From positions 1-63,201 of the forward strand of contig CANRHL010000002.1 in NCBI GenBank assembly GCA_947630405.1: a DNA stretch of 63,201 nt, given 5' to 3'. The DNA is from an uncultured Clostridia bacterium. GTDB taxonomy: Bacteria; Bacillota; Clostridia; Christensenellales; UBA1242. The notes beneath the pieces are model-generated. The model saw only the letters and a list, made by a program, of their open reading frames with translations, searched no databases and had not been told where the DNA came from. Position numbers and translations under genes: made by a program. Shown here piece after piece: positions 1 to 63,201 of the stretch (within the stretch, counting starts at the first letter, position 1; each line of letters begins with the position of its first letter).

Positions 1-162
1 GCAAAAAACAAACCCAAATGTGCCGATTTAAGAGTAACAATTCTTCAACCAAATGTTAGCCAGGCGGATTTTAGCAGTAAAACGGCAATAAAATCAATAA
101 ACAAAGGCTTAAATGCCGGGCATCATAACATAGATAAAATTTTAGAATTGTTAAGGGATTAG
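1..162 (+). CDS. 3' end of an unidentified CDS (partial, runs off window start)
   Basis: Frame 1 is open from nt 1 to TAG 160-162 (..KSINKGLNAGHHNIDKILELLRD*), ending 1 nt before the pta ATG. Too short for the ORF track. No family recognised. Confidence 0.3.
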   Translation, partial: AKNKPKCADLRVTILQPNVSQADFSSKTAIKSINKGLNAGHHNIDKILELLRD

Positions 163-163
163 T

Positions 164-1117
164 ATGAATATTATTGAAAAAATCACAAACAAAGCAAAAA
201 AAATTAATGCAACCATCATTTTGCCAGAAGCAAATTTGGATAAACGCGTTTATTCTGCTGCAAAAAAACTTATTAAAGAAAATTTGTGCAAAATCATTGT
301 TTTTGGCGAGGCCGCAGACTATGATGCAAGTTTTAACTCGCCAAATTGCAGGATTATAAACATAAAAAAATATCCGCAACTAAGCGATTATGCAAACCAA
401 CTTTATGAACTTAGAAAGAACAAAGGTTTAACCTTAAAGGAAGCAAAAAAACTTGTGTCCGCGCCCGATTATTTCTCTATGATGCTATTAAAAAACGGAG
501 TGGCAGATGGCGTTGTGGCGGGTGCTTGTTGGACCACGGCAAACACTCTTCGCCCGGCCTTGCAAATTATTAGAACAAAGCCAAACAAAAACATCGTAAC
601 GGGTGCAATGCTTATGATTAAAGAGAATAAAACTCCGCTTTTGTTTGCCGATATTTCACTAATTGAAAACCCAACCAGCGAAAATTTGGCAGAAATTGCC
701 GTTAGTTGTGCCGATTTTTATAAAAAAATTGTTGGCACGCCAAAAGTTGCAATGTTAAGTTATTCCACAATGGGCAGTGCAAATGGGGAAATGGTTAAAA
801 AGGTGCAAGATGCAGTAAAAATTGCAAAAGAGAGCAACTATTTAATTGATGGCGAAATGCAGGTTGATAGCGCACTAGATAAAGTTACTGCCAAGCGAAA
901 GGGTGTTAAATCTGGTGTTGGAGGCAATGCAAATGTGCTTGTTTTCCCCGACCTTAACTCTGGCAACATCGGTTACAAACTTGTTGAAAGGTTGGGCGGA
1001 TACACTGCAATTGGCTCAATTATGCTAAATTTTAATAAGCCAGTAAACGATTTAAGCCGCGGTTGCACGGTGGAAGAAATTATTAACACAGTGCTAATTA
1101 CAAAACTATTAATTTAA
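164..1117 (+). CDS. pta: phosphate acetyltransferase (short-form Pta, PTA_PTB family)
   Basis: 317 aa. Has GGNANVLVFPDLNSGNIGYKL and an N-terminal IILPEA motif. Same cluster as ackA. A phosphate butyryltransferase cannot be fully excluded. Confidence 0.85.
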   Translation: MNIIEKITNKAKKINATIILPEANLDKRVYSAAKKLIKENLCKIIVFGEAADYDASFNSPNCRIINIKKYPQLSDYANQLYELRKNKGLTLKEAKKLVSAPDYFSMMLLKNGVADGVVAGACWTTANTLRPALQIIRTKPNKNIVTGAMLMIKENKTPLLFADISLIENPTSENLAEIAVSCADFYKKIVGTPKVAMLSYSTMGSANGEMVKKVQDAVKIAKESNYLIDGEMQVDSALDKVTAKRKGVKSGVGGNANVLVFPDLNSGNIGYKLVERLGGYTAIGSIMLNFNKPVNDLSRGCTVEEIINTVLITKLLI

Positions 1118-1126
1118 AATTGCCTA

Positions 1127-1155
1127 TTGACAAAGCCATATTCGTGTGTTATAAT
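1127..1155 (+). promoter_or_regulatory. sigma-A type promoter, leaderless geometry
   Basis: TTGACA 1127-1132, 17-nt spacer, TATAAT 1150-1155, then 6 nt and ATG 1162. No SD. Confidence 0.6.
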
Positions 1156-1161
1156 TTCGAC

Positions 1162-1788
1162 ATGAAGTACGAAAGAATGATTTTTGATGAGTTTTTTAAA
1201 TACTTTTTAAAATATGGCAATGTTAAGCCGTATTACGTGACAAGAGAGGGGTATCCACTTGGCGAATATGAAAAAAGAATAAGGATACACCGCGTAAAAC
1301 TTTTGCCTAGCCAAATTGCAAAATTAAATGAGCACAACTTTTATTGGGGCAAAAAAAGAAATTTACTTGTCCGCACAAGCGAAAGAAAAAGGCATTTTGA
1401 TTTCGATTTGTTTTTAGAGCATTATAAACAATATGGCAATGTAAAAACGCTTTTCGTTTGCCCAGATGGTTACAAATTGGGTAATTCAATTTTAAGGATA
1501 CGCGGCAGGCTTGTTAGCCTTAATGAAGAGCAAATTGAAACATTGAACAACTTGGGCTTTATATGGGAAATTAATAGAAGGTTTGATTTTGACGAATTTT
1601 TTGAATATTTCTTACAATATCACAATGTGCAATTTACTTTTGTAACTCCGGATGGATATAAACTTGGATATATCGAAAATCGCATAAAATGTGGCAATGT
1701 GCATTTATCAAGCGAACAAGTGCAAATATTAAATGATGCACACTTTTACTGGGGCAAGCACAGGACTAATAACGAAGTTGGAATTTAG
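1162..1788 (+). CDS. protein made of three tandem helicase-associated (HA, PF03457-like) repeats
   Basis: 208 aa from ATG 1162. The track start at TTG 1120 overlaps the promoter. Three ~60-aa repeats at residues 8-62, 81-135 and 143-197 share FDxFFxYxxxYGNV..(V/C)TP(D/E)GYxLGxxxxRI....L...Q...LN...FxW. Confidence 0.6.
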   Translation: MKYERMIFDEFFKYFLKYGNVKPYYVTREGYPLGEYEKRIRIHRVKLLPSQIAKLNEHNFYWGKKRNLLVRTSERKRHFDFDLFLEHYKQYGNVKTLFVCPDGYKLGNSILRIRGRLVSLNEEQIETLNNLGFIWEINRRFDFDEFFEYFLQYHNVQFTFVTPDGYKLGYIENRIKCGNVHLSSEQVQILNDAHFYWGKHRTNNEVGI

Positions 1789-1808
1789 AGCATTTTATGC
1801 TCTTTTTT
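1787..1808 (+). terminator. rho-independent terminator
   Basis: AGAGCAT/ATGCTCT 7-bp stem followed by T5. Overlaps the stop codon at 1786-1788. Confidence 0.6.
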
Positions 1809-1869
1809 CTTAAAATGTTTTGTTTTAATTTTTTAGTGTGATAAAATTAAAAAAGTTTAAGGAGAATAT

Positions 1870-3054
1870 ATGAAAGTTTTAGTTGTTAATTCAGGCAGCA
1901 GCAGCCTAAAAGCACAGTTGATGGAAACATCAAACGGCAAAGTTCTTGCCAAGGCATATTGCCAACGCATTGGGCTTGATAAATCGTTTATGGACTTTAA
2001 AACAAGCGAAAAACGCGTTATTGAAGCCGCTATGCCAACGCATAAAGAAGCCTTCCAATTGTTTTTAAATAGCCTAACCGATAAAAAAATTGGGGTTATT
2101 AAATCGCTAGACGAAATTAAGGCAATAGGGCATAGGCTAGTTAATTTTGGCGAAAAATATAATAAGTCAATCGTGGTTGATAAGCGCGTGCTTAAAGACC
2201 TTGAAAAATATGTTAATTTTGCACCATTGCACGACCCCGCAGCCTTGCTTGGCATAAAAATTTGCTTGGAGTTAATGCCAAAAGTTAAAAATGTTGCAGT
2301 GTTCGACACCGCCTTCCACTCAACTATGCCAGAAAAGGCTTATATGTACGCAATTCCTTACGAATTATATAGCAAAAATAAAATTCGCCGCTATGGCGCG
2401 CACGGCACAAGCCACCGCTATATTGCATTAAAATGCAAAGAGCTTTTTGGCTCACTAAAGGGCAAAAAAATCATTTCTTGTCATATTGGCTCGGGCAGCA
2501 GCATTTGTGCTATTAAAGATGGCGTTTGCGTTGATACATCAATGGGTTACACTCCGCTTGCGGGCGTTGTTATGGGCACTCGCTCGGGCGATATTGACCC
2601 ATCTGTTGTTAAAGAAATTATGGCCGTTAAAGGCATAGATGCCGACAAAACTATCGATTTATTAAACAAACAGAGCGGTTTGCTTGGCATAACGGGCAAA
2701 TATAGCGATATGCGTGATATTGACGATAATTTAGATAATCCACGCGTTAAACTTGCATTTGACATGCTTGTTTACTCAATAAAAAAATACATTGGCGCAT
2801 ATGCCGCAGCCATGAATGGGGTGGACTATATCATTTTCACGGCCGGCGTTGGCGAAAATGATGCTTTGGTGCGCGAAGCCGTTTGCAAAGATATGGAATA
2901 TTTAGGCGTTGAATTTGATAGCAAAATCAACAAAACCGCACCACGCGGCACAATCCAAGAGTTTTCTAAGAAAACAAGCCGCGTAAAAGTTTATCGCATT
3001 CCAACCGATGAAGAGTATATGATTGCAATGGACACCGCAAGTTTAGTAAAATAA
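1870..3054 (+). CDS. ackA: acetate kinase
   Basis: 394 aa. N-terminal MKVLVVNSGSSSLK signature. GGAG SD upstream. Confidence 0.97.
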   Translation: MKVLVVNSGSSSLKAQLMETSNGKVLAKAYCQRIGLDKSFMDFKTSEKRVIEAAMPTHKEAFQLFLNSLTDKKIGVIKSLDEIKAIGHRLVNFGEKYNKSIVVDKRVLKDLEKYVNFAPLHDPAALLGIKICLELMPKVKNVAVFDTAFHSTMPEKAYMYAIPYELYSKNKIRRYGAHGTSHRYIALKCKELFGSLKGKKIISCHIGSGSSICAIKDGVCVDTSMGYTPLAGVVMGTRSGDIDPSVVKEIMAVKGIDADKTIDLLNKQSGLLGITGKYSDMRDIDDNLDNPRVKLAFDMLVYSIKKYIGAYAAAMNGVDYIIFTAGVGENDALVREAVCKDMEYLGVEFDSKINKTAPRGTIQEFSKKTSRVKVYRIPTDEEYMIAMDTASLVK

Positions 3055-3089
3055 AATTGTTGTGTTTTAAATAAATTTTCAAAAACTAG

Positions 3090-3118
3090 TTGACATCAAG
3101 TTTAATATTTGTTATACT
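3090..3118 (+). promoter_or_regulatory. sigma-A type promoter of rpmF
   Basis: TTGACA 3090-3095, 17 nt, TGtTATACT with -10 at 3113-3118. The ~75-nt leader contains a hairpin ATGTGTT/AACACAT at 3146-3167. Confidence 0.6.
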
Positions 3119-3194
3119 TATCTCGATTTTGTCGGGTGCAACTAGATGTGTTGTATTGTTAACACATTGGCGGCACAATATATAGGAGGTAAAA

Positions 3195-3386
3195 ATGGCT
3201 GTTCCAAAAGGAAAAGTGTCTAAGGCAAGGCGCGATAAACGCCGTGCAAACTGGAAAGCCGCTGTTCCTACATTAGTAGAATGCCCACACTGCCATGAAA
3301 AGAAAGTGGCACATCAAGTTTGTAAAAATTGTGGTTATTATGATGGCGAGCAAGTTATCAACTTAGACGAAAAAAAGACAAAATAA
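3195..3386 (+). CDS. rpmF: 50S ribosomal protein L32 (zinc-ribbon form)
   Basis: 63 aa. MAVPKGKVSKARRDKRRA plus CPHC..CKNC. Strong AGGAGG SD. Confidence 0.95.
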   Translation: MAVPKGKVSKARRDKRRANWKAAVPTLVECPHCHEKKVAHQVCKNCGYYDGEQVINLDEKKTK

Positions 3387-3391
3387 TTAAT

Positions 3392-3415
3392 TGGGGAGTT
3401 TATCCCCATTTTTTT
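3392..3415 (+). terminator. rho-independent terminator
   Basis: TGGGGA/TCCCCA stem followed by T7. Confidence 0.7.
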
Positions 3416-3429
3416 ATTTAAGTTTTAGT

Positions 3430-3458
3430 TTGACAAATTTAGCCCATAATGTTATAAT
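3430..3458 (+). promoter_or_regulatory. sigma-A type promoter, leaderless geometry
   Basis: TTGACA 3430-3435, 17 nt, TGtTATAAT with -10 at 3453-3458, then 6 nt and ATG 3465. No SD. Confidence 0.65.
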
Positions 3459-3464
3459 AATTTT

Positions 3465-4587
3465 ATGACGAGTGAAGAAGTTAAAATTTTTTTTAAAGAA
3501 AACATTGCATTAAAAATTGTTTTAAGCGATAAAGTTGCTGGAAAATATAACAAAATTAGTGTTCGCCCGGTTAAAATTCAAAACAAAATGCTCTATCAAG
3601 TTGAAAGGGCAACCAAAACGCAGGTTTTTCATGAAAACCTTGCCTTATGCCGATGCAATTAGCAAGTTGGAGATTGATAATTTTAAACAAATTTTATTTG
3701 AAATGCCTAAAAAGACATACATTTTTTCGGTAACTAAAACGGGGTTTAGAAAGCGCGTTAAAGCCAATGATTTAGTTGAAGTGAACACCGAACACAACAA
3801 AACAAAAAAATATTTGCTAAACGAGGGTGACGATGTTCCTATTATGCAAGAGTTGGGCATTTTTACAAAGGAAAATAAAATTGTTGCTTCTATGTACGAT
3901 AAATTTAAGCAAATAAATAGATTTGTTGAAATTATTGACGACGAATTTAAAACATCTAACCTAAAAGAAATTACAATTTTGGATTTTGGTGCGGGCAAAA
4001 GTTATTTGACGTTTTTAATTTATCATTATTTTGTAAATATCAAAAAAATTAAGGCAAAAATTATTGGTTACGACATTAAAAAAGATGTGGTTGAAAATTG
4101 TAACCGCCTAGCAAAAAAATATGGATATGATGGCTTGGAATTTATTGTTAGCGACGTTAAAAAAGATAAACTTTTTGAAGGCAAAATAGATATGGTGGTT
4201 AGCCTGCACGCGTGTGACACGGCAACCGATTATGCATTAAATTTTGCAATAAAAAATAAGGCAAAATACATCTTTTCTGTGCCTTGTTGCCAACATGAAA
4301 TTAATTTATCAATAAAAAGGGGTGGGGATTTCGATGTTCTTTTAACTGACGGGCTAATTAAAGAAAGATTCTCAGCCCTTTTAACCGATAGCATTCGTGC
4401 GGAAATTTTGCGTTCGTGCGGCTATTCGGTTGATGTTATTGAATTTGTGGATTTCGCTCACTCGCCAAAAAACATTATGTTAAGGTGCAAACTAACAAAT
4501 CAGCAAAAGAACATAGAAAATGTTAAAAATTTAATAAAAAAATACAATTTTTCGCAAAAATTATACGATTTAGTAAAAAATAATTAA
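3465..4587 (+). pseudogene. class I SAM-dependent methyltransferase (Methyltransf_32-like) with an apparent +1 frameshift near 3633-3645
   Basis: The N-terminal piece 3465-3662 (..ISVRPVKIQNKMLYQVERATKTQVFHENL) and the MTase body in the next frame (PYADAISKLEIDNFKQ.. LDFGAGKSYL .. HACDTATD .. VPCCQHE) read as one protein if 1 nt is removed. An intact MTase domain could alternatively start at ATG 3631. Confidence 0.6.
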
Positions 4588-4589
4588 TG

Positions 4590-4616
4590 GCACGCGGCAA
4601 AACCCGTGCTTTTTTA
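4590..4616 (+). terminator. rho-independent terminator
   Basis: GCACG(C)GG / CCCGTGC stem followed by T6. Confidence 0.65.
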
Positions 4617-4635
4617 TTTAAACTAGCAAAAATAT

Positions 4636-4664
4636 TTTACTTTTCTTTTTATAAATAGTAAAAT
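4636..4664 (+). promoter_or_regulatory. putative promoter of plsX
   Basis: TTTACT 4636-4641, 17 nt, TAAAAT 4659-4664. Confidence 0.4.
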
Positions 4665-4690
4665 ATATGGTAACTAAAAAGGAGAAAATC

Positions 4691-5686
4691 ATGAAAATTG
4701 TTGTTGATGCTTTTGGTGGCGATTTTGCGCCACTTGAAATTGTTACTGGGGCAGTTAAAGCCTTGCAAGCAAATGATAAATTAAAAATTGTTTTGGTTGG
4801 CGATAAAGATAAGATAACCGAAATTTTGCAAACGCAAGTTTTTGTTAGCGAAAGGCTAGAAATTGTGCATGCGCCTGATGTGGTTACTATGGATGATGTG
4901 CCAACCGTTGCAATTAGAACTAAAAAAACCTCTAGCATTGTTGTTGCGTATGATTATTTGAAAAACAACGATGATGCGGTTGCCTTGGTTAGTGCGGGCA
5001 GCACGGGCGCAACACTTACGGGTGCGGTTTTAAAACTTGGGCGAATAAAAGGGATTTCTCGCCCGGCACTTGCACCAATTTTGCCAACGGTTAATGATAA
5101 AGGCGTTATGCTTTTAGACTGCGGTGCAAATGCTGATTGCAAGCCGGAAAATTTGCTGCATTTTGCAATTATGGGCAATGAATATATGAAGGCAACGGGC
5201 GTAAAAAATCCGCGCATTGCACTTTTAAACATTGGCACGGAAGAAGAAAAGGGCAGCGAAATGATAAAAGAAGCCTATCAACTTTTAAAAAATTCCAACC
5301 TAAATTTTGTTGGCAACATTGAAGCGCGCGATATTCTTCGCGGCAGTGTGGATGTTATTGTAAGTGATGGTTTTTCGGGCAACATTGCCTTAAAAACAAT
5401 TGAAGGCGTGGGCGAAGTGTTGTTTGGCGAATTAAAAGATGTTGTTAAATCTTCATTTAAAGCAAAACTTGGCGGCTTGTTGTTAAAGAAAAGCCTAAAA
5501 GGGATAAAATCTAAATATGACTATCAAAAACTTGGCGGCGCACCAATGCTTGGCGTAACTAAAATTGTGTTAAAATGCCACGGCAATAGCAAGGCAGAAA
5601 CTATTGCAAAAACAATTGAACAAGCCTATCAACTAGGGCAAAATAAAATGATTGAAAAAGTGAGCAAAGCAGTTGAAAAAATTTAA
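4691..5686 (+). CDS. plsX: phosphate acyltransferase PlsX
   Basis: MKIVVDAFGGDFAP start with an AAGGAG SD. The track start at 4667 lies inside the promoter region. Confidence 0.95.
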   Translation: MKIVVDAFGGDFAPLEIVTGAVKALQANDKLKIVLVGDKDKITEILQTQVFVSERLEIVHAPDVVTMDDVPTVAIRTKKTSSIVVAYDYLKNNDDAVALVSAGSTGATLTGAVLKLGRIKGISRPALAPILPTVNDKGVMLLDCGANADCKPENLLHFAIMGNEYMKATGVKNPRIALLNIGTEEEKGSEMIKEAYQLLKNSNLNFVGNIEARDILRGSVDVIVSDGFSGNIALKTIEGVGEVLFGELKDVVKSSFKAKLGGLLLKKSLKGIKSKYDYQKLGGAPMLGVTKIVLKCHGNSKAETIAKTIEQAYQLGQNKMIEKVSKAVEKI

Positions 5687-6338
5687 AACCAATTCATTTT
5701 TAGAACTTTTTAATAAGTGTAGTGAAGAGTATAAAAATTTGGCCTTCACTCATTCTTCTTATGCACACGAACACAAAATTGAAAGTAACGAACGCGTTGA
5801 GTTTTTAGGCGATAGCGTACTTTCAACAATTGTAAGCGATTATCTTTTTAAACACTGCCATCAAACAGAAGGCAAAATGAGCAAAGTGCGTGCAAGTTTT
5901 GTTTGCACCGAAAGTTTAAGTGAAGTTGCAAAAGAATTGGGCATTGAAAAGAACATTAAATTTGGGCATAGTTTTAAAGATAAAATTTCAAATTCTATTT
6001 TAGCAGACACGGTTGAAAGCATGATTGGTGTAACCTATTTAACATATGGCCTGCCGTCAATTTCCACCGCCGTGCTTGAGATGTTGAAGGTTAAAGAAAA
6101 GCTTAAAGCCGGTGTGCATGAGTTGGATTATAAATCCGAACTGCAAGAGTATTGCCAAAAGGAAAAACTTAAATTAAACTATAAATCCGAAAAATATGCG
6201 CTAGAAAACGGGCAGGAAAATTTTAGGGCATCAACATTTATTAATGGCGAGTTTATATCCTTCGGCAATGGCTCAACCAAACGCGAAGCCGAACAAAATT
6301 CCGCGCATACTGCTTTAGAAAAGTTGAAAAACATCTAA
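5673..6338 (+). CDS. rnc: ribonuclease III
   Basis: 221 aa. FTHSSY and ERVEFLGDSVL signature plus a C-terminal dsRBD. TTG start overlapping the plsX end. Confidence 0.9.
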   Translation: MKKFKTNSFLELFNKCSEEYKNLAFTHSSYAHEHKIESNERVEFLGDSVLSTIVSDYLFKHCHQTEGKMSKVRASFVCTESLSEVAKELGIEKNIKFGHSFKDKISNSILADTVESMIGVTYLTYGLPSISTAVLEMLKVKEKLKAGVHELDYKSELQEYCQKEKLKLNYKSEKYALENGQENFRASTFINGEFISFGNGSTKREAEQNSAHTALEKLKNI

Positions 6339-6412
6339 AAATTTGTTGAAAATAATTGAAAAAGTTTTGGAAAATAATTATAAAGTGATAATATATTAAC
6401 TAAGGAGGAAAT

Positions 6413-6973
6413 ATGAACGATAGTGAACAATTCAATTTGGTTTTGGGCGATGGGGAAGTTATTTTAAAAACTTACCGACCAAACAAATTTAGAACATTTG
6501 TTGGCCAAATCATTTTATGGGTGATAATTGGCCTTTTGTTTATTCCATTTTGCGTAACTGCCGGCTACACCGAAGATGGCAGTTTTAATAATGGCGTCTT
6601 TATAGGTGCTTTGGTGGGGTATTTAGTGGTTTATGGCGTTTGTGCTGCAATTTCGTTTATTTTGCTTGCTTTATGGAGCAAAAAAACAATTTATGCCGTT
6701 ACAAACAAGCGTGTTTTAATCCGCACTGGCAGAATTGGTGTTGATTATAAGAGTTTGGATTTCTCAATGCTTGGTGCAATAACCGTTAATGTAAGCTGGG
6801 TTGATAAACTTTTACATAAAAACACCGGTTACATTGCTTTTGGCAGCATGTCTAGTCCACTAACCGCGCAGGGCGGCGCAAAATTTAACTTTTCTTACAT
6901 TCAAAATCCATATGAGGTGTATAAAGAAGTTAAAGCGTTTATTGATAGCAATAAAGAAACTAAAAAAGACTAA
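6413..6973 (+). CDS. membrane protein with bacterial PH (YdbS/bPH_2-like) domain
   Basis: 186 aa. Two TM helices followed by YAVTNKRVLIRTGRIG. AGGAGG SD. Confidence 0.6.
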   Translation: MNDSEQFNLVLGDGEVILKTYRPNKFRTFVGQIILWVIIGLLFIPFCVTAGYTEDGSFNNGVFIGALVGYLVVYGVCAAISFILLALWSKKTIYAVTNKRVLIRTGRIGVDYKSLDFSMLGAITVNVSWVDKLLHKNTGYIAFGSMSSPLTAQGGAKFNFSYIQNPYEVYKEVKAFIDSNKETKKD

Positions 6974-6980
6974 ATTTTGC

Positions 6981-7008
6981 TTGACAAATTAAAATTTTAG
7001 GCTATAAT
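6981..7008 (+). promoter_or_regulatory. sigma-A type promoter of rpoZ-priA
   Basis: TTGACA 6981-6986, 16 nt, TATAAT 7003-7008. Confidence 0.6.
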
Positions 7009-7032
7009 ATAAGAAAATTCAAGGAGATATTT

Positions 7033-7229
7033 ATGTTATTCGATCCACCTATTGATTTATTAGTTAAACAAGTTGGTTGCCGCTATATGGCAGCAGTCGT
7101 TGTTGGCGCAAGGGCAAAGATTTAATTAACAAAATTTCCACAACTCTTAATGGCAATAGCAATTTAGCAATTGACTATGCAGCCGAAGAAGTTGCCCGTG
7201 GCGAAGTGGTTGGAGTAAAGTCTAACTAA
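7033..7229 (+). pseudogene. rpoZ: RNA polymerase omega subunit, interrupted by a 1-nt frameshift at about 7117-7121
   Basis: AAGGAG SD then ATG 7033: MLFDPPIDLLVKQVGCRYMAAVVVGARAK, stop at 7123. The next frame continues (D)LINKISTTLNGNSNLAIDYAAEEVARGEVVGVKSN* to 7229. Joined, this matches the Firmicute RpoZ pattern (PSID.L..K..SKY.L....A.RAR ... A.EE...G). It occupies the canonical position upstream of priA. Neither piece is in the ORF track because both are under 60 aa. Confidence 0.75.
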
Positions 7230-7234
7230 TTTTT

Positions 7235-9358
7235 ATGTATGCACAGGTTATAGTAGATATTCAAAACGATGCGGTTGATAGAGTTTTTGACTATCTTGCT
7301 TTGCCCGACACAAAAATTGGCATGCGCGTGAGCGTGCCTTTTGCTGGCAGAACTGTGCTTGGCTATGTTATAGGTTTAAGCGAAACCACGTCGTTCGATG
7401 CGGCAAAAATTAAATCAATTAAAAAAAATTTAGAAACAGTACCTAGGCTGAAAGGCGAAATTTTAGAACTTTGCAAGTTTATGGCTAGGCACTTTTTTTT
7501 GCGTTTGAGCGACACAATTAGGCTTGCGCTTCCATCTTGCGTTTGGCTAGATAGCGAGCGGGCGCAAATTAATTACACATGCTCACTTATTTTCGATATC
7601 GATACGGCAATAAACATGATTGGCAAGCGGGCAAAAAGCCAACTTGCAGTTGTTTCTTTTCTAAACGACCAAGGCGAAGCGGAATATTTAAAATTGGTTG
7701 AGCTTTTTGGCAGAACTTCGGTTAATGCCGTAATTGAAAAGGGCATTGTTAGCAAAAACGGGGTAAGAAAATTACGAAAACCAGAAATTGAACAAACAAA
7801 ACTAGAAAAGCACACGCTAACCAAAGCGCAAGATAACGCAGTTAAGGAGATTGTTAATAGCGAACAAACCTTTTTGTTGCACGGGGTTACTGGCAGCGGC
7901 AAAACCGAAGTGTATATGTCGGTTATTGAAAAGGCATTAGCCGAAAACAAAACTGCCATTATGCTTGTGCCGGAAATTTCACTCACTCCACAAATGATGC
8001 AACGCTTTAATTCGCGTTTCCCGGGGCATGTTGCCGTTCTTCATAGCGGGTTAAGCGAAGGCGAGCGTTTTGACGAGTGGGAGCGCATATTCTCAGGCGA
8101 GGCAAAAGTCGTTTTAGGGGCAAGAAGTGCCGTTTTTGCGCCAATTGAAAATGTTGGTGTGATAATTATTGACGAAGAGCACGATAGTTCATATGTTAGC
8201 GAAACCAACCCTCGCTATTTCACGCACGATGTGGCTCAGTTTAGGGCAAAATACAATCATTGTCCGCTAGTTTTGGGCAGCGCAACGCCAAGCCTAGAGA
8301 GTTATAAAAAGGCGCAAGATGGCGAATATAAACTGATAACTTTAACCGAGCGAGTTAACAACCTTGAAATGCCAAAAATTGAAATTGTGGATATGCTAAA
8401 TGAAGTGCTTGACGGCAACACATCACCTTATAGCAAAAAACTTATTGCCAAACTTGACGAGTGCATCAAGAACAAAAAACAAGCCATTTTGTTTATAAAT
8501 AGGCGCGGATTTGCATCTTTTGTTATGTGCCGTGAGTGTGGTTATAGGGCAAAATGTCATTTTTGCGGCAAACGATATAGAATGTTAACAAATTGCCCAA
8601 ACTGCCATAGCAACAACATAAAATACGGGGCGCTTGGCACAGAGCGAGTTTGTAATGACCTGCAAAAAATGTTTCCAAACGTGCCAATTTTTAGGATGGA
8701 TAACGACACAACGCGCGGCAAAAACGGGCATAAGCACATTTTAGAGCAGTTTTCATCTGTTAGCCCAAGCATTTTAGTTGGCACGCAAATGATAGCAAAG
8801 GGGCACGATTATCCGCTTGTTTCGTTTGTTGGCATTTTGGATGCAGATGTTAGCCTTTATAATAGTGATTTTAAGTCTAACGAGCGCACTTTTCAACTTG
8901 TAACGCAGGTTGCAGGCAGAGCAGGGAGAGCAAACAACGATGGCTATGTAATTTTGCAGACCTACGCACCAAAACACTACGTTTACCGCTTTGCAACAAA
9001 CTATGATTACACAAGTTTTTACGAAAAAGAAGTCAATTTAAGACAAACCACCGGTTTTCCGCCATATAGCACAATTGTGCGCATTTTGGTGTCTTCAACA
9101 AGCGACAATAGGGCAATTGAAGTAACCAAAAAACTATACGATAACGCACTTAAATTAAAGGAAAAGTACGGCAAGCAAATTATATTTTTGCAGGCAATGC
9201 CAAGCCCGGTAAAACGCATACAAACCAAATATCGCTATCAAATTTTGGCGCGTTACACCCCAAATGACGACATTACAAACGACCTATTTAAAGTTGCCGA
9301 TGTAATTGAAAAGGATGTGTCGATTTTCGTTGAAATTAACCCGAATAATTTAAGATAA
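7235..9358 (+). CDS. priA: primosomal replication-restart helicase PriA
   Basis: 707 aa. GVTGSGKTEVY Walker A, IIDEEHD, Cys-rich zinc region, GRAGR. Confidence 0.95.
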   Translation: MYAQVIVDIQNDAVDRVFDYLALPDTKIGMRVSVPFAGRTVLGYVIGLSETTSFDAAKIKSIKKNLETVPRLKGEILELCKFMARHFFLRLSDTIRLALPSCVWLDSERAQINYTCSLIFDIDTAINMIGKRAKSQLAVVSFLNDQGEAEYLKLVELFGRTSVNAVIEKGIVSKNGVRKLRKPEIEQTKLEKHTLTKAQDNAVKEIVNSEQTFLLHGVTGSGKTEVYMSVIEKALAENKTAIMLVPEISLTPQMMQRFNSRFPGHVAVLHSGLSEGERFDEWERIFSGEAKVVLGARSAVFAPIENVGVIIIDEEHDSSYVSETNPRYFTHDVAQFRAKYNHCPLVLGSATPSLESYKKAQDGEYKLITLTERVNNLEMPKIEIVDMLNEVLDGNTSPYSKKLIAKLDECIKNKKQAILFINRRGFASFVMCRECGYRAKCHFCGKRYRMLTNCPNCHSNNIKYGALGTERVCNDLQKMFPNVPIFRMDNDTTRGKNGHKHILEQFSSVSPSILVGTQMIAKGHDYPLVSFVGILDADVSLYNSDFKSNERTFQLVTQVAGRAGRANNDGYVILQTYAPKHYVYRFATNYDYTSFYEKEVNLRQTTGFPPYSTIVRILVSSTSDNRAIEVTKKLYDNALKLKEKYGKQIIFLQAMPSPVKRIQTKYRYQILARYTPNDDITNDLFKVADVIEKDVSIFVEINPNNLR

Positions 9359-9362
9359 ACAC

Positions 9363-9391
9363 TTGTTAAAATGTAAAATTTATGTTATAAT
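9363..9391 (+). promoter_or_regulatory. sigma-A type promoter
   Basis: TTGTTA 9363-9368, 17 nt, TGtTATAAT with -10 at 9386-9391. Confidence 0.55.
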
Positions 9392-9406
9392 AATAGTGGA
9401 GTGGTT

Positions 9407-9745
9407 ATGAAAAAGGCAAAAGAACAACAGGAATTAGAAAAGGATATTCAAAACGAAGTTAAATTGGAGTTTGATAGAATAAAACAGGCGTTGCGTTTGT
9501 TTAATGCGTTGCAATTAGATGGTATGTCGTGGGAAGAAAACGAAGTTGCAAAAAGTGCAGTGCCTTATATTGGCATGGAAGATGCTCAAATTAAAAGCCG
9601 TATTGAAACAAAAATAAGGGCAAAGCGCGGCCGTGAAAAATCAAAAAATGCGGTTGGCTCAACAAAAGCAAAACGCAAGGGTTTGCTTGCACGTATGGCT
9701 CGCAGACGAAACAATAAAAAAGAAACTGGCATATCAGTTGGTTAA
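9407..9745 (+). CDS. hypothetical small protein with a highly basic C-terminal tail
   Basis: 112 aa from ATG 9407 (GTGGAG SD). Acidic or helical N-terminal half. C-terminus is RAKRGREKSKNAVGSTKAKRKGLLARMARRRNNKK. No family recognised. Confidence 0.5.
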   Translation: MKKAKEQQELEKDIQNEVKLEFDRIKQALRLFNALQLDGMSWEENEVAKSAVPYIGMEDAQIKSRIETKIRAKRGREKSKNAVGSTKAKRKGLLARMARRRNNKKETGISVG

Positions 9746-9776
9746 AATTTCCTATTTAGGAAATTTTTTGTTTTTT
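9745..9776 (+). terminator. rho-independent terminator
   Basis: AAATTTCCT/AGGAAATTT 9-bp stem followed by a T-run. Confidence 0.7.
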
Positions 9777-9779
9777 AAA

Positions 9780-9808
9780 TTGACAAAACCATATTTGTAT
9801 GATAGAAT
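9780..9808 (+). promoter_or_regulatory. sigma-A type promoter of def-fmt-rlmN
   Basis: TTGACA 9780-9785, 17 nt, TGaTAGAAT with -10 at 9803-9808. Confidence 0.6.
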
Positions 9809-9828
9809 AAAAAAGTTAAGGAGAATTT

Positions 9829-10290
9829 ATGGCAATACGAGAAATTGTTCCATACACTGATAAATTTATAAGGAAACAGAGCAAACCTGTTACGGTTTTT
9901 GACGATAAACTTGCCGAACTTTTAGACGATATGTGGGAAACACTTTTGTCTGTTAATGGTGCAGGCTTAAGCGCAGTGCAAGTTGGCGTTTTAAAGCGCG
10001 CTTTTATAATAAACATTAACAACATGAAAATGGAGTTTATTAACCCCGTTATTATAAAAAAGAGTGGCGAACAATATAAGCAAGAAGGGTGCTTGAGTGT
10101 GCCCAACACCTATAATTATGTTAAACGCCCACAAACTGTAACCATTGTGGCTTATGACCGCTATGGCAACAAGTTCACTTTCACTTGTGAAGATTGGACT
10201 GCCGTTTGCGTAAGCCATGAATATGACCATTTAGATGGAATTTTGTTTACAGATAAAATTTGTGTTCCCCCAAAAGGCAAGGCGGAGTAA
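9829..10290 (+). CDS. def: peptide deformylase
   Basis: 153 aa. GAGLSAVQVG, EGCLSVP and HEYDHLDG motifs. Confidence 0.95.
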   Translation: MAIREIVPYTDKFIRKQSKPVTVFDDKLAELLDDMWETLLSVNGAGLSAVQVGVLKRAFIININNMKMEFINPVIIKKSGEQYKQEGCLSVPNTYNYVKRPQTVTIVAYDRYGNKFTFTCEDWTAVCVSHEYDHLDGILFTDKICVPPKGKAE

Positions 10291-11210
10291 TGAAAATAGT
10301 TTTTTTTGGTTCAAATGAATTTAGCCTTAAAATATTATGCGGGCTAATTGAAATGGGGCAGCAAGTTGTTGGCGTTGTTATGCAGCCAGATAAAGTTAAT
10401 GCAAGAAACAACAAAATAGTTTTTTCGCCCTTAAAAAAATATTGCTTAGATAACAACATTAAATTGTTCCAATTTGAAAAACTTAATAAAGAAGGGGAGC
10501 AACCATTAAAAGAACTTAATGCGGATTTATTTATAACGGCAAGTTATGGCCAAATTATACGCCAAAATATTTTGGATATTCCTAAATTTGCAACCATTAA
10601 TGTGCACACAAGTTTGTTGCCAAAATATCGCGGCTCAGCACCCGTGCAATATGCAATTTTAAATGGCGAAAAGGTTACCGGCGTAACCATTATGAAAACA
10701 GAACTAGGGCTTGATACGGGCGATATTTATTTACAAAAGCAAATTGAGATTTTAGACGACGATACAACATCAAGTATGTTTAATAAGCTATCTACACTAG
10801 GTGTTGATTGTCTAAAAGAGTTCTTTAATAACTTTGATTATTACATTAACCATCACACGCCACAAGACGAAAGCAAGGCAAGTTACTATCCAATGCTCAA
10901 AAAAGAAGATTATTTATTGGATTTCAATGCCCAAGATTTTGAACTTATCAACAAGGTGCGTGCGTTAGAAAATTGCTATTTTGTGTATTACGGAGTGAGA
11001 TATAAAGTTTTAAAAATACAAAGAGCAAATTTAAAGGGTAAGGCTGGCGAAGTTCTAACTTGCAGCAGCAAAGCGGGGTTAATTATTGGTTGCAAAAATG
11101 GTGCAGTGGAGATTTTAACAATTCAGCCAGAAGGCAAACAGCCAATGCCGGCAAAAGCGTATATGAACGCAAACAAATTTAGGGTTGGAGATATTATTGA
11201 AAATTCTTAG
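10290..11210 (+). CDS. fmt: methionyl-tRNA formyltransferase
   Basis: MKIVFFGS start in a TAATG overlap with the def stop. HTSLLPKYRGSAP motif. Confidence 0.93.
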   Translation: MKIVFFGSNEFSLKILCGLIEMGQQVVGVVMQPDKVNARNNKIVFSPLKKYCLDNNIKLFQFEKLNKEGEQPLKELNADLFITASYGQIIRQNILDIPKFATINVHTSLLPKYRGSAPVQYAILNGEKVTGVTIMKTELGLDTGDIYLQKQIEILDDDTTSSMFNKLSTLGVDCLKEFFNNFDYYINHHTPQDESKASYYPMLKKEDYLLDFNAQDFELINKVRALENCYFVYYGVRYKVLKIQRANLKGKAGEVLTCSSKAGLIIGCKNGAVEILTIQPEGKQPMPAKAYMNANKFRVGDIIENS

Positions 11211-12222
11211 TGATTTTAGCCTTAATGAATTAAAAACCGAGTTGGCAGAATTACCAGCTTTTCGTGCCAAGCAAATTTTTGATGCAATTATGCAAGCAAA
11301 GGATTTTAGTGAAACAAATCTACCCAAAGCCATAATTGAAAAGTTCCAACAAAATTACATTTTAAAGCCGGTTGAAATTTATAAAACGCTAACCAGCAAG
11401 GACGGAACAAAAAAATATCTTTTAAAACTCTTTGATAACAATATTGTTGAGTGTGTTTATTTAAAACAAAATTATGGCAACACAATTTGTATGTCCACAC
11501 AAGTTGGCTGCAAAATGGGGTGCAAGTTTTGTGCGTCCACACTTAATGGCTGCGTTAGAAATTTATCTAGCGGCGAAATGCTTTCAACTATTGCGGTTGT
11601 TTCAGCTGATAACGGCAAGCGAACCGAACGCAATTTCACAAACATTGTGCTTATGGGCAGTGGCGAGCCGTTTGATAACTATGATAATGTTGTAAAATGG
11701 CTTAATTTGATAACCGATAAAAACGGCTTTAATGTTAGCGAACGCAACATTTCGCTTTCAACTTGCGGTTTGGTGGATAGAATTTATGATTTTGCCAAAT
11801 TAAAATTTAACATAACACTTTGTTTGTCGCTTCACGCAACAACTGACGAAGTTCGAAAAACTATTATGCCAATAGCCAATCGATACACAATTAAGGAAAC
11901 GATTGACGCACTAAAATATTATGTTGGCGAAAATAATAGGCGAGTGGTGTTTGAATATTGTTTAATTAAAGATGTTAACAACTCGCAAGCGGATATAATG
12001 CGCCTAAAAGACTTAACAAAAGGGTTAAATTGCCATGTTAATGTAATTTGCCTTAATCCAAATGGCGGCCCGCTAAAAGCCACCACGCGAACAGAAGCGC
12101 AAGCGTTTGTTAAAGCACTCAATGATAATGGCGTTAGTGCAACATTAAGGCGCAGTCAGGGTAGTGATATTGAAGGTGCATGCGGCATGCTTAGAGCAAA
12201 AACCTTGAACAAATTAAAATAA
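11185..12222 (+). CDS. rlmN: 23S rRNA/tRNA m2A methyltransferase RlmN (radical SAM)
   Basis: GCKMGCKFC radical-SAM motif and FRAKQIFDAI N-terminus. Start is uncertain (TTG 11185 or TTG 11197). Confidence 0.92.
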   Translation: MEILLKILSDFSLNELKTELAELPAFRAKQIFDAIMQAKDFSETNLPKAIIEKFQQNYILKPVEIYKTLTSKDGTKKYLLKLFDNNIVECVYLKQNYGNTICMSTQVGCKMGCKFCASTLNGCVRNLSSGEMLSTIAVVSADNGKRTERNFTNIVLMGSGEPFDNYDNVVKWLNLITDKNGFNVSERNISLSTCGLVDRIYDFAKLKFNITLCLSLHATTDEVRKTIMPIANRYTIKETIDALKYYVGENNRRVVFEYCLIKDVNNSQADIMRLKDLTKGLNCHVNVICLNPNGGPLKATTRTEAQAFVKALNDNGVSATLRRSQGSDIEGACGMLRAKTLNKLK

Positions 12223-12292
12223 ATATTTAATAAAAGCCAAAATTTTATTTTATATTTATTTTTTTTATGCTATAATATTTTTAGGAGAGTTT

Positions 12293-12946
12293 ATGCGTAA
12301 AATTGTTGTTTCAGCATCTAGTTTGCCGGCTGGGAGAAATATGTCCAGCCAAATTGAGTATATAGAGCGTGTTGGCACATACGGGGCGGATATGTACCAT
12401 CTTGACGTTATGGATGGCGAGTACACCCGTTTTAAAACAATTGACCACGCATATATAGAGCAGTTAAGGGAACATTCCCCGCTTCTTTTTGATGCGCACC
12501 TCATGGTTAAAAATCCAGAAAAAGTTGTTGATAAATACATAAAGGCGGGCGCCGATATAATTTCAATTCATTATGAAGTTTTTGAGGATGCCGAAACTCT
12601 TATTAAAGTTCTTAAAAAAATAAAAAGGGCAAAAAAGATGGTTGGCCTTGCTTTTGATATTGACACAGACATTAAAATTGTTGAACAATTTTTGAAATAT
12701 ATCGACATGGTTGTTATTTTGTGCGTAAAAGTTGGCAAGGGCGGGCAGCCGTTTAATGAGGCCGCACTTAAAAAAATTAAATATGTTCGTTCGCTGGACC
12801 GCGACATTTTAATTGAAGCCGACGGCGGCATCAACCCAACCACTGCACAACAATGCGTTAAAGCGGGTGCGGATATTTTGGTTAGCGGTGCTTATATTTA
12901 TAATAACGACACTTACACCGCAATTCAAGAAATCAAAGGCAAGTAG
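12293..12946 (+). CDS. rpe: ribulose-phosphate 3-epimerase family protein (divergent)
   Basis: 217 aa. HLDVMDG, DAHLMV, EADGGI and VSGAYI are conserved. The usual FVPN and MSVxPGFGGQ motifs read YTRF and LCVKVGKGGQ. Confidence 0.75.
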   Translation: MRKIVVSASSLPAGRNMSSQIEYIERVGTYGADMYHLDVMDGEYTRFKTIDHAYIEQLREHSPLLFDAHLMVKNPEKVVDKYIKAGADIISIHYEVFEDAETLIKVLKKIKRAKKMVGLAFDIDTDIKIVEQFLKYIDMVVILCVKVGKGGQPFNEAALKKIKYVRSLDRDILIEADGGINPTTAQQCVKAGADILVSGAYIYNNDTYTAIQEIKGK

Positions 12947-12947
12947 T

Positions 12948-13634
12948 ATGGACGATAGATTTTATTTTGAAAGCGAAAATAACAATAAAGTTATTTTTTC
13001 TGCGGGCGAAAGTCAGCACATCGTTAAGGTGAGAAGAAAGCAAGTTGGCGACGAAATTTTGGGCTTTAATGGCGACGGATTTGATTATAAATTAAAGATT
13101 GAAGAAATTGGCAAACAAGTTAGGGCAAACATAATTTCAAAAACAAAAAACAGGGCATATGGCGAAAAGAAAATTGTGGTTTACCTTGCCATGCTTAAAA
13201 ATGAAGCACTGCAAACTGCAATTGATAATTTGGCTGAATTAAATGTTAGCGAAGTTAAACTTTTTAAAGCCGATTTTTCCATTGCCAACCTAGATAATAA
13301 GAAGTTAGAAAAATTAAATTTGCAATCAATTCAAGCCAGCAAACAATGTGAGCGTGCCGATGTTATGCGCGTTTCAATAATCGATAAAAATGCGATAAAA
13401 ATAGATTTAAAAAATTTTTCAAACTGCTTTTTTGCCTATGAAAATTCAAATGAAAAAATTAAATCTTTTGCTGGCGATTTTTCCTTAATTATTGGTCCAG
13501 AAGGTGGATTTTCGCCGGACGAAGTTAAATATTTTTCTAGTTTTGCAACCGAAATTAGTTTAGGCAAAACCATTTTGCGCGCCGAAGTGGCAGTTGTGTC
13601 TAGTGTTAGCGCATTAAAGGCGGTTAGCCTATGA
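12948..13634 (+). CDS. rsmE: 16S rRNA m3U1498 methyltransferase RsmE
   Basis: Start MDDRFYF at ATG 12948, 1 nt after the rpe stop. GPEGGFSPDE motif. The track's N-terminal extension overlaps rpe. Confidence 0.85.
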   Translation: MDDRFYFESENNNKVIFSAGESQHIVKVRRKQVGDEILGFNGDGFDYKLKIEEIGKQVRANIISKTKNRAYGEKKIVVYLAMLKNEALQTAIDNLAELNVSEVKLFKADFSIANLDNKKLEKLNLQSIQASKQCERADVMRVSIIDKNAIKIDLKNFSNCFFAYENSNEKIKSFAGDFSLIIGPEGGFSPDEVKYFSSFATEISLGKTILRAEVAVVSSVSALKAVSL

Positions 13635-14875
13635 TAGCAAGTGTGGTAACCCTTGGTTGCAAGGTCAATGAATATGAAAGCCAATCGATATTAAACCAAC
13701 TAAAAGCGGGCGGCTACGATATTTGTGAAGGGCTTGTGAAAGCCGATGTTTATGTTGTAAACACATGTGCGGTAACCAACATGGCAGAGCATAAATCTCG
13801 CCAAATGCTTTCTAGAATTTTAAAACTTAATCCACAAGCCAAAATTTTTGTTTGCGGCTGTGCGGTGCAGAACAATCCGGCTCAGTTTTTAAAAAATCCA
13901 AATGTGTTTGCACTTGTTGGCAATGCGGGCAAGGAAGATATTTTAAACTTTATAAAAAAGCAAAATAAAACCTTGCCGGATTTAATTCATAATAAATACA
14001 CGCCAACCGCTCGCCCAATAAAAACCCGCACCAGGCAATACATTAAAATTCAAGATGGCTGCGATTATTTTTGCAACTATTGTTTAATCCCATATGTGCG
14101 TGGCAGAAGCCGAAGCCGAGATATGTTGGATATTTTAGACGAAATTAAAAACACCAAGGCTAAAGAAATTGTGCTAACTGGCATAAATATGACCGACTAT
14201 AAACAAAACAACAAACCCGCCCTTAAAAAACTAATTAAAGAAGTGGATAAACTTGGCATAAGATTTAGAATTTCATCTATTGAGTGTATGGCGCTTGACG
14301 ACGAAATGATAAAAATTTTATCGTCTTGCAAAAACTTTTGCCCGCATTTTCACATAAGTTTGCAATCGGCTTGCAATGAAACGCTAAAGCGAATGAATAG
14401 GCACTATACAATTGAAAAATTTATGGAGATTGTTAAAAATATAAAAGCCAATTTTCCTAATGCGTCAGTTTCAACCGACATAATTGTTGGCTTTGTTGGC
14501 GAAACTGAAAAAGAGTTTAAAACAACACTATCCAATTTAAAGAAAATTGAATTTAGTTTTATGCACATTTTCCCTTATAGTGAGCGTGCCGGCACGGTTG
14601 CAAGCAAAATGGAAGGAAAAATTGATAAAGCCACAAAAAAAGCAAGAGAAGAAAAATTAATTGCCCTAAACAAGCAGTTTAAAACAAAGTTTTATAATCA
14701 AAACAAAAACACCACGCACAAAGTTTTAGTTGAACTTTATGAAAACGGCTATTCTTGTGGCTACACCGAAAATTATATTTACACTTACATAAAGGGCAAA
14801 TTAAAAACAAACGAAATTATTGATGTTAAACTAACAAAACCTTATAAAGAAGGTATGATTGGAGAACTTTGTTAA
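13631..14875 (+). CDS. mtaB: tRNA methylthiotransferase MtaB (MiaB-like radical SAM)
   Basis: TLGCKVNEYES N-terminus, CDYFCNYC radical-SAM motif. ATGA overlap with rsmE. Confidence 0.85.
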   Translation: MIASVVTLGCKVNEYESQSILNQLKAGGYDICEGLVKADVYVVNTCAVTNMAEHKSRQMLSRILKLNPQAKIFVCGCAVQNNPAQFLKNPNVFALVGNAGKEDILNFIKKQNKTLPDLIHNKYTPTARPIKTRTRQYIKIQDGCDYFCNYCLIPYVRGRSRSRDMLDILDEIKNTKAKEIVLTGINMTDYKQNNKPALKKLIKEVDKLGIRFRISSIECMALDDEMIKILSSCKNFCPHFHISLQSACNETLKRMNRHYTIEKFMEIVKNIKANFPNASVSTDIIVGFVGETEKEFKTTLSNLKKIEFSFMHIFPYSERAGTVASKMEGKIDKATKKAREEKLIALNKQFKTKFYNQNKNTTHKVLVELYENGYSCGYTENYIYTYIKGKLKTNEIIDVKLTKPYKEGMIGELC

Positions 14876-14926
14876 ATTTATTTTACTTAAAATAAAATTG
14901 TGTTATAATTAATTAAGGAGTGAGAT

Positions 14927-15262
14927 ATGGAAGATTGTGTATTTTGTAAAATTATAAAAGGGGAGTTGCCTAGCACCAAACTTTATGAAGATAAAGATTT
15001 TATTTTAATTAAAGATATTAATCCAACTGCAAAGGTGCATTTGTTGGCAATACCTAAAAACCATGTGCCATATATAGATATGATGACGGAAGAGGGGGCA
15101 GCATATCTTGGCAAAATTATGTTAAAAATTTCAAAAATGCAGGAAAAACTTGGCATAACCGAAGGTTTCCGCCTTGTTATAAATCAAGGTGAAAATGCTG
15201 GCCAATCGGTTGAGCACGTTCACATCCATGTTTTAGGTGGCGAAAAACTAAAAGAAATGTAA
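14927..15262 (+). CDS. HIT-family nucleotide hydrolase
   Basis: 111 aa with the histidine triad HVHIHVLGG. Confidence 0.9.
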   Translation: MEDCVFCKIIKGELPSTKLYEDKDFILIKDINPTAKVHLLAIPKNHVPYIDMMTEEGAAYLGKIMLKISKMQEKLGITEGFRLVINQGENAGQSVEHVHIHVLGGEKLKEM

Positions 15263-15272
15263 CAAATTTTTA

Positions 15273-15300
15273 AAAAGTGGTTGACAATGCCACTTTTTTT
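15273..15300 (+). terminator. rho-independent terminator whose loop carries the rpsU -35 box
   Basis: AAAAGTGG / CCACTTTT 8-bp stem, 9-nt loop TTGACAATG, then a T-run. Confidence 0.6.
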
Positions 15301-15309
15301 GTGTATAAT
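15281..15309 (+). promoter_or_regulatory. sigma-A type promoter of rpsU
   Basis: TTGACA 15281-15286, 17 nt, TATAAT 15304-15309. Confidence 0.6.
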
Positions 15310-15334
15310 ATTTAAGAATTTTAAATAAAAGTGG

Positions 15335-15532
15335 GTGAATAAGTTGACAACAGTTAAATGTGGCGAAAATGAGTCTATTGACAGCGCTTTAAAACGTTTT
15401 AAACGCAAATGTCAAAAAGACGGCATTATTGGCGACCTTAAAAAGAAAACTGAATATGTTAAGCCAAGCGTTGCACGTAAAGAGAAATCTAAGGCTGCAC
15501 GCAAACGCGCTATGAAACGCAACAAATATTAA
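15335..15532 (+). CDS. rpsU: 30S ribosomal protein S21
   Basis: [20 protein letters not shown] signature. Start is GTG 15335 or TTG 15344. Confidence 0.9.
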
Positions 15533-15534
15533 AC

Positions 15535-15556
15535 CACTAGTTCGCTAGTGATTTTT
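15535..15556 (+). terminator. rho-independent terminator
   Basis: CACTAG/CTAGTG stem, TTCG loop, followed by T5. Confidence 0.65.
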
Positions 15557-15588
15557 ATTTAAAAAGAAGGTAAATTTGTTTAATTTAT

Positions 15589-15617
15589 TTCCTTTTTTTT
15601 AATCAATTTAGTATAAT
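15589..15617 (+). promoter_or_regulatory. putative promoter of pcrA, leaderless geometry
   Basis: TATAAT 15612-15617, then 6 nt and ATG 15624, with no SD. The -35 region is weak (TTCCTT). Confidence 0.4.
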
Positions 15618-15623
15618 AAAAAT

Positions 15624-17843
15624 ATGGATTACGTAAGTCTACTCAACAACGAACAATATCAAGCGGTAACCTGCACAGAAGGGCCGGTTTTGGTTAGCGC
15701 GGGGGCAGGCAGCGGCAAAACGAGGTTGCTTACTTATAGGATTGCCTATTTAATAACCGAACGCCATGTTCCAGCGCAAAAAATTCTTGCCATAACCTTC
15801 ACAAACAAGGCCGCCGCTGAAATGAAAGAGCGCATTTTAAAAATTGCCACAGATGGCGATTTGGTTACAGTTTGCACCTTTCATAGTTTTTGTGCGCGCA
15901 TGTTAAGGGCTTATGCAAGTTTTATTCCGGGTTATAAAGAAAATTTTTCAATTTTTAGTGAAGTTGACTCAAACAAAATTTTTAAAGACATATTTAAAGA
16001 AATGAATATATCTGACGAGCAAACAAAAGATAATTTTAAGCACAACATCTCAACAATAAAAAACGAGAATATGACGGTTGAAGAGTTTGTTCACATCTAT
16101 AATTTTGATAGGTCAATGACCGAATTTGAAAAATTTTATAGGGCTTATCAAGCCGAACTAATGAAAAACAACGCGATGGATTTTGACGATTTGCTTGTGA
16201 ATTTTTATAATTTAATTGCAAACAATAGCGAAGTTTTAGATAGCATTCAAAATAAATATAGTTATTTTAGTGTTGACGAATTTCAAGATACAAACAAACT
16301 GCAATATGATATAATAAAACTGCTTGCAAGCCGAACGCAAAATTTGCTGATTGTTGGCGATGAGGACCAATCAATTTATGGTTGGCGCGGGGCAAATATT
16401 GATAACATTTTTCAGTTTACAAAAGATTTTAAAGATGCTAAAATATTTAAGTTGGAGCAGAACTATCGCAGCACCAAAAAAATTCTTGACCGAGCCAATT
16501 TGATAATAAAAAATAACAAAAACAGGCTAGATAAAAAATTGTTCACTGAAAATGATGACGGCACAGATGTTTTTTATTATCCGGCAATGAGCGAAACGGA
16601 CGAAGCAGACTTTGTTGTGCGAGATATAATTTCAAAACATAATCAAGGTGTGCCGTATCACGAAATGGCAATTTTGATGCGGCTAAATGCGTTATCCCGT
16701 GCGTTTGAAGAAAAACTTTTAACTTACAATATTCCGCACATTATGTACAACGGCTTTAAATTCTTCGAGCGTGCAGAAATTAAAAATGTGCTTGCCTATC
16801 TAACTGCAATTGTTAACCCAAGTGACGATGTTAGTTTCTTGCGCATCATTAACTTCCCAAAACGTGGCATAGGGGATACAAGCATTGAAAAAATTTCACA
16901 AATTGCCATAACAAGCAAGCGGTCAATTAAAGACGTTATAATGAATTGCGAATATGAAGTTTTGCCAAAACCACTTAAAGATAAATTAATTCCGTTAAGA
17001 GATGTGCTAAAAGATTTGCAAGATAACATTGATAAACTTGGCGTTTACGAATTCTTTACCTATATGATTAACAAAACCAACATTTTAAACTCGTTTGATA
17101 AAGAAAATGAGCAAGAATATGAAAGATTGTTAAACATTAACTCGCTTGTAAATTCGGTTAGAGAATTTGAAGAGAACAATCCAACTGCAACAATTGTGGA
17201 CTATCTAGAAAATGTAACGCTTTCTAGCCAAATGGATATGGACGATGGCAACGGTGTTGTTATAGCCACTGTGCACGGGGCAAAGGGCTTGGAGTTCGAC
17301 GATGTTTATGTTGTTGGCTGCGAAGAAAAAATCTTTCCAATTTCTCGTGACGATAATGACGATTTAGAAGAAGAACGCCGCTTAATGTATGTTGCCATAA
17401 CGCGCGCAAAAAAGAATTTGGTGCTTACATCAAGTTCGTCGCGATACATGTATGGCAAGCGTGAATATAGCGTGAAATCTAGGTTTTTATATGAATTAGA
17501 CCTAGCACGCGAAAGAGAGATAAATTCAAACAATTTTGTGTATAATAAATATCAATACACAAACACATATAAAAATAATTATAATGGAGATAATATGAAC
17601 ACAATAAAATCAAACAATAATCAATCATTTAACTACACTTTTTCTCGTTCAACAGTTGAGAAAAAGAATTTAGATTTATCCAAACTAAAATTAGGGGCAA
17701 AAGTAACGCACCCTAAATTTGGCGATGGCGTTATAACTGAAATTTCAAATAATAGTTCTAACCACACCGTCAAAATTAAGTTTGATAAGTTTGGCGAGAA
17801 AATGTTAAGCCTTGATTACGCACCAATAGAATTTAAGGAGTAA
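15624..17843 (+). CDS. pcrA: ATP-dependent DNA helicase PcrA/UvrD
   Basis: 739 aa. AGAGSGKT Walker A, DEFQDTN, VHGAKGLEFD, YVAITRAK. Confidence 0.93.
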   Translation: MDYVSLLNNEQYQAVTCTEGPVLVSAGAGSGKTRLLTYRIAYLITERHVPAQKILAITFTNKAAAEMKERILKIATDGDLVTVCTFHSFCARMLRAYASFIPGYKENFSIFSEVDSNKIFKDIFKEMNISDEQTKDNFKHNISTIKNENMTVEEFVHIYNFDRSMTEFEKFYRAYQAELMKNNAMDFDDLLVNFYNLIANNSEVLDSIQNKYSYFSVDEFQDTNKLQYDIIKLLASRTQNLLIVGDEDQSIYGWRGANIDNIFQFTKDFKDAKIFKLEQNYRSTKKILDRANLIIKNNKNRLDKKLFTENDDGTDVFYYPAMSETDEADFVVRDIISKHNQGVPYHEMAILMRLNALSRAFEEKLLTYNIPHIMYNGFKFFERAEIKNVLAYLTAIVNPSDDVSFLRIINFPKRGIGDTSIEKISQIAITSKRSIKDVIMNCEYEVLPKPLKDKLIPLRDVLKDLQDNIDKLGVYEFFTYMINKTNILNSFDKENEQEYERLLNINSLVNSVREFEENNPTATIVDYLENVTLSSQMDMDDGNGVVIATVHGAKGLEFDDVYVVGCEEKIFPISRDDNDDLEEERRLMYVAITRAKKNLVLTSSSSRYMYGKREYSVKSRFLYELDLAREREINSNNFVYNKYQYTNTYKNNYNGDNMNTIKSNNNQSFNYTFSRSTVEKKNLDLSKLKLGAKVTHPKFGDGVITEISNNSSNHTVKIKFDKFGEKMLSLDYAPIEFKE

Positions 17844-17844
17844 T

Positions 17845-19803
17845 ATGGATAAAAAAGAGCGCCTAATATGGCTGACGGATGAGGTGAATAAACACAATAA
17901 AAACTATTATGTTTACGATAATCCCACCATATCAGATGCAGAATACGATGCGCTATATTACGAACTTGTTGACCTAGAAAAAGAACTAGGTTATTCTTTG
18001 CCATCCAGCCCAACAAATCGGGTGGGGGACGATGTGCTAGAAGGCTTTAAAAAGAAAAAGCACGAAATCCCGCTTTATAGCCTTAATAAAGTTAAAGATT
18101 TTGCCGACCTTAATAAGTGGATGCACGATATGGAAAAGGAAAGCGGCAAAAAGGAAGAATTTTCGCTTGAATATAAATACGATGGATTAAAAGTGGTTAT
18201 TGAATATAACAATGGACAGTATCTTTCAGCAACCACGCGTGGCAACGGCACGATTGGCGAAGATGTTACCACACAAGTTAAAACAATAAAAAGTGTGCCG
18301 CTAACAATTCCGTTTAAAAATAGGCTAATTGTTCAAGGCGAGTGCATGATGACAAATAAGTCTTTCATTGAATATAACAAAACCGCCGAAATACCGCTAA
18401 AAAATCCACGCAATGGCGTTGCTGGAGCGGTTAGAAACTTAGACCCTAAAGAAACAGAAAAACGAAGGCTGGATTTCTTTTGCTACGATGTTTTGCTAAT
18501 TGAAAACAAACAAATCAGCACACAAACGGAAATGCACAAGTTTATTATAAACGAAGGTTTTAAAACCGGCGATTTCTTTAAAATTGTTAATTCAATTGAC
18601 GAAGCAAAGGAAGAAATTGAAAAGATTGATAAACTAAAAAACAAACTCGATGTTATGATAGACGGCATGGTTATTAAGGTAAACAACTGCTCGGTTCGTG
18701 ATGAAATTGGCTACACAAACAAATTTCCAAAATGGGCAATGGCATATAAGTTTAAGCCGGTGGAGTTAAGCACAACACTATTAGATGTTGCTTGGCAAGT
18801 GGGCAGAACGGGCAAGATTACTCCAATAGCAATTTTAGAGCCAATTGAGTTGAGTGGCGCAACGGTTAGTAGGGCAACACTTAATAATACACAAGATATT
18901 GAACGCAAGCAGGTTAAAATAAATAGCCGTGTTTTTGTCCGCCGCTCTAATGAAGTAATTCCAGAAGTTATGGGAATTGCTGAGCATGGCGAGCATGAAA
19001 AGGATATAATTGCGCCTTCACTCTGCCCAAGTTGCGGAAGTGAACTTAAAACAATTGGTGCAAATTTATTTTGTGTTAATCACAAAGGTTGTTATGAGCA
19101 AATTATTGATAGGCTCACGCATTTTGTTTCACGCGATGCGTTTAATATTGAAGGATTAAGCGAAAAAACCCTTATGCAACTTCACAAAGAATTTCAAATC
19201 GCTTATCCTTATGAATTGTTCAAGTTGAATGCCGAAATGCTAAAAAAACTTGAAGGGTTTAAAGATAAAAAAATAACCAACATATTATCTAGCATAGAAA
19301 AGAGCAAACAAATTGAGTGGTCAAATTTCATTTTTGCACTTGGAATATTGAATATCGGCAAAAAAACCGCTTTTGTGTTAAGCAAAATATTTAATTCGCT
19401 TGACGAACTTAAAAACGCCGATATGCAAACGCTAACCAACATCGAAGATGTAGGCGAAATTGTGGCGTCTAGCATAATTGAGTATTTTAAAGATGTCGAT
19501 AATTTAATTAACATACAAAAATTGTTTGATTTAGGCGTGGTTATAATTAAGCCAGAAGTTAAAGAAACAAATGCTAATTTTACAAATAAAACCATTGTTT
19601 TAACAGGCGCACTAACAAATTACACCCGCCCAGAACTAACCAAAATCCTTCAAAATATGGGTGCAAATGTAACAAGCAGTGTTAGTAAAAATACTGATAT
19701 GGTTATTGTTGGCGCGGATGCTGGCAGCAAACTTGATAAGGCAAAAGCCCTAAATATTAAAGTCATTTATGAAAACGAACTCATTGAAATGTTAAAAAAA
19801 TAA
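17845..19803 (+). CDS. ligA: NAD-dependent DNA ligase
   Basis: 652 aa. KYDG adenylation lysine motif, CPSCGS..C..C zinc finger, HhH repeats and a C-terminal BRCT domain. Confidence 0.95.
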   Translation: MDKKERLIWLTDEVNKHNKNYYVYDNPTISDAEYDALYYELVDLEKELGYSLPSSPTNRVGDDVLEGFKKKKHEIPLYSLNKVKDFADLNKWMHDMEKESGKKEEFSLEYKYDGLKVVIEYNNGQYLSATTRGNGTIGEDVTTQVKTIKSVPLTIPFKNRLIVQGECMMTNKSFIEYNKTAEIPLKNPRNGVAGAVRNLDPKETEKRRLDFFCYDVLLIENKQISTQTEMHKFIINEGFKTGDFFKIVNSIDEAKEEIEKIDKLKNKLDVMIDGMVIKVNNCSVRDEIGYTNKFPKWAMAYKFKPVELSTTLLDVAWQVGRTGKITPIAILEPIELSGATVSRATLNNTQDIERKQVKINSRVFVRRSNEVIPEVMGIAEHGEHEKDIIAPSLCPSCGSELKTIGANLFCVNHKGCYEQIIDRLTHFVSRDAFNIEGLSEKTLMQLHKEFQIAYPYELFKLNAEMLKKLEGFKDKKITNILSSIEKSKQIEWSNFIFALGILNIGKKTAFVLSKIFNSLDELKNADMQTLTNIEDVGEIVASSIIEYFKDVDNLINIQKLFDLGVVIIKPEVKETNANFTNKTIVLTGALTNYTRPELTKILQNMGANVTSSVSKNTDMVIVGADAGSKLDKAKALNIKVIYENELIEMLKK

Positions 19804-19822
19804 AGAAATTTTCATAATTCTA

Positions 19823-19853
19823 TTGACAAATTTCTAATTTATGGTAATATAAT
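19823..19853 (+). promoter_or_regulatory. sigma-A type promoter, leaderless geometry
   Basis: TTGACA 19823-19828. -10 is TATAAT 19848-19853 (19-nt spacer) or TAATAT 19845-19850 (16-nt spacer). TATAAT is followed by 6 nt and ATG 19860. No SD. Confidence 0.5.
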
Positions 19854-19859
19854 TGCGCT

Positions 19860-20213
19860 ATGAAAGAGAAAGAATGCACATATGTAGATAAATATTTTTC
19901 AGTTGAAAGCAATAAAAAAGAGTTTTTAAAAACGCTTGGTCGTCTTTTTAACAACGGGGAAGGCCATGCAGATGTAATCTTTTCAAGCAGAACGGCCGTG
20001 GACATTTTGTTAACAAACGATAAAAAAGAACATTTGCTTGTTTTTGAACTTACCGATTACGAATGCGAGCTTAAATGGATAAATTCAAGAACCTACGTTG
20101 AAGTTGATTTAGATACAATTAAAAAATTGTGGATTATAGAATTGAAAAACATGTATACAGATTATAAGGACGACTACATACAATATCACAGTAATTTAAT
20201 ATCAAATTTATAA
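19860..20213 (+). CDS. hypothetical protein (orphan)
   Basis: 117 aa with its own promoter and terminator. No recognisable motif. Confidence 0.5.
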   Translation: MKEKECTYVDKYFSVESNKKEFLKTLGRLFNNGEGHADVIFSSRTAVDILLTNDKKEHLLVFELTDYECELKWINSRTYVEVDLDTIKKLWIIELKNMYTDYKDDYIQYHSNLISNL

Positions 20214-20236
20214 ATCTGCTTTGGGCAGATTTTTTA
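20212..20236 (+). terminator. rho-independent terminator
   Basis: AAATCTGC / GCAGATTT stem followed by a T-run. Confidence 0.7.
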
Positions 20237-20321
20237 TTGAATTTGTGCCATTTTTAAACGAGATTACGCAATATATATAAACTAAATATTAATATAAAAT
20301 TTTAAATTTAGGTAAAATCTT

Positions 20322-20350
20322 TTGTCTTTTTAGGTTAAATTTGCTATAAT
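20322..20350 (+). promoter_or_regulatory. sigma-A type promoter of smc
   Basis: TTGTCT 20322-20327, 17 nt, TGcTATAAT with -10 at 20345-20350. Confidence 0.55.
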
Positions 20351-20380
20351 AAACGTTAGTTAAATTTACTAGGGGACAAA

Positions 20381-23300
20381 ATGATTACTTTTAAAGAAAT
20401 TGAAATGGCAGGTTTTAAATCGTTTGCCGACACAACTCGCATCAACTTTGACGGTGGCATAACTGCCATTGTTGGGCCAAACGGCTGTGGAAAATCCAAT
20501 GTCAGCGATGCAATTCGCTGGGTGCTTGGCGAACAATCTAGTAAGGCTCTGCGTGGCGATAGTATGCAGGACTTTATTTTTGCCGGCACTGAAAAGCGCA
20601 AAAAGTTAAGTTATTGCGAAGTTTCCCTTGTTTTTGACAACACCAACAAATGGTTTAACATTGAATATGACGAAGTGGTTTTAACGCGTAAACTCTATCG
20701 TAGTGGGGAAAGTGAGTATTACATAAATCGTAAACTCTGTAGGTTAAAAGATATTCGCAACATTTTGTACGATAGTGGCATCGGCAAGGACGGCTATTCC
20801 ATTATTGGTCAAGGCAGAGTTGAAGAAATTATTCAATCCAAGCCAGAAGATAGGCGCGCCATTTTTGAAGAGGCTGCCGGCATTGCAAAATACAAAGCAA
20901 GCAAAAAGGATACCGAGCGCAGGCTTGAAAATGTTAGGGCAAATTTAAGCCGTGCTAACGATATTTTAACAGAAGTTGAGCGTAGGCTTGGCCCGTTAAA
21001 AAAGCAAAGTGAAGATGCAAAAAAATATTTAGAATTAAGGGACACTTTAAAGCAACTAGAAATAGATGCCTATATTTATCAATACGACCATGCATCTCAA
21101 ACAAAAGAAGAAATTAACACAAAATTATCTGGGTTTAGGGATAACCTTAATGTTTTAACCAATTCAATGGAAACGGAACAAGCAAAATATGATAAATCCT
21201 TAAACGAAATAAACCAACTTGATAAGCGCGCAAATGAACTGCACGAGCAAGTTTTAACTTACACTGTTGCGCTTGAAAAAAAGCAAGGGGATACGCGCTT
21301 ACTTAACGAGCAAACAAAATATTTAAAAGAGCAACTTGATAGATTAACAAGCGAGTTGGATAATTACAACCTAGATTTAAATCAACGCACTGCGCTAGTT
21401 AATTCGGCATTAAATTTGCGTGAAGAAGAGAAAGAAAAATTAAATAGTTTGCGTAAGCAAAATGAAAGTTTAAGCGAAAAATATTTTGAACTTATTGATA
21501 AAATTACAAAATCGGAAGGCGAAAAGGAAGAAAATCAGCGCGCCATTATTGATAACCTTGAAAAGTTGACCGACATTAAAGCAAACCTATCCGCTTACAT
21601 TGCAAAACGCGATGCAATTAACGAAAACATTAGGCAAGATAATGAAAAATTAAAGGCAACAAACCTCGTTAAAAACAAATTGCAAACCGAGTTTGATGGC
21701 CTAAATAAAGAGATAACTAGGTTAAATGAAACAAAGCAAGCAAAAGAGAGCAACATAAATAAAATTAAAACAAAATTGGAAGGCATTGAAGAAGAGAATA
21801 ATGTTGTTTTAGAAAACATTGCAAACTTAAAATCTTCAATAGATAACGATACAAACCGCAAGAACATTTTAACCAATTTGCAAGCTGATTTTGAAGGTTA
21901 TCAATATGCCGTTAAGAGATTGTTGCAAGAAAGCAAAAACAATCAAACTTTAAACAAGGCAATTAAAGGTGTTGTTGGCAACATCATTTCGGTTGACGAA
22001 AAGTTTTCTGTTGCCATTGAAATTGCACTTGGCGGCAGCATTCAAAACATTGTAACAAAGGATGAAAACGATGCTAAAACCTTAATTAACTATTTAAAAG
22101 ATTCTCGTCTTGGTAGGGCAACCTTTTTGCCAATCACAACTGTTAAGCCGCGCAGTTTGTCCGCACAAGATAAGTCAACTTTAAAATCGGCAGGTTGTTT
22201 TGGTGTTGCTAGCGAACTTGTTAAGGCAGATGCCGTTTACAAGCCGGTTATTGAAAGTTTACTTGGCTCAACAGTTATTGTCGATAATCTAGATAACGCC
22301 ACCGCGCTTGCAAAACGCACCGGTTTTTCCTACCGCATTGTAACGCTTGAGGGCGATGTTTTGTCCCCACAAGGCAGTATGTCAGGCGGCAGCAAAAAAA
22401 CAAACGATAGTTCACTTTTAACCAAAGAAAATGAAATTAAAAATTTGGCAAAACAAATTGAAGATAAAAACGGCGAATTAAAAACGCTTTATAGTCAACA
22501 ATCTTCATATGTTGACGCAATAAATAAACTTAAAGCTCTTTTAGAAAAAGAAAATGGCGAGTTGTCGGCAACAAATAACGACCTGTTTAGCAAAACCGCG
22601 CGCCTAGATAGTTTAAAAGAAAATTTATCTAAAATTGAAGAGGATATTTTCTCATTAAATAGCCAAATCACCGTTGCAACAAACATTGTTAAAGATTTAA
22701 ATGAGAAAATCAACTCTATTGATAACGTAGAACTCAACTACAACGCAAGTCAGCAAAAGGCTAGTGAATATAACAAAACCAATAGCACCATGTTTGACGA
22801 GTTAAAGCAAAAACGTGACGAATATCAAGAGAATATGACGGCATCAAAAGTTCAAATTGCCGCCACTGAAGAAAAGATTAATTCGCTAAATAAAGATATT
22901 GAAACTCAAAATGCCGAAATTGAAAACATTAAGAAAAACATTGAAATTATTAGCAAAAACCTTTCTAGCCAGCAAGCAGTTTATAACGAAGCCATGAACC
23001 TAAATAAGGTTAAGAGTGAAGATAAAGAAGTTCAAGAAATTAAAGATAAACTTGACGATTTAAACACCAAAATTTCGCAGTTTGACGACTTTAAAAAGAC
23101 CTTAATGCAAGAATTAAAGGACCTTGATGATAAGAAAACTCAATTAAATAATGAAATTGCCCGAGTTAACAACAAAATTTATCAGCAAGAAACTAGCCTT
23201 CAAAAAGTTGATATCGACATTGAAAACATGCAAGAACGCATATTTGAGGATTATGAATTGACTTATAACGATTGCTTGCAATATAAAACTCAAACCGAAA

Positions 23301-24007
23301 ACTTCGATATTAAAGAAACATTAATTCAAATTAATAAAATCAAAAATCAAATTAATGCGCTTGGCCCGGTTAATATTAATGCGCTAGAAGAATATAAAAC
23401 CGAAGGCGGCAGATATGAGGAGTTAAACGGCCAGATAACTGACCTAAAGCAAGCAGAAGAAGACGCAGTTAAAATTATTGCCGACCTATCTAAAGAAATG
23501 TTAGATAAATTTAATGCCGAATTTGCAAAAATTCAAGCCAACTTTACAAAAGTGTTTAAGGAATTGTTTGGAGGTGGCAATGCAAGGCTAGAACTCTTGC
23601 CAAGTGAGGACCCACTTACTGCCGGCGTTGAAATTATTGCTCAACCACCAGGCAAAGTTTTGCAACAAATAACCTTGTTAAGCGGTGGCGAAAAGACCAT
23701 GACGGCAATTGCAATTTTGTTTGCGATATTAAAACTTAAGCCAATGCCTTTCTGTTTCTTGGACGAAATTGAAGCGGCACTTGACGATGCCAACATTGAG
23801 CGTTACGCAAGGTATTTAAAACGCTTTAGTGATGAAACTCAATTTATTGTAATCACCCACAGAAAGCCAACAATGGAGTTGGCAGATAGCCTTTACGGTG
23901 TTACAATGGAAGAGAAAGGCGTTAGTAAAATAGTGTCGGTTAAACTTGCCGATGCGGTTAAAGTTGCCGAAACCGAAGAACAACAAAAAGACCAAGTTAC
24001 TGCGTAG
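20381..24007 (+). CDS. smc: chromosome condensation/segregation ATPase SMC
   Basis: 1208 aa. GFKSF..GPNGCGKSN head, long coiled coils, central hinge, LSGGEK signature and FCFLDEIEAALD Walker B. Confidence 0.96.
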   Translation: MITFKEIEMAGFKSFADTTRINFDGGITAIVGPNGCGKSNVSDAIRWVLGEQSSKALRGDSMQDFIFAGTEKRKKLSYCEVSLVFDNTNKWFNIEYDEVVLTRKLYRSGESEYYINRKLCRLKDIRNILYDSGIGKDGYSIIGQGRVEEIIQSKPEDRRAIFEEAAGIAKYKASKKDTERRLENVRANLSRANDILTEVERRLGPLKKQSEDAKKYLELRDTLKQLEIDAYIYQYDHASQTKEEINTKLSGFRDNLNVLTNSMETEQAKYDKSLNEINQLDKRANELHEQVLTYTVALEKKQGDTRLLNEQTKYLKEQLDRLTSELDNYNLDLNQRTALVNSALNLREEEKEKLNSLRKQNESLSEKYFELIDKITKSEGEKEENQRAIIDNLEKLTDIKANLSAYIAKRDAINENIRQDNEKLKATNLVKNKLQTEFDGLNKEITRLNETKQAKESNINKIKTKLEGIEEENNVVLENIANLKSSIDNDTNRKNILTNLQADFEGYQYAVKRLLQESKNNQTLNKAIKGVVGNIISVDEKFSVAIEIALGGSIQNIVTKDENDAKTLINYLKDSRLGRATFLPITTVKPRSLSAQDKSTLKSAGCFGVASELVKADAVYKPVIESLLGSTVIVDNLDNATALAKRTGFSYRIVTLEGDVLSPQGSMSGGSKKTNDSSLLTKENEIKNLAKQIEDKNGELKTLYSQQSSYVDAINKLKALLEKENGELSATNNDLFSKTARLDSLKENLSKIEEDIFSLNSQITVATNIVKDLNEKINSIDNVELNYNASQQKASEYNKTNSTMFDELKQKRDEYQENMTASKVQIAATEEKINSLNKDIETQNAEIENIKKNIEIISKNLSSQQAVYNEAMNLNKVKSEDKEVQEIKDKLDDLNTKISQFDDFKKTLMQELKDLDDKKTQLNNEIARVNNKIYQQETSLQKVDIDIENMQERIFEDYELTYNDCLQYKTQTENFDIKETLIQINKIKNQINALGPVNINALEEYKTEGGRYEELNGQITDLKQAEEDAVKIIADLSKEMLDKFNAEFAKIQANFTKVFKELFGGGNARLELLPSEDPLTAGVEIIAQPPGKVLQQITLLSGGEKTMTAIAILFAILKLKPMPFCFLDEIEAALDDANIERYARYLKRFSDETQFIVITHRKPTMELADSLYGVTMEEKGVSKIVSVKLADAVKVAETEEQQKDQVTA

Positions 24008-24041
24008 TTAATTAACCACATACACAATATTTAGGAGATTT

Positions 24042-24905
24042 ATGGGTATTTTTAAAAGGTTTTTTGAAAAATTAAAATACGCTTTTAAGCGCACCGAACT
24101 AAACGACGATTTCTATGACGAACTTGAAGCGCTGCTTGTTTCAAGCGATATGGGTGTTGAAACGGCAATGGACATAATGGACGAGTTAAGGGATTGTTGC
24201 AAACAAAAACTTATTAAAGATGTTGACCATGCACAAGTTGAATTAAGGCGAATTTTAATTGAAAAACTAAATGTTAGCGAAGTTAAATTTGATTACCCGT
24301 TGATTATCACTGTTGTTGGGGTTAATGGTGTTGGCAAAACCACAAGTATTGCTAAAATGACAAAATACTTTTTAAAAAACAAAAAATCAGTTTTGCTTGC
24401 AGCCGGAGATACTTTCCGTGCGGCAGCCACCGAACAACTTAACGATTGGGCAGAAAGGTTAAAAGTTAAAATAATTAAGCAGGGCGAAGGGGCGGATAGT
24501 GCATCAGTTGTTTTTGATGCCATAACCAGCATGAAGGCTAAAAACACCGATGTTCTAATTGTTGACACGGCGGGTAGGCTTCACACAAAAACAAACCTTA
24601 TGAAAGAACTTGAAAAAATCAACAATATTGCAAAACGCGAGTATCCTGAGGCCAATTTCTTAAATTTAATTGTGCTTGATGCGTCAATCGGGCAGAATTC
24701 AATTGCTCAGGTTAAAGCGTTTAAAGATAGCGTTGAAATTGACGGCATAATTTTAACAAAACTAGATGGCACAAGCAAAGGCGGAGTGGTGTATCCAATT
24801 ATAAACGACCTTAATGTGCCAATAATATTCACCGGTTTTGGCGAAGGAGTTGACGATTTATCAATTTTTGATGCCGATAGTTTTGTTGATAAAATTTTGA
24901 TGTAA
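24042..24905 (+). CDS. ftsY: signal recognition particle receptor FtsY (short form, NG domain only)
   Basis: 287 aa. GVNGVGKTT, DTAGR and TKLDGT motifs. Confidence 0.93.
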   Translation: MGIFKRFFEKLKYAFKRTELNDDFYDELEALLVSSDMGVETAMDIMDELRDCCKQKLIKDVDHAQVELRRILIEKLNVSEVKFDYPLIITVVGVNGVGKTTSIAKMTKYFLKNKKSVLLAAGDTFRAAATEQLNDWAERLKVKIIKQGEGADSASVVFDAITSMKAKNTDVLIVDTAGRLHTKTNLMKELEKINNIAKREYPEANFLNLIVLDASIGQNSIAQVKAFKDSVEIDGIILTKLDGTSKGGVVYPIINDLNVPIIFTGFGEGVDDLSIFDADSFVDKILM

Positions 24906-24907
24906 AT

Positions 24908-25225
24908 ATGAACATAGAAGATAGAATTAAAATTGCAGTTTTAACTAAATATTATGGCAATATGTTAACGGAAAAGCAAAAAAAGGTGCTTTACATGTAT
25001 GTTGACAATAATCTTTCGCTTGCCGAAGTGAGTGGAGAACTTAAAATTACGCGCCAAGCAGTTAAAGACGCGCTTGATAGTGCAGTGTCAACGCTAGAAA
25101 AGGCGGAAAATGACTTGCATTTTATAGAAAGAGATGATAAAATAAAGAAACTACTAGAAGAAAAACCGCTATCGCAAATTGATATGCAAACAAGGCTAGA
25201 AATTTTATCTATTTTGGAGGACTAA
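24908..25225 (+). CDS. ylxM: YlxM/UPF0122 helix-turn-helix protein
   Basis: 105 aa. Canonical position between ftsY and ffh. LTEKQ..LSLAEV..ITRQAV sigma-region-4-like HTH. Confidence 0.8.
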   Translation: MNIEDRIKIAVLTKYYGNMLTEKQKKVLYMYVDNNLSLAEVSGELKITRQAVKDALDSAVSTLEKAENDLHFIERDDKIKKLLEEKPLSQIDMQTRLEILSILED

Positions 25226-26571
25226 TGGCATTTTTTTCTAATTTAAGCGAAAGATTAAATCACATTTTTAGCAAAATGACCAAGCACGGCAAACTAACTT
25301 CTCTTGAAATTAAGGAAGCCATGCGTGAAATTCGTGTTGCTCTTTTAGAGGCCGATGTTAACTATGTTGTTGCTAAAGATTTTATAAATAAAGTTAGTGA
25401 ACTTGCAGTGGGCGAAGAGATTTTAAAAAGCCTAACCCCAACTCAGCAAGTTATTAAAATTGTTCGTGACGAACTAACAAAATTAATGGGTGGCGAAAAT
25501 CAAAAACTTGAAGTAAGCCCAAAGCCACCAACAATAATAATGATGTGCGGGCTTCAGGGTAGTGGTAAAACCACTCTTTGCGGCAAACTTGCGCTAAAAC
25601 TTAAAAAAGAAGGTAAAAAACCATTGCTTGTTGCTTGCGATATCTATCGCCCGGCAGCAATTGACCAACTTAAAGTGCTTGGCAAGTCAATTCAAATTGA
25701 TGTTTTTGAACGCGGCACAAACAACCCCGTTAAAACAGTTAAAGAAGCGGTTGACTATGCCAACAAATTTCAACTAGACACTGTGATAATTGATACTGCC
25801 GGCAGGCTTCAAATTGACGAAAAATTAATGGACGAATTAAAGGACATTAAAAAAGCCATTAACCCCACCGAAATTTTGCTGGTTATCGATGCAATGATTG
25901 GGCAAGAAGCGGTGGCAGTTTCCAAAGCCTTTAACGATGCGCTTGATGTTAGCGGTGTTGTGCTAACAAAAACAGATGGCGACACGCGTGGCGGTGCAGC
26001 ACTTTCAATCCGCTCAGTTATTGGCAAGCCAATTAAATTTGTTGGCACGGGCGAAAAATTGACCGACCTTGAGCCTTTCTACCCAGACCGTATGGCATCG
26101 CGCATTTTAGGCATGGGAGATGTGCTTTCGTTAATTGATAAGGCACAAGAAGCGGTTGACGAAAAAACCGCCAAAGAAATGGAGCGCAAGTTCCGCGAAA
26201 ATAGTTTTGACCTTAATGATTATATTGAGCAAGTCAATTCGCTTAAAAAGATGGGCGGGTTAAAATCGGTTTTATCGATGATGCCGGGGGTTAGCGGCAA
26301 AATGAAGCAAATTGAAAACATGATAGACGATAAAATGCTTGAAAAAAATAAGGCCATTATTCAATCAATGACGGCAAAGGAACGCCAGAATCCAGATATA
26401 ATTAATGGCAGCCGCCGTCAGCGCATTGCAAAAGGTGCGGGCGTGCAAGTGAGCGATGTTAATAACCTTCTTAAGCAGTTTAGCCAAAGCAAAGAAATGA
26501 TGCGCATGATGAAAAACCCAAAAGCCTACGGCGGCAAAATGGCAATGATAAAAAAATTAATGGGGCAGTAA
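25225..26571 (+). CDS. ffh: signal recognition particle protein Ffh
   Basis: 448 aa. GLQGSGKTT, DTAGR, TKTDGD and a Met-rich M domain. Confidence 0.97.
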   Translation: MAFFSNLSERLNHIFSKMTKHGKLTSLEIKEAMREIRVALLEADVNYVVAKDFINKVSELAVGEEILKSLTPTQQVIKIVRDELTKLMGGENQKLEVSPKPPTIIMMCGLQGSGKTTLCGKLALKLKKEGKKPLLVACDIYRPAAIDQLKVLGKSIQIDVFERGTNNPVKTVKEAVDYANKFQLDTVIIDTAGRLQIDEKLMDELKDIKKAINPTEILLVIDAMIGQEAVAVSKAFNDALDVSGVVLTKTDGDTRGGAALSIRSVIGKPIKFVGTGEKLTDLEPFYPDRMASRILGMGDVLSLIDKAQEAVDEKTAKEMERKFRENSFDLNDYIEQVNSLKKMGGLKSVLSMMPGVSGKMKQIENMIDDKMLEKNKAIIQSMTAKERQNPDIINGSRRQRIAKGAGVQVSDVNNLLKQFSQSKEMMRMMKNPKAYGGKMAMIKKLMGQ

Positions 26572-26581
26572 CCCCATTTTT
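26560..26581. terminator. bidirectional terminator shared by convergent ffh and orphan ORF
   Basis: ATGGGG/CCCCAT stem with a T-run on both strands. The stop codons of both genes lie in or next to the hairpin. Confidence 0.6.
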
Positions 26582-27107
26582 AGTCGCCATAAATTCGCTT
26601 AATTTTGTATATAGATTTATAATCTTCAACAAAAAGTTTCATAATAGGTTTAAATAGATGTTTTTTTAAATATTTTGTTAAAGTTCTCTTGTTCTTTTTC
26701 TGCATAATATCGCTAAAATTTTTATTTGCAGTAATGAAAGTGTAATATATGCAATTTTTAATGTCCACATCAAACTCTTTGCTCACTTTTTTGGCGGTGT
26801 TAATTAAAAACACAAAATACTCATTAAAGCAGCCCAAATCTGTTAATTGCACATTAACCGCATATTTTTCGTTATAATCGTCACACAACACCTTCATTAA
26901 TATGCACGCCCACACGCTAAACAACATAAAGCAATAATCATTTGAGTTCTTGCACATATTAAAAAATTCGTTTGAAGAGGCAACATCTTGCTCGCTAATT
27001 TCGGCAAACTGGTCGGTGTTGAAGTCTTCAAAAGTGTCGTCCCTATCTAACAAACTGAATATGTAATTAGAAATTTCAGTGTTAAATTTTGCTTCGTTGA
27101 TATCCAT
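26580..27107 (-). CDS. hypothetical protein (orphan, antisense to the surrounding operons)
   Basis: 175 aa from ATG 27107 (AGGAG SD at 27113-27117). The track's TTG 27143 start overlaps the promoter. Acidic N-terminus, Cys-rich hydrophobic core. No family recognised. Confidence 0.5.
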   Translation of the reverse strand: MDINEAKFNTEISNYIFSLLDRDDTFEDFNTDQFAEISEQDVASSNEFFNMCKNSNDYCFMLFSVWACILMKVLCDDYNEKYAVNVQLTDLGCFNEYFVFLINTAKKVSKEFDVDIKNCIYYTFITANKNFSDIMQKKNKRTLTKYLKKHLFKPIMKLFVEDYKSIYKIKRIYGD

Positions 27108-27123
27108 ATCTTCTCCTAGGGTT

Positions 27124-27151
27124 ATTTTAATATTAAATTTCAATTTGTCAA
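27124..27151 (-). promoter_or_regulatory. sigma-A type promoter of the minus-strand orphan
   Basis: On the minus strand: TTGACA (27151-27146), 16 nt, TAAAAT (27129-27124). Confidence 0.55.
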
Positions 27152-27264
27152 TATGCTTTTAAAAAATTTTTAAAAAAGCCTACAAAATAGAGTGCTTATA
27201 AAGTTAATTAATTTGTGAAAAGAAAATAAATTTAGGTTTTTTAAAAAAAAAATTTAAAAAACCC

Positions 27265-27293
27265 TTTACAAATAAAAAAATATATGTTATACT
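27265..27293 (+). promoter_or_regulatory. sigma-A type promoter of the rpsP operon
   Basis: TTTACA 27265-27270, 17 nt, TGtTATACT with -10 at 27288-27293. Preceded by long A/T tracts that look like an UP element. Confidence 0.6.
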
Positions 27294-27327
27294 TGTAAAG
27301 TAATTTAGCTTTACAGACGCGTAAAGC
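27294..27327 (+). promoter_or_regulatory. rpsP leader with two mutually exclusive hairpins
   Basis: TGTAAAG (27294-27300) pairs with CTTTACA (27309-27315). Alternatively CTTTAC (27309-27314) pairs with GTAAAG (27321-27326). Confidence 0.3.
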
Positions 27328-27343
27328 AATAAAAGGAGAATAT

Positions 27344-27640
27344 ATGGCAGTAAAAATTAGGTTAACCCGTTTAGGCGACAAAAAATCACCTTTCTATCGT
27401 GTTGTGGTTGCAGATGCGCGTGTTGCAAGAGATGGCAAATATATTGCTCAACTTGGCACTTACAATCCGCTTAAAAATCCAGCAGAAATCAAAATAGATA
27501 AGGAATTGGCACTTAAATGGTTAAAAAATGGTGCTCAACCAACCGAAACAACCAAGTCAATTTTGCAAACTGTTGGTGTTTTGGAAGTTAAGGGCAATAG
27601 CACACCTAAAACCAATAACAAGAAAAAGAAAAAAGATTAG
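27344..27640 (+). CDS. rpsP: 30S ribosomal protein S16 (with Lys-rich tail)
   Basis: [24 protein letters not shown] signature. Confidence 0.96.
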
Positions 27641-27653
27641 TTAGGAGTGGTGT

Positions 27654-27884
27654 ATGCAAGAAATGTTAGAGTACATTGTTAAAAACTTAGTTTCCGAGCC
27701 TGAAGCCGTTGTAGTTGAGGGCAAAGAGCAAGGCAAAAGCAAGGTTTTTAATGTTAAAGTTGCCAAAAAAGATTTAGGCAATGTAATTGGCCGCGGCGGC
27801 AACATCGCCAACGCAATTAGAACAGTGGTTAAATCGGTTGGCAATGGCAAAGAAAGGCTTATAATTAAGTTCGATGCAAAATAA
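27654..27884 (+). CDS. KH-domain RNA-binding protein (YlqC family)
   Basis: 76 aa with GNVIGRGGNIANAIRTV (GxxG). Conserved position after rpsP. Confidence 0.85.
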   Translation: MQEMLEYIVKNLVSEPEAVVVEGKEQGKSKVFNVKVAKKDLGNVIGRGGNIANAIRTVVKSVGNGKERLIIKFDAK

Positions 27885-28377
27885 TTTATTAGAAATCGGC
27901 AAAATTGTGCGCACTCACGGCATCAAAGGGGCAGTTAAAATTTTAAGTTACCTTGATGGCGTGAATTTTTCTATTTTCAAAAATGTGTTTGTTGGCGAGA
28001 AGTTTTTGCCCGCAAAAATAACCAAATGCCAGCCTCTGAACAACGATGCATATTCAATTTGCTTTGATATTATGCCTAATATTGAAACGGCAGAAAAATA
28101 TAAAAATCAGTCGGTTTTTGTTAATAGGGAAGATTATAAAGAATTAAAAGATAAAATTTATTTATCCGATTTAATTAACAAGCCTGTTGTTAACGAAAAA
28201 GGCAAAGAAATTGGCACAGTGGTGGATTTTGACGATTATGGTGCAAGCGTAATTTTAACAATAAGATGTGGCTCAGTGGATTATCAAATACCATATGTTG
28301 ATGAGATTATAGAATTTAATGCTGACCTAGATGCGTTTTTAATAAATCAACAAAAATTTGAGGATATTAGAATATGA
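27874..28377 (+). CDS. rimM: 16S rRNA processing protein RimM
   Basis: 167 aa. IGKIVRTHGIKG N-terminus. Position between the KH protein and trmD. Confidence 0.88.
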   Translation: MQNNLLEIGKIVRTHGIKGAVKILSYLDGVNFSIFKNVFVGEKFLPAKITKCQPLNNDAYSICFDIMPNIETAEKYKNQSVFVNREDYKELKDKIYLSDLINKPVVNEKGKEIGTVVDFDDYGASVILTIRCGSVDYQIPYVDEIIEFNADLDAFLINQQKFEDIRI

Positions 28378-29054
28378 AAATAGATATTTTAACGCTTTTC
28401 CCCGAAATGTTTGCTCCCCTTAAAGAGAGCATTATTAAACGCGCGGTTGAAAAGGGCAAAGTTAAAATAAACATTATCAATATTCGAGATTTTGCCGCTC
28501 CGCCACACTATAAGTGCGACGACGAGCCTTTTGGCGGCGGTGCAGGTATGGTTATGATGTGTGAGCCGCTTTTTAAGGCAATAGAAAGCGTGAAAAAAAC
28601 CGGCTCGCAAATTTACTATATGTCGCCACGCGGCAAAGTGTTTGACCAACAAACGGCTGTTAAACTATCTAAAAAAAGGCATTTGATACTCATTTGCGGG
28701 CATTATGAAGGCATTGACCAGCGCGTGTTGGACTATTTTAAAATTCAAGAACTTTCTATTGGCGACTATGTGCTAACGGGTGGCGAATTGCCAGCAATGG
28801 TGGTTGCCGACACTATTATAAGGCTAATCCCAGACGTTATAACTGCCGAAAGCACGGTTGAAGAAAGTTTTTCAAACAACCTTCTTGAGTATAATCAATA
28901 CACGCGCCCGGCAACTTTTAGGGGGATGAGTGTGCCAGAAGTGTTGTTAAACGGCAACCACAAAAAAATTAAAGAATATAGGGCAAAAGAAGCACTCGAA
29001 ATTACTAAGCGTAACCGCCCCGATTTGTTAAATAAAAAGAAAACCGCTAAATAA
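28374..29054 (+). CDS. trmD: tRNA (guanine37-N1)-methyltransferase
   Basis: 226 aa. ILTLFPEMF, DDEPFGGGAGMVM, CGHYEGIDQRV. Confidence 0.95.
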   Translation: MKIDILTLFPEMFAPLKESIIKRAVEKGKVKINIINIRDFAAPPHYKCDDEPFGGGAGMVMMCEPLFKAIESVKKTGSQIYYMSPRGKVFDQQTAVKLSKKRHLILICGHYEGIDQRVLDYFKIQELSIGDYVLTGGELPAMVVADTIIRLIPDVITAESTVEESFSNNLLEYNQYTRPATFRGMSVPEVLLNGNHKKIKEYRAKEALEITKRNRPDLLNKKKTAK

Positions 29055-29068
29055 AGTGGTTTTTTATT
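29041..29068 (+). terminator. putative terminator overlapping the trmD stop
   Basis: AAACCGCT / AGTGGTTT stem with one G-U pair, followed by a T-run. Confidence 0.45.
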
Positions 29069-29096
29069 TGAAAATTTTATGCTTTTATGATAATAT
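29068..29096 (+). promoter_or_regulatory. sigma-A type promoter of rbgA, leaderless geometry
   Basis: TTGAAA 29068-29073, 17 nt, TGaTAATAT with -10 at 29091-29096, then 6 nt and ATG 29103. Confidence 0.5.
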
Positions 29097-29102
29097 AGGG
29101 TT

Positions 29103-29933
29103 ATGATTAATTGGTTTCCGGGGCATATGAATAAAACGTTAAAGCAAATGCAAAGTGATAGTAAACTTTGCGATTGTTTCATTTATGTGCTAGATGCACG
29201 CTGCCCAATTAGTTGCATTAATCCCGAATTTTTAAAAGTGGTTAAAGATAAACCTATAATTTATGTGCTAAATAAGGCAGATTTAGTTAACGCAACCGAC
29301 ATAAGCAGTTTTAAGACATATTTCACAAAGCAAGGGCAGGCGTGCGTTAGTTTAAACGCAACGATAAGTGGCGGCACAAAAATAATAATAAACACAATTA
29401 ACAACATTTTTAAAGATAGGCTTGCAGCCAACAAACAAAAAAATGTAAACTTTATTACTCGCGCCATGGTGCTGGGCGTGCCAAATTCGGGCAAATCTAC
29501 CATTGTAAATAATCTTTGCAACAAGGCCCGGGCAATAACCGGCAACAAAGCAGGGGTAACTCGCAGCAAACAATGGGTTAAGGTAACCGAAAACATTGAA
29601 ATTATGGACACTCCCGGTGTGTTGCTACCAAATTTTGATGATGATGAAAAGGCATATAATCTTGCAATCGTAGGCTCGGTTAAAGACGAAGTTTTAAACC
29701 TTGTTGAAATTGCTTTAAAATTGATTGCCCGGCTAGATAAACAACTTTTAATAACTAAATATGGTGTAGAAATTGATAAAAATACACCAAATAATGTAGT
29801 ATTAGAAAAAATAGGTAAAAAGCGTGGCTGTGTTATAAAGGGTGGCGAAATTGATATTGAAAGAACGGCAAAATTGCTTTTAACCGATTTTCGCTCGGGC
29901 AAGATTGGCAAAATTTGTTTAGAAAAAATTTAA
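29103..29933 (+). CDS. rbgA: ribosome biogenesis GTPase A (YlqF/RbgA, circularly permuted GTPase)
   Basis: 276 aa. NKADL (G4) precedes GVPNSGKST (G1) and DTPG (G3). Confidence 0.88.
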   Translation: MINWFPGHMNKTLKQMQSDSKLCDCFIYVLDARCPISCINPEFLKVVKDKPIIYVLNKADLVNATDISSFKTYFTKQGQACVSLNATISGGTKIIINTINNIFKDRLAANKQKNVNFITRAMVLGVPNSGKSTIVNNLCNKARAITGNKAGVTRSKQWVKVTENIEIMDTPGVLLPNFDDDEKAYNLAIVGSVKDEVLNLVEIALKLIARLDKQLLITKYGVEIDKNTPNNVVLEKIGKKRGCVIKGGEIDIERTAKLLLTDFRSGKIGKICLEKI

Positions 29934-29941
29934 TTTAAAAA

Positions 29942-29970
29942 TTGCCAAATTAAATAAATTACATTAAAAT
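29942..29970 (+). promoter_or_regulatory. sigma-A type promoter of rnhB
   Basis: TTGCCA 29942-29947, 17 nt, TAAAAT 29965-29970. Confidence 0.5.
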
Positions 29971-29982
29971 AGTAGGGTAAAT

Positions 29983-30609
29983 ATGATAAACACAAAAGCA
30001 ATTTTTGATTTTGATAAATCGTTATTAAATAATAAAATTAAGTTAATTGCTGGCATTGACGAAGTTGGTCGTGGACCACTTGCGGGGCCGGTTGTTACCG
30101 CATGCGTTATTATGGATTATAAAGAAATGATTGACGGCGTGTTTGATAGCAAGCAAGTAACGAAAAAGAATAGAGAATTATTATATGACCAAATTTTAGC
30201 GCACGCGAAAGCGGTTTCAATTAGTTTAAGAGATAATAATAGGATTGACGAAATCAACATTTTGCAGGCAACAATTGAGAGCATGAAAGAAAGTTTCAAT
30301 AAACTTGTTATAAAGCCCGACATTCTTTTGATTGATGCCGTTAAACTAAATGTTTGCGAAAATGAAAAGTCAATTATTAAGGGCGACGAAAAGAGTTATG
30401 CCATTGCTTGTGCGTCTATTGTTGCCAAAGTTTATAGGGATAGATTGATGGCAGATTTAGCAAAAACATATCCTAATTATGATTTTGAAAACAATGTTGG
30501 CTACGGCACTAAAAAGCATTACGAAGCAATTAAAAAATATGGCATAACGCCAATTCACAGACTATCATTTTTAAAGAAATTTAACGAAGAACAAGCAAAA
30601 GAGGGGTAA
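29983..30609 (+). CDS. rnhB: ribonuclease HII
   Basis: 208 aa. GIDEVGRGPLAGPVV, DSK and GYGT motifs. Confidence 0.93.
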   Translation: MINTKAIFDFDKSLLNNKIKLIAGIDEVGRGPLAGPVVTACVIMDYKEMIDGVFDSKQVTKKNRELLYDQILAHAKAVSISLRDNNRIDEINILQATIESMKESFNKLVIKPDILLIDAVKLNVCENEKSIIKGDEKSYAIACASIVAKVYRDRLMADLAKTYPNYDFENNVGYGTKKHYEAIKKYGITPIHRLSFLKKFNEEQAKEG

Positions 30610-30610
30610 A

Positions 30611-30958
30611 ATGGAGCATTTATTATATGGCAAGAAAAATGAAGCACTTGCCACAAGTTATTTAAAGAAAAAGGGCTACACAATTGTTGCAAATAACTAT
30701 AAAAATAAAATTGGCGAAATTGACATTATTGCCAAGTTTAATGATTGTTATGTGTTTGTTGAAGTGAAGGGCAGAATGTCTAGGAAATTTGGCGACCCAC
30801 TTGAAGCAATTGACGCACGCAAACAACAAAAAATCCGCATGGTTGCCACAATGTTTTTAAAAGAGCGCGGTTTGTTAGAAACCCCTTGCCGTTTTGACGC
30901 AATCTCAGTTTTAGGCGACAACGATGCCGAAATTCGCCACATAGAAAACGCCTTTTAA
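30611..30958 (+). CDS. yraN: YraN-family (UPF0102) endonuclease-like protein
   Basis: 115 aa. GEIDIIA...VFVEVK..., PD-(D/E)xK-like fold. Confidence 0.85.
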   Translation: MEHLLYGKKNEALATSYLKKKGYTIVANNYKNKIGEIDIIAKFNDCYVFVEVKGRMSRKFGDPLEAIDARKQQKIRMVATMFLKERGLLETPCRFDAISVLGDNDAEIRHIENAF

Positions 30959-30970
30959 AAACTTAATTAC

Positions 30971-31001
30971 TTGACAAACTTAGGTAAGGTTCTGCTATAA
31001 T
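30971..31001 (+). promoter_or_regulatory. promoter of the S8-like gene
   Basis: TTGACA 30971-30976, 19-nt spacer, extended -10 TGcTATAAT with -10 at 30996-31001. Confidence 0.45.
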
Positions 31002-31031
31002 TAAAACAGAACAACAAGAAAGGAGAAAAAT

Positions 31032-32312
31032 ATGGATTTAAAGAAAGGTTACAAAGAATTTAAAGCGCTTATTAGTGGAGGTATAAAACGCAACAACTCC
31101 ATAGAAAAGTTTTTAAGTGAGGATTTTGACATTGAAAAGGCAATTCAAACAAAAATAGAGTATGACAAAGAACTTGCAAAACTTTTGAAACAACCTAAAA
31201 CGCCTGAAACCGAAGCCCGAATTGATAAATTAAGGGCAAAGAAAAAAGAATTAAACGACATTATATATAATAGCGATTTTATGTGGGGCTTTTCATATGA
31301 AGATTTATCAGGCTATGATTTATCTAATGTGCCAATTGAAAAATTGATGCGCATTCCTTTCAGCACAGATACAAAATGGCCAGCAAAATCCAAACTCCCA
31401 AAGGGTTTTGACCCTGAAGAAATTCTTGCCGCAGCCAAGAGTTTTAAAGGTTTGGGTGTGGAGCGACTACATAAGCATGGCATAACAGGTAAAGGGGTTA
31501 AAGTTGCCTATATTGATAAAAATTTAGATTTATCTCACGAAGAATTTGCAGATAGAAAAATTGATTTAGTTAAAGTTCAAAAGAATAAGAATTTAGATTT
31601 TCACGGCTATTCAGTTTTAGCAAGATTAATGGGGAAAAACGTGGGCATTGCACCCGATGTTGAGTGTGTCTATTATGCTTGTGAAGGGGAACAGGGTGGC
31701 AGGCAAAAATATTTTGAATCTAATTTAGACTATGAATTTTCAGCCCTAAAAGATGTTATAAAAAGAGTTAAATCGGGCGAAGAGATTGCGGCAGTTGGCT
31801 TATCCGCATCAATTCCTTATCATATTAGTTTAGTCGCAAACGGGGATAAAGAAAAGGAAGAAAAGTTATTAAAAAAATATAATAAACTTGTAAAAGAACT
31901 TGCAGAATATGGTTGCGTTATTTTTAGTTCGGAAGAATTTTGGAACAACAACTTTTCTTACTCATTTAAAATTGACCCAACAAAAGAAAATGATGATTTA
32001 GATAATTATGTGGCAAATGTTCCGCAAAAAGATGCCGCCACAGTTATTGATGCCGGCAAATTAACTCCGCTAGTTAGTTCAACAATTGGATATAAATATG
32101 AAAACAATTTGGGTTGTGCTAGTTGGAGCATTCCGCAAGTTTTGGGCTTATATTGCTTGGCAAAACAAGTTAATGCAAATTTGACTTTTGAAGAATTTGT
32201 GGATATCGCACACAAAACCGCACGCGAAAATAAAAATGGTACAAAATTAATTGATGCGGTTGAACTTGTTAAAGAAGTTAAATTAACCCTTTCCGATGGA
32301 GTTGGGGTGTAA
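31032..32312 (+). CDS. subtilase (peptidase S8)-like protein without a signal peptide
   Basis: 426 aa. GKGVKVAYIDKN (Asp box), FHGYSVLARLMG (His box) and GCASWSIPQVLG (atypical Ser box). The N-terminal ~140 aa are hydrophilic or coiled, with no TM or signal sequence. Confidence 0.6.
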   Translation: MDLKKGYKEFKALISGGIKRNNSIEKFLSEDFDIEKAIQTKIEYDKELAKLLKQPKTPETEARIDKLRAKKKELNDIIYNSDFMWGFSYEDLSGYDLSNVPIEKLMRIPFSTDTKWPAKSKLPKGFDPEEILAAAKSFKGLGVERLHKHGITGKGVKVAYIDKNLDLSHEEFADRKIDLVKVQKNKNLDFHGYSVLARLMGKNVGIAPDVECVYYACEGEQGGRQKYFESNLDYEFSALKDVIKRVKSGEEIAAVGLSASIPYHISLVANGDKEKEEKLLKKYNKLVKELAEYGCVIFSSEEFWNNNFSYSFKIDPTKENDDLDNYVANVPQKDAATVIDAGKLTPLVSSTIGYKYENNLGCASWSIPQVLGLYCLAKQVNANLTFEEFVDIAHKTARENKNGTKLIDAVELVKEVKLTLSDGVGV

Positions 32313-32315
32313 ATT

Positions 32316-32337
32316 CGAATAATTTACGAATAATTTA
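32316..32337 (+). repeat. perfect tandem direct repeat, 2 x 11 nt (CGAATAATTTA)
   Basis: 32316-32326 equals 32327-32337. Lies between the S8-like stop and the rplS -35 box. Confidence 0.9.
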
Positions 32338-32359
32338 TGAAAAATTTTTTAAAAAACAC

Positions 32360-32388
32360 TTGCAAATTGTAAAATTATGTGTTATTAT
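32360..32388 (+). promoter_or_regulatory. sigma-A type promoter of rplS
   Basis: TTGCAA 32360-32365, 17 nt, TATTAT 32383-32388. Confidence 0.55.
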
Positions 32389-32396
32389 ACACAAGT

Positions 32397-32430
32397 TGAT
32401 TATTGGCGGTCCGCTATGTTCCAATCATAA
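32397..32430 (+). promoter_or_regulatory. possible L19 (rplS) leader hairpin
   Basis: TGATTATTGG / CCAATCATAA imperfect stem (8 of 10 bp) in the ~65-nt leader. An L19 autoregulatory leader is known upstream of rplS in Firmicutes, but I cannot verify a match to that model. Confidence 0.3.
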
Positions 32431-32453
32431 GAACGTCAAAATAGGAGGTAAAA

Positions 32454-32795
32454 ATGACTATTATCGACCAAATCGAGAAAGAACAAGTTAGAACAGACAT
32501 TACTCCTTTCAATATTGGAGACACTGTGCGTGTTATGTACAAAGTGAAGGAAGGAGATAAAGAGCGTGTTCAAGCCTATGAGGGCGTTGTAATTGCTAAA
32601 AAAGGTGCGGGAGTTAGAGAAAACTTTACAGTAAGGCGCATTTCATTTGGTGTTGGTGTTGAGAGAACTTTCCCAACAAATAGCCCAAGAATTGAAAAAG
32701 TTATTGTCGTTCGTAAAGGTAAGGTTCGCCGTGCTAAAATATATTACATCCGCAATCTTTCTGGTAAGGCAGCAAAAGTTAAAGAAGTTAGATAA
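32454..32795 (+). CDS. rplS: 50S ribosomal protein L19
   Basis: 113 aa. [26 protein letters not shown] signature. AGGAGG SD. Confidence 0.97.
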
Positions 32796-32820
32796 GGCAG
32801 CAATGCCTTTTTTCTTTTTT
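32794..32820 (+). terminator. rho-independent terminator
   Basis: AAGGCA/TGCCTT stem followed by a T-run. Confidence 0.7.
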
Positions 32821-32850
32821 ATATTTTCAAACATTTGTTCGATAAATCAG

Positions 32851-32879
32851 TTGACTAAAATTGGAAAAATTTGTAAAAT
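32851..32879 (+). promoter_or_regulatory. sigma-A type promoter of comM-dprA-topA, leaderless geometry
   Basis: TTGACT 32851-32856, 17 nt, TAAAAT 32874-32879, then 6 nt and ATG 32886. No SD. Confidence 0.55.
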
Positions 32880-32885
32880 AAAAGC

Positions 32886-34418
32886 ATGTTAGCAAAAATT
32901 TTATCGTATGGATTAACGGGTATAACAGGTTATCCCGTTACAATTGAATTAGACATTAACGCAGGTTTGCCGGGTTATGATGTAGTTGGCTTGGCAGATA
33001 CCGCAATTAAGGAAAGCAAAAGCAGGGTTAAGGCTGCCATTAAAAATAGCACCTATAACTATCCAATCAGCAAGGTTATAATAAATCTTGCGCCGGCGGA
33101 CACTAAAAAAGAAGGCAGTTTGTATGATTTACCAATAGCCCTTGGTATTTTGGTTGCCGAAGAGGTTATAACCAACAATTCGCTTAAAGATTTTGTTGTG
33201 TTGGGCGAACTTAGCCTAAATGGCGATGTTAGAAAGTTAAACGGCATTTTGCCAATGTTAATTTCGGCAAAGCAAATGGGCTTTAACAAGTTCATAATTC
33301 CAAAAGACAACGCAATGGAAGCCGCTTTTATTGATAAAATTGAAGTTTATCCGGTTGAAACACTTAAACAAGTGGTTGGCTTTTTAAAGGGCGAAATTGA
33401 AATAAAACCAAATGATAACAAAACCTATGAAAGTGCACTTAAAGACCATAACTTTAAGCACGATTTTGCCTATGTTAAAGGTCAAGCGAGTGCAAAGCGC
33501 GCAATGGAAATTGCTGCTGCGGGCGGGCATAACATAATTTTAATTGGCCCACCAGGCGCGGGCAAAACCATGCTTGCAAAATGTTTCCCATCAATTTTGC
33601 CTGATTTAACTTTTGAAGAGAGTCTTGAAGTTACCAAAATACACAGTGTTGCAGGCGTACTTGACCCTAAAAAGGGCATTGTTGTTGAGCGCCCATTTAG
33701 AAGCCCACATCACACGGCAACGCTCATTGCCTTAACCGGCGGTGGCTTAAAAGCAAAGCCGGGCGAAATAAGTTTGGCGCATAATGGGGTGTTGTTCCTT
33801 GACGAGTTGCCCGAATATAACCGCAACACCATTGAAACCCTGCGTCAGCCTATGGAAGATGGCTATATAACAGTTGCAAGGAACGCACTCACTGTGCAGT
33901 ATCCGGCAAACTTTATTTTGGTTGCCAGCATGAACCCATGCCCATGCGGCTATTATGGCAGCACCACGCACGAGTGTAAATGCACGCCAACTGCAATTCA
34001 TAACTATTTATCTAAAATATCTGGCCCATTACTAGACAGAATTGACTTGCACATTGAAGTGGATAGCGTAAATTATGAAGAACTTTCAAACTACGAATTA
34101 GAAGAAAGCAGTGCCGAAATTAAAAAACGTGTTAACAAGGCGCGTGCAGTGCAATTAGAGCGCTTTAAAAATAGCGGCATTTATTCAAATAGCAAAATGA
34201 ACGAAAAGGAATTTAAAAAGTATTGCGCCCTAGATAAAGAGAGTAGCGACCTTATTGAACTTGCATTTAAAAAATTTAACCTTTCTGCGCGTGCGTATAA
34301 CCGCATATTAAAGGTGGCTAGAACCATTGCCGACCTAGACGGGAAAGAGCATATTGAGAAAAAGCATATAATGGAAGCAATACAATATAGAACTTTGGAT
34401 AAAAAATACACGGTGTAA
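32886..34418 (+). CDS. comM: Mg-chelatase-like AAA+ protein ComM/YifB
   Basis: 510 aa. N-terminal Lon-protease-like domain, GPPGAGKTM Walker A, LFLDELPE Walker B. Confidence 0.9.
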   Translation: MLAKILSYGLTGITGYPVTIELDINAGLPGYDVVGLADTAIKESKSRVKAAIKNSTYNYPISKVIINLAPADTKKEGSLYDLPIALGILVAEEVITNNSLKDFVVLGELSLNGDVRKLNGILPMLISAKQMGFNKFIIPKDNAMEAAFIDKIEVYPVETLKQVVGFLKGEIEIKPNDNKTYESALKDHNFKHDFAYVKGQASAKRAMEIAAAGGHNIILIGPPGAGKTMLAKCFPSILPDLTFEESLEVTKIHSVAGVLDPKKGIVVERPFRSPHHTATLIALTGGGLKAKPGEISLAHNGVLFLDELPEYNRNTIETLRQPMEDGYITVARNALTVQYPANFILVASMNPCPCGYYGSTTHECKCTPTAIHNYLSKISGPLLDRIDLHIEVDSVNYEELSNYELEESSAEIKKRVNKARAVQLERFKNSGIYSNSKMNEKEFKKYCALDKESSDLIELAFKKFNLSARAYNRILKVARTIADLDGKEHIEKKHIMEAIQYRTLDKKYTV

Positions 34419-34419
34419 A

Positions 34420-35499
34420 ATGACAGTTGAAGATAAAAACATAGTTTGGTTGGACCTTTTTCCGTTTTTAAGTTATCAAAAGAAAATCAAATTACTAACA
34501 CTTTTTGATGTTGATTTGGACCTTAAAAAGGTTTTTCTTGTAAAACCCGCATTTAGAGAAGTGCTTACGCAAGAAGAATTTTCTAAAATGAGCAAATTAT
34601 TGGACGATAACTATCTAAATAGCCAAATTGCTCGCTTTGAAAAAGACAATATTGAGATGATAACAATCCACAATGAAAAATACCCATCACTTTTAAAGGA
34701 AATTGATAGTCCGCCGCTATGCTTATATTGCAAAGGCAACACTCAACTGTTAAACACAACATCAATTGCCGTGGTTGGCACTAGGAAACCAACCGATTAT
34801 GGCATTGTAACCACAAAAGAGTTTGTTAAAGAACTTGCCCGCGCGGGCGTTACAATCGTTTCTGGCATGGCTGTTGGGGTGGACACAATTGCGCACAAAA
34901 CCGCACTTGAAGAAAACGGCAACACCATTGCCGTTCTTGCTGGCGGGCTTTATCACATCTATCCGTCAATCAACATAGGTTTGGCACGAAAAATTGTTGA
35001 AAACAATTTAATAATAACCGAAACAAGCCCAGATATTAGCGCACAAACCTATTATTTTCCACTTCGCAATAGAATTATTGCCGGCTTAACAAAAGGCACA
35101 CTTGTAACCGAAGCGGGCGAGAAAAGTGGCTCACTCATAACTATAAATCGCGCAATCGATTATAATCGAGAAATTTTTGTTGTGCCGGGCAGGATTGATT
35201 CTCCAAATTCAAAAGGAACAAATAACATTATTACAGAATATCCGCCAACTTTTACCACTTCTGCCAATAAAATATTGGATTTTTTGCAAATTAAAAAAGA
35301 AAATTTAAAAAATTCTTTTGTTCAACTTGACTTGAACGAGCAAATTATATTAAATTATATCACGGCTGAAAAGAAAACCTTCCAAGAGATTTTAGACCAC
35401 ACCAAACTTAAACCAAACGATTTAAACGCAATTCTATTGGAACTTGAAATGAACGGGGTTATAACCAAATTAGCCAACAATAGTTATATTAAGAATTAA
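34420..35499 (+). CDS. dprA: DNA processing protein DprA (Smf)
   Basis: 359 aa. AVVGTRKPT..G, SGMAVGVD and GSLIT motifs. Confidence 0.9.
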   Translation: MTVEDKNIVWLDLFPFLSYQKKIKLLTLFDVDLDLKKVFLVKPAFREVLTQEEFSKMSKLLDDNYLNSQIARFEKDNIEMITIHNEKYPSLLKEIDSPPLCLYCKGNTQLLNTTSIAVVGTRKPTDYGIVTTKEFVKELARAGVTIVSGMAVGVDTIAHKTALEENGNTIAVLAGGLYHIYPSINIGLARKIVENNLIITETSPDISAQTYYFPLRNRIIAGLTKGTLVTEAGEKSGSLITINRAIDYNREIFVVPGRIDSPNSKGTNNIITEYPPTFTTSANKILDFLQIKKENLKNSFVQLDLNEQIILNYITAEKKTFQEILDHTKLKPNDLNAILLELEMNGVITKLANNSYIKN

Positions 35500-35510
35500 G
35501 GAAAGTAATT

Positions 35511-37577
35511 ATGAAATTAGTTTTTATAGAAGGACCTGGTAAGCAGGAGTCAATTAAAAAATATTTAGGGCCAGAATATGTGGTGTTTGCAACAAAGGGG
35601 CATGTTAGGGATTTGCCGCAGAACTCTTTTGCAATAGATTTAAACAACAATTATGAGCCTAGTTACGAAATAATACCAAACAAAAAAGCAACCGTTGATG
35701 AAATTAAAAGGCTGGCATCAAAAGCCGATGCAATATATCTTGCAAGCGACCCGGATAGGGAAGGTGAAGCAATCGCTTGGCATTTATCAACCATTTTGGG
35801 GTTGGAAAAGGATGCCAAAGTGCGCACCGCTTTCAATGAAATAAGCAAAAAGGCGGTTAATGCCAGCATCAACAATCCGCAGCCAATCAACTACGATTTA
35901 GTAAACGCACAGCAAGGCAGGCGCGTTTTGGATAGAATAATGGGTTATAAATTAAGCCCGTTACTCAGCAAAAAAATCCATGGCAAACTAAGTGCTGGGC
36001 GTGTGCAATCCGTTACCTTAAAATTGGTTGTTGATAGGGAAAAGGCCATCAAAAACTTTGTGCCGGAAGAATATTGGAACATTTCGGCAGAACTCACTAA
36101 GGGCAAAGAAAAGTTTAAGGCCGACCTAGTGCAATTTAAGGATAAAAAACTAGAAATTAAAAATAAAGAGCAAGTAGACGAAATTTTAAAGGTTATTGAC
36201 ACTGCCGAATATAAAGTTAGCCAAGTAAAAAGGCAGGTTAGCTATTCAAAACCGCCTGCACCATATATTACAAGCAGTTTGCAGCAGGATGCCCTTTCAA
36301 AGTTGAAAATGAGTTTGTCTGCCTACACAAAAACCGCTCAATCTCTTTACGAAGGCGTTATGATAAAGGGCGAAGGCAAAACTGCGCTTGTAACCTACAT
36401 CCGTACAGATAGTACCCGTGTTAGCCTAGATGCACAATTTATGGCAAAAGAGTATATTATTGATACTTATGGCAAGGAATATCACCCAGGCAAATTTAAC
36501 GAGTTTGCCACAAAAGAAGGCGCGCAAGACGCCCACGAAGCCATAAGGCCAATTAACTTAAAATACACGCCAGAATATTTAAAGGATAAAATTGACGAAC
36601 AATATCTAAAACTTTACACTTTAATTTTTAACCGCTTTGTTTCAAGTCAAATGAGCTGGGCGCAATATGATAGCCTTACCGTTGACATTTTGGCGGGCGA
36701 TTATAAATTCCGTTCAAGCGGAAAAGCCTTGATTTTTGACGGCTTCACAAAACTAACAAAACCGCAAGATGACGATAAAAACGGCATAAACATTCCAGCA
36801 TTAACTGAAGGCGAAATTGTAACCAAAAAACAAATTAAAACCGAGCAAAAGTTCACAAAACCGCCCGTTCGTTTCACAACTGCAACGCTAACGCACGAAA
36901 TGGAAGTGCAGGGCATTGGAAGGCCTTCTACCTATGCGGCAACAATAACAACCTTATTTAATAGGGAATATATCAAAACGGAAAAAAATGCACTTGTGCC
37001 AACCGATTTGGGCGTGCAAGTTACCGAATATCTTGAAGAATATTTTAAGCAGGCTATGGATATAAAATTTACCGCAGCCATGGAAAACGAACTTGACGAT
37101 GTTGAATTGGGCAAGGCAAAATGGCAAGAGATTGTAGATAAATTTTATGTTGATTTTGCCAAACAGTTAGATTATGCAAGTAAACAATCGGGCATAAGCC
37201 TTCCAAAGTCCGCACCTGAGCCAAGCGACATAAAATGCGATAAATGTGGCGCAATGATGGTGTATAGAGATGGCAAATTCGGGCGTTTCCTTGCTTGCTC
37301 GAACTTCCCAAAATGCAAAAACACCAAAAATTTAAATGAAAATGAAATCACAGAAACAGGCATTTGTCCAAAATGCGGCGGAGTGGTTAGCGCAAAACAC
37401 AGCAAACATGGCAAACTCTTCTTTGGCTGCAACAACTATCCAAATTGCGATTATGTGTCATGGGATTTGCCTTTAGATAGGCCATGCCCAGCTTGTGGTA
37501 AAAATTTGTTTAAAAAATTTGGCAAGAAAACCTCAATTGTTTGCCTAAACAAAGGTTGCAATTATGTTGAAAATTAA
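35511..37577 (+). CDS. topA: DNA topoisomerase I
   Basis: 688 aa. TOPRIM (EGPGK..DPDREGE), active-site region YIRTDS, and three C-terminal Cys4 zinc ribbons. Confidence 0.96.
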   Translation: MKLVFIEGPGKQESIKKYLGPEYVVFATKGHVRDLPQNSFAIDLNNNYEPSYEIIPNKKATVDEIKRLASKADAIYLASDPDREGEAIAWHLSTILGLEKDAKVRTAFNEISKKAVNASINNPQPINYDLVNAQQGRRVLDRIMGYKLSPLLSKKIHGKLSAGRVQSVTLKLVVDREKAIKNFVPEEYWNISAELTKGKEKFKADLVQFKDKKLEIKNKEQVDEILKVIDTAEYKVSQVKRQVSYSKPPAPYITSSLQQDALSKLKMSLSAYTKTAQSLYEGVMIKGEGKTALVTYIRTDSTRVSLDAQFMAKEYIIDTYGKEYHPGKFNEFATKEGAQDAHEAIRPINLKYTPEYLKDKIDEQYLKLYTLIFNRFVSSQMSWAQYDSLTVDILAGDYKFRSSGKALIFDGFTKLTKPQDDDKNGINIPALTEGEIVTKKQIKTEQKFTKPPVRFTTATLTHEMEVQGIGRPSTYAATITTLFNREYIKTEKNALVPTDLGVQVTEYLEEYFKQAMDIKFTAAMENELDDVELGKAKWQEIVDKFYVDFAKQLDYASKQSGISLPKSAPEPSDIKCDKCGAMMVYRDGKFGRFLACSNFPKCKNTKNLNENEITETGICPKCGGVVSAKHSKHGKLFFGCNNYPNCDYVSWDLPLDRPCPACGKNLFKKFGKKTSIVCLNKGCNYVEN

Positions 37578-38877
37578 CATTATTGGGGCAGGGCTTGCTG
37601 GCAGCGAGTGCGCCTTGCAACTTGCAAAAAAGGGCTATAAAGTCCACCTTTATGATATTAAAGATAAGGCTTTCACGCCTGCGCATCACAGCGAAAACTA
37701 TGCTGAAATTGTTTGTAGCAACTCGCTAAAGAGTGATGACGAAAACACCGCATCTGGTGTATTTAAACGCGAACTTACACTATTAGGCAGTGAACTTTTA
37801 AAAACCGCTTATGAAAACAAAGTCCCTGCTGGTCAGGCTTTGGCAGTGGATAGAGAGAAATTTTCACTTAGCATCACAAATCAAATTAAGCAAAATAACA
37901 ACATTATCTTGCACTGCGAAGAGGTTGCAGATTTTGAGCCGAACGCCATAACTGTTGTGGCAACCGGACCGCTCACCACACCCAAAATGTGTGATGCACT
38001 AAAAAAGTTGCTGGGTAGCGAATTTTTGTATTTTTACGATGCGGCATCGCCAATTATTGATGCCGAAAGTATAAATATGGAAATTGCTTTTCTAGGTAGT
38101 CGCTATAATAAGGGCGAGGATGATTACATTAACTGCCCAATGAATAAAGACGAATACACTTTGTTTTACAATGAGTTAATTAAGGCAAAAATTGTTGAAC
38201 TGCACAATTTTGAAAAGAAAAATATCTTTGAAAGTTGCATGCCAATTGAAATTTTGGCTTCCCGCGGCGTGGATGCTATAAGATTTGGACCGCTAAAACC
38301 GGTTGGAATAACTAATCCGCACAAAAAAGATAAGCCATATGCCGTTGTTCAGTTGAGAAAAGAAAATAAATATGCTACAATGTACAATATGGTAGGTTTT
38401 CAAACAAACCTTACCTTTGGCGAGCAAAAGCGGGTGTTCAGACTAATTCCGGGGCTTGAAAATGCCGAATTTTTGCGTTATGGTGTTATGCACACCAACA
38501 ATTTCATCAATTTTCCAAAATGCTTGGATAAATATTCAAGGCTAAAAAGCCACCCAAACATTTTCATTGCCGGTCAATTAAGCGGGGTGGAAGGTTATGT
38601 TGAAAGCATTGCAAGTGGGTTATATTGCGCCATAAATGTTGAACGCATGCTGAAAAACCAGAGTTTAATTAGTTTTGGTGCGGACACAATTATTGGTGGA
38701 ATATATAACTATTTATCTAATGCAAGCCCGGAGAGTGTGCAGCCAATAAATGCAAATTTTGGTCTACTTAACCCGATAGACGAAAAAAACAAGCAGTTAA
38801 GGTACGAAAAATTTAGGCTTCGCTCGCTTGAGAGCATTAAAAACACATTAAAGGAGATTAATTATGGAACAGTTTAG
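37564..38877 (+). CDS. trmFO: folate-dependent tRNA U54 methyltransferase TrmFO (Gid)
   Basis: 437 aa. IIGAGLAGSE FAD motif. Canonical position after topA. Confidence 0.93.
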   Translation: MLKINIIGAGLAGSECALQLAKKGYKVHLYDIKDKAFTPAHHSENYAEIVCSNSLKSDDENTASGVFKRELTLLGSELLKTAYENKVPAGQALAVDREKFSLSITNQIKQNNNIILHCEEVADFEPNAITVVATGPLTTPKMCDALKKLLGSEFLYFYDAASPIIDAESINMEIAFLGSRYNKGEDDYINCPMNKDEYTLFYNELIKAKIVELHNFEKKNIFESCMPIEILASRGVDAIRFGPLKPVGITNPHKKDKPYAVVQLRKENKYATMYNMVGFQTNLTFGEQKRVFRLIPGLENAEFLRYGVMHTNNFINFPKCLDKYSRLKSHPNIFIAGQLSGVEGYVESIASGLYCAINVERMLKNQSLISFGADTIIGGIYNYLSNASPESVQPINANFGLLNPIDEKNKQLRYEKFRLRSLESIKNTLKEINYGTV

Positions 38878-39397
38878 AGGAACCACAATCGTTGCAGTTA
38901 AAAGAGATGGCAAAACAGTAATTGCCGGCGATGGTCAAGTAACAATGGGCGAAAGTGTTATATTTAAAAGCAGTGCACACAAGGTGCGCAGGCTTTTTGA
39001 CGACAAAGTTATTGTGGGGTTCGCAGGTGGCACGGCGGACGCGTTTTCAATGTGCGAAGAGTTTGAAAAAATGCTTAATAAATATAGCGGCAGTTTAATG
39101 CGTAGCGCGGTTGAATATGCAAAAAGCATCCGCTCTCAAGGGCACAATAACGCGCAAGCATTAATGATTGTTGCAGATAAAAACACATTGTTAATTCTAA
39201 CCTGCATGGGCGATGTTATAGAGCCGGACGATGGCATTTGTGCAATTGGCAGTGGCGGCAATTATGCGCTTGCTGCAGCAAAGGCACTAATTAAAAACAC
39301 AAATTTAACGGCACGCGAAATTGCAATTAAATCTATGGAAATTGCAAGCGATATTTGTGTGTTTACAAACAACCAGTTTGTTATTGAAGAGGTGTAA
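38864..39397 (+). CDS. hslV: ATP-dependent protease subunit HslV (ClpQ)
   Basis: 177 aa. TTIVAVKRDG mature N-terminal Thr motif, GSGGNYA. Confidence 0.92.
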   Translation: MEQFRGTTIVAVKRDGKTVIAGDGQVTMGESVIFKSSAHKVRRLFDDKVIVGFAGGTADAFSMCEEFEKMLNKYSGSLMRSAVEYAKSIRSQGHNNAQALMIVADKNTLLILTCMGDVIEPDDGICAIGSGGNYALAAAKALIKNTNLTAREIAIKSMEIASDICVFTNNQFVIEEV

Positions 39398-39399
39398 TT

Positions 39400-40707
39400 A
39401 TGATGACATGTAAAGAAATTGTTTCAAATCTAGATAAATACATTATTGGTCAATCTAAGGCCAAGCGCGCAGTTGCTATTGCACTTAGAAACCGCTATAG
39501 AAGGAGTAAACTTCCAAAGTCACTAAGTGATGAAATAACACCTAAAAACATAATTTTAAAAGGTCCAACTGGCGTTGGTAAAACCGAAATTGCAAGAAGG
39601 CTTGCAAAGCTTGTTAACGCACCATTTATTAAAGTTGAAGCCACAAAATACACCGAAGTTGGTTATGTTGGTCGCGATGTTGAAAGCATGGTTCGTGATT
39701 TGGTTGAAGCCTCTGTTCGCATAGTTAAAAACGAGCAAGCCGAAAAAATTAAAGATAAGGCAAGTGCGGTGGTAGATAAAAAGATAACCGATATCTTGTA
39801 TCCATTAAAAAAGGCAAATAAGCCAGAGGAAATGGACACCGAACTATTTAGGCAAAAGTTTTATGAGGACTATAAAAACGGCGTTTACAACAATGAGCCA
39901 ATTGACATTGATATTAAGGAGCAACCAAAACAAGTCAATTTGTTGGATGGCGTTGGGGCAGAAATAAACATTGGTCAAATTATGGGTGGCTTTATTAAAG
40001 CACCAAGAAAAGTTAAACGCATGACAGTTGAACGCGCCCGCGAAATTTTGCTTGAAGAAGAGTGCGATAGGCTCATTGACCCGGACAATCTTAATAAGGA
40101 AGCAATTTTCCGCGCCGAGCAAGAAGGAATTATCTTTATTGACGAGTTTGATAAGATTGCCGCCAAGAAAAATAACACTCAAGATGTTTCGCGTGAAGGC
40201 GTGCAACGTGATATTTTGCCAATTGTTGAAGGCAGCGTTGTCAATACAAAATATGGTGTAGTTCACACCGATTATATACTATTCATTGCGGCTGGTGCTT
40301 TCCACATTTCTAGCGTTAGTGACCTTATTCCAGAACTTCAGGGCCGTTTCCCAATTCAAGTTGAATTGAATAGCCTTGATAAAGAGGACTTTAAAAAGAT
40401 TTTAACAATTCCAGAGAACGCAATAACCACACAATATCAAGAACTTTTAAAAGTTGACAATGTGAACATTGAATTTACTGATGATGCCATAGACACAATT
40501 GCCGAGTTGGCATACGAAGAAAACGAAACAAATGAAAATATTGGAGCAAGAAGGTTGCAAACAATAATGGAAGCTCTGCTTGAGGATATTTCATTTAACG
40601 CAAGTGAAGATAATCCTATGGTTGATGTGAAAATTGATAAACCTTTTGTTGTAAACACAATGAAGAGTTTAATTCACACTCACGACTTTAAAAAGTACGT
40701 TTTGTAA
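39400..40707 (+). CDS. hslU: ATP-dependent protease ATPase subunit HslU (ClpY)
   Basis: 435 aa. GPTGVGKTEIARRLA Walker A, IIFIDEFDKI Walker B. Confidence 0.94.
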   Translation: MMTCKEIVSNLDKYIIGQSKAKRAVAIALRNRYRRSKLPKSLSDEITPKNIILKGPTGVGKTEIARRLAKLVNAPFIKVEATKYTEVGYVGRDVESMVRDLVEASVRIVKNEQAEKIKDKASAVVDKKITDILYPLKKANKPEEMDTELFRQKFYEDYKNGVYNNEPIDIDIKEQPKQVNLLDGVGAEINIGQIMGGFIKAPRKVKRMTVERAREILLEEECDRLIDPDNLNKEAIFRAEQEGIIFIDEFDKIAAKKNNTQDVSREGVQRDILPIVEGSVVNTKYGVVHTDYILFIAAGAFHISSVSDLIPELQGRFPIQVELNSLDKEDFKKILTIPENAITTQYQELLKVDNVNIEFTDDAIDTIAELAYEENETNENIGARRLQTIMEALLEDISFNASEDNPMVDVKIDKPFVVNTMKSLIHTHDFKKYVL

Positions 40708-40718
40708 TTTAAAAATTA

Positions 40719-41414
40719 ATGGAAAACAATTTAGAATTTTTAAATAGATTTGCAATTATGTTAGATGAAAGTCAAATAAAAAAGTTGACGGCCGCTAACA
40801 TAATTATTTTTGGCGTGGGCGGTGTTGGCGGCGCGGTTGCCAATTTCCTAGTGCGTTCGGGCATTTGCAATTTGTCGGTTGTGGACTTTGACACAATTGA
40901 TGTAACCAACATTAATAGGCAGCTCGTTGCAAACACAAAAAATGTTCATAAACTTAAAGTTGACGAAATAAAAAAGCAATTAAAGGATATAAATAGCGGT
41001 TTAAAAATTAAAACCTTTCCAATTAAATATAATAGCGAAACAAAGGGTGAAATTGACCTATCTAAATATGATTATATAGTTGATTGCGTTGACGATTTAA
41101 GTGCGAAAAAACTGCTAATTACCGAAGCAAATCGGCTAAATAAACCAATAATTTGCGCAATGGGGGCGGGCAATAGGTATGCTGAAATTCCAAATTTTGA
41201 AATTGCGGACATATCAAAAACGAGTTATGATCCAATTGCAAAAATTCTGCGTAAATTTTGCGCTGGCACGGGTATAAAACACCTTAATGTTTGTTACACT
41301 AAACAGAAAGCGGTTAAAAATAATTGCAATAAGGTGGCAAGTGTGGTATACTATCCAATAAGTATGGCGTGTTGCATCACGGCATTTGTAATTAACGAAA
41401 TTATAGGGAGATAA
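40719..41414 (+). CDS. tcdA: ThiF/E1-like protein, TcdA (CsdL/YrvM)-type tRNA t6A dehydratase family
   Basis: 231 aa. GVGGVGG nucleotide loop, DVTNINRQ, VDCVDD, MGAGN and YDPIAKILRK are typical of TcdA rather than ThiF or MoeB. Confidence 0.75.
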   Translation: MENNLEFLNRFAIMLDESQIKKLTAANIIIFGVGGVGGAVANFLVRSGICNLSVVDFDTIDVTNINRQLVANTKNVHKLKVDEIKKQLKDINSGLKIKTFPIKYNSETKGEIDLSKYDYIVDCVDDLSAKKLLITEANRLNKPIICAMGAGNRYAEIPNFEIADISKTSYDPIAKILRKFCAGTGIKHLNVCYTKQKAVKNNCNKVASVVYYPISMACCITAFVINEIIGR

Positions 41415-41415
41415 T

Positions 41416-41727
41416 ATGAAAGACCTTAATGAAAAAGATTTTGATAAAACAATAAACAGCAAAAAATTGGTGGTTGTGGACTTTTTTGCAACTTGGTGTA
41501 TGCCATGCAAAATGTTAAGGCCAATTCTTGAAAAGGTGGAAGAAAAGGTGGAAGGAGTAACCTTTTATTCACTTGATATAGACGAAAATGAGGAAATTGC
41601 CAAGCGTTATAGAGTTTTCAGCGTGCCAACAGTAATTTGCTTTAAAGCGGGCGAAATCGTTGATAGCCTTGTTGGGCTTAACCCATATGATGACGTACTA
41701 GATTTTGTAAATAGATGCAACAAATAG
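41416..41727 (+). CDS. trxA: thioredoxin with a CMPC active site
   Basis: 103 aa. VVDFFATWCMPCKML, and VPT before the cis-Pro position. Confidence 0.85.
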   Translation: MKDLNEKDFDKTINSKKLVVVDFFATWCMPCKMLRPILEKVEEKVEGVTFYSLDIDENEEIAKRYRVFSVPTVICFKAGEIVDSLVGLNPYDDVLDFVNRCNK

Positions 41728-41748
41728 GCAAAAACCTGCCTATTTTTT
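41724..41748 (+). terminator. rho-independent terminator
   Basis: ATAGGCA/TGCCTAT stem followed by T5. A second AT-rich hairpin with a T-run lies at 41776-41801. Confidence 0.65.
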
Positions 41749-41811
41749 AATTTTTTAGTTAAAAATAGTTAGATGGTTATAAATTTTTTATAACTTTTTT
41801 TAATTTTGATA

Positions 41812-41840
41812 TTGACAAAATCACTAATCTATGTTAAATT
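41812..41840 (+). promoter_or_regulatory. sigma-A type promoter of nifS
   Basis: TTGACA 41812-41817, 17 nt, TGtTAAATT with -10 at 41835-41840. Confidence 0.55.
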
Positions 41841-41858
41841 TTATTTTGGAGAGAGATT

Positions 41859-43046
41859 ATGAACAGAATTTATTTAGATAATGCTTCAACCACAACCTTA
41901 AGCGCAGAAGTTTTAAATGCTATGATGCCTGTTTTAACTGACACATTTGGCAACACTTCTTCAATTCACTCATTCGGGCGCGATGCGGCAAGTTTGGTTG
42001 ATGCAAGTAGAGATACGATTGCAAACACAATCAATGCAAAATCTAACGAAATCTATTTTACTTCAAGCGGCAGCGAAGCCAACAGTATGGCAATAATTGG
42101 CATTGCAATGGCAAACCGCACACATGGCAACCACATTATAACAAGCAAAATAGAGCATCCATCCGTGCTTAATGCATGCAAATATTTGGAGCAAAATGGC
42201 TATGATGTTACTTATCTTGATGTAGATAAAAACGGCTTTATTCGTTTCGCAGATTTAATTAGATATTTAAAGCCAACCACAATTTTGGTTTCAATTATGA
42301 GTGCAAACAACGAACTTGGCACAATTCAAAACCTTAAAGCCATTGCACAAACCGCACACGAAAAAGGCGCAATATTTCACACTGATGCCGTTCAACTTTA
42401 TGGCAATATGACTTTTGACGTGCAAGATATAGGCATTGACGCTATGACAATTTCTTCACACAAAATTTATGGCCCTAAGGGTGTTGGCTGCCTATATTTA
42501 TCTAACAAAGTTAAAATTGACCCAATAATTTTCGGCGGCAATCAAGAGCGTGGCAAACGCGGTGGCACAACCAACACGGCCGGAGTGGTGGGCTTTGCAA
42601 AGGCTTGTGAAATTGCTTATAGAGATTTGCGAACAAACCGCCACAAGTTGCAAGAACTTTCCAACTATTTCACAACAAAACTTAGTGAAATGGTTGAAAA
42701 TATCATAATCAATGCAAATGTAAGGCAAAAAGTTTCACACATTATATCAGTTACTTTCTTAGGTGTTGATGGCGAAAGTTTGCTAACAAAACTTGACCTT
42801 AACGGCGTTGCAGTTTCAACAGGTAGCGCTTGCACAAGCAACAGTTTGGCAGTCTCTCACGTGATTTCAGCCATCGGCCTTAATAATGACGATGCAAAAA
42901 GCACAATCCGCTTCAGCCTTGGCAAAAATAATAGTTTTGAAGAGTTGGACGAAGCACTTAACATTATTAAGAAATCAGTTGAAGAATTACGCGTATATTC
43001 GTCCACCTATGGCGCAAAAACAAGAAAAAGAAAGGGGGATAAATAA
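41859..43046 (+). CDS. nifS: cysteine desulfurase (NifS/IscS type)
   Basis: 395 aa. SSHKIYGPKG PLP-lysine motif and STGSACTS active-site Cys loop. Confidence 0.9.
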   Translation: MNRIYLDNASTTTLSAEVLNAMMPVLTDTFGNTSSIHSFGRDAASLVDASRDTIANTINAKSNEIYFTSSGSEANSMAIIGIAMANRTHGNHIITSKIEHPSVLNACKYLEQNGYDVTYLDVDKNGFIRFADLIRYLKPTTILVSIMSANNELGTIQNLKAIAQTAHEKGAIFHTDAVQLYGNMTFDVQDIGIDAMTISSHKIYGPKGVGCLYLSNKVKIDPIIFGGNQERGKRGGTTNTAGVVGFAKACEIAYRDLRTNRHKLQELSNYFTTKLSEMVENIIINANVRQKVSHIISVTFLGVDGESLLTKLDLNGVAVSTGSACTSNSLAVSHVISAIGLNNDDAKSTIRFSLGKNNSFEELDEALNIIKKSVEELRVYSSTYGAKTRKRKGDK

Positions 43047-43420
43047 TGAATAACACAATTTTAAATTTATTTAATAACCCAACAAATGCCGGCAGAATAA
43101 CAAAACCAAGCGGCATTGCAGATAATGCAAATTTTGATAACACCGCACATGTTGAGTTTTCAATTAAGGTTGAAAACAACGAAATTGTTGATGCAAAATT
43201 CCGTGCACAGGCAAACCCTTACATAATTGCCGTTTGCGAAACCATTGCAGAAATGGCAAAACACAAAACTCTTGATATGTTAATGATTGACGACATTTTA
43301 GTTAAAACCGCACTTAACGACGATAGTGATGTAGACATTAATTTCTGCATAGATTGCGTTAAAAATGCCGTTAGCGACTATTTAGAGAAATTGGCAAAAT
43401 CTAACAAACAAAAAGCCTAA
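43046..43420 (+). CDS. IscU/NifU-N-like protein lacking two of the three canonical cluster cysteines
   Basis: 124 aa. NPTNAGRI and IVDAKFRA align with IscU (NPRNVG, I.DA.FK). The CGD motif reads FDN, GCG reads ANP, and only the HCS-position Cys (C101) is kept. Extra Cys at C64 and C104. Confidence 0.6.
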   Translation: MNNTILNLFNNPTNAGRITKPSGIADNANFDNTAHVEFSIKVENNEIVDAKFRAQANPYIIAVCETIAEMAKHKTLDMLMIDDILVKTALNDDSDVDINFCIDCVKNAVSDYLEKLAKSNKQKA

Positions 43421-43469
43421 AAAAATACATATTTCGCCACATTTAGCAAAAACTATTTGTGGAGGGATT

Positions 43470-43652
43470 ATGAAGGAATTTCTAATTGGCATGGGTTTAG
43501 GTTTTGTTGTTGGTGCAATAACCTGCAAAGTTAATAAACCACTTTCAGACACAGTTGAAAAAGGTGTTGAAAAGGGCAAAGAAATTATTGACGATGTTAA
43601 AGACGAAATCGAAACTCAAGCAAAAAAACAACAACAAAAAAAGCAAAATTAA
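43470..43652 (+). CDS. small membrane-anchored protein (one TM helix plus charged coil)
   Basis: 60 aa. GGAGGG SD. N-terminal TM helix GMGLGFVVGAI followed by a K/E/Q-rich tail. YtxH-like in layout only. Confidence 0.5.
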   Translation: MKEFLIGMGLGFVVGAITCKVNKPLSDTVEKGVEKGKEIIDDVKDEIETQAKKQQQKKQN

Positions 43653-43672
43653 CACGGGCAACCGTGTTTTTT
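43651..43672 (+). terminator. rho-independent terminator
   Basis: AACACGG/CCGTGTT stem followed by T5. Confidence 0.7.
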
Positions 43673-43683
43673 CAAATTTAGTG

Positions 43684-43712
43684 TTGACAAATTGTTAAAA
43701 ATAAGATAATAT
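43684..43712 (+). promoter_or_regulatory. sigma-A type promoter
   Basis: TTGACA 43684-43689, 17 nt, TAATAT 43707-43712. Confidence 0.6.
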
Positions 43713-43730
43713 AAGCCTTAAGGAGAACAA

Positions 43731-44441
43731 ATGAAAAGTTTAGTTTATTATTTAGCAAAAATTAATGAAAATTATCCCGAAATTGAACAACTAACAGTTA
43801 AGGATTACAACGAACTTTCTGGCCAAATAGAAAAAGATATAGAAAATGGCGTGCAAAACAGTGCGGCGGTTGATAAACTTATTAAAAGATCCTATCAATA
43901 CTTTCGCTATCTTGCACAAAAATATGTAGATTTGAATTTGAGCAATTATGATTTTGATGATTATCTTTCTTATTTCTATTTACGAATAATAAAGTCTGTT
44001 AAAAAACGTTATAATGATGGTAATTGGTTTAAAAATTATAAAGCATATGAAAGGTATTTATATACCAATGTGAGATACACTTTAAACAAATTGCAAAAAA
44101 GGGCAAATGAACCAAAAGCAAAACGGTTTGACGAGAATTCTCTCAACGAATTGGCGGTATCTCAATTTGAAGAACTATTAAAAGAGATAAACCAAAAAGA
44201 ACTTTCAATCATAATTAAAGAATTTATAAATCATCTTACACCGCGCACAAGAGATATGGTTTATGATTATTATGGATTAAATTGCCCACGTTTAACCCCA
44301 GCAGAAATTGCGGAAAAATATCATTGTAGTGCAAAGAGTGTGCACACATTAGTTTATGATGCTTTAAAAAGGCTCAAATGGCAAAATTACAACAAAGCTT
44401 TACTTAATTTGGGCTTATCTTGTCGTGATTTTTTAGATTAG
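43731..44441 (+). CDS. divergent sigma-70-family factor (regions 2 and 4 recognisable)
   Basis: 236 aa. The region-2-like segment is YFRYLAQKYVD...DYLSYFYLRIIKSVKKR. The region-4 HTH is LTPRTRDMVYDYYGL..LTPAEIAEKYHCSAKSVHTLVYDALKRLK. Confidence 0.55.
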   Translation: MKSLVYYLAKINENYPEIEQLTVKDYNELSGQIEKDIENGVQNSAAVDKLIKRSYQYFRYLAQKYVDLNLSNYDFDDYLSYFYLRIIKSVKKRYNDGNWFKNYKAYERYLYTNVRYTLNKLQKRANEPKAKRFDENSLNELAVSQFEELLKEINQKELSIIIKEFINHLTPRTRDMVYDYYGLNCPRLTPAEIAEKYHCSAKSVHTLVYDALKRLKWQNYNKALLNLGLSCRDFLD

Positions 44442-44467
44442 CAAACTTAATTGTTTGCTTTTTTTAT
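44440..44467 (+). terminator. rho-independent terminator (3' arm overlaps the ruvX -35)
   Basis: AGCAAAC/GTTTGCT stem followed by T7. Confidence 0.7.
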
Positions 44468-44483
44468 TCATTTATGTTAAAAT
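44455..44483 (+). promoter_or_regulatory. promoter of ruvX, leaderless geometry
   Basis: TTGCTT 44455-44460, 17 nt, TGtTAAAAT with -10 at 44478-44483, then 6 nt and ATG 44490. No SD. Confidence 0.5.
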
Positions 44484-44489
44484 ATTATT

Positions 44490-44888
44490 ATGAAAGCAAT
44501 GGGAATAGACTACGGCTTAAAACGAATTGGCATTGCGTTTAGTGACGAAAGCCCTTTTACCGTTTATCACACCAAAAATGAAGAGAGTGATTTAAACTAT
44601 TTGGTGAGTTTAGTTAATCAAAACAAAGTTGACGAAATAGTTTGCGGCTTACCGCTAAACACGAAAGGGGAAGAAGGCGAAATTGCACATAAAACGCGTG
44701 AGTTTATGGCAAAATTAAAGACACTTACGCAAATTGAGCCCGTTTTTGTTGACGAACGCATGACAAGCGTGCTGGCAGAAGAGTATTTGGCAGAACGCGA
44801 AAAAGATTGGCGCAAACGCAAAGAAAAGTTGGACGCCGTGTCCGCTTCACTCATTTTGCAAGATTATTTAGATAATAAAAGGAGATAA
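44490..44888 (+). CDS. ruvX: YqgF/RuvX putative pre-16S rRNA nuclease / Holliday junction resolvase-like
   Basis: 132 aa. GIDYGLKRIGIA N-terminus, DERMTS, and a SA..ILQ.YL tail. Confidence 0.88.
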   Translation: MKAMGIDYGLKRIGIAFSDESPFTVYHTKNEESDLNYLVSLVNQNKVDEIVCGLPLNTKGEEGEIAHKTREFMAKLKTLTQIEPVFVDERMTSVLAEEYLAEREKDWRKRKEKLDAVSASLILQDYLDNKRR

Positions 44889-44889
44889 T

Positions 44890-45255
44890 ATGAAAGATTT
44901 ACGCGACGAAATTAAACCTAAAAAAATGAAGGCAGTTGACCCAATTAGCCAAATTTTAGACGAAGAAAATTATGATAATGTTGTGCTTTATGACCCCGAT
45001 AAAAAGCCAATTGAATTTGAACAAGTGGCAGTTATTCCGGTTGATGACGAAAAAACCGACGAACAAACACTTTACACAATTATGATACCCGTTACACCAA
45101 TGCAGGGCGTTAGCGAGGGCGAAGGTGTGGTTTTTAAACTAAACGAGGCAAGCCACGATATTGAAGTTGTTAATGACGAAAAAATTATAGATAAGGTGCT
45201 TGAAATCTATCAGCAATTAGTAACAGAAGGCGGCGGAGATAAGGGCAAAAAATAA
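44890..45255 (+). CDS. DUF1292 (YrzB-like) protein
   Basis: 121 aa, acidic. Sits at the conserved position right after ruvX. Has the pattern (I/V)xLxDxxxxxIEFE.. ..Y..M.P. Confidence 0.65.
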   Translation: MKDLRDEIKPKKMKAVDPISQILDEENYDNVVLYDPDKKPIEFEQVAVIPVDDEKTDEQTLYTIMIPVTPMQGVSEGEGVVFKLNEASHDIEVVNDEKIIDKVLEIYQQLVTEGGGDKGKK

Positions 45256-45263
45256 TTTAAGTA

Positions 45264-45291
45264 TTGACAAACTAAAAATATCGGTTATAAT
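45264..45291 (+). promoter_or_regulatory. sigma-A type promoter
   Basis: TTGACA 45264-45269, 16 nt, TATAAT 45286-45291. Confidence 0.6.
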
Positions 45292-45307
45292 AAAGTTGGT
45301 GGTGGTT

Positions 45308-45718
45308 ATGAAAGATACTCAAGATAAAGCAATCAATAGATTGAGCGAACAATACATGGATAATGTGAAAAAGGTTTATGAAAACGCATACAAAACATCT
45401 AATTTAACACTTATGTTAAACTTATTGAAAGAGTATAATTATTTAGATTTTAATTTGTTATATAAGGCAATTTTATATGAAAATGATGCCGATATGGCAA
45501 TTGAATTCTTTAACATTTTTGTACACAAATTGACTGCAAAACAAATTGCCGCCTTGCTAACAGTAATAGAAAACAACTATAAAAAGGGCATGTTTTACAA
45601 AATAAATCGAACATTTTACAGGAATAATTTAGATGACGATAACCGCCTGTCATATCTTATGGAAAGGTTGGCTTTAATAGAAAAAAATCTAAAACCAACG
45701 CTGCAACCAGAGGTTTAA
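45308..45718 (+). CDS. hypothetical protein (orphan)
   Basis: 136 aa from ATG 45308 (GGTGGTGG SD). Predicted helical. No family recognised. Confidence 0.5.
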   Translation: MKDTQDKAINRLSEQYMDNVKKVYENAYKTSNLTLMLNLLKEYNYLDFNLLYKAILYENDADMAIEFFNIFVHKLTAKQIAALLTVIENNYKKGMFYKINRTFYRNNLDDDNRLSYLMERLALIEKNLKPTLQPEV

Positions 45719-45730
45719 AAATAATAAAAG

Positions 45731-45755
45731 ACTTATAGAAATATAAGTTTTTTAT
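45731..45755 (+). terminator. rho-independent terminator
   Basis: ACTTATA/TATAAGT stem followed by T6. Confidence 0.6.
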
Positions 45756-45773
45756 TTTATTTGTTAATTTCTA

Positions 45774-45802
45774 TTGACAAAAGATTTTAAAACTGGTAAA
45801 AT
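45774..45802 (+). promoter_or_regulatory. sigma-A type promoter of rpsB-tsf
   Basis: TTGACA 45774-45779, 17 nt, TAAAAT 45797-45802. The ~100-nt leader has a hairpin TTGCTTT/AAAGCAA (45834-45867) enclosing the palindrome CCAAATTTGG. Confidence 0.6.
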
Positions 45803-45908
45803 AAAGAAGTTTTAAAAATAGCACCTAACTTGATTGCTTTGTCTGTTCCAAATTTGGTTAAAAGCAAAATGATGGTTGGGGAAGACGTTAAACAGGAGGT
45901 AAAATTAA

Positions 45909-46757
45909 ATGTCAGTTATTTCTATGAAACAATTATTGGAGGCTGGTTGTCATTTCGGCCACCAAACTAGGAAATGGAATCCTAAAATGAAAAAGTATAT
46001 CTTCACAGATAGAAACGATATCCATATCATCAATCTTGAAGATACTTCAAAACAAATTGATGAAGCATATAAGTTCATCAAAGAAAAGGTGCAAGCAGGC
46101 GCAACCGTGTTGTTTGTTGGCACTAAAAAGCAAGCGCAAGAAGCAGTTAAGCAAGAGGCAGAGCGTTCTAACATGTTCTACATCAACACCCGTTGGTTGG
46201 GTGGCACACTTACTAATTTCACAACAATTCGTAAACGTATTGATAGAATGAACAAGTTAAACAATATGGAAGCTTTAGGCGATTTTGACCTTCTCCCTAA
46301 AAAAGAAGTTATCAAACTTAAAGCAGAACGCGATAAACTTGCAAACAATTTAAACGGCATTAAGGATATGACATCTGTTCCAGGCCTTATTGTGTTGGTT
46401 GACCCACACACTGAACACATTGCAGTTAAAGAGGCGAAAAGGCTTAACATCCCAACTGTCGGCATTGTTGATACAAATAGCGACCCAGACGATGTTACAG
46501 TCTGCATCCCAGCAAATGACGATGCAATTGGCAGTGTTAATTTAATTTTAAACGCATTAACCGATGCTATTATGGAGGCAAAGGGTGGCGTTGTGTTGCA
46601 TGACCTTGACGCTAATGACGAAGAAGTTTCAATGGCTTCAGTTGTTGCAGGTGGTGGCATTGCAAAAAAGGAAGAAAGCGAAGAGCAAACTGAAGAAGCT
46701 CAACCTGAAAAGAAAAAGCATGTAAGTAAGAAAAAAGATAAAAAGGAAGGGGAATAA
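45909..46757 (+). CDS. rpsB: 30S ribosomal protein S2 (with acidic/Lys-rich C-terminal extension)
   Basis: 282 aa. [19 protein letters not shown] signature. AGGAGG SD. Confidence 0.97.
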
Positions 46758-46758
46758 T

Positions 46759-47640
46759 ATGCAAATTACAGCAAAAGACGTTGCAAATTTAAGAGAGCTG
46801 ACAGGTGCCGGAATGATGGACTGCAAAAAGGCACTAACCGACGCAGATGGCGACATTAATAAAGCCGTTGAACTATTGCGTGAACGCGGTATTTCAAAGG
46901 CCGCTAAAAAAGAGGGCAGAATTGCAGCAGAAGGCGTTATTGGCGCTTATGTTGCAGGCAATGTTGGCGTGTTGCTTGAAATAAATTGTGAAAGCGATTT
47001 TGTATCTAAGGGCGAAGTTTTCCATAACCTTGTTCAAACAGTTGCAAAAGTTGTTGCCGAAAATTTGCCAAAAGATGTTGAGGCTCTTAATGCTTGCAAA
47101 TGCGAAGGCGGCACAGTTGCTGAATATATAACAAATCAAACAGTTGTGATTGGTGAAAAAATCTCAATTCGCCGTTTTGAAATTTGTAAAACTAACGGCA
47201 AAATTGAAACTTACATCCACATGGGCGGCAAAATTGGCGTTATGGTTGAAGCGGTAGATTTTGTAGATGGAACAGACGTTTTACACGATGTTGCACTTCA
47301 AATTGCAGCAAACAACCCAACTTATGTTGATGCAAGCCAAGTTCCTGCCGATGTGATTGAAAAAGAAAAAGAAATTATGCTTGTTCAAATGCAAAATGAT
47401 GAAAAGAACAAAAACAAACCAAAAGAAATATTAGAGAAAATTGTTCTTGGCAAAGTTGGCAAGTTTTATGAAGAAAACTGCCTTGTTGACCAACCATTTG
47501 TTAAAGACGATAGCAAAAAAGTTAAAGAAGTTATCGGCAATAAATTCAAAGTTAAACACTTTGTTCGTTGGGTAATGGGCGAAGGCCTTGAAAAACGCAA
47601 TGAAGATTTTGCAGCCGAAGTTGCAAAACAATCTAAATAA
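46759..47640 (+). CDS. tsf: translation elongation factor Ts
   Basis: 293 aa. LRELTGAGMMDCKKAL UBA-like N-terminus. Confidence 0.96.
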   Translation: MQITAKDVANLRELTGAGMMDCKKALTDADGDINKAVELLRERGISKAAKKEGRIAAEGVIGAYVAGNVGVLLEINCESDFVSKGEVFHNLVQTVAKVVAENLPKDVEALNACKCEGGTVAEYITNQTVVIGEKISIRRFEICKTNGKIETYIHMGGKIGVMVEAVDFVDGTDVLHDVALQIAANNPTYVDASQVPADVIEKEKEIMLVQMQNDEKNKNKPKEILEKIVLGKVGKFYEENCLVDQPFVKDDSKKVKEVIGNKFKVKHFVRWVMGEGLEKRNEDFAAEVAKQSK

Positions 47641-47644
47641 AAAA

Positions 47645-47668
47645 TAGGGCGTAACGCCTTATTTTTTT
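47645..47668. terminator. bidirectional terminator between tsf and the convergent orphan
   Basis: TAGGGCG / CGCCTTA stem flanked by an A-run upstream and a T-run downstream. Confidence 0.6.
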
Positions 47669-48197
47669 ATATGTTTTTTGTGTCACCAATCATTGATTTA
47701 TACATTGCCTTTAATTGTTTATAAAGATATCTTTTGCCGCGTTTAAAATGAACATCTTTTGCAAGTTGCCTAACACATTCAACATCTCCTGTCGATCTAA
47801 GAGCCTCAAACAAACCATCCAACCACCAAGTGTCATATTCAATAAATTTGGCTATGTATTTAGGATTTTTTAATTCACAAACATAATCTTTAACTTCAAT
47901 GATAGTAAAGCCGGGGATAGCACCGCTATTATAATCTTTATGCAAATTTATCATAAATTCATCATCTACACCATTTTCGGTAATATATGCAATTCTTTCA
48001 TTTAATAATGCGTGAGCCTCTTCTTTTGTATAATTTCTTTTCCCATAACTTGACTCCCACAAGTCATTGCTATTATCTGCATAATAAGTAGCCCCAGCAA
48101 AAACAAAGTTGCCAGACTTATCCTTTTCACCAATTTGTAAATTATTTAAATAATTTTGAATTAATTTATTTAACAGACCAACATTTTCTGCTTCCAT
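47667..48197 (-). CDS. hypothetical protein (orphan, antisense orientation, in the slot where pyrH is expected)
   Basis: 176 aa from ATG 48197 (AAGGAG SD). The track start at 48245 overlaps the promoter. No family recognised. Confidence 0.5.
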   Translation of the reverse strand: MEAENVGLLNKLIQNYLNNLQIGEKDKSGNFVFAGATYYADNSNDLWESSYGKRNYTKEEAHALLNERIAYITENGVDDEFMINLHKDYNSGAIPGFTIIEVKDYVCELKNPKYIAKFIEYDTWWLDGLFEALRSTGDVECVRQLAKDVHFKRGKRYLYKQLKAMYKSMIGDTKNI

Positions 48198-48216
48198 AAA
48201 TTCACTCCTTATGCAT

Positions 48217-48245
48217 AATTTAACATAATATTGCAAATTTGTCAA
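48217..48245 (-). promoter_or_regulatory. sigma-A type promoter of the minus-strand orphan
   Basis: On the minus strand: TTGACA (48245-48240), 17 nt, TGtTAAATT with -10 at 48222-48217. Confidence 0.55.
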
Positions 48246-48336
48246 TAGTTAAATTAAAAATTATAAACCTAAAACAGTTGCTATTTTTGCTTAAATTAGT
48301 TATTATTAAATATAGAGTATAAATTAAGGAGAAATT

Positions 48337-48903
48337 ATGAACGAAAATGTCGAAATGAATTTAATGGAGTATGAAGAGCAACTTGATAAATGTTTTAATC
48401 ATTTAATTGACGAATATATGCTTATTCGTGTTGGCAGAGCAAACCCTAAGGTTATTGAAAATGTTATGGTGGACTATTATGGCACAAAAACACCCCTTAA
48501 ACAAACCTGCAACATAACAGTGCAAGATGCACGAATGATTGTTGTATCCCCATGGGATGTTTCCACTTTAAGAAATTTGCGTGCCGGGCTAGAAGCCGCC
48601 AACACCGGCCTTTCAATTAGTGATGATGGCAAAATTATTCGCGTTGGTTTCCCAATGTTAACCGAAGAGCGCAGGCGTGAATTTAGTAAAGATGCAAGAA
48701 AACTATTAGAAGAGTGCAAAATTGCCATGCGTAATGCAAGGCGCGATGTGCTTGAAGAGTTTAAAACCATGAAGAAAAATGCCGAAATTAGTGAGGACGA
48801 GTATAATTCGCTTGAAAAAGATGTACAAAAAAGTATAGACAATTATTCTTCCCGTGCCGATAACGCGTGCGAGAAAAAGATTGCCGAAATAATGGAAGTG
48901 TAA
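48337..48903 (+). CDS. frr: ribosome recycling factor
   Basis: 188 aa. IRVGRANP..L..V.VDYYG signature. Confidence 0.95.
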   Translation: MNENVEMNLMEYEEQLDKCFNHLIDEYMLIRVGRANPKVIENVMVDYYGTKTPLKQTCNITVQDARMIVVSPWDVSTLRNLRAGLEAANTGLSISDDGKIIRVGFPMLTEERRREFSKDARKLLEECKIAMRNARRDVLEEFKTMKKNAEISEDEYNSLEKDVQKSIDNYSSRADNACEKKIAEIMEV

Positions 48904-49623
48904 ATGAATATTAACAAACTTAAAGCCGACCCGCGCATGCCAAAGCACATTGCTTTTATAATAGACGGCAATGGCAGATGGGCAAAAAAGCGGCATTTAA
49001 TTAGGTCGGTAGGGCATAAAGCCGGCTTTGAAAATCTTAAAAAGCAAATTCAATTCGTGCAAGATTTAGGCATTAAAAATTTGTCTATGTACTGTTTTTC
49101 GTGCGAGAATTGGAAGCGCCCACAAGATGAAGTTGACTATTTAATGCAGTTGTTTAACGAAATGCTAGATGAGTTTAAGGCCGAATATTTAAATAAAGAC
49201 ATTCGCGTTATAATTTCTGGCGATATGGACGATGAAAGATTGCCAAAAATAGTTAGAGAAAAGGCAAAAGAAATTGTTGAATTAACCAAAAATAAAACCG
49301 GCTTTATAGTTAACGCATGCATAAATTATGGTGGTAGGCAGGAAATTTTGAAGGTTACCAACGAACTCATTAAAGAGGGCGTTAAGGTGGTTGACGAAGC
49401 AACTTTTAATAGTCATCTTTATACGGCAGATATGTTGCCGCTGGATTTTATTATAAGAACCAGCGGCGAAGAGCGCACAAGCAACTTTTTAATGTGGCAA
49501 TCGGCGTATAGCGAGTGGTATTTCCCTAAAAGTTTATGGCCAAGTTTTTCTAAAAAAGACCTTGTTAAAGCATTAAAAATTTACATGAACAGGGAAAGGC
49601 GTTTTGGCGGAGTTAAAAAATAA
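48904..49623 (+). CDS. uppS: undecaprenyl-diphosphate synthase
   Basis: 239 aa. HIAFIIDGNGRWA, RTSGEERTSNFLMWQSAYSE. Confidence 0.95.
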   Translation: MNINKLKADPRMPKHIAFIIDGNGRWAKKRHLIRSVGHKAGFENLKKQIQFVQDLGIKNLSMYCFSCENWKRPQDEVDYLMQLFNEMLDEFKAEYLNKDIRVIISGDMDDERLPKIVREKAKEIVELTKNKTGFIVNACINYGGRQEILKVTNELIKEGVKVVDEATFNSHLYTADMLPLDFIIRTSGEERTSNFLMWQSAYSEWYFPKSLWPSFSKKDLVKALKIYMNRERRFGGVKK

Positions 49624-50526
49624 ATGAAAAAAAGGTTATTAACTAGCATCTGTATTGTTCTAGTTGTGGCGGCCATGGTTGCCGCTAAGTTTTTGCCGCA
49701 AACAATTGGTGACTATATCTTTGATATTTTCATTTTAATTTTAACCTTTATTGCAAGTTTTGAAATGTGCATGTTGTTAGAAGAGCGGAAGAAAAATGTT
49801 AATAGAATATTAGTTTGTTTTTATGGTGTATTTAACTATATTGTTCTTTTAATATTTAGAAATTTAGTGCCATACTATTTCACTTTGCTTATTGAGTTGG
49901 GCTTTTTAGTGATATACTTTATAGCAACACTTTTAATTGAAATTTTAATTGAAACAAAAAAGCCACTAAAAGTTAAGTTTGCCATTAGCCTTAACACATT
50001 AATTGCATGTTTTTATCCAGCATTTTTGTTCACAACATTTTTGTTCATAAACCACATTGATGGCTATGCCGGAGTTAATCATTTTTCAGTTGTTTTAATT
50101 TTGCTTGTAATTTTAATAACATTTTTAACCGACACTTTCGCTTACATTTTTGGTTCACTCATAAAAGGGCCTAAACTTGCGCCAAAAATTAGTCCAAATA
50201 AGCGCATAAGCGGGGCAATAGGCGGGCTTGTTGGCGGCATTGCCGGGGCAATGATTGTGTATGTAATTTTCTATTTCATACCGCAGACGACCGTTATTTT
50301 AACCACCTTTTCGCTTTCTTGGTGGAAGTTCCTTTTAATTGGTCTCGTTGGCTCAGTTTTAGGGCAGATTGGCGATTTGGTTGAAAGCAAAATAAAACGC
50401 CTTGCCGGAGTTAAAGATAGCGGCAATATGTTCCCAGGGCACGGCGGAATGCTAGATAGAATTGATGCCATGATTTTTGTTGTTACATTTATTGCAATTG
50501 TTGGCTTAATTCTTGTGGCAATTTAG
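49624..50526 (+). CDS. cdsA: phosphatidate cytidylyltransferase
   Basis: 300 aa, polytopic membrane protein. [24 protein letters not shown] signature. Confidence 0.92.
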
Positions 50527-50564
50527 AATAAATTTAAAAATCTATTATTATAATTAAGGTATAA

Positions 50565-51737
50565 ATGTCTAGTTTTTTAAGTGTATCGTCCGTTTTTAGT
50601 TATATTGGCTATATTTTGCTAGCCATTGTTGTTTTACTAGTTATGGTGTTGATACACGAGCTAGGACACTATACAGCCGGTAAGATACTAAAATTTAAGA
50701 TTAATGAATTTAGCATAGGCTTTGGCCCAAAAATAATTCAAAAAACCAAAAAAAATGGTGAAAAAATAACCCTGCGCGCCTTCCCGTTGGGTGGTTATTG
50801 TGCCTTTGATGGAGAGGATGAGGACGGCAAAAACAATCCGCAAGCCTTTAACAATCAAAAGCCGTGGAAAAGGTTAATTGTGCTATTTTGTGGCGCATTT
50901 TTTAACTTTTTAAGTGCCATAATATTTTCTTTTATTTTACTCATGGCAAATGGCTATGATTTAGTGCAAGTAAAAACGGTGGGCGAAAACTCAATTAACT
51001 ATGAAATAATTCAAGAAAATGACGTTATTTATGGCATTGAAAATCATAACATCGATTTTGTAGCCGACCAATATTTAACCACAATAATAACAAATAGTGT
51101 AACAGAAAAATATAAAACTTACACTCCAAAAAACGAGGGCGGAAAAATCAGTGAAGAACTTAAAAACCATAGTTTCACACAAGATAACAAAACCTTTTAT
51201 TTAGACGAAAAGGATTTAACCTTTAATATTCGCCGAAACAACACACCACAGGCAATTTCCGGGCATATTAATGTGGTTTATAACGAGGCGGGCGAGTGTG
51301 TTGGCTGGTCACTTTTATCAAGTTATGAAGAAGATAATAGCGAATTTGCCACGCAAACATACAAATACACTTTTGTGGAAGCACTAACTCAAGCCGTGCC
51401 GTTTACTTTTAAATGGGCTTGGAAGGTGTTGGTTGTTCTATTCCGGTTAATAACGGGCAAAATGTCAATTAAAGCACTTGGTGGGCCGGTAACCACAATA
51501 AAGATGATAGCAACATCCACGCAAACAAACGCACTTAACTTGTTAGTTTTGTTGCCGGCAATTGCTGCCAATTTAGCAGTGTTTAACTTGCTACCAATTC
51601 CGGCGCTCGACGGCTTAGAGTGGATACGCAAAAAGCCTGTTAAACGCGAAGTCGTGAATATGATAAACAACATCGGGCTGCTTGTCTTGCTCGGCTTTGT
51701 TATTGTAGTTGACGTTTTGCAATTCGTAATACATTAA
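50565..51737 (+). CDS. rseP: site-2 (RIP) zinc metalloprotease RseP/RasP
   Basis: 390 aa. HELGHY and NLLPIPALDG motifs, with a degenerate PDZ region in between. Confidence 0.85.
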   Translation: MSSFLSVSSVFSYIGYILLAIVVLLVMVLIHELGHYTAGKILKFKINEFSIGFGPKIIQKTKKNGEKITLRAFPLGGYCAFDGEDEDGKNNPQAFNNQKPWKRLIVLFCGAFFNFLSAIIFSFILLMANGYDLVQVKTVGENSINYEIIQENDVIYGIENHNIDFVADQYLTTIITNSVTEKYKTYTPKNEGGKISEELKNHSFTQDNKTFYLDEKDLTFNIRRNNTPQAISGHINVVYNEAGECVGWSLLSSYEEDNSEFATQTYKYTFVEALTQAVPFTFKWAWKVLVVLFRLITGKMSIKALGGPVTTIKMIATSTQTNALNLLVLLPAIAANLAVFNLLPIPALDGLEWIRKKPVKREVVNMINNIGLLVLLGFVIVVDVLQFVIH

Positions 51738-51761
51738 GGGTTGACACCCTTAATTTTTTTT
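51734..51761 (+). terminator. rho-independent terminator enclosing the next -35 box
   Basis: TTAAGGGT / ACCCTTAA 8-bp stem followed by T8. TTGACA 51741-51746 spans the 5' arm end, the loop and the start of the 3' arm. Confidence 0.65.
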
Positions 51762-51769
51762 GTTATAAT
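51741..51769 (+). promoter_or_regulatory. sigma-A type promoter, leaderless geometry
   Basis: TTGACA 51741-51746, 17 nt, TGtTATAAT with -10 at 51764-51769, then 6 nt and ATG 51776. Confidence 0.6.
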
Positions 51770-51775
51770 ATAGGT

Positions 51776-53290
51776 ATGGAAAAAATTGAGTTTTTATCAA
51801 CTCTATATCCTGGGTTAAAGTTTAAGGACGCAGAATACATTGAAAAGACAAACACTTGCGTTGCCAATTTTTTATTTAACCCTGAAAGTTTTAAGCCAAG
51901 CGAAGAAAATCGCAAGGTAATTTTAGAAAAATTAACCGAAATTATAGGCAATTTTGTAAACATTGACCTTAACTTTATTTCCTGCCCGCTAGATAAACGC
52001 GCCATTGCCAACCACACATACACCACAATTGTAAATACCTTTCCTGCCATAAGCAAAAACTTTAATTATGATGATATTTCGGTTGAAATCAACCAAATGA
52101 GTGTAAATTTAAAACTAAAACTATCGCCGTCTGTTTATGAGTACGCCGTTGGCTTAAATAGGCAAAGTTTGGTGGCGGAGAAGTTAAAAGAGAGCTTTTT
52201 GGCGGACTTTAACGTCTCATTTGAAAAGAAAGATGACATTGTTACAACTGAAACAAGTTACATAGAAAAAAATATAGAACTCATGTCCAGCATTAAGGAG
52301 GCCGAAGAAAAAACCATCTATGCACTAAGCGAAATTACCAATATAATCGGCAATAACGATTATTCTGTGGCAATCGACTTTACAAAGGTTAATTCGGTTG
52401 TTGAAAATGTGGTTATTTGCGGCGAAGTTACAAATATTTCTAAGCGAACATACACAAGAAAGTCATCAAAAGCCGAATCAAAGGAAATTGAGCGCACTTA
52501 TTACTCGTTCACACTAAAGCTAAACAACAAATTTTTATATTGCTCAATCTTTCCAAGACAAGCGGACGAAGTTAAAGGGGATTTAATTGAAGCAGGCATG
52601 AATGTGTGCTGCTTTGGCTCGTTTAGAGAGTTTAACAATAAACTCAACTTCACGGCAAATTCAATTGCGCGTTGCAAATTCACGAGCGAAGAAATAAAAT
52701 CCGGCTTTAAGCACGTCAATGAAGAATATCACACAGTTTTCCCACAAAAATATGTCGATTATGAGCAGGGCGGGTTGTTTGATGAAGAAAAGTCTTTCCC
52801 AGGGAATTTTGTGGTGTTTGACCTTGAAACCACTGGGCTTGAACCAACAAAGGATGAAATTATTGAAATTGGTGCATGCAAGGTTGTAAATGGCAGAATA
52901 GACGAGACTTTTTCAACGTTCGTTAAACCAACGCACCACATTCCAAAAGAAATAACCACGCTAACGGGCATAACTGACGATATGGTTAAAGATGCGCCAA
53001 CAATCAATTATGTTTTGCCAGATTTTTATAAGTTCTGCTATAATTCAACCATGGTGGCGCACAACACTCAGTTTGATATTGGTTTTATTTACGCGGCGGC
53101 AAAAAAACTATCTTATAATTTTTCTAATCCGCTAATGGACACGCTTGAAATGAGCCACACGAAATTGCCGGGTTTAAAAAACTATAAACTTGGCACAATT
53201 GTAGATAAACTTAACATTGTGTTAGATAATGCCCACCGGGCAATAAACGATGCAACTGCAACGGCAAAAGTTTTTATAAAATTAATGTAA
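51776..53290 (+). CDS. PolC-like N-terminal/OB/3'-5' exonuclease protein with no PHP or polymerase domains
   Basis: 504 aa. The C-terminus carries DEDDh exonuclease motifs FVVFDLETTGL, MVAHNTQFDIGF and HRAINDATATAKVF, very close to the PolC-embedded exonuclease. Residues ~205-300 look like an OB fold. Located in the polC slot between rseP and rimP. Confidence 0.7.
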   Translation: MEKIEFLSTLYPGLKFKDAEYIEKTNTCVANFLFNPESFKPSEENRKVILEKLTEIIGNFVNIDLNFISCPLDKRAIANHTYTTIVNTFPAISKNFNYDDISVEINQMSVNLKLKLSPSVYEYAVGLNRQSLVAEKLKESFLADFNVSFEKKDDIVTTETSYIEKNIELMSSIKEAEEKTIYALSEITNIIGNNDYSVAIDFTKVNSVVENVVICGEVTNISKRTYTRKSSKAESKEIERTYYSFTLKLNNKFLYCSIFPRQADEVKGDLIEAGMNVCCFGSFREFNNKLNFTANSIARCKFTSEEIKSGFKHVNEEYHTVFPQKYVDYEQGGLFDEEKSFPGNFVVFDLETTGLEPTKDEIIEIGACKVVNGRIDETFSTFVKPTHHIPKEITTLTGITDDMVKDAPTINYVLPDFYKFCYNSTMVAHNTQFDIGFIYAAAKKLSYNFSNPLMDTLEMSHTKLPGLKNYKLGTIVDKLNIVLDNAHRAINDATATAKVFIKLM

Positions 53291-53296
53291 AAACTA

Positions 53297-53325
53297 TTGA
53301 TTTATTATATTTGATGTGTTATAAT
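53297..53325 (+). promoter_or_regulatory. sigma-A type promoter of the rimP-nusA-infB operon
   Basis: TTGATT 53297-53302, 17 nt, TATAAT 53320-53325. Confidence 0.6.
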
Positions 53326-53337
53326 ATAAGTATTGTA

Positions 53338-53370
53338 AGGAGTGGCGGTGCCACTCCTAACTTGGTTTTT
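53338..53370 (+). promoter_or_regulatory. leader hairpin plus U-tract (candidate attenuator) upstream of rimP-nusA
   Basis: AGGAGTGGC / GCCACTCCT 9-bp stem (53338-53358), then AACTTGG and T5. The 5' arm contains a decoy AAGGAG. Confidence 0.45.
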
Positions 53371-53381
53371 ATAGGAGAAAT

Positions 53382-53834
53382 ATGAAAATATCAGATTTGG
53401 TTTATGAAAAAATATCGCCATTATTTAAGGACGATATCAAATTAGTTGAGGTGGAGTACTTAAAAAAGGCAGACGGCATGCACCTAACCGTTTACATTGA
53501 TAAACTTGGCGGTGTGTCAATTGACGATTGCGTTAAAATTAATGATTTAATTGACCCCGTTATTGACGAACTTAACCCAACACAAGATAAGCCTTTTACG
53601 CTAGACGTTTCCTCATATGGGCTAGATAAGCCACTAAAGTTCGATTGGCAGTTCAAGAAGTACACAAACGAACTTGTGGACGTTAAGTTATATCAAAAAT
53701 TAAACGGCAAAAAAGCGTTCACCGCAAAGCTTATTGCCCATAATGAAAAGTCCACTCAATTTCAACTAGACAATGAAGTTTTAACCATATCTAATGTCGA
53801 TATTGCGTCTATTACACCATATATAGAGTTTTAA
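53382..53834 (+). CDS. rimP: ribosome maturation factor RimP
   Basis: 150 aa. Position immediately upstream of nusA. L.VYID pattern. Confidence 0.85.
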   Translation: MKISDLVYEKISPLFKDDIKLVEVEYLKKADGMHLTVYIDKLGGVSIDDCVKINDLIDPVIDELNPTQDKPFTLDVSSYGLDKPLKFDWQFKKYTNELVDVKLYQKLNGKKAFTAKLIAHNEKSTQFQLDNEVLTISNVDIASITPYIEF

Positions 53835-53843
53835 GGAGAATTT

Positions 53844-54968
53844 ATGATTAACAAAGATTTTTTTGAAGCATTAAAAGATTTAGAAGCCGAAAAGGGTATT
53901 AACGAAGAAGTTTTCATTCAAGCATTAGAGCAAGCGCTTACCGCTGCCTACAAAAAAAATTCGGGCATGGCAAAAAATGCGCAAGTGAAACTTAACCCAG
54001 AAAAGAACACCATTAAAATTTATTCTTATCGCACCGTCGTTCAAGAGGTTGAGGACGAGGATAAAGAGATAAGTTTGGAAGAGGCAAAGCAAATTAAACA
54101 CAGTTATAAGGTTGGCGATTTAGTTATGCAAGAAGAGTCCACTAAGGATTTCAACCGCATTGCCGTTCAAACTGCAAAACAGGTTATAACTCAAAAAATA
54201 AAAGAGATTGAAAAACAATCCATCTATAAAGATATTGCCGAAAAAGAGGGCAAACTTGTTGTTGCCAACGTTAAGCGTATTGATTTGGATAATGTTTATC
54301 TTGAAATTGGCGGCACTTCGCTTGAAGGGTTACTCACCAAAAAAGATGTTTTACCAAACGATAACTTAAAGCCGGGGGATAGAATTAAGGTGTTTGTTCG
54401 CCACATTAAAGACGACTTTAAAGGCACAGTTATTCAAGTTAGCAGAACGCATCCTAATTTTGTTAGATTATTGCTTGAAATGGAAGTGCCTGAACTAACA
54501 AACGGCGAAGTAAACATTGTTAACTTGGTGCGTGAAGCAGGGCTTAGAACAAAAATTGCCGTTTCAACCACTGTTCCGAATCTTGACCCTATTGGTGCAT
54601 GTGTTGGCAATAAGGGCAGCCGAATTAACGCCGTTATTAACGAACTTAATGGCGAGAAGATTGACATTATAAATTATAGCGAAAACCCAGCAGATTACAT
54701 TGTTGCAGCATTAAGCCCAGCCGAAGTTAGCGAAATCACGGTGGACACCGCAGCCGGTGTTGCAAATGTGCTTGTGCCAGAAAACAAACTTTCACTTGCA
54801 ATTGGCAAGGGCGGGCATAATGTTAGGCTTGCTGCAAAATTAACCGGATACAAAATAGATGTTAAACCGGTTAGTGCAACCACAAAAGCAAAGGTTAACG
54901 ATGTAGTTTCAACTGCAAATGCAAATATCATATTAGATGACGACTTCTTTGACGATATAGACGAATAG
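53844..54968 (+). CDS. nusA: transcription termination/antitermination factor NusA
   Basis: 374 aa. S1 plus two KH domains (CVGNKGSRINAV, AIGKGGHNVRLA). Confidence 0.96.
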   Translation: MINKDFFEALKDLEAEKGINEEVFIQALEQALTAAYKKNSGMAKNAQVKLNPEKNTIKIYSYRTVVQEVEDEDKEISLEEAKQIKHSYKVGDLVMQEESTKDFNRIAVQTAKQVITQKIKEIEKQSIYKDIAEKEGKLVVANVKRIDLDNVYLEIGGTSLEGLLTKKDVLPNDNLKPGDRIKVFVRHIKDDFKGTVIQVSRTHPNFVRLLLEMEVPELTNGEVNIVNLVREAGLRTKIAVSTTVPNLDPIGACVGNKGSRINAVINELNGEKIDIINYSENPADYIVAALSPAEVSEITVDTAAGVANVLVPENKLSLAIGKGGHNVRLAAKLTGYKIDVKPVSATTKAKVNDVVSTANANIILDDDFFDDIDE

Positions 54969-54969
54969 G

Positions 54970-55233
54970 TTGAATATGCACATAAAACAAGAACGCAGAT
55001 GCGTGGCGTGTAGGAGCGCAAAACAACAAAACGAAATGATAAGATTTGCAAAAATCAATGGAAACATAGTTCTAGACGCAAAAAACAATTTAGGAGGGCG
55101 CGGAGCCTATGTGTGCAGAGCAAAAGATTGCCTTGCATTAACAATCAAAAAAAAGTTACTAAACCGCGCATTTAAAATGAATGTAGATAATTCTGTCTAC
55201 GAAAAATTATTAGAATATGGAGAAAATAATTAG
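54970..55233 (+). CDS. ylxR: YlxR (DUF448) RNA-binding protein
   Basis: RRCVACRS...GRGAYVC motif. The start is probably ATG 54976. Confidence 0.8.
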   Translation: MNMHIKQERRCVACRSAKQQNEMIRFAKINGNIVLDAKNNLGGRGAYVCRAKDCLALTIKKKLLNRAFKMNVDNSVYEKLLEYGENN

Positions 55234-55516
55234 TTTTATAGGTTTTGCAAAAAAAGCAAATAAAATAGTGATTGGTCAAAGCAGTTTAAAGCGCTACAAT
55301 AAACAAATATATTTAATTATGGTTTGTTCCACCGCAAGTGGCAACTTAAAAGATTTGGCAAAAAATTTAGCAAACAAGCATAATTGTGAATATATTGAAA
55401 CTAAAATTTCACTAGAAGAACTATCTAAATTATCTGGCATTAAAATTTTAGGCATAACAGATGAAAATCTGGCAAAGGGGATTATATTAAATAAGGAGAG
55501 TATTAGTATTGGCTAA
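55217..55516 (+). CDS. ylxQ: L7Ae-family RNA-binding protein YlxQ
   Basis: 99 aa. Conserved slot between ylxR and infB. GFAKKANKIVIG motif. Confidence 0.75.
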   Translation: MEKIISFIGFAKKANKIVIGQSSLKRYNKQIYLIMVCSTASGNLKDLAKNLANKHNCEYIETKISLEELSKLSGIKILGITDENLAKGIILNKESISIG

Positions 55517-57977
55517 CGAACAAAAACAAGATTTTAACAAATCAATTAAAGAACTTCAGTCCATGGTTAAAGATAATTTGTTTATGTCTTTGGCTGAAAA
55601 GTTCCACAATTTAAAAATTGAAATGGGTGCACTTGTAAGGCAAGTTAAAGAAAAGGAAAACGAACTCTTACTTGGAGAGGGCAAACCAAAGGTTAAGGAA
55701 GAAACTCCTGAAGTTGTTTCCACGCCAAAAGTTGAAGTAAAACCACAAGAAATAGAAACAAAAGCCATCAAACCTCAACAACAAGAAAAGCCTAAAAATG
55801 TGCAGCCAAATAGTCAATTTAAAAAGCCAAACTCTCAATATAATAATCAATATAACAACAATCAATTTAACAATAAAAAGCCATTTAATAATAACTTTAA
55901 GCAAAACAACCAACAACCAAATGGCAACAAAAACTTAAATTTCAAACCTAATAACAACAAGCCAAATCAAAAACCTTTTAATAAGGATAATAAGCAACGC
56001 CCAGCAATCAACTATGCTCAGCCAATTATTGTTGCAAGCCCGGCAAGGAACTTTGCCAACAAGAAAAAAGAAACTCATTTTGAAGAAAAACATCAATATT
56101 CAAAGCGTGATTTGTTAAAGCGCGGCATGATTGAAGAAGAAGAGAGCAATAGAGATATTGTCAGAAAAAATAGAGTAAAGAAGAAGGAAAATCCAACCCC
56201 TGTTGTATCAGATAAGCCACAAGGCCCAGCAATAATTAACACCGATAACATAACAGTTAAGTTGTTGTCCGAGGCAAGCGGCAAGCCGGTTAGCGAAATT
56301 ATTAAGAAATTTATGTTGCTTGGCATGATGGTAACCATCAACTCGCAAATTGATTTTAGTACGGCAGAACTTGTTATGAGTGATATGGGTGTTGAACTTA
56401 TCCAAAAACTTGATAAAACCAGCGAGGAAAAACTTAAAGACGTCCAGAAGAATATCCGTTCTTATAGTGATAGTGATGCAATGGTTCGCCCACCAATCGT
56501 AACAGTTATGGGCCATGTTGATCACGGCAAAACAAGTTTATTGGATTATATTAGAAAAACTAAAGTTGCCATGGGCGAAGCCGGCGGCATAACGCAAGCA
56601 ATTGGCGCTTATAGGGTTATGGTTGGCGATAAATACATCACATTTATCGACACTCCGGGGCACGAAGCGTTTACTGCAATGCGCGCAAGGGGTGCAAGCG
56701 TAACCGACATTGCAATTTTGATTGTCGCAGCGGACGATGGCATAATGCCACAAACGGTTGAGGCAATTAACCACATAAAATCTGCCAACATTCCAATGAT
56801 TGTGGCAATAAACAAAATGGATAAACCGCAAGCCAATCCAGACAAAGTTATGCAACAACTTGCCGAACACAATGTTTTGCCAGAAGCTTGGGGCGGCGAT
56901 GCCATAATTTGCAAAATTTCAGCAAAAACGGGCGAAGGAATAGACAAATTGCTTGAAACAATCTTGCTAGTTGCCGATGTTCAAGGCTTAAAAGCAAATC
57001 CTAAAGTGCCAGCAATTGGCACAATAATGGAGGCAAGGCTGGATAAGGGCAAAGGCCCTATTGCGTCTTTAATTGTGCTTGATGGCTCACTCCATGTTGG
57101 CGATACAATTGTTTCTGGCACAAGCCTATGCAAAGTTAAAGCAATGATAGACGAAAATAACAAGGCAGTTAAAGTTGCAACACCTTCAATGCCGGTAACC
57201 GTTTTAGGCTTTAACGAAGTGCCTGTTGCGGGCGAAAGTTTCACCGTTGTTGACGAAAAATTATCTAAACAAATCGTTGAAGAGCGCCTTGCTAAGAAAA
57301 AGGCAGATTTAATTAAAAATAGCGGCGGCAATACGCTTGAAGATTTAATTCAAAAGACAAGTGAAAAAGATGTTAAAATCTTAAATATCATATTAAAAAC
57401 TGATGTCAACGGCTCGCTTGAAGCAATTAAGTCGTCAATTATGAAACTTGTGAATGACGAAGTTAAAATTAACATTATTCATAGTGGCGTTGGTGCGGTT
57501 AGTGAAAGCGATTTAATTTTAGCAAATGCGTCAAATGCAATGGTAATTGCCTTCAACATCGGGCAGGATAGCAAGGTTAAAACACTTGCTGAACGAATGA
57601 AAATTAAGATATATTCATATAAAATCATTTATGAATTAATTGACGAAATTGAACGCGTTGTTAAGGGCATGAAAGAGCCTAAATATGAAGAAGTATATCT
57701 TGGCAAAGCCGAAGTTATTGCCGTGTTTAAACTCACAAATGCCGGCATTGTTGCAGGTTGCATGGTTAGAGATGGCAAACTTGTTCGTGGCGAACATGTT
57801 AGAATTTATCGTGGCGACGATATGCTGATTGAAACTGAAATTAAATCTCTAAAAATTGTTAAAGACGATGTTAAAGAAGCCGGCAAGGATAGGGAATGCG
57901 GCGTTAAAACAAGTTTTGACGAAGTTCAAGTTGGCGATAGAATTGAGTGTTATTCTCTTAAAAGGATTGAAGAATAA
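55509..57977 (+). CDS. infB: translation initiation factor IF-2
   Basis: 822 aa. GHVDHGKTSLLD, DTPGHEAF and NKMD GTPase motifs. TTG start. N/Q/K/P-rich low-complexity N-terminal region. Confidence 0.96.
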   Translation: MANEQKQDFNKSIKELQSMVKDNLFMSLAEKFHNLKIEMGALVRQVKEKENELLLGEGKPKVKEETPEVVSTPKVEVKPQEIETKAIKPQQQEKPKNVQPNSQFKKPNSQYNNQYNNNQFNNKKPFNNNFKQNNQQPNGNKNLNFKPNNNKPNQKPFNKDNKQRPAINYAQPIIVASPARNFANKKKETHFEEKHQYSKRDLLKRGMIEEEESNRDIVRKNRVKKKENPTPVVSDKPQGPAIINTDNITVKLLSEASGKPVSEIIKKFMLLGMMVTINSQIDFSTAELVMSDMGVELIQKLDKTSEEKLKDVQKNIRSYSDSDAMVRPPIVTVMGHVDHGKTSLLDYIRKTKVAMGEAGGITQAIGAYRVMVGDKYITFIDTPGHEAFTAMRARGASVTDIAILIVAADDGIMPQTVEAINHIKSANIPMIVAINKMDKPQANPDKVMQQLAEHNVLPEAWGGDAIICKISAKTGEGIDKLLETILLVADVQGLKANPKVPAIGTIMEARLDKGKGPIASLIVLDGSLHVGDTIVSGTSLCKVKAMIDENNKAVKVATPSMPVTVLGFNEVPVAGESFTVVDEKLSKQIVEERLAKKKADLIKNSGGNTLEDLIQKTSEKDVKILNIILKTDVNGSLEAIKSSIMKLVNDEVKINIIHSGVGAVSESDLILANASNAMVIAFNIGQDSKVKTLAERMKIKIYSYKIIYELIDEIERVVKGMKEPKYEEVYLGKAEVIAVFKLTNAGIVAGCMVRDGKLVRGEHVRIYRGDDMLIETEIKSLKIVKDDVKEAGKDRECGVKTSFDEVQVGDRIECYSLKRIEE

Positions 57978-58348
57978 TGAAGAGTGTACGCGTTGAGCGA
58001 ATTAACAGTGAAATACAAAAAGCCATACAACATATTATTGATAACGACCTACGCGACCCACAGATAGACGCTATAATTAGTGTGAATAGCGTTGATACTA
58101 CACCAGATTTATCCTATGCCCGCATTTACATTAGTTCAATTGGCAAAACTCCGCAAGACGAGGTTTTGGCAAGAATTAAGGGTGCGGCAGGCTTTATAAG
58201 GGGCAAATTATCCAAAACGGTTAAGTTGCGCATAACTCCACATCTTGAATTTTTAAAGGATAATAGCATGGAATATTCAAACAAAATTGAAGGGATTTTA
58301 AAAACCATTAAATATACGACCCCTGCGGATGAGGATGATGAACAATAA
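57977..58348 (+). CDS. rbfA: ribosome-binding factor A
   Basis: 123 aa. R..RINSEIQK, and ...TPDLSYARIYIS. Confidence 0.9.
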   Translation: MKSVRVERINSEIQKAIQHIIDNDLRDPQIDAIISVNSVDTTPDLSYARIYISSIGKTPQDEVLARIKGAAGFIRGKLSKTVKLRITPHLEFLKDNSMEYSNKIEGILKTIKYTTPADEDDEQ

Positions 58349-59189
58349 AGGCATAATTGCAATAAACAAGCCTGAGAATTGGACAAGTTTTGACGTTGTA
58401 AACAAAATCAAGCACATATTAAAAACCAATAAAGTTGGGCATTTAGGCACATTGGACCCACTTGCAACCGGAGTGCTGCTTGTGACAATCGGCAAGGCAA
58501 CCAAATTGTTTGATTTAATGCAAGAAAAAAGGAAAACCTATCTTGCAAAATTTAAGTTCGGCATTTTAACTGATACTCTCGATATCTTGGGCAAAATAGT
58601 TGATACTTCAATTAACGTGCCTAGTAAAGATGAAATTTTATCTGTTCTGCCTAAATTTATTGGCAAAATTATGCAAATTCCGCCAAAATATAGCGCAAAA
58701 TCGGTTAACGGAGTGCGCGCATACGACTTGGCAAGGCAACAAAAAGAGTTCAGTTTGCCTGCAAAACAAGTTGAAATTTATGATATTAAACTAATAAACT
58801 ATTCAAAAACTGACATAACGCTTAAAATAGTTTGCGGCTCAGGCACATATATTAGGGCTATAGGACGAGATTTAGGGAGTGAGTTAAATTGTTATCTTAC
58901 AATGAGCGAACTAACACGCACTTTAGTTGGCAAGTTTAAATTAGAAAACTGCCTTGAAATAAGCAACTTAACACTTGAAAATATCGAAAACAACCTTATT
59001 AAAATTAAAGATGCGTTAGACTTTCCAACAATCAATTTTAGTGCGGTTGAACAACAAAAAATTTTAAACGGGCAGAAAATAGAATGTAAATATAGCGATG
59101 GAAAATATTTGCTTTGTGACGAATTTGACGCCATTGCAATTGTTAATGTTGAAAAAAATATTGCAAAAATGTGCCTATATTTAGGCTAA
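58329..59189 (+). CDS. truB: tRNA pseudouridine-55 synthase
   Basis: 286 aa. GIIAINKP..TSFDVV...VGHLGTLDPLATGVL catalytic Asp motif. Start is ambiguous among ATGs at 58329, 58335 and 58338. Confidence 0.92.
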   Translation: MRMMNNKGIIAINKPENWTSFDVVNKIKHILKTNKVGHLGTLDPLATGVLLVTIGKATKLFDLMQEKRKTYLAKFKFGILTDTLDILGKIVDTSINVPSKDEILSVLPKFIGKIMQIPPKYSAKSVNGVRAYDLARQQKEFSLPAKQVEIYDIKLINYSKTDITLKIVCGSGTYIRAIGRDLGSELNCYLTMSELTRTLVGKFKLENCLEISNLTLENIENNLIKIKDALDFPTINFSAVEQQKILNGQKIECKYSDGKYLLCDEFDAIAIVNVEKNIAKMCLYLG

Positions 59190-59211
59190 ATCTATTGCCA
59201 TAAGCCTAAAT
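59179..59211 (+). terminator. weak terminator-like hairpin whose loop carries the efp -35
   Basis: ATTTAGGCT / AGCCTAAAT 9-bp stem with a 15-nt loop containing TTGCCA. The T-tail is poor. Confidence 0.35.
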
Positions 59212-59223
59212 TTATGTTATAAT
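59195..59223 (+). promoter_or_regulatory. sigma-A type promoter of efp
   Basis: TTGCCA 59195-59200, 17 nt, TGtTATAAT with -10 at 59218-59223. Confidence 0.6.
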
Positions 59224-59250
59224 AAATTAGATTTTTAAGGAGAAATATTT

Positions 59251-59829
59251 ATGATTTATGCAGGAGATGTTAAAAAAGGTGTGATTTTTGATGACGGCAA
59301 ATCAACCGACCCAAAACACCCAAGTTTACAACAGGTTATTGATTTCCAACACGTTAAGCCGGGCAAGGGTGCTGCTTTTGTGCGCATAACTAAAAAAGAT
59401 TTGCTAACTGGCAAAACCTTGGATGAAACCTACAACCCTTCAACCAAACTTAACGATGTTAGCATTGAAAGAAAGGAAATGATGTATCTATATAACGATG
59501 GCTCATTGTATTATTTTATGGATAACGCCACTTACGAGCAAATTCCATTTAACTATGATTCAGTTAAAGATGCGCTTAACTTTGTTGTTGAAAACACAAA
59601 TTGCAATGTTCAATTCTACAACGGCGTGCCAATTAGTGTTGAACCACCAATATTCGTTGAGTTAACAATTGCAAAAACCGAACCAGGCGTTAGAGGAGAT
59701 ACTGTTAAAACTGGCGGCAAACCAGCAACCCTTGAAACCGGTTATGTTATTCAAGTGCCTTTGTTCATAAATGAAGGCGACCGCGTTCGCGTTGACACTC
59801 GCACTGGCGAATATATTGAAAGATTATAA
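59251..59829 (+). CDS. efp: translation elongation factor P
   Basis: 192 aa. [14 protein letters not shown] loop and [15 protein letters not shown]. Confidence 0.94.
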
Positions 59830-59873
59830 GCCGAGTGAAAAATTGAAAATTTAAACAATAAAAGGCGAAAAAA

Positions 59874-59901
59874 CAATACTCTTGTAGTATTGATTTTTTT
59901 T
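59874..59901 (+). terminator. rho-independent terminator
   Basis: CAATACT/AGTATTG stem followed by T8. Confidence 0.7.
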
Positions 59902-59937
59902 GTGCATTTTAAAACAAAATTTTTAATAGTTTTTATT

Positions 59938-60843
59938 ATGTTAAAAGATTATTTACCACGCGATATTTATAATGCAATAATAAAAAGTTTCAGTTTTAAC
60001 GACATAACTGAAGTGCGCATGCGCGTGAACGAAAACATTATTATTGTGGTTAAAAATAAAAAGTATTATTTAAAAGACGAAAACGGCGCATTTATTAAAG
60101 CCAACAATTTGCTTATTGAAAACTTTATAACAAAGGCAAGTGAAAATTCAATTTATGCCTATAACGACAACATTGTAAACGGCTTTATAACTTTGCCAAA
60201 AGGGATTAGGGTGGGAATTTGCGGCTCTATAGTTACAAACGAAGATAAAATTGTAACAATAAAGGATTTTCAAGCAATAAACATCCGCATTCCGCATTTT
60301 ATTAAAAATTGCTGCCTTATGGCTTACGATTATATGGTAAAAGATGGCGAAATTTTAAACACTCTTGTTATCTCGCCGCCGGGCAGTGGCAAAACAACTT
60401 TTATTAGGGATTTTGTTTATCAACTATACGCGCACAACAACTCTAAAAATGTGCTAATTGCAGATGAGCGCAACGAAATTTGTTCAATCAACTCGGGTGA
60501 GCCTGCCATTGAACTTGGTGGCTTTTGCGATATTTACACAAATTGCAGCAAAAAATTCGCCTTCAAAAATGGCATAAGAAGTATGCGCCCAGATGTGATT
60601 GTAACAGATGAAATTGATTTAGAGCGCGACCTAGAATCTCTAATTGAAGCCATAAATTCAGGCGTTAATGTGGTGGCAACAATACACGCAAAAAACTTAA
60701 ATCAATTAAAGAAAAAACCAACTTTTGATAAGATTTTAGACGAAAAATTTTTTTCTCGCTTTATAGTTTTATCAAGTGACGAAGGCCCGGGCACACTTAG
60801 TAACATTTACGATGAAAAACTAAATTGTATTTATTGCAGGTGA
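59938..60843 (+). CDS. spoIIIAA: stage III sporulation protein AA (ATPase)
   Basis: Start MLKDYLPRDIY at ATG 59938. The track extension is T-run read-through. ISPPGSGKTT Walker A, VIVTDEI Walker B. First gene of the AA-AF run. Confidence 0.85.
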   Translation: MLKDYLPRDIYNAIIKSFSFNDITEVRMRVNENIIIVVKNKKYYLKDENGAFIKANNLLIENFITKASENSIYAYNDNIVNGFITLPKGIRVGICGSIVTNEDKIVTIKDFQAINIRIPHFIKNCCLMAYDYMVKDGEILNTLVISPPGSGKTTFIRDFVYQLYAHNNSKNVLIADERNEICSINSGEPAIELGGFCDIYTNCSKKFAFKNGIRSMRPDVIVTDEIDLERDLESLIEAINSGVNVVATIHAKNLNQLKKKPTFDKILDEKFFSRFIVLSSDEGPGTLSNIYDEKLNCIYCR

Positions 60844-60845
60844 CT

Positions 60846-61319
60846 ATGAAATGGGTGTTAATAACAATTTTAATATTCGTAATAATGTTAATTGCCTATG
60901 CGGTTAGCGAGCAATATAAGGATAGGTACGATTTTTACAACAACTTAAAATTATTTTTAAATCAATTTAAAATAAATCTATCTTTTAGGCAGGAAAAAAT
61001 AACCGAATTTTTAAACAAAACAACTTGCAAAAAGCAATTTAAAATTTTTATTGAAGAATATAAAAAATTTTTACAAACAAACGAATTGAACTTGGATAAA
61101 ATTAAGGTTTTGGATGATGCGGATAAAAAAGAATTAGTCGACATTGTAACTAATCTTGGCAAGCACGACACAAAAAGTGAACTTGAGCAACTTAACGGGT
61201 TTTTGTTGATTATAGAAAATAAACTTCAGCTTGCAAATGAAAACAAAAATAAAATGTGCCCAATGATTATAAAACTTTCACTTTTGTTTGCAATAGGACT
61301 AGCCATTATTTTGGTGTAG
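60846..61319 (+). CDS. spoIIIAB: stage III sporulation protein AB
   Basis: 157 aa from ATG 60846. TM helices at both ends. Called mainly from its position between AA and AC. Confidence 0.7.
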   Translation: MKWVLITILIFVIMLIAYAVSEQYKDRYDFYNNLKLFLNQFKINLSFRQEKITEFLNKTTCKKQFKIFIEEYKKFLQTNELNLDKIKVLDDADKKELVDIVTNLGKHDTKSELEQLNGFLLIIENKLQLANENKNKMCPMIIKLSLLFAIGLAIILV

Positions 61320-61327
61320 GAGGAAAT

Positions 61328-61516
61328 ATGGAAATTATTTTTAAATTGGCAGGCATTGGCTTAATCACATCAATTGTTAACCAAATTTTAAAGCATTGCG
61401 GCAAGGAAGAAATTGCCTCTTTAACCACACTTGCTGGGTTAATTATCAGTTTACTAATGGTGGTGAATCTGGTGCAGGATTTATTTAACACAGTTAAAAC
61501 ATTGTTCGTATTTTGA
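61328..61516 (+). CDS. spoIIIAC: stage III sporulation protein AC
   Basis: 62 aa. MEIIFKLAGIGLITSIVNQILK..GKEE.. closely parallels B. subtilis SpoIIIAC. AGGAGG SD. Confidence 0.85.
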   Translation: MEIIFKLAGIGLITSIVNQILKHCGKEEIASLTTLAGLIISLLMVVNLVQDLFNTVKTLFVF

Positions 61517-61518
61517 GT

Positions 61519-61905
61519 ATGGTTGATTTAATAAAAATATTAGCAGTAGGACTTGTTACAGTCTTTGCCAGCGTAATTGTAAAACAATTTAAGCCCGAAA
61601 TTGCCATGCTAATTACAATTGCCGGCAGCATATTGATAATAGTTATGGCAGTGGATAGCATAAAATCTGTCATTTCTTCTTTTTATCACATATTTCAAAC
61701 AACCGGGGTAGAAACAACGCTGCTAACCCCACTGCTAAAAATTATCGCCATTGGCTACATTGCAGAATTCGGTGCTAACATATGCGCCGATGCGGGAGCG
61801 TCAAGCGTGGGGGATAAAATTTTATTTTGTGCAAAACTTATAATTCTTGTGATTTCTCTACCAATAATAACAACTGTTGTTGACATGATTGTGGGGTTGT
61901 TATGA
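61519..61905 (+). CDS. spoIIIAD: stage III sporulation protein AD
   Basis: KIIAIGYIAEFGANICADAG matches the SpoIIIAD hallmark (KIIGIAYIAEFGA). Start is ATG 61519, or alternatively TTG 61513. Confidence 0.85.
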   Translation: MVDLIKILAVGLVTVFASVIVKQFKPEIAMLITIAGSILIIVMAVDSIKSVISSFYHIFQTTGVETTLLTPLLKIIAIGYIAEFGANICADAGASSVGDKILFCAKLIILVISLPIITTVVDMIVGLL

Positions 61906-63113
61906 CAAAAAAACCAAATTCAAAAACAATAACAATTGTCGCACTTGTAGTTTTAATTTTAATATCTTCATTTTTAACTCCGTTAAAAGCATTTTGTTCA
62001 AATGAAACGACAACTCAAATTAGTGAAGAGTTAAATAAGTCCGTTTTAGACGAATTAACCAACATAGACTTTTCAAATTTTAATGAAGTTTTGGTTGAAT
62101 TTCAAAACAACAACACAAATATATTTTCAATAGATAACATCAAAGCCAAAATTTATTCAATAATTTCAGGCGAGAATGCAGTATCCTATAGTTCATTTTT
62201 TGCAAGCATATTTTCAATTTTTGTAGATTTAATTTTAAAATATTTGCCGCTTTTGTCCGTTATTGTTGCAATTGGCGTAATAGGCAATTTGCTTGGCGGG
62301 GTAAAGAGCCGATTTAACGAAAAATCCACCAACAATTTAATTAACTTAGTTTGTTTTATGTCGGTTTGCATTTTAATTATTGGCATGATTACAAGCCTAA
62401 CCAACAACACATCTAAAACAATAGGCAGCATGGTTAAACAAATTAACATAATCTTTCCTATATTATTAACTCTTATGGTGGGCATTGGTGCTAATGCAAG
62501 TGCGGGAGTATTTCAGCCAATTGTTGCAATAATTTCAACTTATGTTGCCGACTTTTTCAACTATTTTATAATCCCTCTTTTTATGGCAAGTTTCGTGTTT
62601 AATGTTATAACAAATTTGTCCGACAATATAAAGTTAGATAAATTCAACTCGTTCATTTCAAGCCTGTTCAAGTGGAGTGTGGGATTGGTGTTCACTTTGT
62701 TTTTCGCGGTTATGACAATTCAAGGCATTTCTGCCGGCACTTTCGATAGCCTATCAATTCGTACAACAAAATACACAATTAAAAGTTATGTGCCAATAAT
62801 GGGCGGCTATCTATCCGATGGAATGGACTTAATTTTGGCAAGCAGCATTTTAATAAAAAATGCGGTGGGGCTAGTGGGCATCTTGGTTATTATAACAACA
62901 ATTCTTTCGCCGCTTTTAGAAATTGTGGTGTTCAGCTTAATGCTAAAATTGGTTAGCGCAATTTTGCAGCCTATGAATAATAGCAAAACATCCAACTTTT
63001 TAATGTCCTCCTCAAAAACAATAACGATGCTAAGTTCGGCAATTATTGCAATCGGCTTTATGTATTTAATATCAATCGGGTTGGTTATGACAACCTCAAA
63101 TGTGGTGATGTGA
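61902..63113 (+). CDS. spoIIIAE: stage III sporulation protein AE
   Basis: 403 aa. Signal or TM N-terminus followed by a polytopic membrane domain. Position after AD. Confidence 0.85.
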   Translation: MTKKPNSKTITIVALVVLILISSFLTPLKAFCSNETTTQISEELNKSVLDELTNIDFSNFNEVLVEFQNNNTNIFSIDNIKAKIYSIISGENAVSYSSFFASIFSIFVDLILKYLPLLSVIVAIGVIGNLLGGVKSRFNEKSTNNLINLVCFMSVCILIIGMITSLTNNTSKTIGSMVKQINIIFPILLTLMVGIGANASAGVFQPIVAIISTYVADFFNYFIIPLFMASFVFNVITNLSDNIKLDKFNSFISSLFKWSVGLVFTLFFAVMTIQGISAGTFDSLSIRTTKYTIKSYVPIMGGYLSDGMDLILASSILIKNAVGLVGILVIITTILSPLLEIVVFSLMLKLVSAILQPMNNSKTSNFLMSSSKTITMLSSAIIAIGFMYLISIGLVMTTSNVVM

Positions 63114-63201
63114 TGGCAGGTTACATTTTAAGTGTGTTAGGGATTGTTGTGGTTGGCATATTTATAGATATAATTGTGCCATCTGGCAACATAAATAAAT
63201 A
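63113..63201 (+). CDS. spoIIIAF: stage III sporulation protein AF (5' partial, runs off window end)
   Basis: ATG overlaps the AE stop (TGATG). MAGYILSVLGIVVVGIFIDIIVPSGNINK resembles the SpoIIIAF N-terminal TM region. Confidence 0.55.
   Translation, partial: MAGYILSVLGIVVVGIFIDIIVPSGNINK

Follow-up and report, generated by a model that had tools for sequence, protein, structure and literature searches.

What does the polC slot of a clostridial chromosome encode when the gene within it carries no polymerase? PolC, with its built-in proofreader, is treated as defining and essential in Bacillota replication, and is an antibiotic target. In the stretch of DNA analysed here (63,201 nucleotides, hereafter called the window), the interval between rseP and rimP, which is the usual clostridial polC position, contains an open reading frame (ORF) for a protein of 504 amino acids. 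Judging from this ORF and its relatives, which come from a sizeable group of uncultured Clostridia of the gut, the built-in proofreader of PolC seems to have turned into a separate replication protein.

Locus and transcript signals

The features of the locus are as follows.
50565..51737, + strand: rseP (site-2 protease; Pfam Peptidase_M50, E 4e-52), the 5′ border of the polC slot and the same neighbour as in relatives
51733..51754, + strand: terminator-like hairpin at the rseP end (9-bp stem, then a T run), overlapping the −35 box of the gene that follows
51741..51769, + strand: sigma-70-type promoter-like site, TTGACA-17-TATAAT with an upstream TG (12/12 consensus match)
51776..53290, + strand: the whole ORF, whose product is the PolC-derived stand-alone protein, with N-terminal domain, OB fold, linker motif, and DEDDh exonuclease
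53297-53325, + strand: rimP promoter-like site (context, outside the protein)
53338-53358, + strand: GC-rich hairpin with a T-rich tail, in the rimP leader (context, outside the protein)
53382..53834, + strand: rimP (Pfam RimP_N and RimP C-terminal domain), the 3′ border of the polC slot

The ORF begins with ATG and is open for 504 residues with zero internal stops, and both this and its placement between rseP and rimP, as read in the first-pass annotation, agree with the ORF map and the Pfam matches of the neighbours. Beyond rseP, the genes on the 5′ side are tsf, frr, uppS, and cdsA, while rimP is followed by nusA, ylxR, ylxQ, infB, and rbfA. Neither polC nor dnaE is present within the 63 kb window. 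An Rfam scan of the window returned no match, and PADLOC detected a generic DEDDh domain only, which gives no hint of a defence system.

The ORF had been credited with a promoter of its own, and a rimP promoter had been placed directly after it. The latter is matched by the promoter-like site at 53297-53325. The former exists as a perfect sequence, but its −10 box ends 6 nt from the ATG and a Shine-Dalgarno sequence is absent, so that the transcript from this site would be leaderless or nearly so. A similar promoter-like site, with a leader of 11 nt, occurs in a 68%-identical relative (L001). In contrast, the site is absent from distant relatives, in which the gene directly adjoins the preceding one or overlaps with it, and the promoter is thus not a family feature.

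The exonuclease domain is of the PolC type

The C-terminal part of the protein contains the following elements.
52805..53287, + strand: DEDDh 3′-5′ exonuclease domain, aa 344-504 (RNase_T, E 1e-42)
52808-52840, + strand: Exo I, FVVFDLETTGL, aa 345-355
53051-53086, + strand: Exo II, MVAHNTQFDIGF, aa 426-437
53234-53275, + strand: Exo III, HRAINDATATAKVF, aa 487-500

As judged from its motifs, this domain is an intact DEDDh exonuclease, closest to those of PolC, as the first reading of the three motifs had suggested. Pfam RNase_T (PF00929) covers aa 346-500 with 146.7 bits against a cut-off of 24, and the best NCBIfam match of the protein is PolC, at model positions 423-584 of 1445. Residues D349, E351, D434, H487, and D492 are invariant among 104 diverse family members (104/104). 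The identity to the exonucleases of genuine clostridial PolCs is 44-54%. Consistently, when the family profile was searched against PDB sequences with hmmsearch, it matched the T. maritima PolC exonuclease with E 8e-64, and PolC 9qpc was also matched. The cut-off of the dnaQ-family domain model TIGR00573 is passed as well (122.6 vs 71.5 bits).

The remaining parts of the polymerase are missing. Pfam gave no PHP match (PF02811) in the 504-aa protein, and neither the Pol3 core (palm, fingers, and thumb; PF07733 and PF17657) nor HhH was matched by Pfam or NCBIfam outside aa 343-504. The PolC equivalog models score 184.8 bits vs 873 (NF001688) and 168.4 vs 1043 (TIGR01405), in the exonuclease region only. 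The early remark that both PHP halves and the polymerase core are absent is borne out, and the ORF indeed stops after Exo III, although it does so 4 residues past the Exo III motif string, and not 8 as originally counted.

The N-terminal region corresponds to the PolC N-terminal domain and OB fold

What precedes the exonuclease? The N-terminal region comprises four segments.
51776..51985, + strand: N-terminal subdomain 1, aa 1-70, small alpha/beta (helix, beta-beta-alpha-beta; AlphaFold pLDDT ~90; hhalign)
51995..52228, + strand: N-terminal subdomain 2, aa 74-151, alpha-beta-beta-alpha-alpha-beta, type II KH-like (AlphaFold; hhalign 96.6%)
52238..52315, + strand: low-confidence acidic/helical connector, aa 155-180, the most variable part
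52316..52690, + strand: pre-OB segment (G192 motif) and OB fold, aa 181-305 (hhalign 99.1%, E 6e-19)

We compared an alignment of 104 family sequences with an alignment of 68 PolC N-terminal sequences, using hhalign. Over 275 collinear columns, residues 10-303 align with the PolC N-terminal domain and OB fold, with a probability of 99.5% and E 1e-22. The N-terminal domain alone aligns at 96.6% (E 6e-10, 138 columns), and the OB fold alone aligns with the PolC OB at 99.1% (E 6e-19), while the reversed and cross-domain controls reached 0.1-0.5%. On the evidence of these profiles, the N-terminal domain and the OB fold are homologous to those of PolC, which answers the early doubt that the first 300 residues might bear no profile or structural similarity to PolC, and supports the remark that the first ~200 residues sit where the PolC N-terminal domains would be.

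The predicted structure points in the same direction. In the AlphaFold model, the N-terminal region forms two small alpha/beta modules, the second of which has type II KH topology, with fold matches to the NusA KH domains and PrgH ring motifs. The pLDDT of the connector stays below 50 in the whole-protein model, and is ~67-76 when the N-terminal region is modelled by itself. When the whole model was searched with Foldseek, the top PDB match was PolC 9qpc, with 385 aligned columns. A fold search with the N-terminal model yielded KH, ring-building-motif, and BON-like modules, and no PolC N-terminal structure; none seems to have been deposited. The PolC N-terminal domain itself is predicted to consist of two KH-type subdomains, and is poorly conserved (PMC3919608).

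Because of this poor conservation, null results of single-sequence scans are uninformative, and the profile-profile comparison was used instead. Indeed, neither the whole protein nor any of ten divergent N-terminal fragments matched the PolC N-terminal domain in Pfam and NCBIfam scans, and the fragments matched generic OB models only (XseA, YhaM, and RecG). The best 150 matches of the N-terminal profile among 1.84 billion representatives were all family members, with no 1400-aa PolC, indicating that HMM-to-sequence sensitivity is too low to link the family with PolC. In the PDB sequences, hmmsearch with the family profile gave a weak and at most suggestive collinear match to the N-terminal region of PolC 9qpc (13 bits, E 0.24) and a match to the PolC 3f2b OB (E 0.021). 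The assignment of residues ~205-300 to the PolC OB stands at the family level only: the OB of the single 504-aa protein is sub-threshold against Pfam (E 0.14), while relatives match the OB models PF01336, XseA, YhaM, and RecG.

A clamp-binding-type motif in the linker

The OB fold and the exonuclease are joined by a linker of ~38 residues, which is predicted to be disordered and has no H-x-H motif. Two short motifs lie within it.
52727..52753, + strand: linker motif Y318-x-x-[VI]-x-P323-x-x-[YF]326, identified by conservation in the predicted disordered segment
52766..52780, + strand: putative beta-clamp-binding motif Q331-G-G-L-F335 (consensus Q-x-[NDS]-[LMFI]-[FL])

Both are conserved. In the first, Y is found in 98/104 members, V or I in 99/104, P in 100/104, and Y or F in 85/104. 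In the second, Q is retained in 102 of the 104 sequences, N/D/S at +2 in 89, L/M/F/I at +3 in 99, and F/L at +4 in 98, while the flanking positions vary. The motif lies in linker sequence with pLDDT values below 50. The form agrees with the clamp motifs predicted in C-family polymerases, such as QGNLF, QINLF, and QSGLF (PMC3919608, supplementary table). Thus read, the linker contains a newly seen motif of the beta-clamp-binding type at aa 331-335, and the protein is a probable sliding-clamp binder; the clamp interaction guessed at in the first-pass annotation gains direct support. PolC has its clamp motif at the extreme C-terminus (PMC3919608). The 504-aa protein ends in ...AKVFIKLM, and has no clamp-type motif there.

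Family spread, synteny, and selection

Is this architecture a peculiarity of one contig? Orthologs of ~500 aa with the same architecture and context, as envisaged at the outset, do exist: the architecture is found in at least 263 sequence clusters (50% identity) of uncultured Clostridia. Among the best 150 of these 263 clusters, full-length members have ~500-545 aa, and the remainder are fragments or a shorter variant. In some lineages, a variant of ~310 aa consists of the N-terminal domain and OB only, and part of the selected function may hence be independent of the exonuclease. The number of carrier species from a genome scan with the exonuclease motif is at least that of the species listed. 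Carriers include the assembly GCA_947623795.1 and the contigs DBFWLO010000009.1 (Ca. Scatosoma sp.), DVHB01000042.1 (Ca. Coproplasma stercoripullorum), CAJFHH010000001.1 (Ca. Neoclostridium roslinense), CAJTYR010000001.1, and CALVNY010000017.1.

The synteny is equally broad. At every locus with a readable upstream flank, the upstream gene is rseP or ispG, and rimP-nusA follow directly on the 3′ side in nearly all of ~36 loci from diverse lineages, down to ~28% identity. The exceptions are three loci with foreign genes before rimP and one lineage with nusA directly downstream. Large ORFs adjoining the family gene at two loci (L037 and L018) were considered as polymerases and rejected; they encode a surface-repeat protein and a GGDEF/EAL protein.

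The sequence data indicate that the family is under strong purifying selection. Between the gene and that of a relative with 83% identity, pN amounts to 0.10 and pS to 0.79, with all domains constrained; pN and pS are given in place of dN/dS because the synonymous sites are saturated. No frameshifts or internal stops were found in the full-length members examined in detail; in a few cluster members, a single frameshift divides the gene into two ORFs. Neither a full polC in the slot of relatives carrying the gene nor relaxed selection, which had been named as contrary outcomes, was seen; the catalytic residues are invariant, and pN is far below pS. Automatic annotations name the family 'PolC-type DNA polymerase III', '3′-5′ exoribonuclease', or 'hypothetical', and surveys of PolC by name could therefore mis-score carrier genomes.

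Alternative explanations

Where, then, is the polymerase? One alternative is that the polymerase half (PHP-Pol3-HhH, ~900-1000 aa) is encoded elsewhere, and that the two polypeptides form a PolC-like enzyme. Removal of the exonuclease is tolerated in the natural Exo-less PolCs of Clostridia and Negativicutes (PMC3919608; L011), the retained parts are exactly those missing from an Exo-less, N-terminally trimmed core, and the N-terminal domain and OB are strongly conserved, which suggests continued service to a polymerase. However, a polymerase core is missing up to a distance of 10 kb from the family gene in the ~36 loci, which counts against such a division since recent fission would leave the halves adjacent. 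In a tblastn search of 91 loci with the PolC core and the DnaE1 N-terminus, only genuine PolC loci were matched. Moreover, a protein whose partner has a C-terminal clamp motif has no obvious need for its own clamp-binding-type motif, and no PHP remnant is left through which the exonuclease could again be accommodated in a PHP domain. When fragments of Exo-less PolC were used as queries, the matches were PolCs of Syntrophomonadaceae, and no core-only PolC family appeared, although the search was not aimed at one; match length in the two homology searches judged was at most 1.75 times that of the query, and short queries thus seem unable to reach full-length PolC. We consider a divided PolC to be unlikely.

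A second alternative places a full-length PolC at another locus, and makes the 504-aa protein a PolC-derived paralogue that repairs or processes DNA ends, gaps, or stalled forks at the clamp, in place of replicative proofreading. Many repair proteins carry clamp-binding motifs. The combination of an OB fold and a nuclease is a common layout in repair and RNA processing (YhaM and XseA), and the exonuclease roles of ExoX and DinG would offer a comparison. Several stand-alone DnaQ-like exonucleases exist per bacterial genome, and most are non-replicative (PMC12926913). In every lineage examined, however, this gene is located exactly in the polC slot and polC is missing there, whereas a paralogue would be expected beside polC or far from it. 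Elsewhere in Clostridia, the slot is taken by genuine PolC (the Thermosyntropha control and loci L035, L065, L068, L070, L087, and L088), and the family gene and an in-slot PolC never occur together among the loci read. The PolC-specific N-terminal domain, furthermore, has been kept under selection. An accessory exonuclease of this kind is rather improbable.

Finally, a non-functional polC remnant in decay, or a mis-assembly or deletion in one metagenome bin, is conceivable for a metagenome-derived contig with an architecture of PolC minus two segments, but is extremely improbable, because independent assemblies from several sources, numbering in the hundreds, show the same architecture and length, with invariant catalytic residues, low pN, conserved linker motifs, and intact frames, and because pairwise identities of 27-83% exclude copies of one contaminating sequence.

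Proposed origin and function

The reading that we prefer, with a probability of about 0.6, is that the 504-aa protein stems from the N-terminal half of PolC, is functional as a stand-alone protein, was derived in situ, and acts as a clamp-tethered proofreader in trans. This agrees with one of the two options in the first-pass annotation, an expressed accessory or trans-acting proofreader, as the invariant catalytic residues and the purifying selection argue. Its other suggestion, the fossil of two in-frame deletions in polC, fares differently in its two parts: the conservation speaks against a fossil, while the loss of the PHP and polymerase segments is the likely history.

Origin: An ancestral polC, located between rseP or ispG and rimP, would have lost the N-terminal PHP segment between the OB and Exo. 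Everything after Exo, i.e., the C-terminal half of PHP, the palm, fingers, thumb, and HhH, would also have been lost. The clamp-type motif, Q-x-[NDS]-[LM]-F, may have been gained or unmasked in the disordered OB-Exo linker.

Tethering: The retained PolC OB fold would bind single-stranded DNA, and the sliding clamp, possibly together with the clamp loader, would hold the protein at the replication fork. The PolC N-terminal domain has been proposed to contact the clamp loader (PMC3919608).

Proofreading: At the fork, the exonuclease would remove misincorporated 3′ nucleotides in trans for the remaining C-family polymerase, most likely DnaE1. In function, the protein would thereby be the counterpart of E. 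coli epsilon, having evolved by another route. The DnaE1 enzymes of Clostridia have the characteristics of a self-sufficient replicase, and are the sole type in some of these bacteria (PMC3919608). In B. subtilis, the PolC exonuclease can proofread for DnaE in trans, according to work cited in PMC12926913. Its binding to the clamp and to the clamp loader, and its proofreading in trans, are functions that we infer.

Three observations are counted on the other side. The protein has no C-terminal polymerase-binding tail of the E. coli epsilon type, with no DnaE1 contact indicated, and its OB fold is of a generic class, which the OB models of YhaM, XseA, and RecG also match. The third is the ~310-aa variant that consists of the N-terminal domain and OB only.

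On a larger scale, we tentatively suggest, at somewhat less than even odds, that a deep Bacillota lineage, the uncultured Christensenellales-like gut Clostridia, gave up PolC and uses its N-terminal half as a proofreading subunit of DnaE1, tethered by the clamp and possibly the clamp loader. If true, this would be a case of an epsilon-like subunit that arose independently, and in a traceable way, from an exonuclease acting in cis.

Why does this matter? In a widespread group of gut Clostridia, the polC locus holds only the non-polymerase half of PolC, under strong selection. If the PolC polymerase is absent from the carriers, they would represent a natural switch from a PolC and DnaE1 replisome to a DnaE1 replisome. 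The change of a cis-acting proofreader into a trans-acting subunit would then bear on the origin of epsilon-type subunits. The function of the N-terminal domain and OB would also be independent of the polymerase, and the PolC N-terminal domain, which is little understood, would become directly testable.

Comparison with known systems

The N-terminal DnaQ-like domain of DinG and the stand-alone DEDDh proteins of Bacillota (e.g., PRK06807) share 32-36% identity with the exonuclease and give strong fold matches. In contrast to the 504-aa protein, they have a helicase partner or none, lack the PolC N-terminal domain and OB, and are encoded outside the polC slot.

The Exo-less PolCs of Syntrophomonadaceae and Negativicutes, found in the same slot (L011), indicate that the exonuclease and the polymerase can be uncoupled in Clostridia. 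They are the reciprocal product, with the N-terminal domain, OB, PHP, Pol3, and HhH but without Exo (~1205-1222 aa); no link between them and the present family was found.

The 504-aa protein resembles the N-terminal half of PolC in having two KH-like subdomains, a pre-OB segment, and an OB fold in the same order. Its DEDDh exonuclease is most similar to that of PolC, and the chromosomal position and strand, from rseP/ispG to rimP, are shared. Unlike PolC, it lacks the ~90-aa N-terminal PHP piece between the OB and Exo, the C-terminal PHP piece, and the Pol3 palm, fingers, thumb, and HhH. Moreover, its clamp-type motif is internal, in the OB-Exo linker, while that of PolC is C-terminal.

As in DnaQ/epsilon of the E. 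coli type, the DEDDh proofreading-type exonuclease stands alone, and its fold matches include epsilon structures. The epsilon equivalog models nevertheless remain below their cut-offs (TIGR01406, 99.7 vs 222.7; NF004316, 98.6 vs 196). E. coli epsilon carries a clamp-binding motif beside its exonuclease domain, downstream of it, whereas the clamp-type motif of the 504-aa protein is upstream. With its end so close to Exo III, the latter also has no C-terminal PHP-binding extension, and instead possesses a 340-aa PolC-type N-terminal region, consisting of the N-terminal domain and OB. The two differ in descent as well: the 504-aa protein derives from PolC, and epsilon belongs to the proteobacterial dnaQ lineage.

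A PolC-like protein between rseP and rimP

As the first-pass annotation had described, the window encodes a 504-aa protein in a reading frame free of internal stops, between rseP and rimP:

50565..51737, rseP (Peptidase_M50), upstream neighbour
51776..53290, + strand, ATG start, gene for the 504-aa protein
53382..53834, rimP, downstream neighbour

The genes tsf, frr, uppS and cdsA lie further upstream, and nusA, ylxR, ylxQ, infB and rbfA lie beyond rimP. The remainder is ordinary chromosomal core (pta, ackA, priA, pcrA, ligA, smc, ffh, dprA, topA, truB and spoIIIA), and neither polC nor dnaE is present in the 63 kb window. The sole Pfam match of the 504-aa protein is RNase_T (residues 346-500, E 1e-42). 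The top NCBIfam model is PolC, matched only at model positions 423-584 of 1445, scoring 185 bits where the cut-off is 873. Neither PHP nor Pol3 was matched in the Pfam and NCBIfam scans, which bears out the claim that the protein lacks the PHP and polymerase regions. Its exonuclease best matches that of T. maritima PolC (E 8e-64), and is 44-54% identical to the exonucleases of genuine clostridial PolCs.

Homology of the N-terminal region to PolC

Simple scans of the N-terminal fragments returned generic OB models only, and no PolC N-terminal match was obtained in the Pfam and NCBIfam scans of the whole protein and of ten divergent N-terminal fragments. Of the profile comparisons proposed in the first-pass annotation, those with RNase_T and a generic OB fold gave matches, and that with the PolC N-terminal domain gave none. 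With a domain as poorly conserved as the N-terminal one of PolC, such a failure is to be expected; a dedicated study reports missing it in 7% of PolCs (PMC3919608). We aligned 68 PolC N-terminal sequences: five from the supplementary table of PMC3919608, one fragment from the 9qpc alignment, and 62 N-terminal fragments found by a profile of the first five. In hhalign, residues 11-303 of the family match the PolC N-terminal domain and OB over 275 collinear columns (99.5%, E 1e-22). The N-terminal domain alone matches over 138 columns (96.6%, E 6e-10), and the pre-OB segment with the OB reaches 99.1% (E 6e-19). The controls are clean, with 0.5% for reversed PolC alignments and 0.1-0.3% for cross-domain pairings. 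The proposed PolC likeness of the N-terminal ~300 aa, including the layout of the OB, is therefore supported.

The predicted structure leads to the same protein. Four parts are ordered in the full model (pLDDT 78), with two disordered segments between them. The top PDB fold match of this model is the PolC cryo-EM structure 9qpc (E 8e-20), aligned over 385 columns; the exonuclease domain has less than half that length. In the N-terminal model (pLDDT 89), a beta-beta-alpha-beta module comes first and an alpha-beta-beta-alpha-alpha-beta module second. The second module has a predicted type II KH topology, and the fold matches of the model are NusA KH domains and similar small modules. These comparisons show that all three folded parts of the protein are homologous to PolC.

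A separate set of proteins (P0349, 541 aa, on a contig of 669,639 bp; P0351; P0401; P0369; P0347) represents PolC N-terminal pieces encoded as separate ORFs of 467-619 aa, with the N-terminal domain, the OB and the first part of PHP and Pol3, and without the exonuclease. Their contigs are long, so that truncation by contig ends does not account for them; a frameshift, recoding or a genuine split of an Exo-less polC gene could.

Family, selection and linker motifs

A search of 5.8 billion proteins, clustered at the 90% level, yielded at least 120 related clusters, 65-83% identical over the full length, with the shared terminus ...AKVFIKLM. Their members have 500-533 aa, with one exception of 794 aa: P0112, a cluster of 11 member sequences in which RseP (Peptidase_M50) is fused in-frame to the protein. 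The two neighbouring genes may be truly fused, or the product may be an artefact of read-through or of a frameshift. When 1.84 billion representatives (50% identity clusters) were searched with a profile of the N-terminal 338 residues, 263 proteins matched at E <= 1e-3, of which 120 reached E <= 1e-10. Of the 263, the best 150 are proteins of ~500-545 aa with the same layout, their fragments, or a shorter ~310-aa variant; none of these 150 is a 1400-aa PolC. Orthologs of ~500 aa with the same architecture and context thus occur in many clusters and loci.

The catalytic residues D349, E351, D434, H487 and D492 are invariant among 104 aligned members, a diverse set with 27-67% identity to the window protein. 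Against the closest relative used for substitution counts (GCA_947623795.1, 83% amino acid identity), pS is 0.79, with synonymous sites saturated, and pN is 0.10: 0.10 in the N-terminal domain, 0.14 in the OB, 0.08 in the linker and 0.06 in the exonuclease. Purifying selection acts on the gene over its entire length. With the active-site residues invariant and the whole ORF selected, a pseudogene or artefact is excluded, and the suggested polC fossil is disfavoured.

The segment between the OB and the exonuclease (residues 306-343) is predicted to be disordered and is mostly variable, except for two short conserved motifs. One is Y318-x-x-[VI]-x-P323-x-x-[YF]. The other, Q331-x-[NDS]-[LMFI]-[FL]335 (QGGLF in the window protein), has Q in 102 of the 104 sequences, L/M/F/I at +3 in 99 and F/L at +4 in 98. 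It has the form of a bacterial beta-clamp-binding pentapeptide, and is a putative clamp motif; the predicted clamp motifs QGNLF, QINLF, QSGLF and QLSLF of C-family polymerases have the same form (PMC3919608). The PolC clamp motif is located at the extreme C-terminus (PMC3919608), an end that the 504-aa protein lacks; therefore, its motif would have been gained or selected after or during truncation.

Every source with a name is an uncultured Clostridia or Eubacteriales genome assembled from a gut or rumen metagenome, and the sources annotate the protein under inconsistent names. Among the species representatives are Ca. Scatosoma sp., Ca. Coproplasma stercoripullorum, Ca. Neoclostridium roslinense, "Christensenellaceae bacterium" and "uncultured Christensenella sp." In the NCBI taxonomy, all three Candidatus carriers fall within Clostridia, one of them in Eubacteriales incertae sedis and the other two as incertae sedis; we take these taxa to belong to the GTDB order Christensenellales.

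A short variant without the exonuclease

At least nine clusters (50% identity) of ~293-325 aa match the N-terminal profile only to the OB end. In other clusters, some short members are plain frameshift splits, such as the 293-aa and 247-aa members of a 530-aa cluster, whose contigs have identical lengths. The ~310-aa variant, from two clusters, was located on three contigs:

L092, 1988..2920
L093, 434..1369
L094, 1452..2387

It comprises the PolC-like N-terminal domain and OB, without the linker motifs or the exonuclease. The gene directly follows rseP in L092 and L094, and in L093 the upstream gene is lost at the contig end. On the 3' side, L092 and L093 have a convergent sigma-70 gene, preceded in L092 by one unannotated convergent ORF, and the convergent gene of L094 is cut off; neither an exonuclease nor rimP comes next in the three contigs. 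This suggests that the N-terminal domain and OB are kept on their own in some lineages, which would point to a function beyond carrying the exonuclease.

Occupancy of the polC slot

The gene lies after rseP or ispG and before rimP-nusA in lineages with proteins at 68, 37, 35, 35, 29 and ~28% identity, the most distant (~28%) having the full clostridial order cdsA-dxr-rseP-ispG, the gene itself, and rimP-nusA-ylxR-ylxQ-infB. Scanning the GTDB species, with one genome for each, brought in at least ~29 carrier loci and at least ~51 genuine PolC loci; tblastn queries against the loci were window proteins, a DnaE1 N-terminus and the core of a PolC. Among the matches listed, a polymerase core is present at every PolC locus, and no PolC-core or DnaE match lies within 10 kb at any carrier locus. 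PolC loci with both flanks visible (L035, L065, L068, L070, L087, L088) read cdsA-rseP-PolC-rimP-nusA-infB, and the cultured control Thermosyntropha lipolytica reads rseP-ispG-proS-mgtC-PolC-rimP.

In carrier loci, rimP-nusA-infB directly follows the gene, except in L005/L006, one lineage in which nusA adjoins it directly, and in L018, L032 and L037, which have foreign genes in between. About ten carrier loci have neither cdsA nor rseP within 10 kb upstream; L018 and L037, checked directly, have ispG immediately 5' of the gene. Among the loci read, relatives carry no full polC in the slot, and the gene was never seen together with an in-slot PolC. Since the carrier and PolC loci share the slot and the control agrees, the gene is the positional replacement of polC.

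Two of the inserts between the gene and rimP interrupt an otherwise very stable operon junction:

L037, 11264..14782, 1172-aa InlB-B-repeat/BspA-LRR surface protein
L018, 11403..14588, - strand, 1060-aa EAL-Cache-GGDEF protein

The normal place of dxr and ispG is between cdsA and polC. They are missing there in the window (49624..51776) and in closer relatives, and present at the slot in the more distant carriers L003, L018 and L037; proS is not in the slot of any carrier seen.

Expression signals and neighbouring features

The promoter sequence claimed for the gene is confirmed as a perfect TTGACA-17-TATAAT match with TG:

51741-51769, promoter-like site

It overlaps a terminator-like hairpin of rseP (51733..51754), with the -35 box inside the hairpin. 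The -10 box ends 6 nt 5' of the ATG and no Shine-Dalgarno sequence precedes the ATG, so that a transcript from this site may have little or no leader. L001, the 68%-identical relative, has the site too, there with an 11-nt leader. Distant relatives lack it, and their gene abuts or overlaps the upstream gene.

The rimP leader (53297..53381) contains a promoter-like site (10/12 match, with TG), followed before the rimP start by a 9-bp GC-rich hairpin with a T-rich tail. The hairpin has no Rfam match, and looks like an attenuator or terminator for the rimP-nusA-infB operon. A 192-aa ORF (47667..48245, - strand) without a match in Pfam or PADLOC lies between tsf and frr, the usual place of pyrH, which is present there in L003 and in L011, a locus with an Exo-less PolC in the slot; GC around the ORF drops to ~30%. 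The N-terminal region of IF-2 (infB, 55509..57977) contains a long asparagine-/glutamine-rich low-complexity stretch at ~aa 95-165 (...QYNNQYNNNQFNNKKPFNNNFKQNNQQPNGNKNLNFKPNNNKPNQ...).

Proposed origin and role

We propose that polC lost its PHP and polymerase segments in situ, giving rise to the 504-aa protein. The sliding clamp would recruit the product, perhaps together with the clamp loader through the N-terminal domain, as proposed for PolC, and the clamp-bound protein would proofread in trans. The client polymerase is likely DnaE1, because clostridial DnaE1 bears every hallmark of a self-sufficient replicase, some Clostridia have no other C-family polymerase (PMC3919608), and the B. subtilis PolC exonuclease is reported to proofread in trans for DnaE (cited in PMC12926913).

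Derivation in situ destroys the resident polC, so the PolC polymerase would be lost from the lineage unless the gene had been duplicated earlier. We weight this loss highest among the outcomes. Two others are live: a split PolC, in which the protein and a polymerase core encoded elsewhere form a two-gene enzyme, and a clamp-associated repair exonuclease alongside a relocated PolC.

Comparison with known systems

Without the polymerase core, PHP and the C-terminal clamp motif, and with a failing equivalog score, the protein is by its sequence not a PolC. It belongs to the DnaQ-like DEDDh superfamily, and differs from E. coli-type epsilon because it lacks the polymerase-binding tail and has a different descent. 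Neither its N-terminal region nor its architecture is represented by a model in Pfam or NCBIfam. The portions of the 2013 (PMC3919608) and 2026 surveys of bacterial polymerases consulted here do not mention such a protein; both surveys chose proteins by polymerase domains, and the latter covers complete genomes only. Our full-text literature searches found no description of one either. As a stand-alone proofreading-type exonuclease, the protein has a PolC-derived architecture and a genomic role that are both new.
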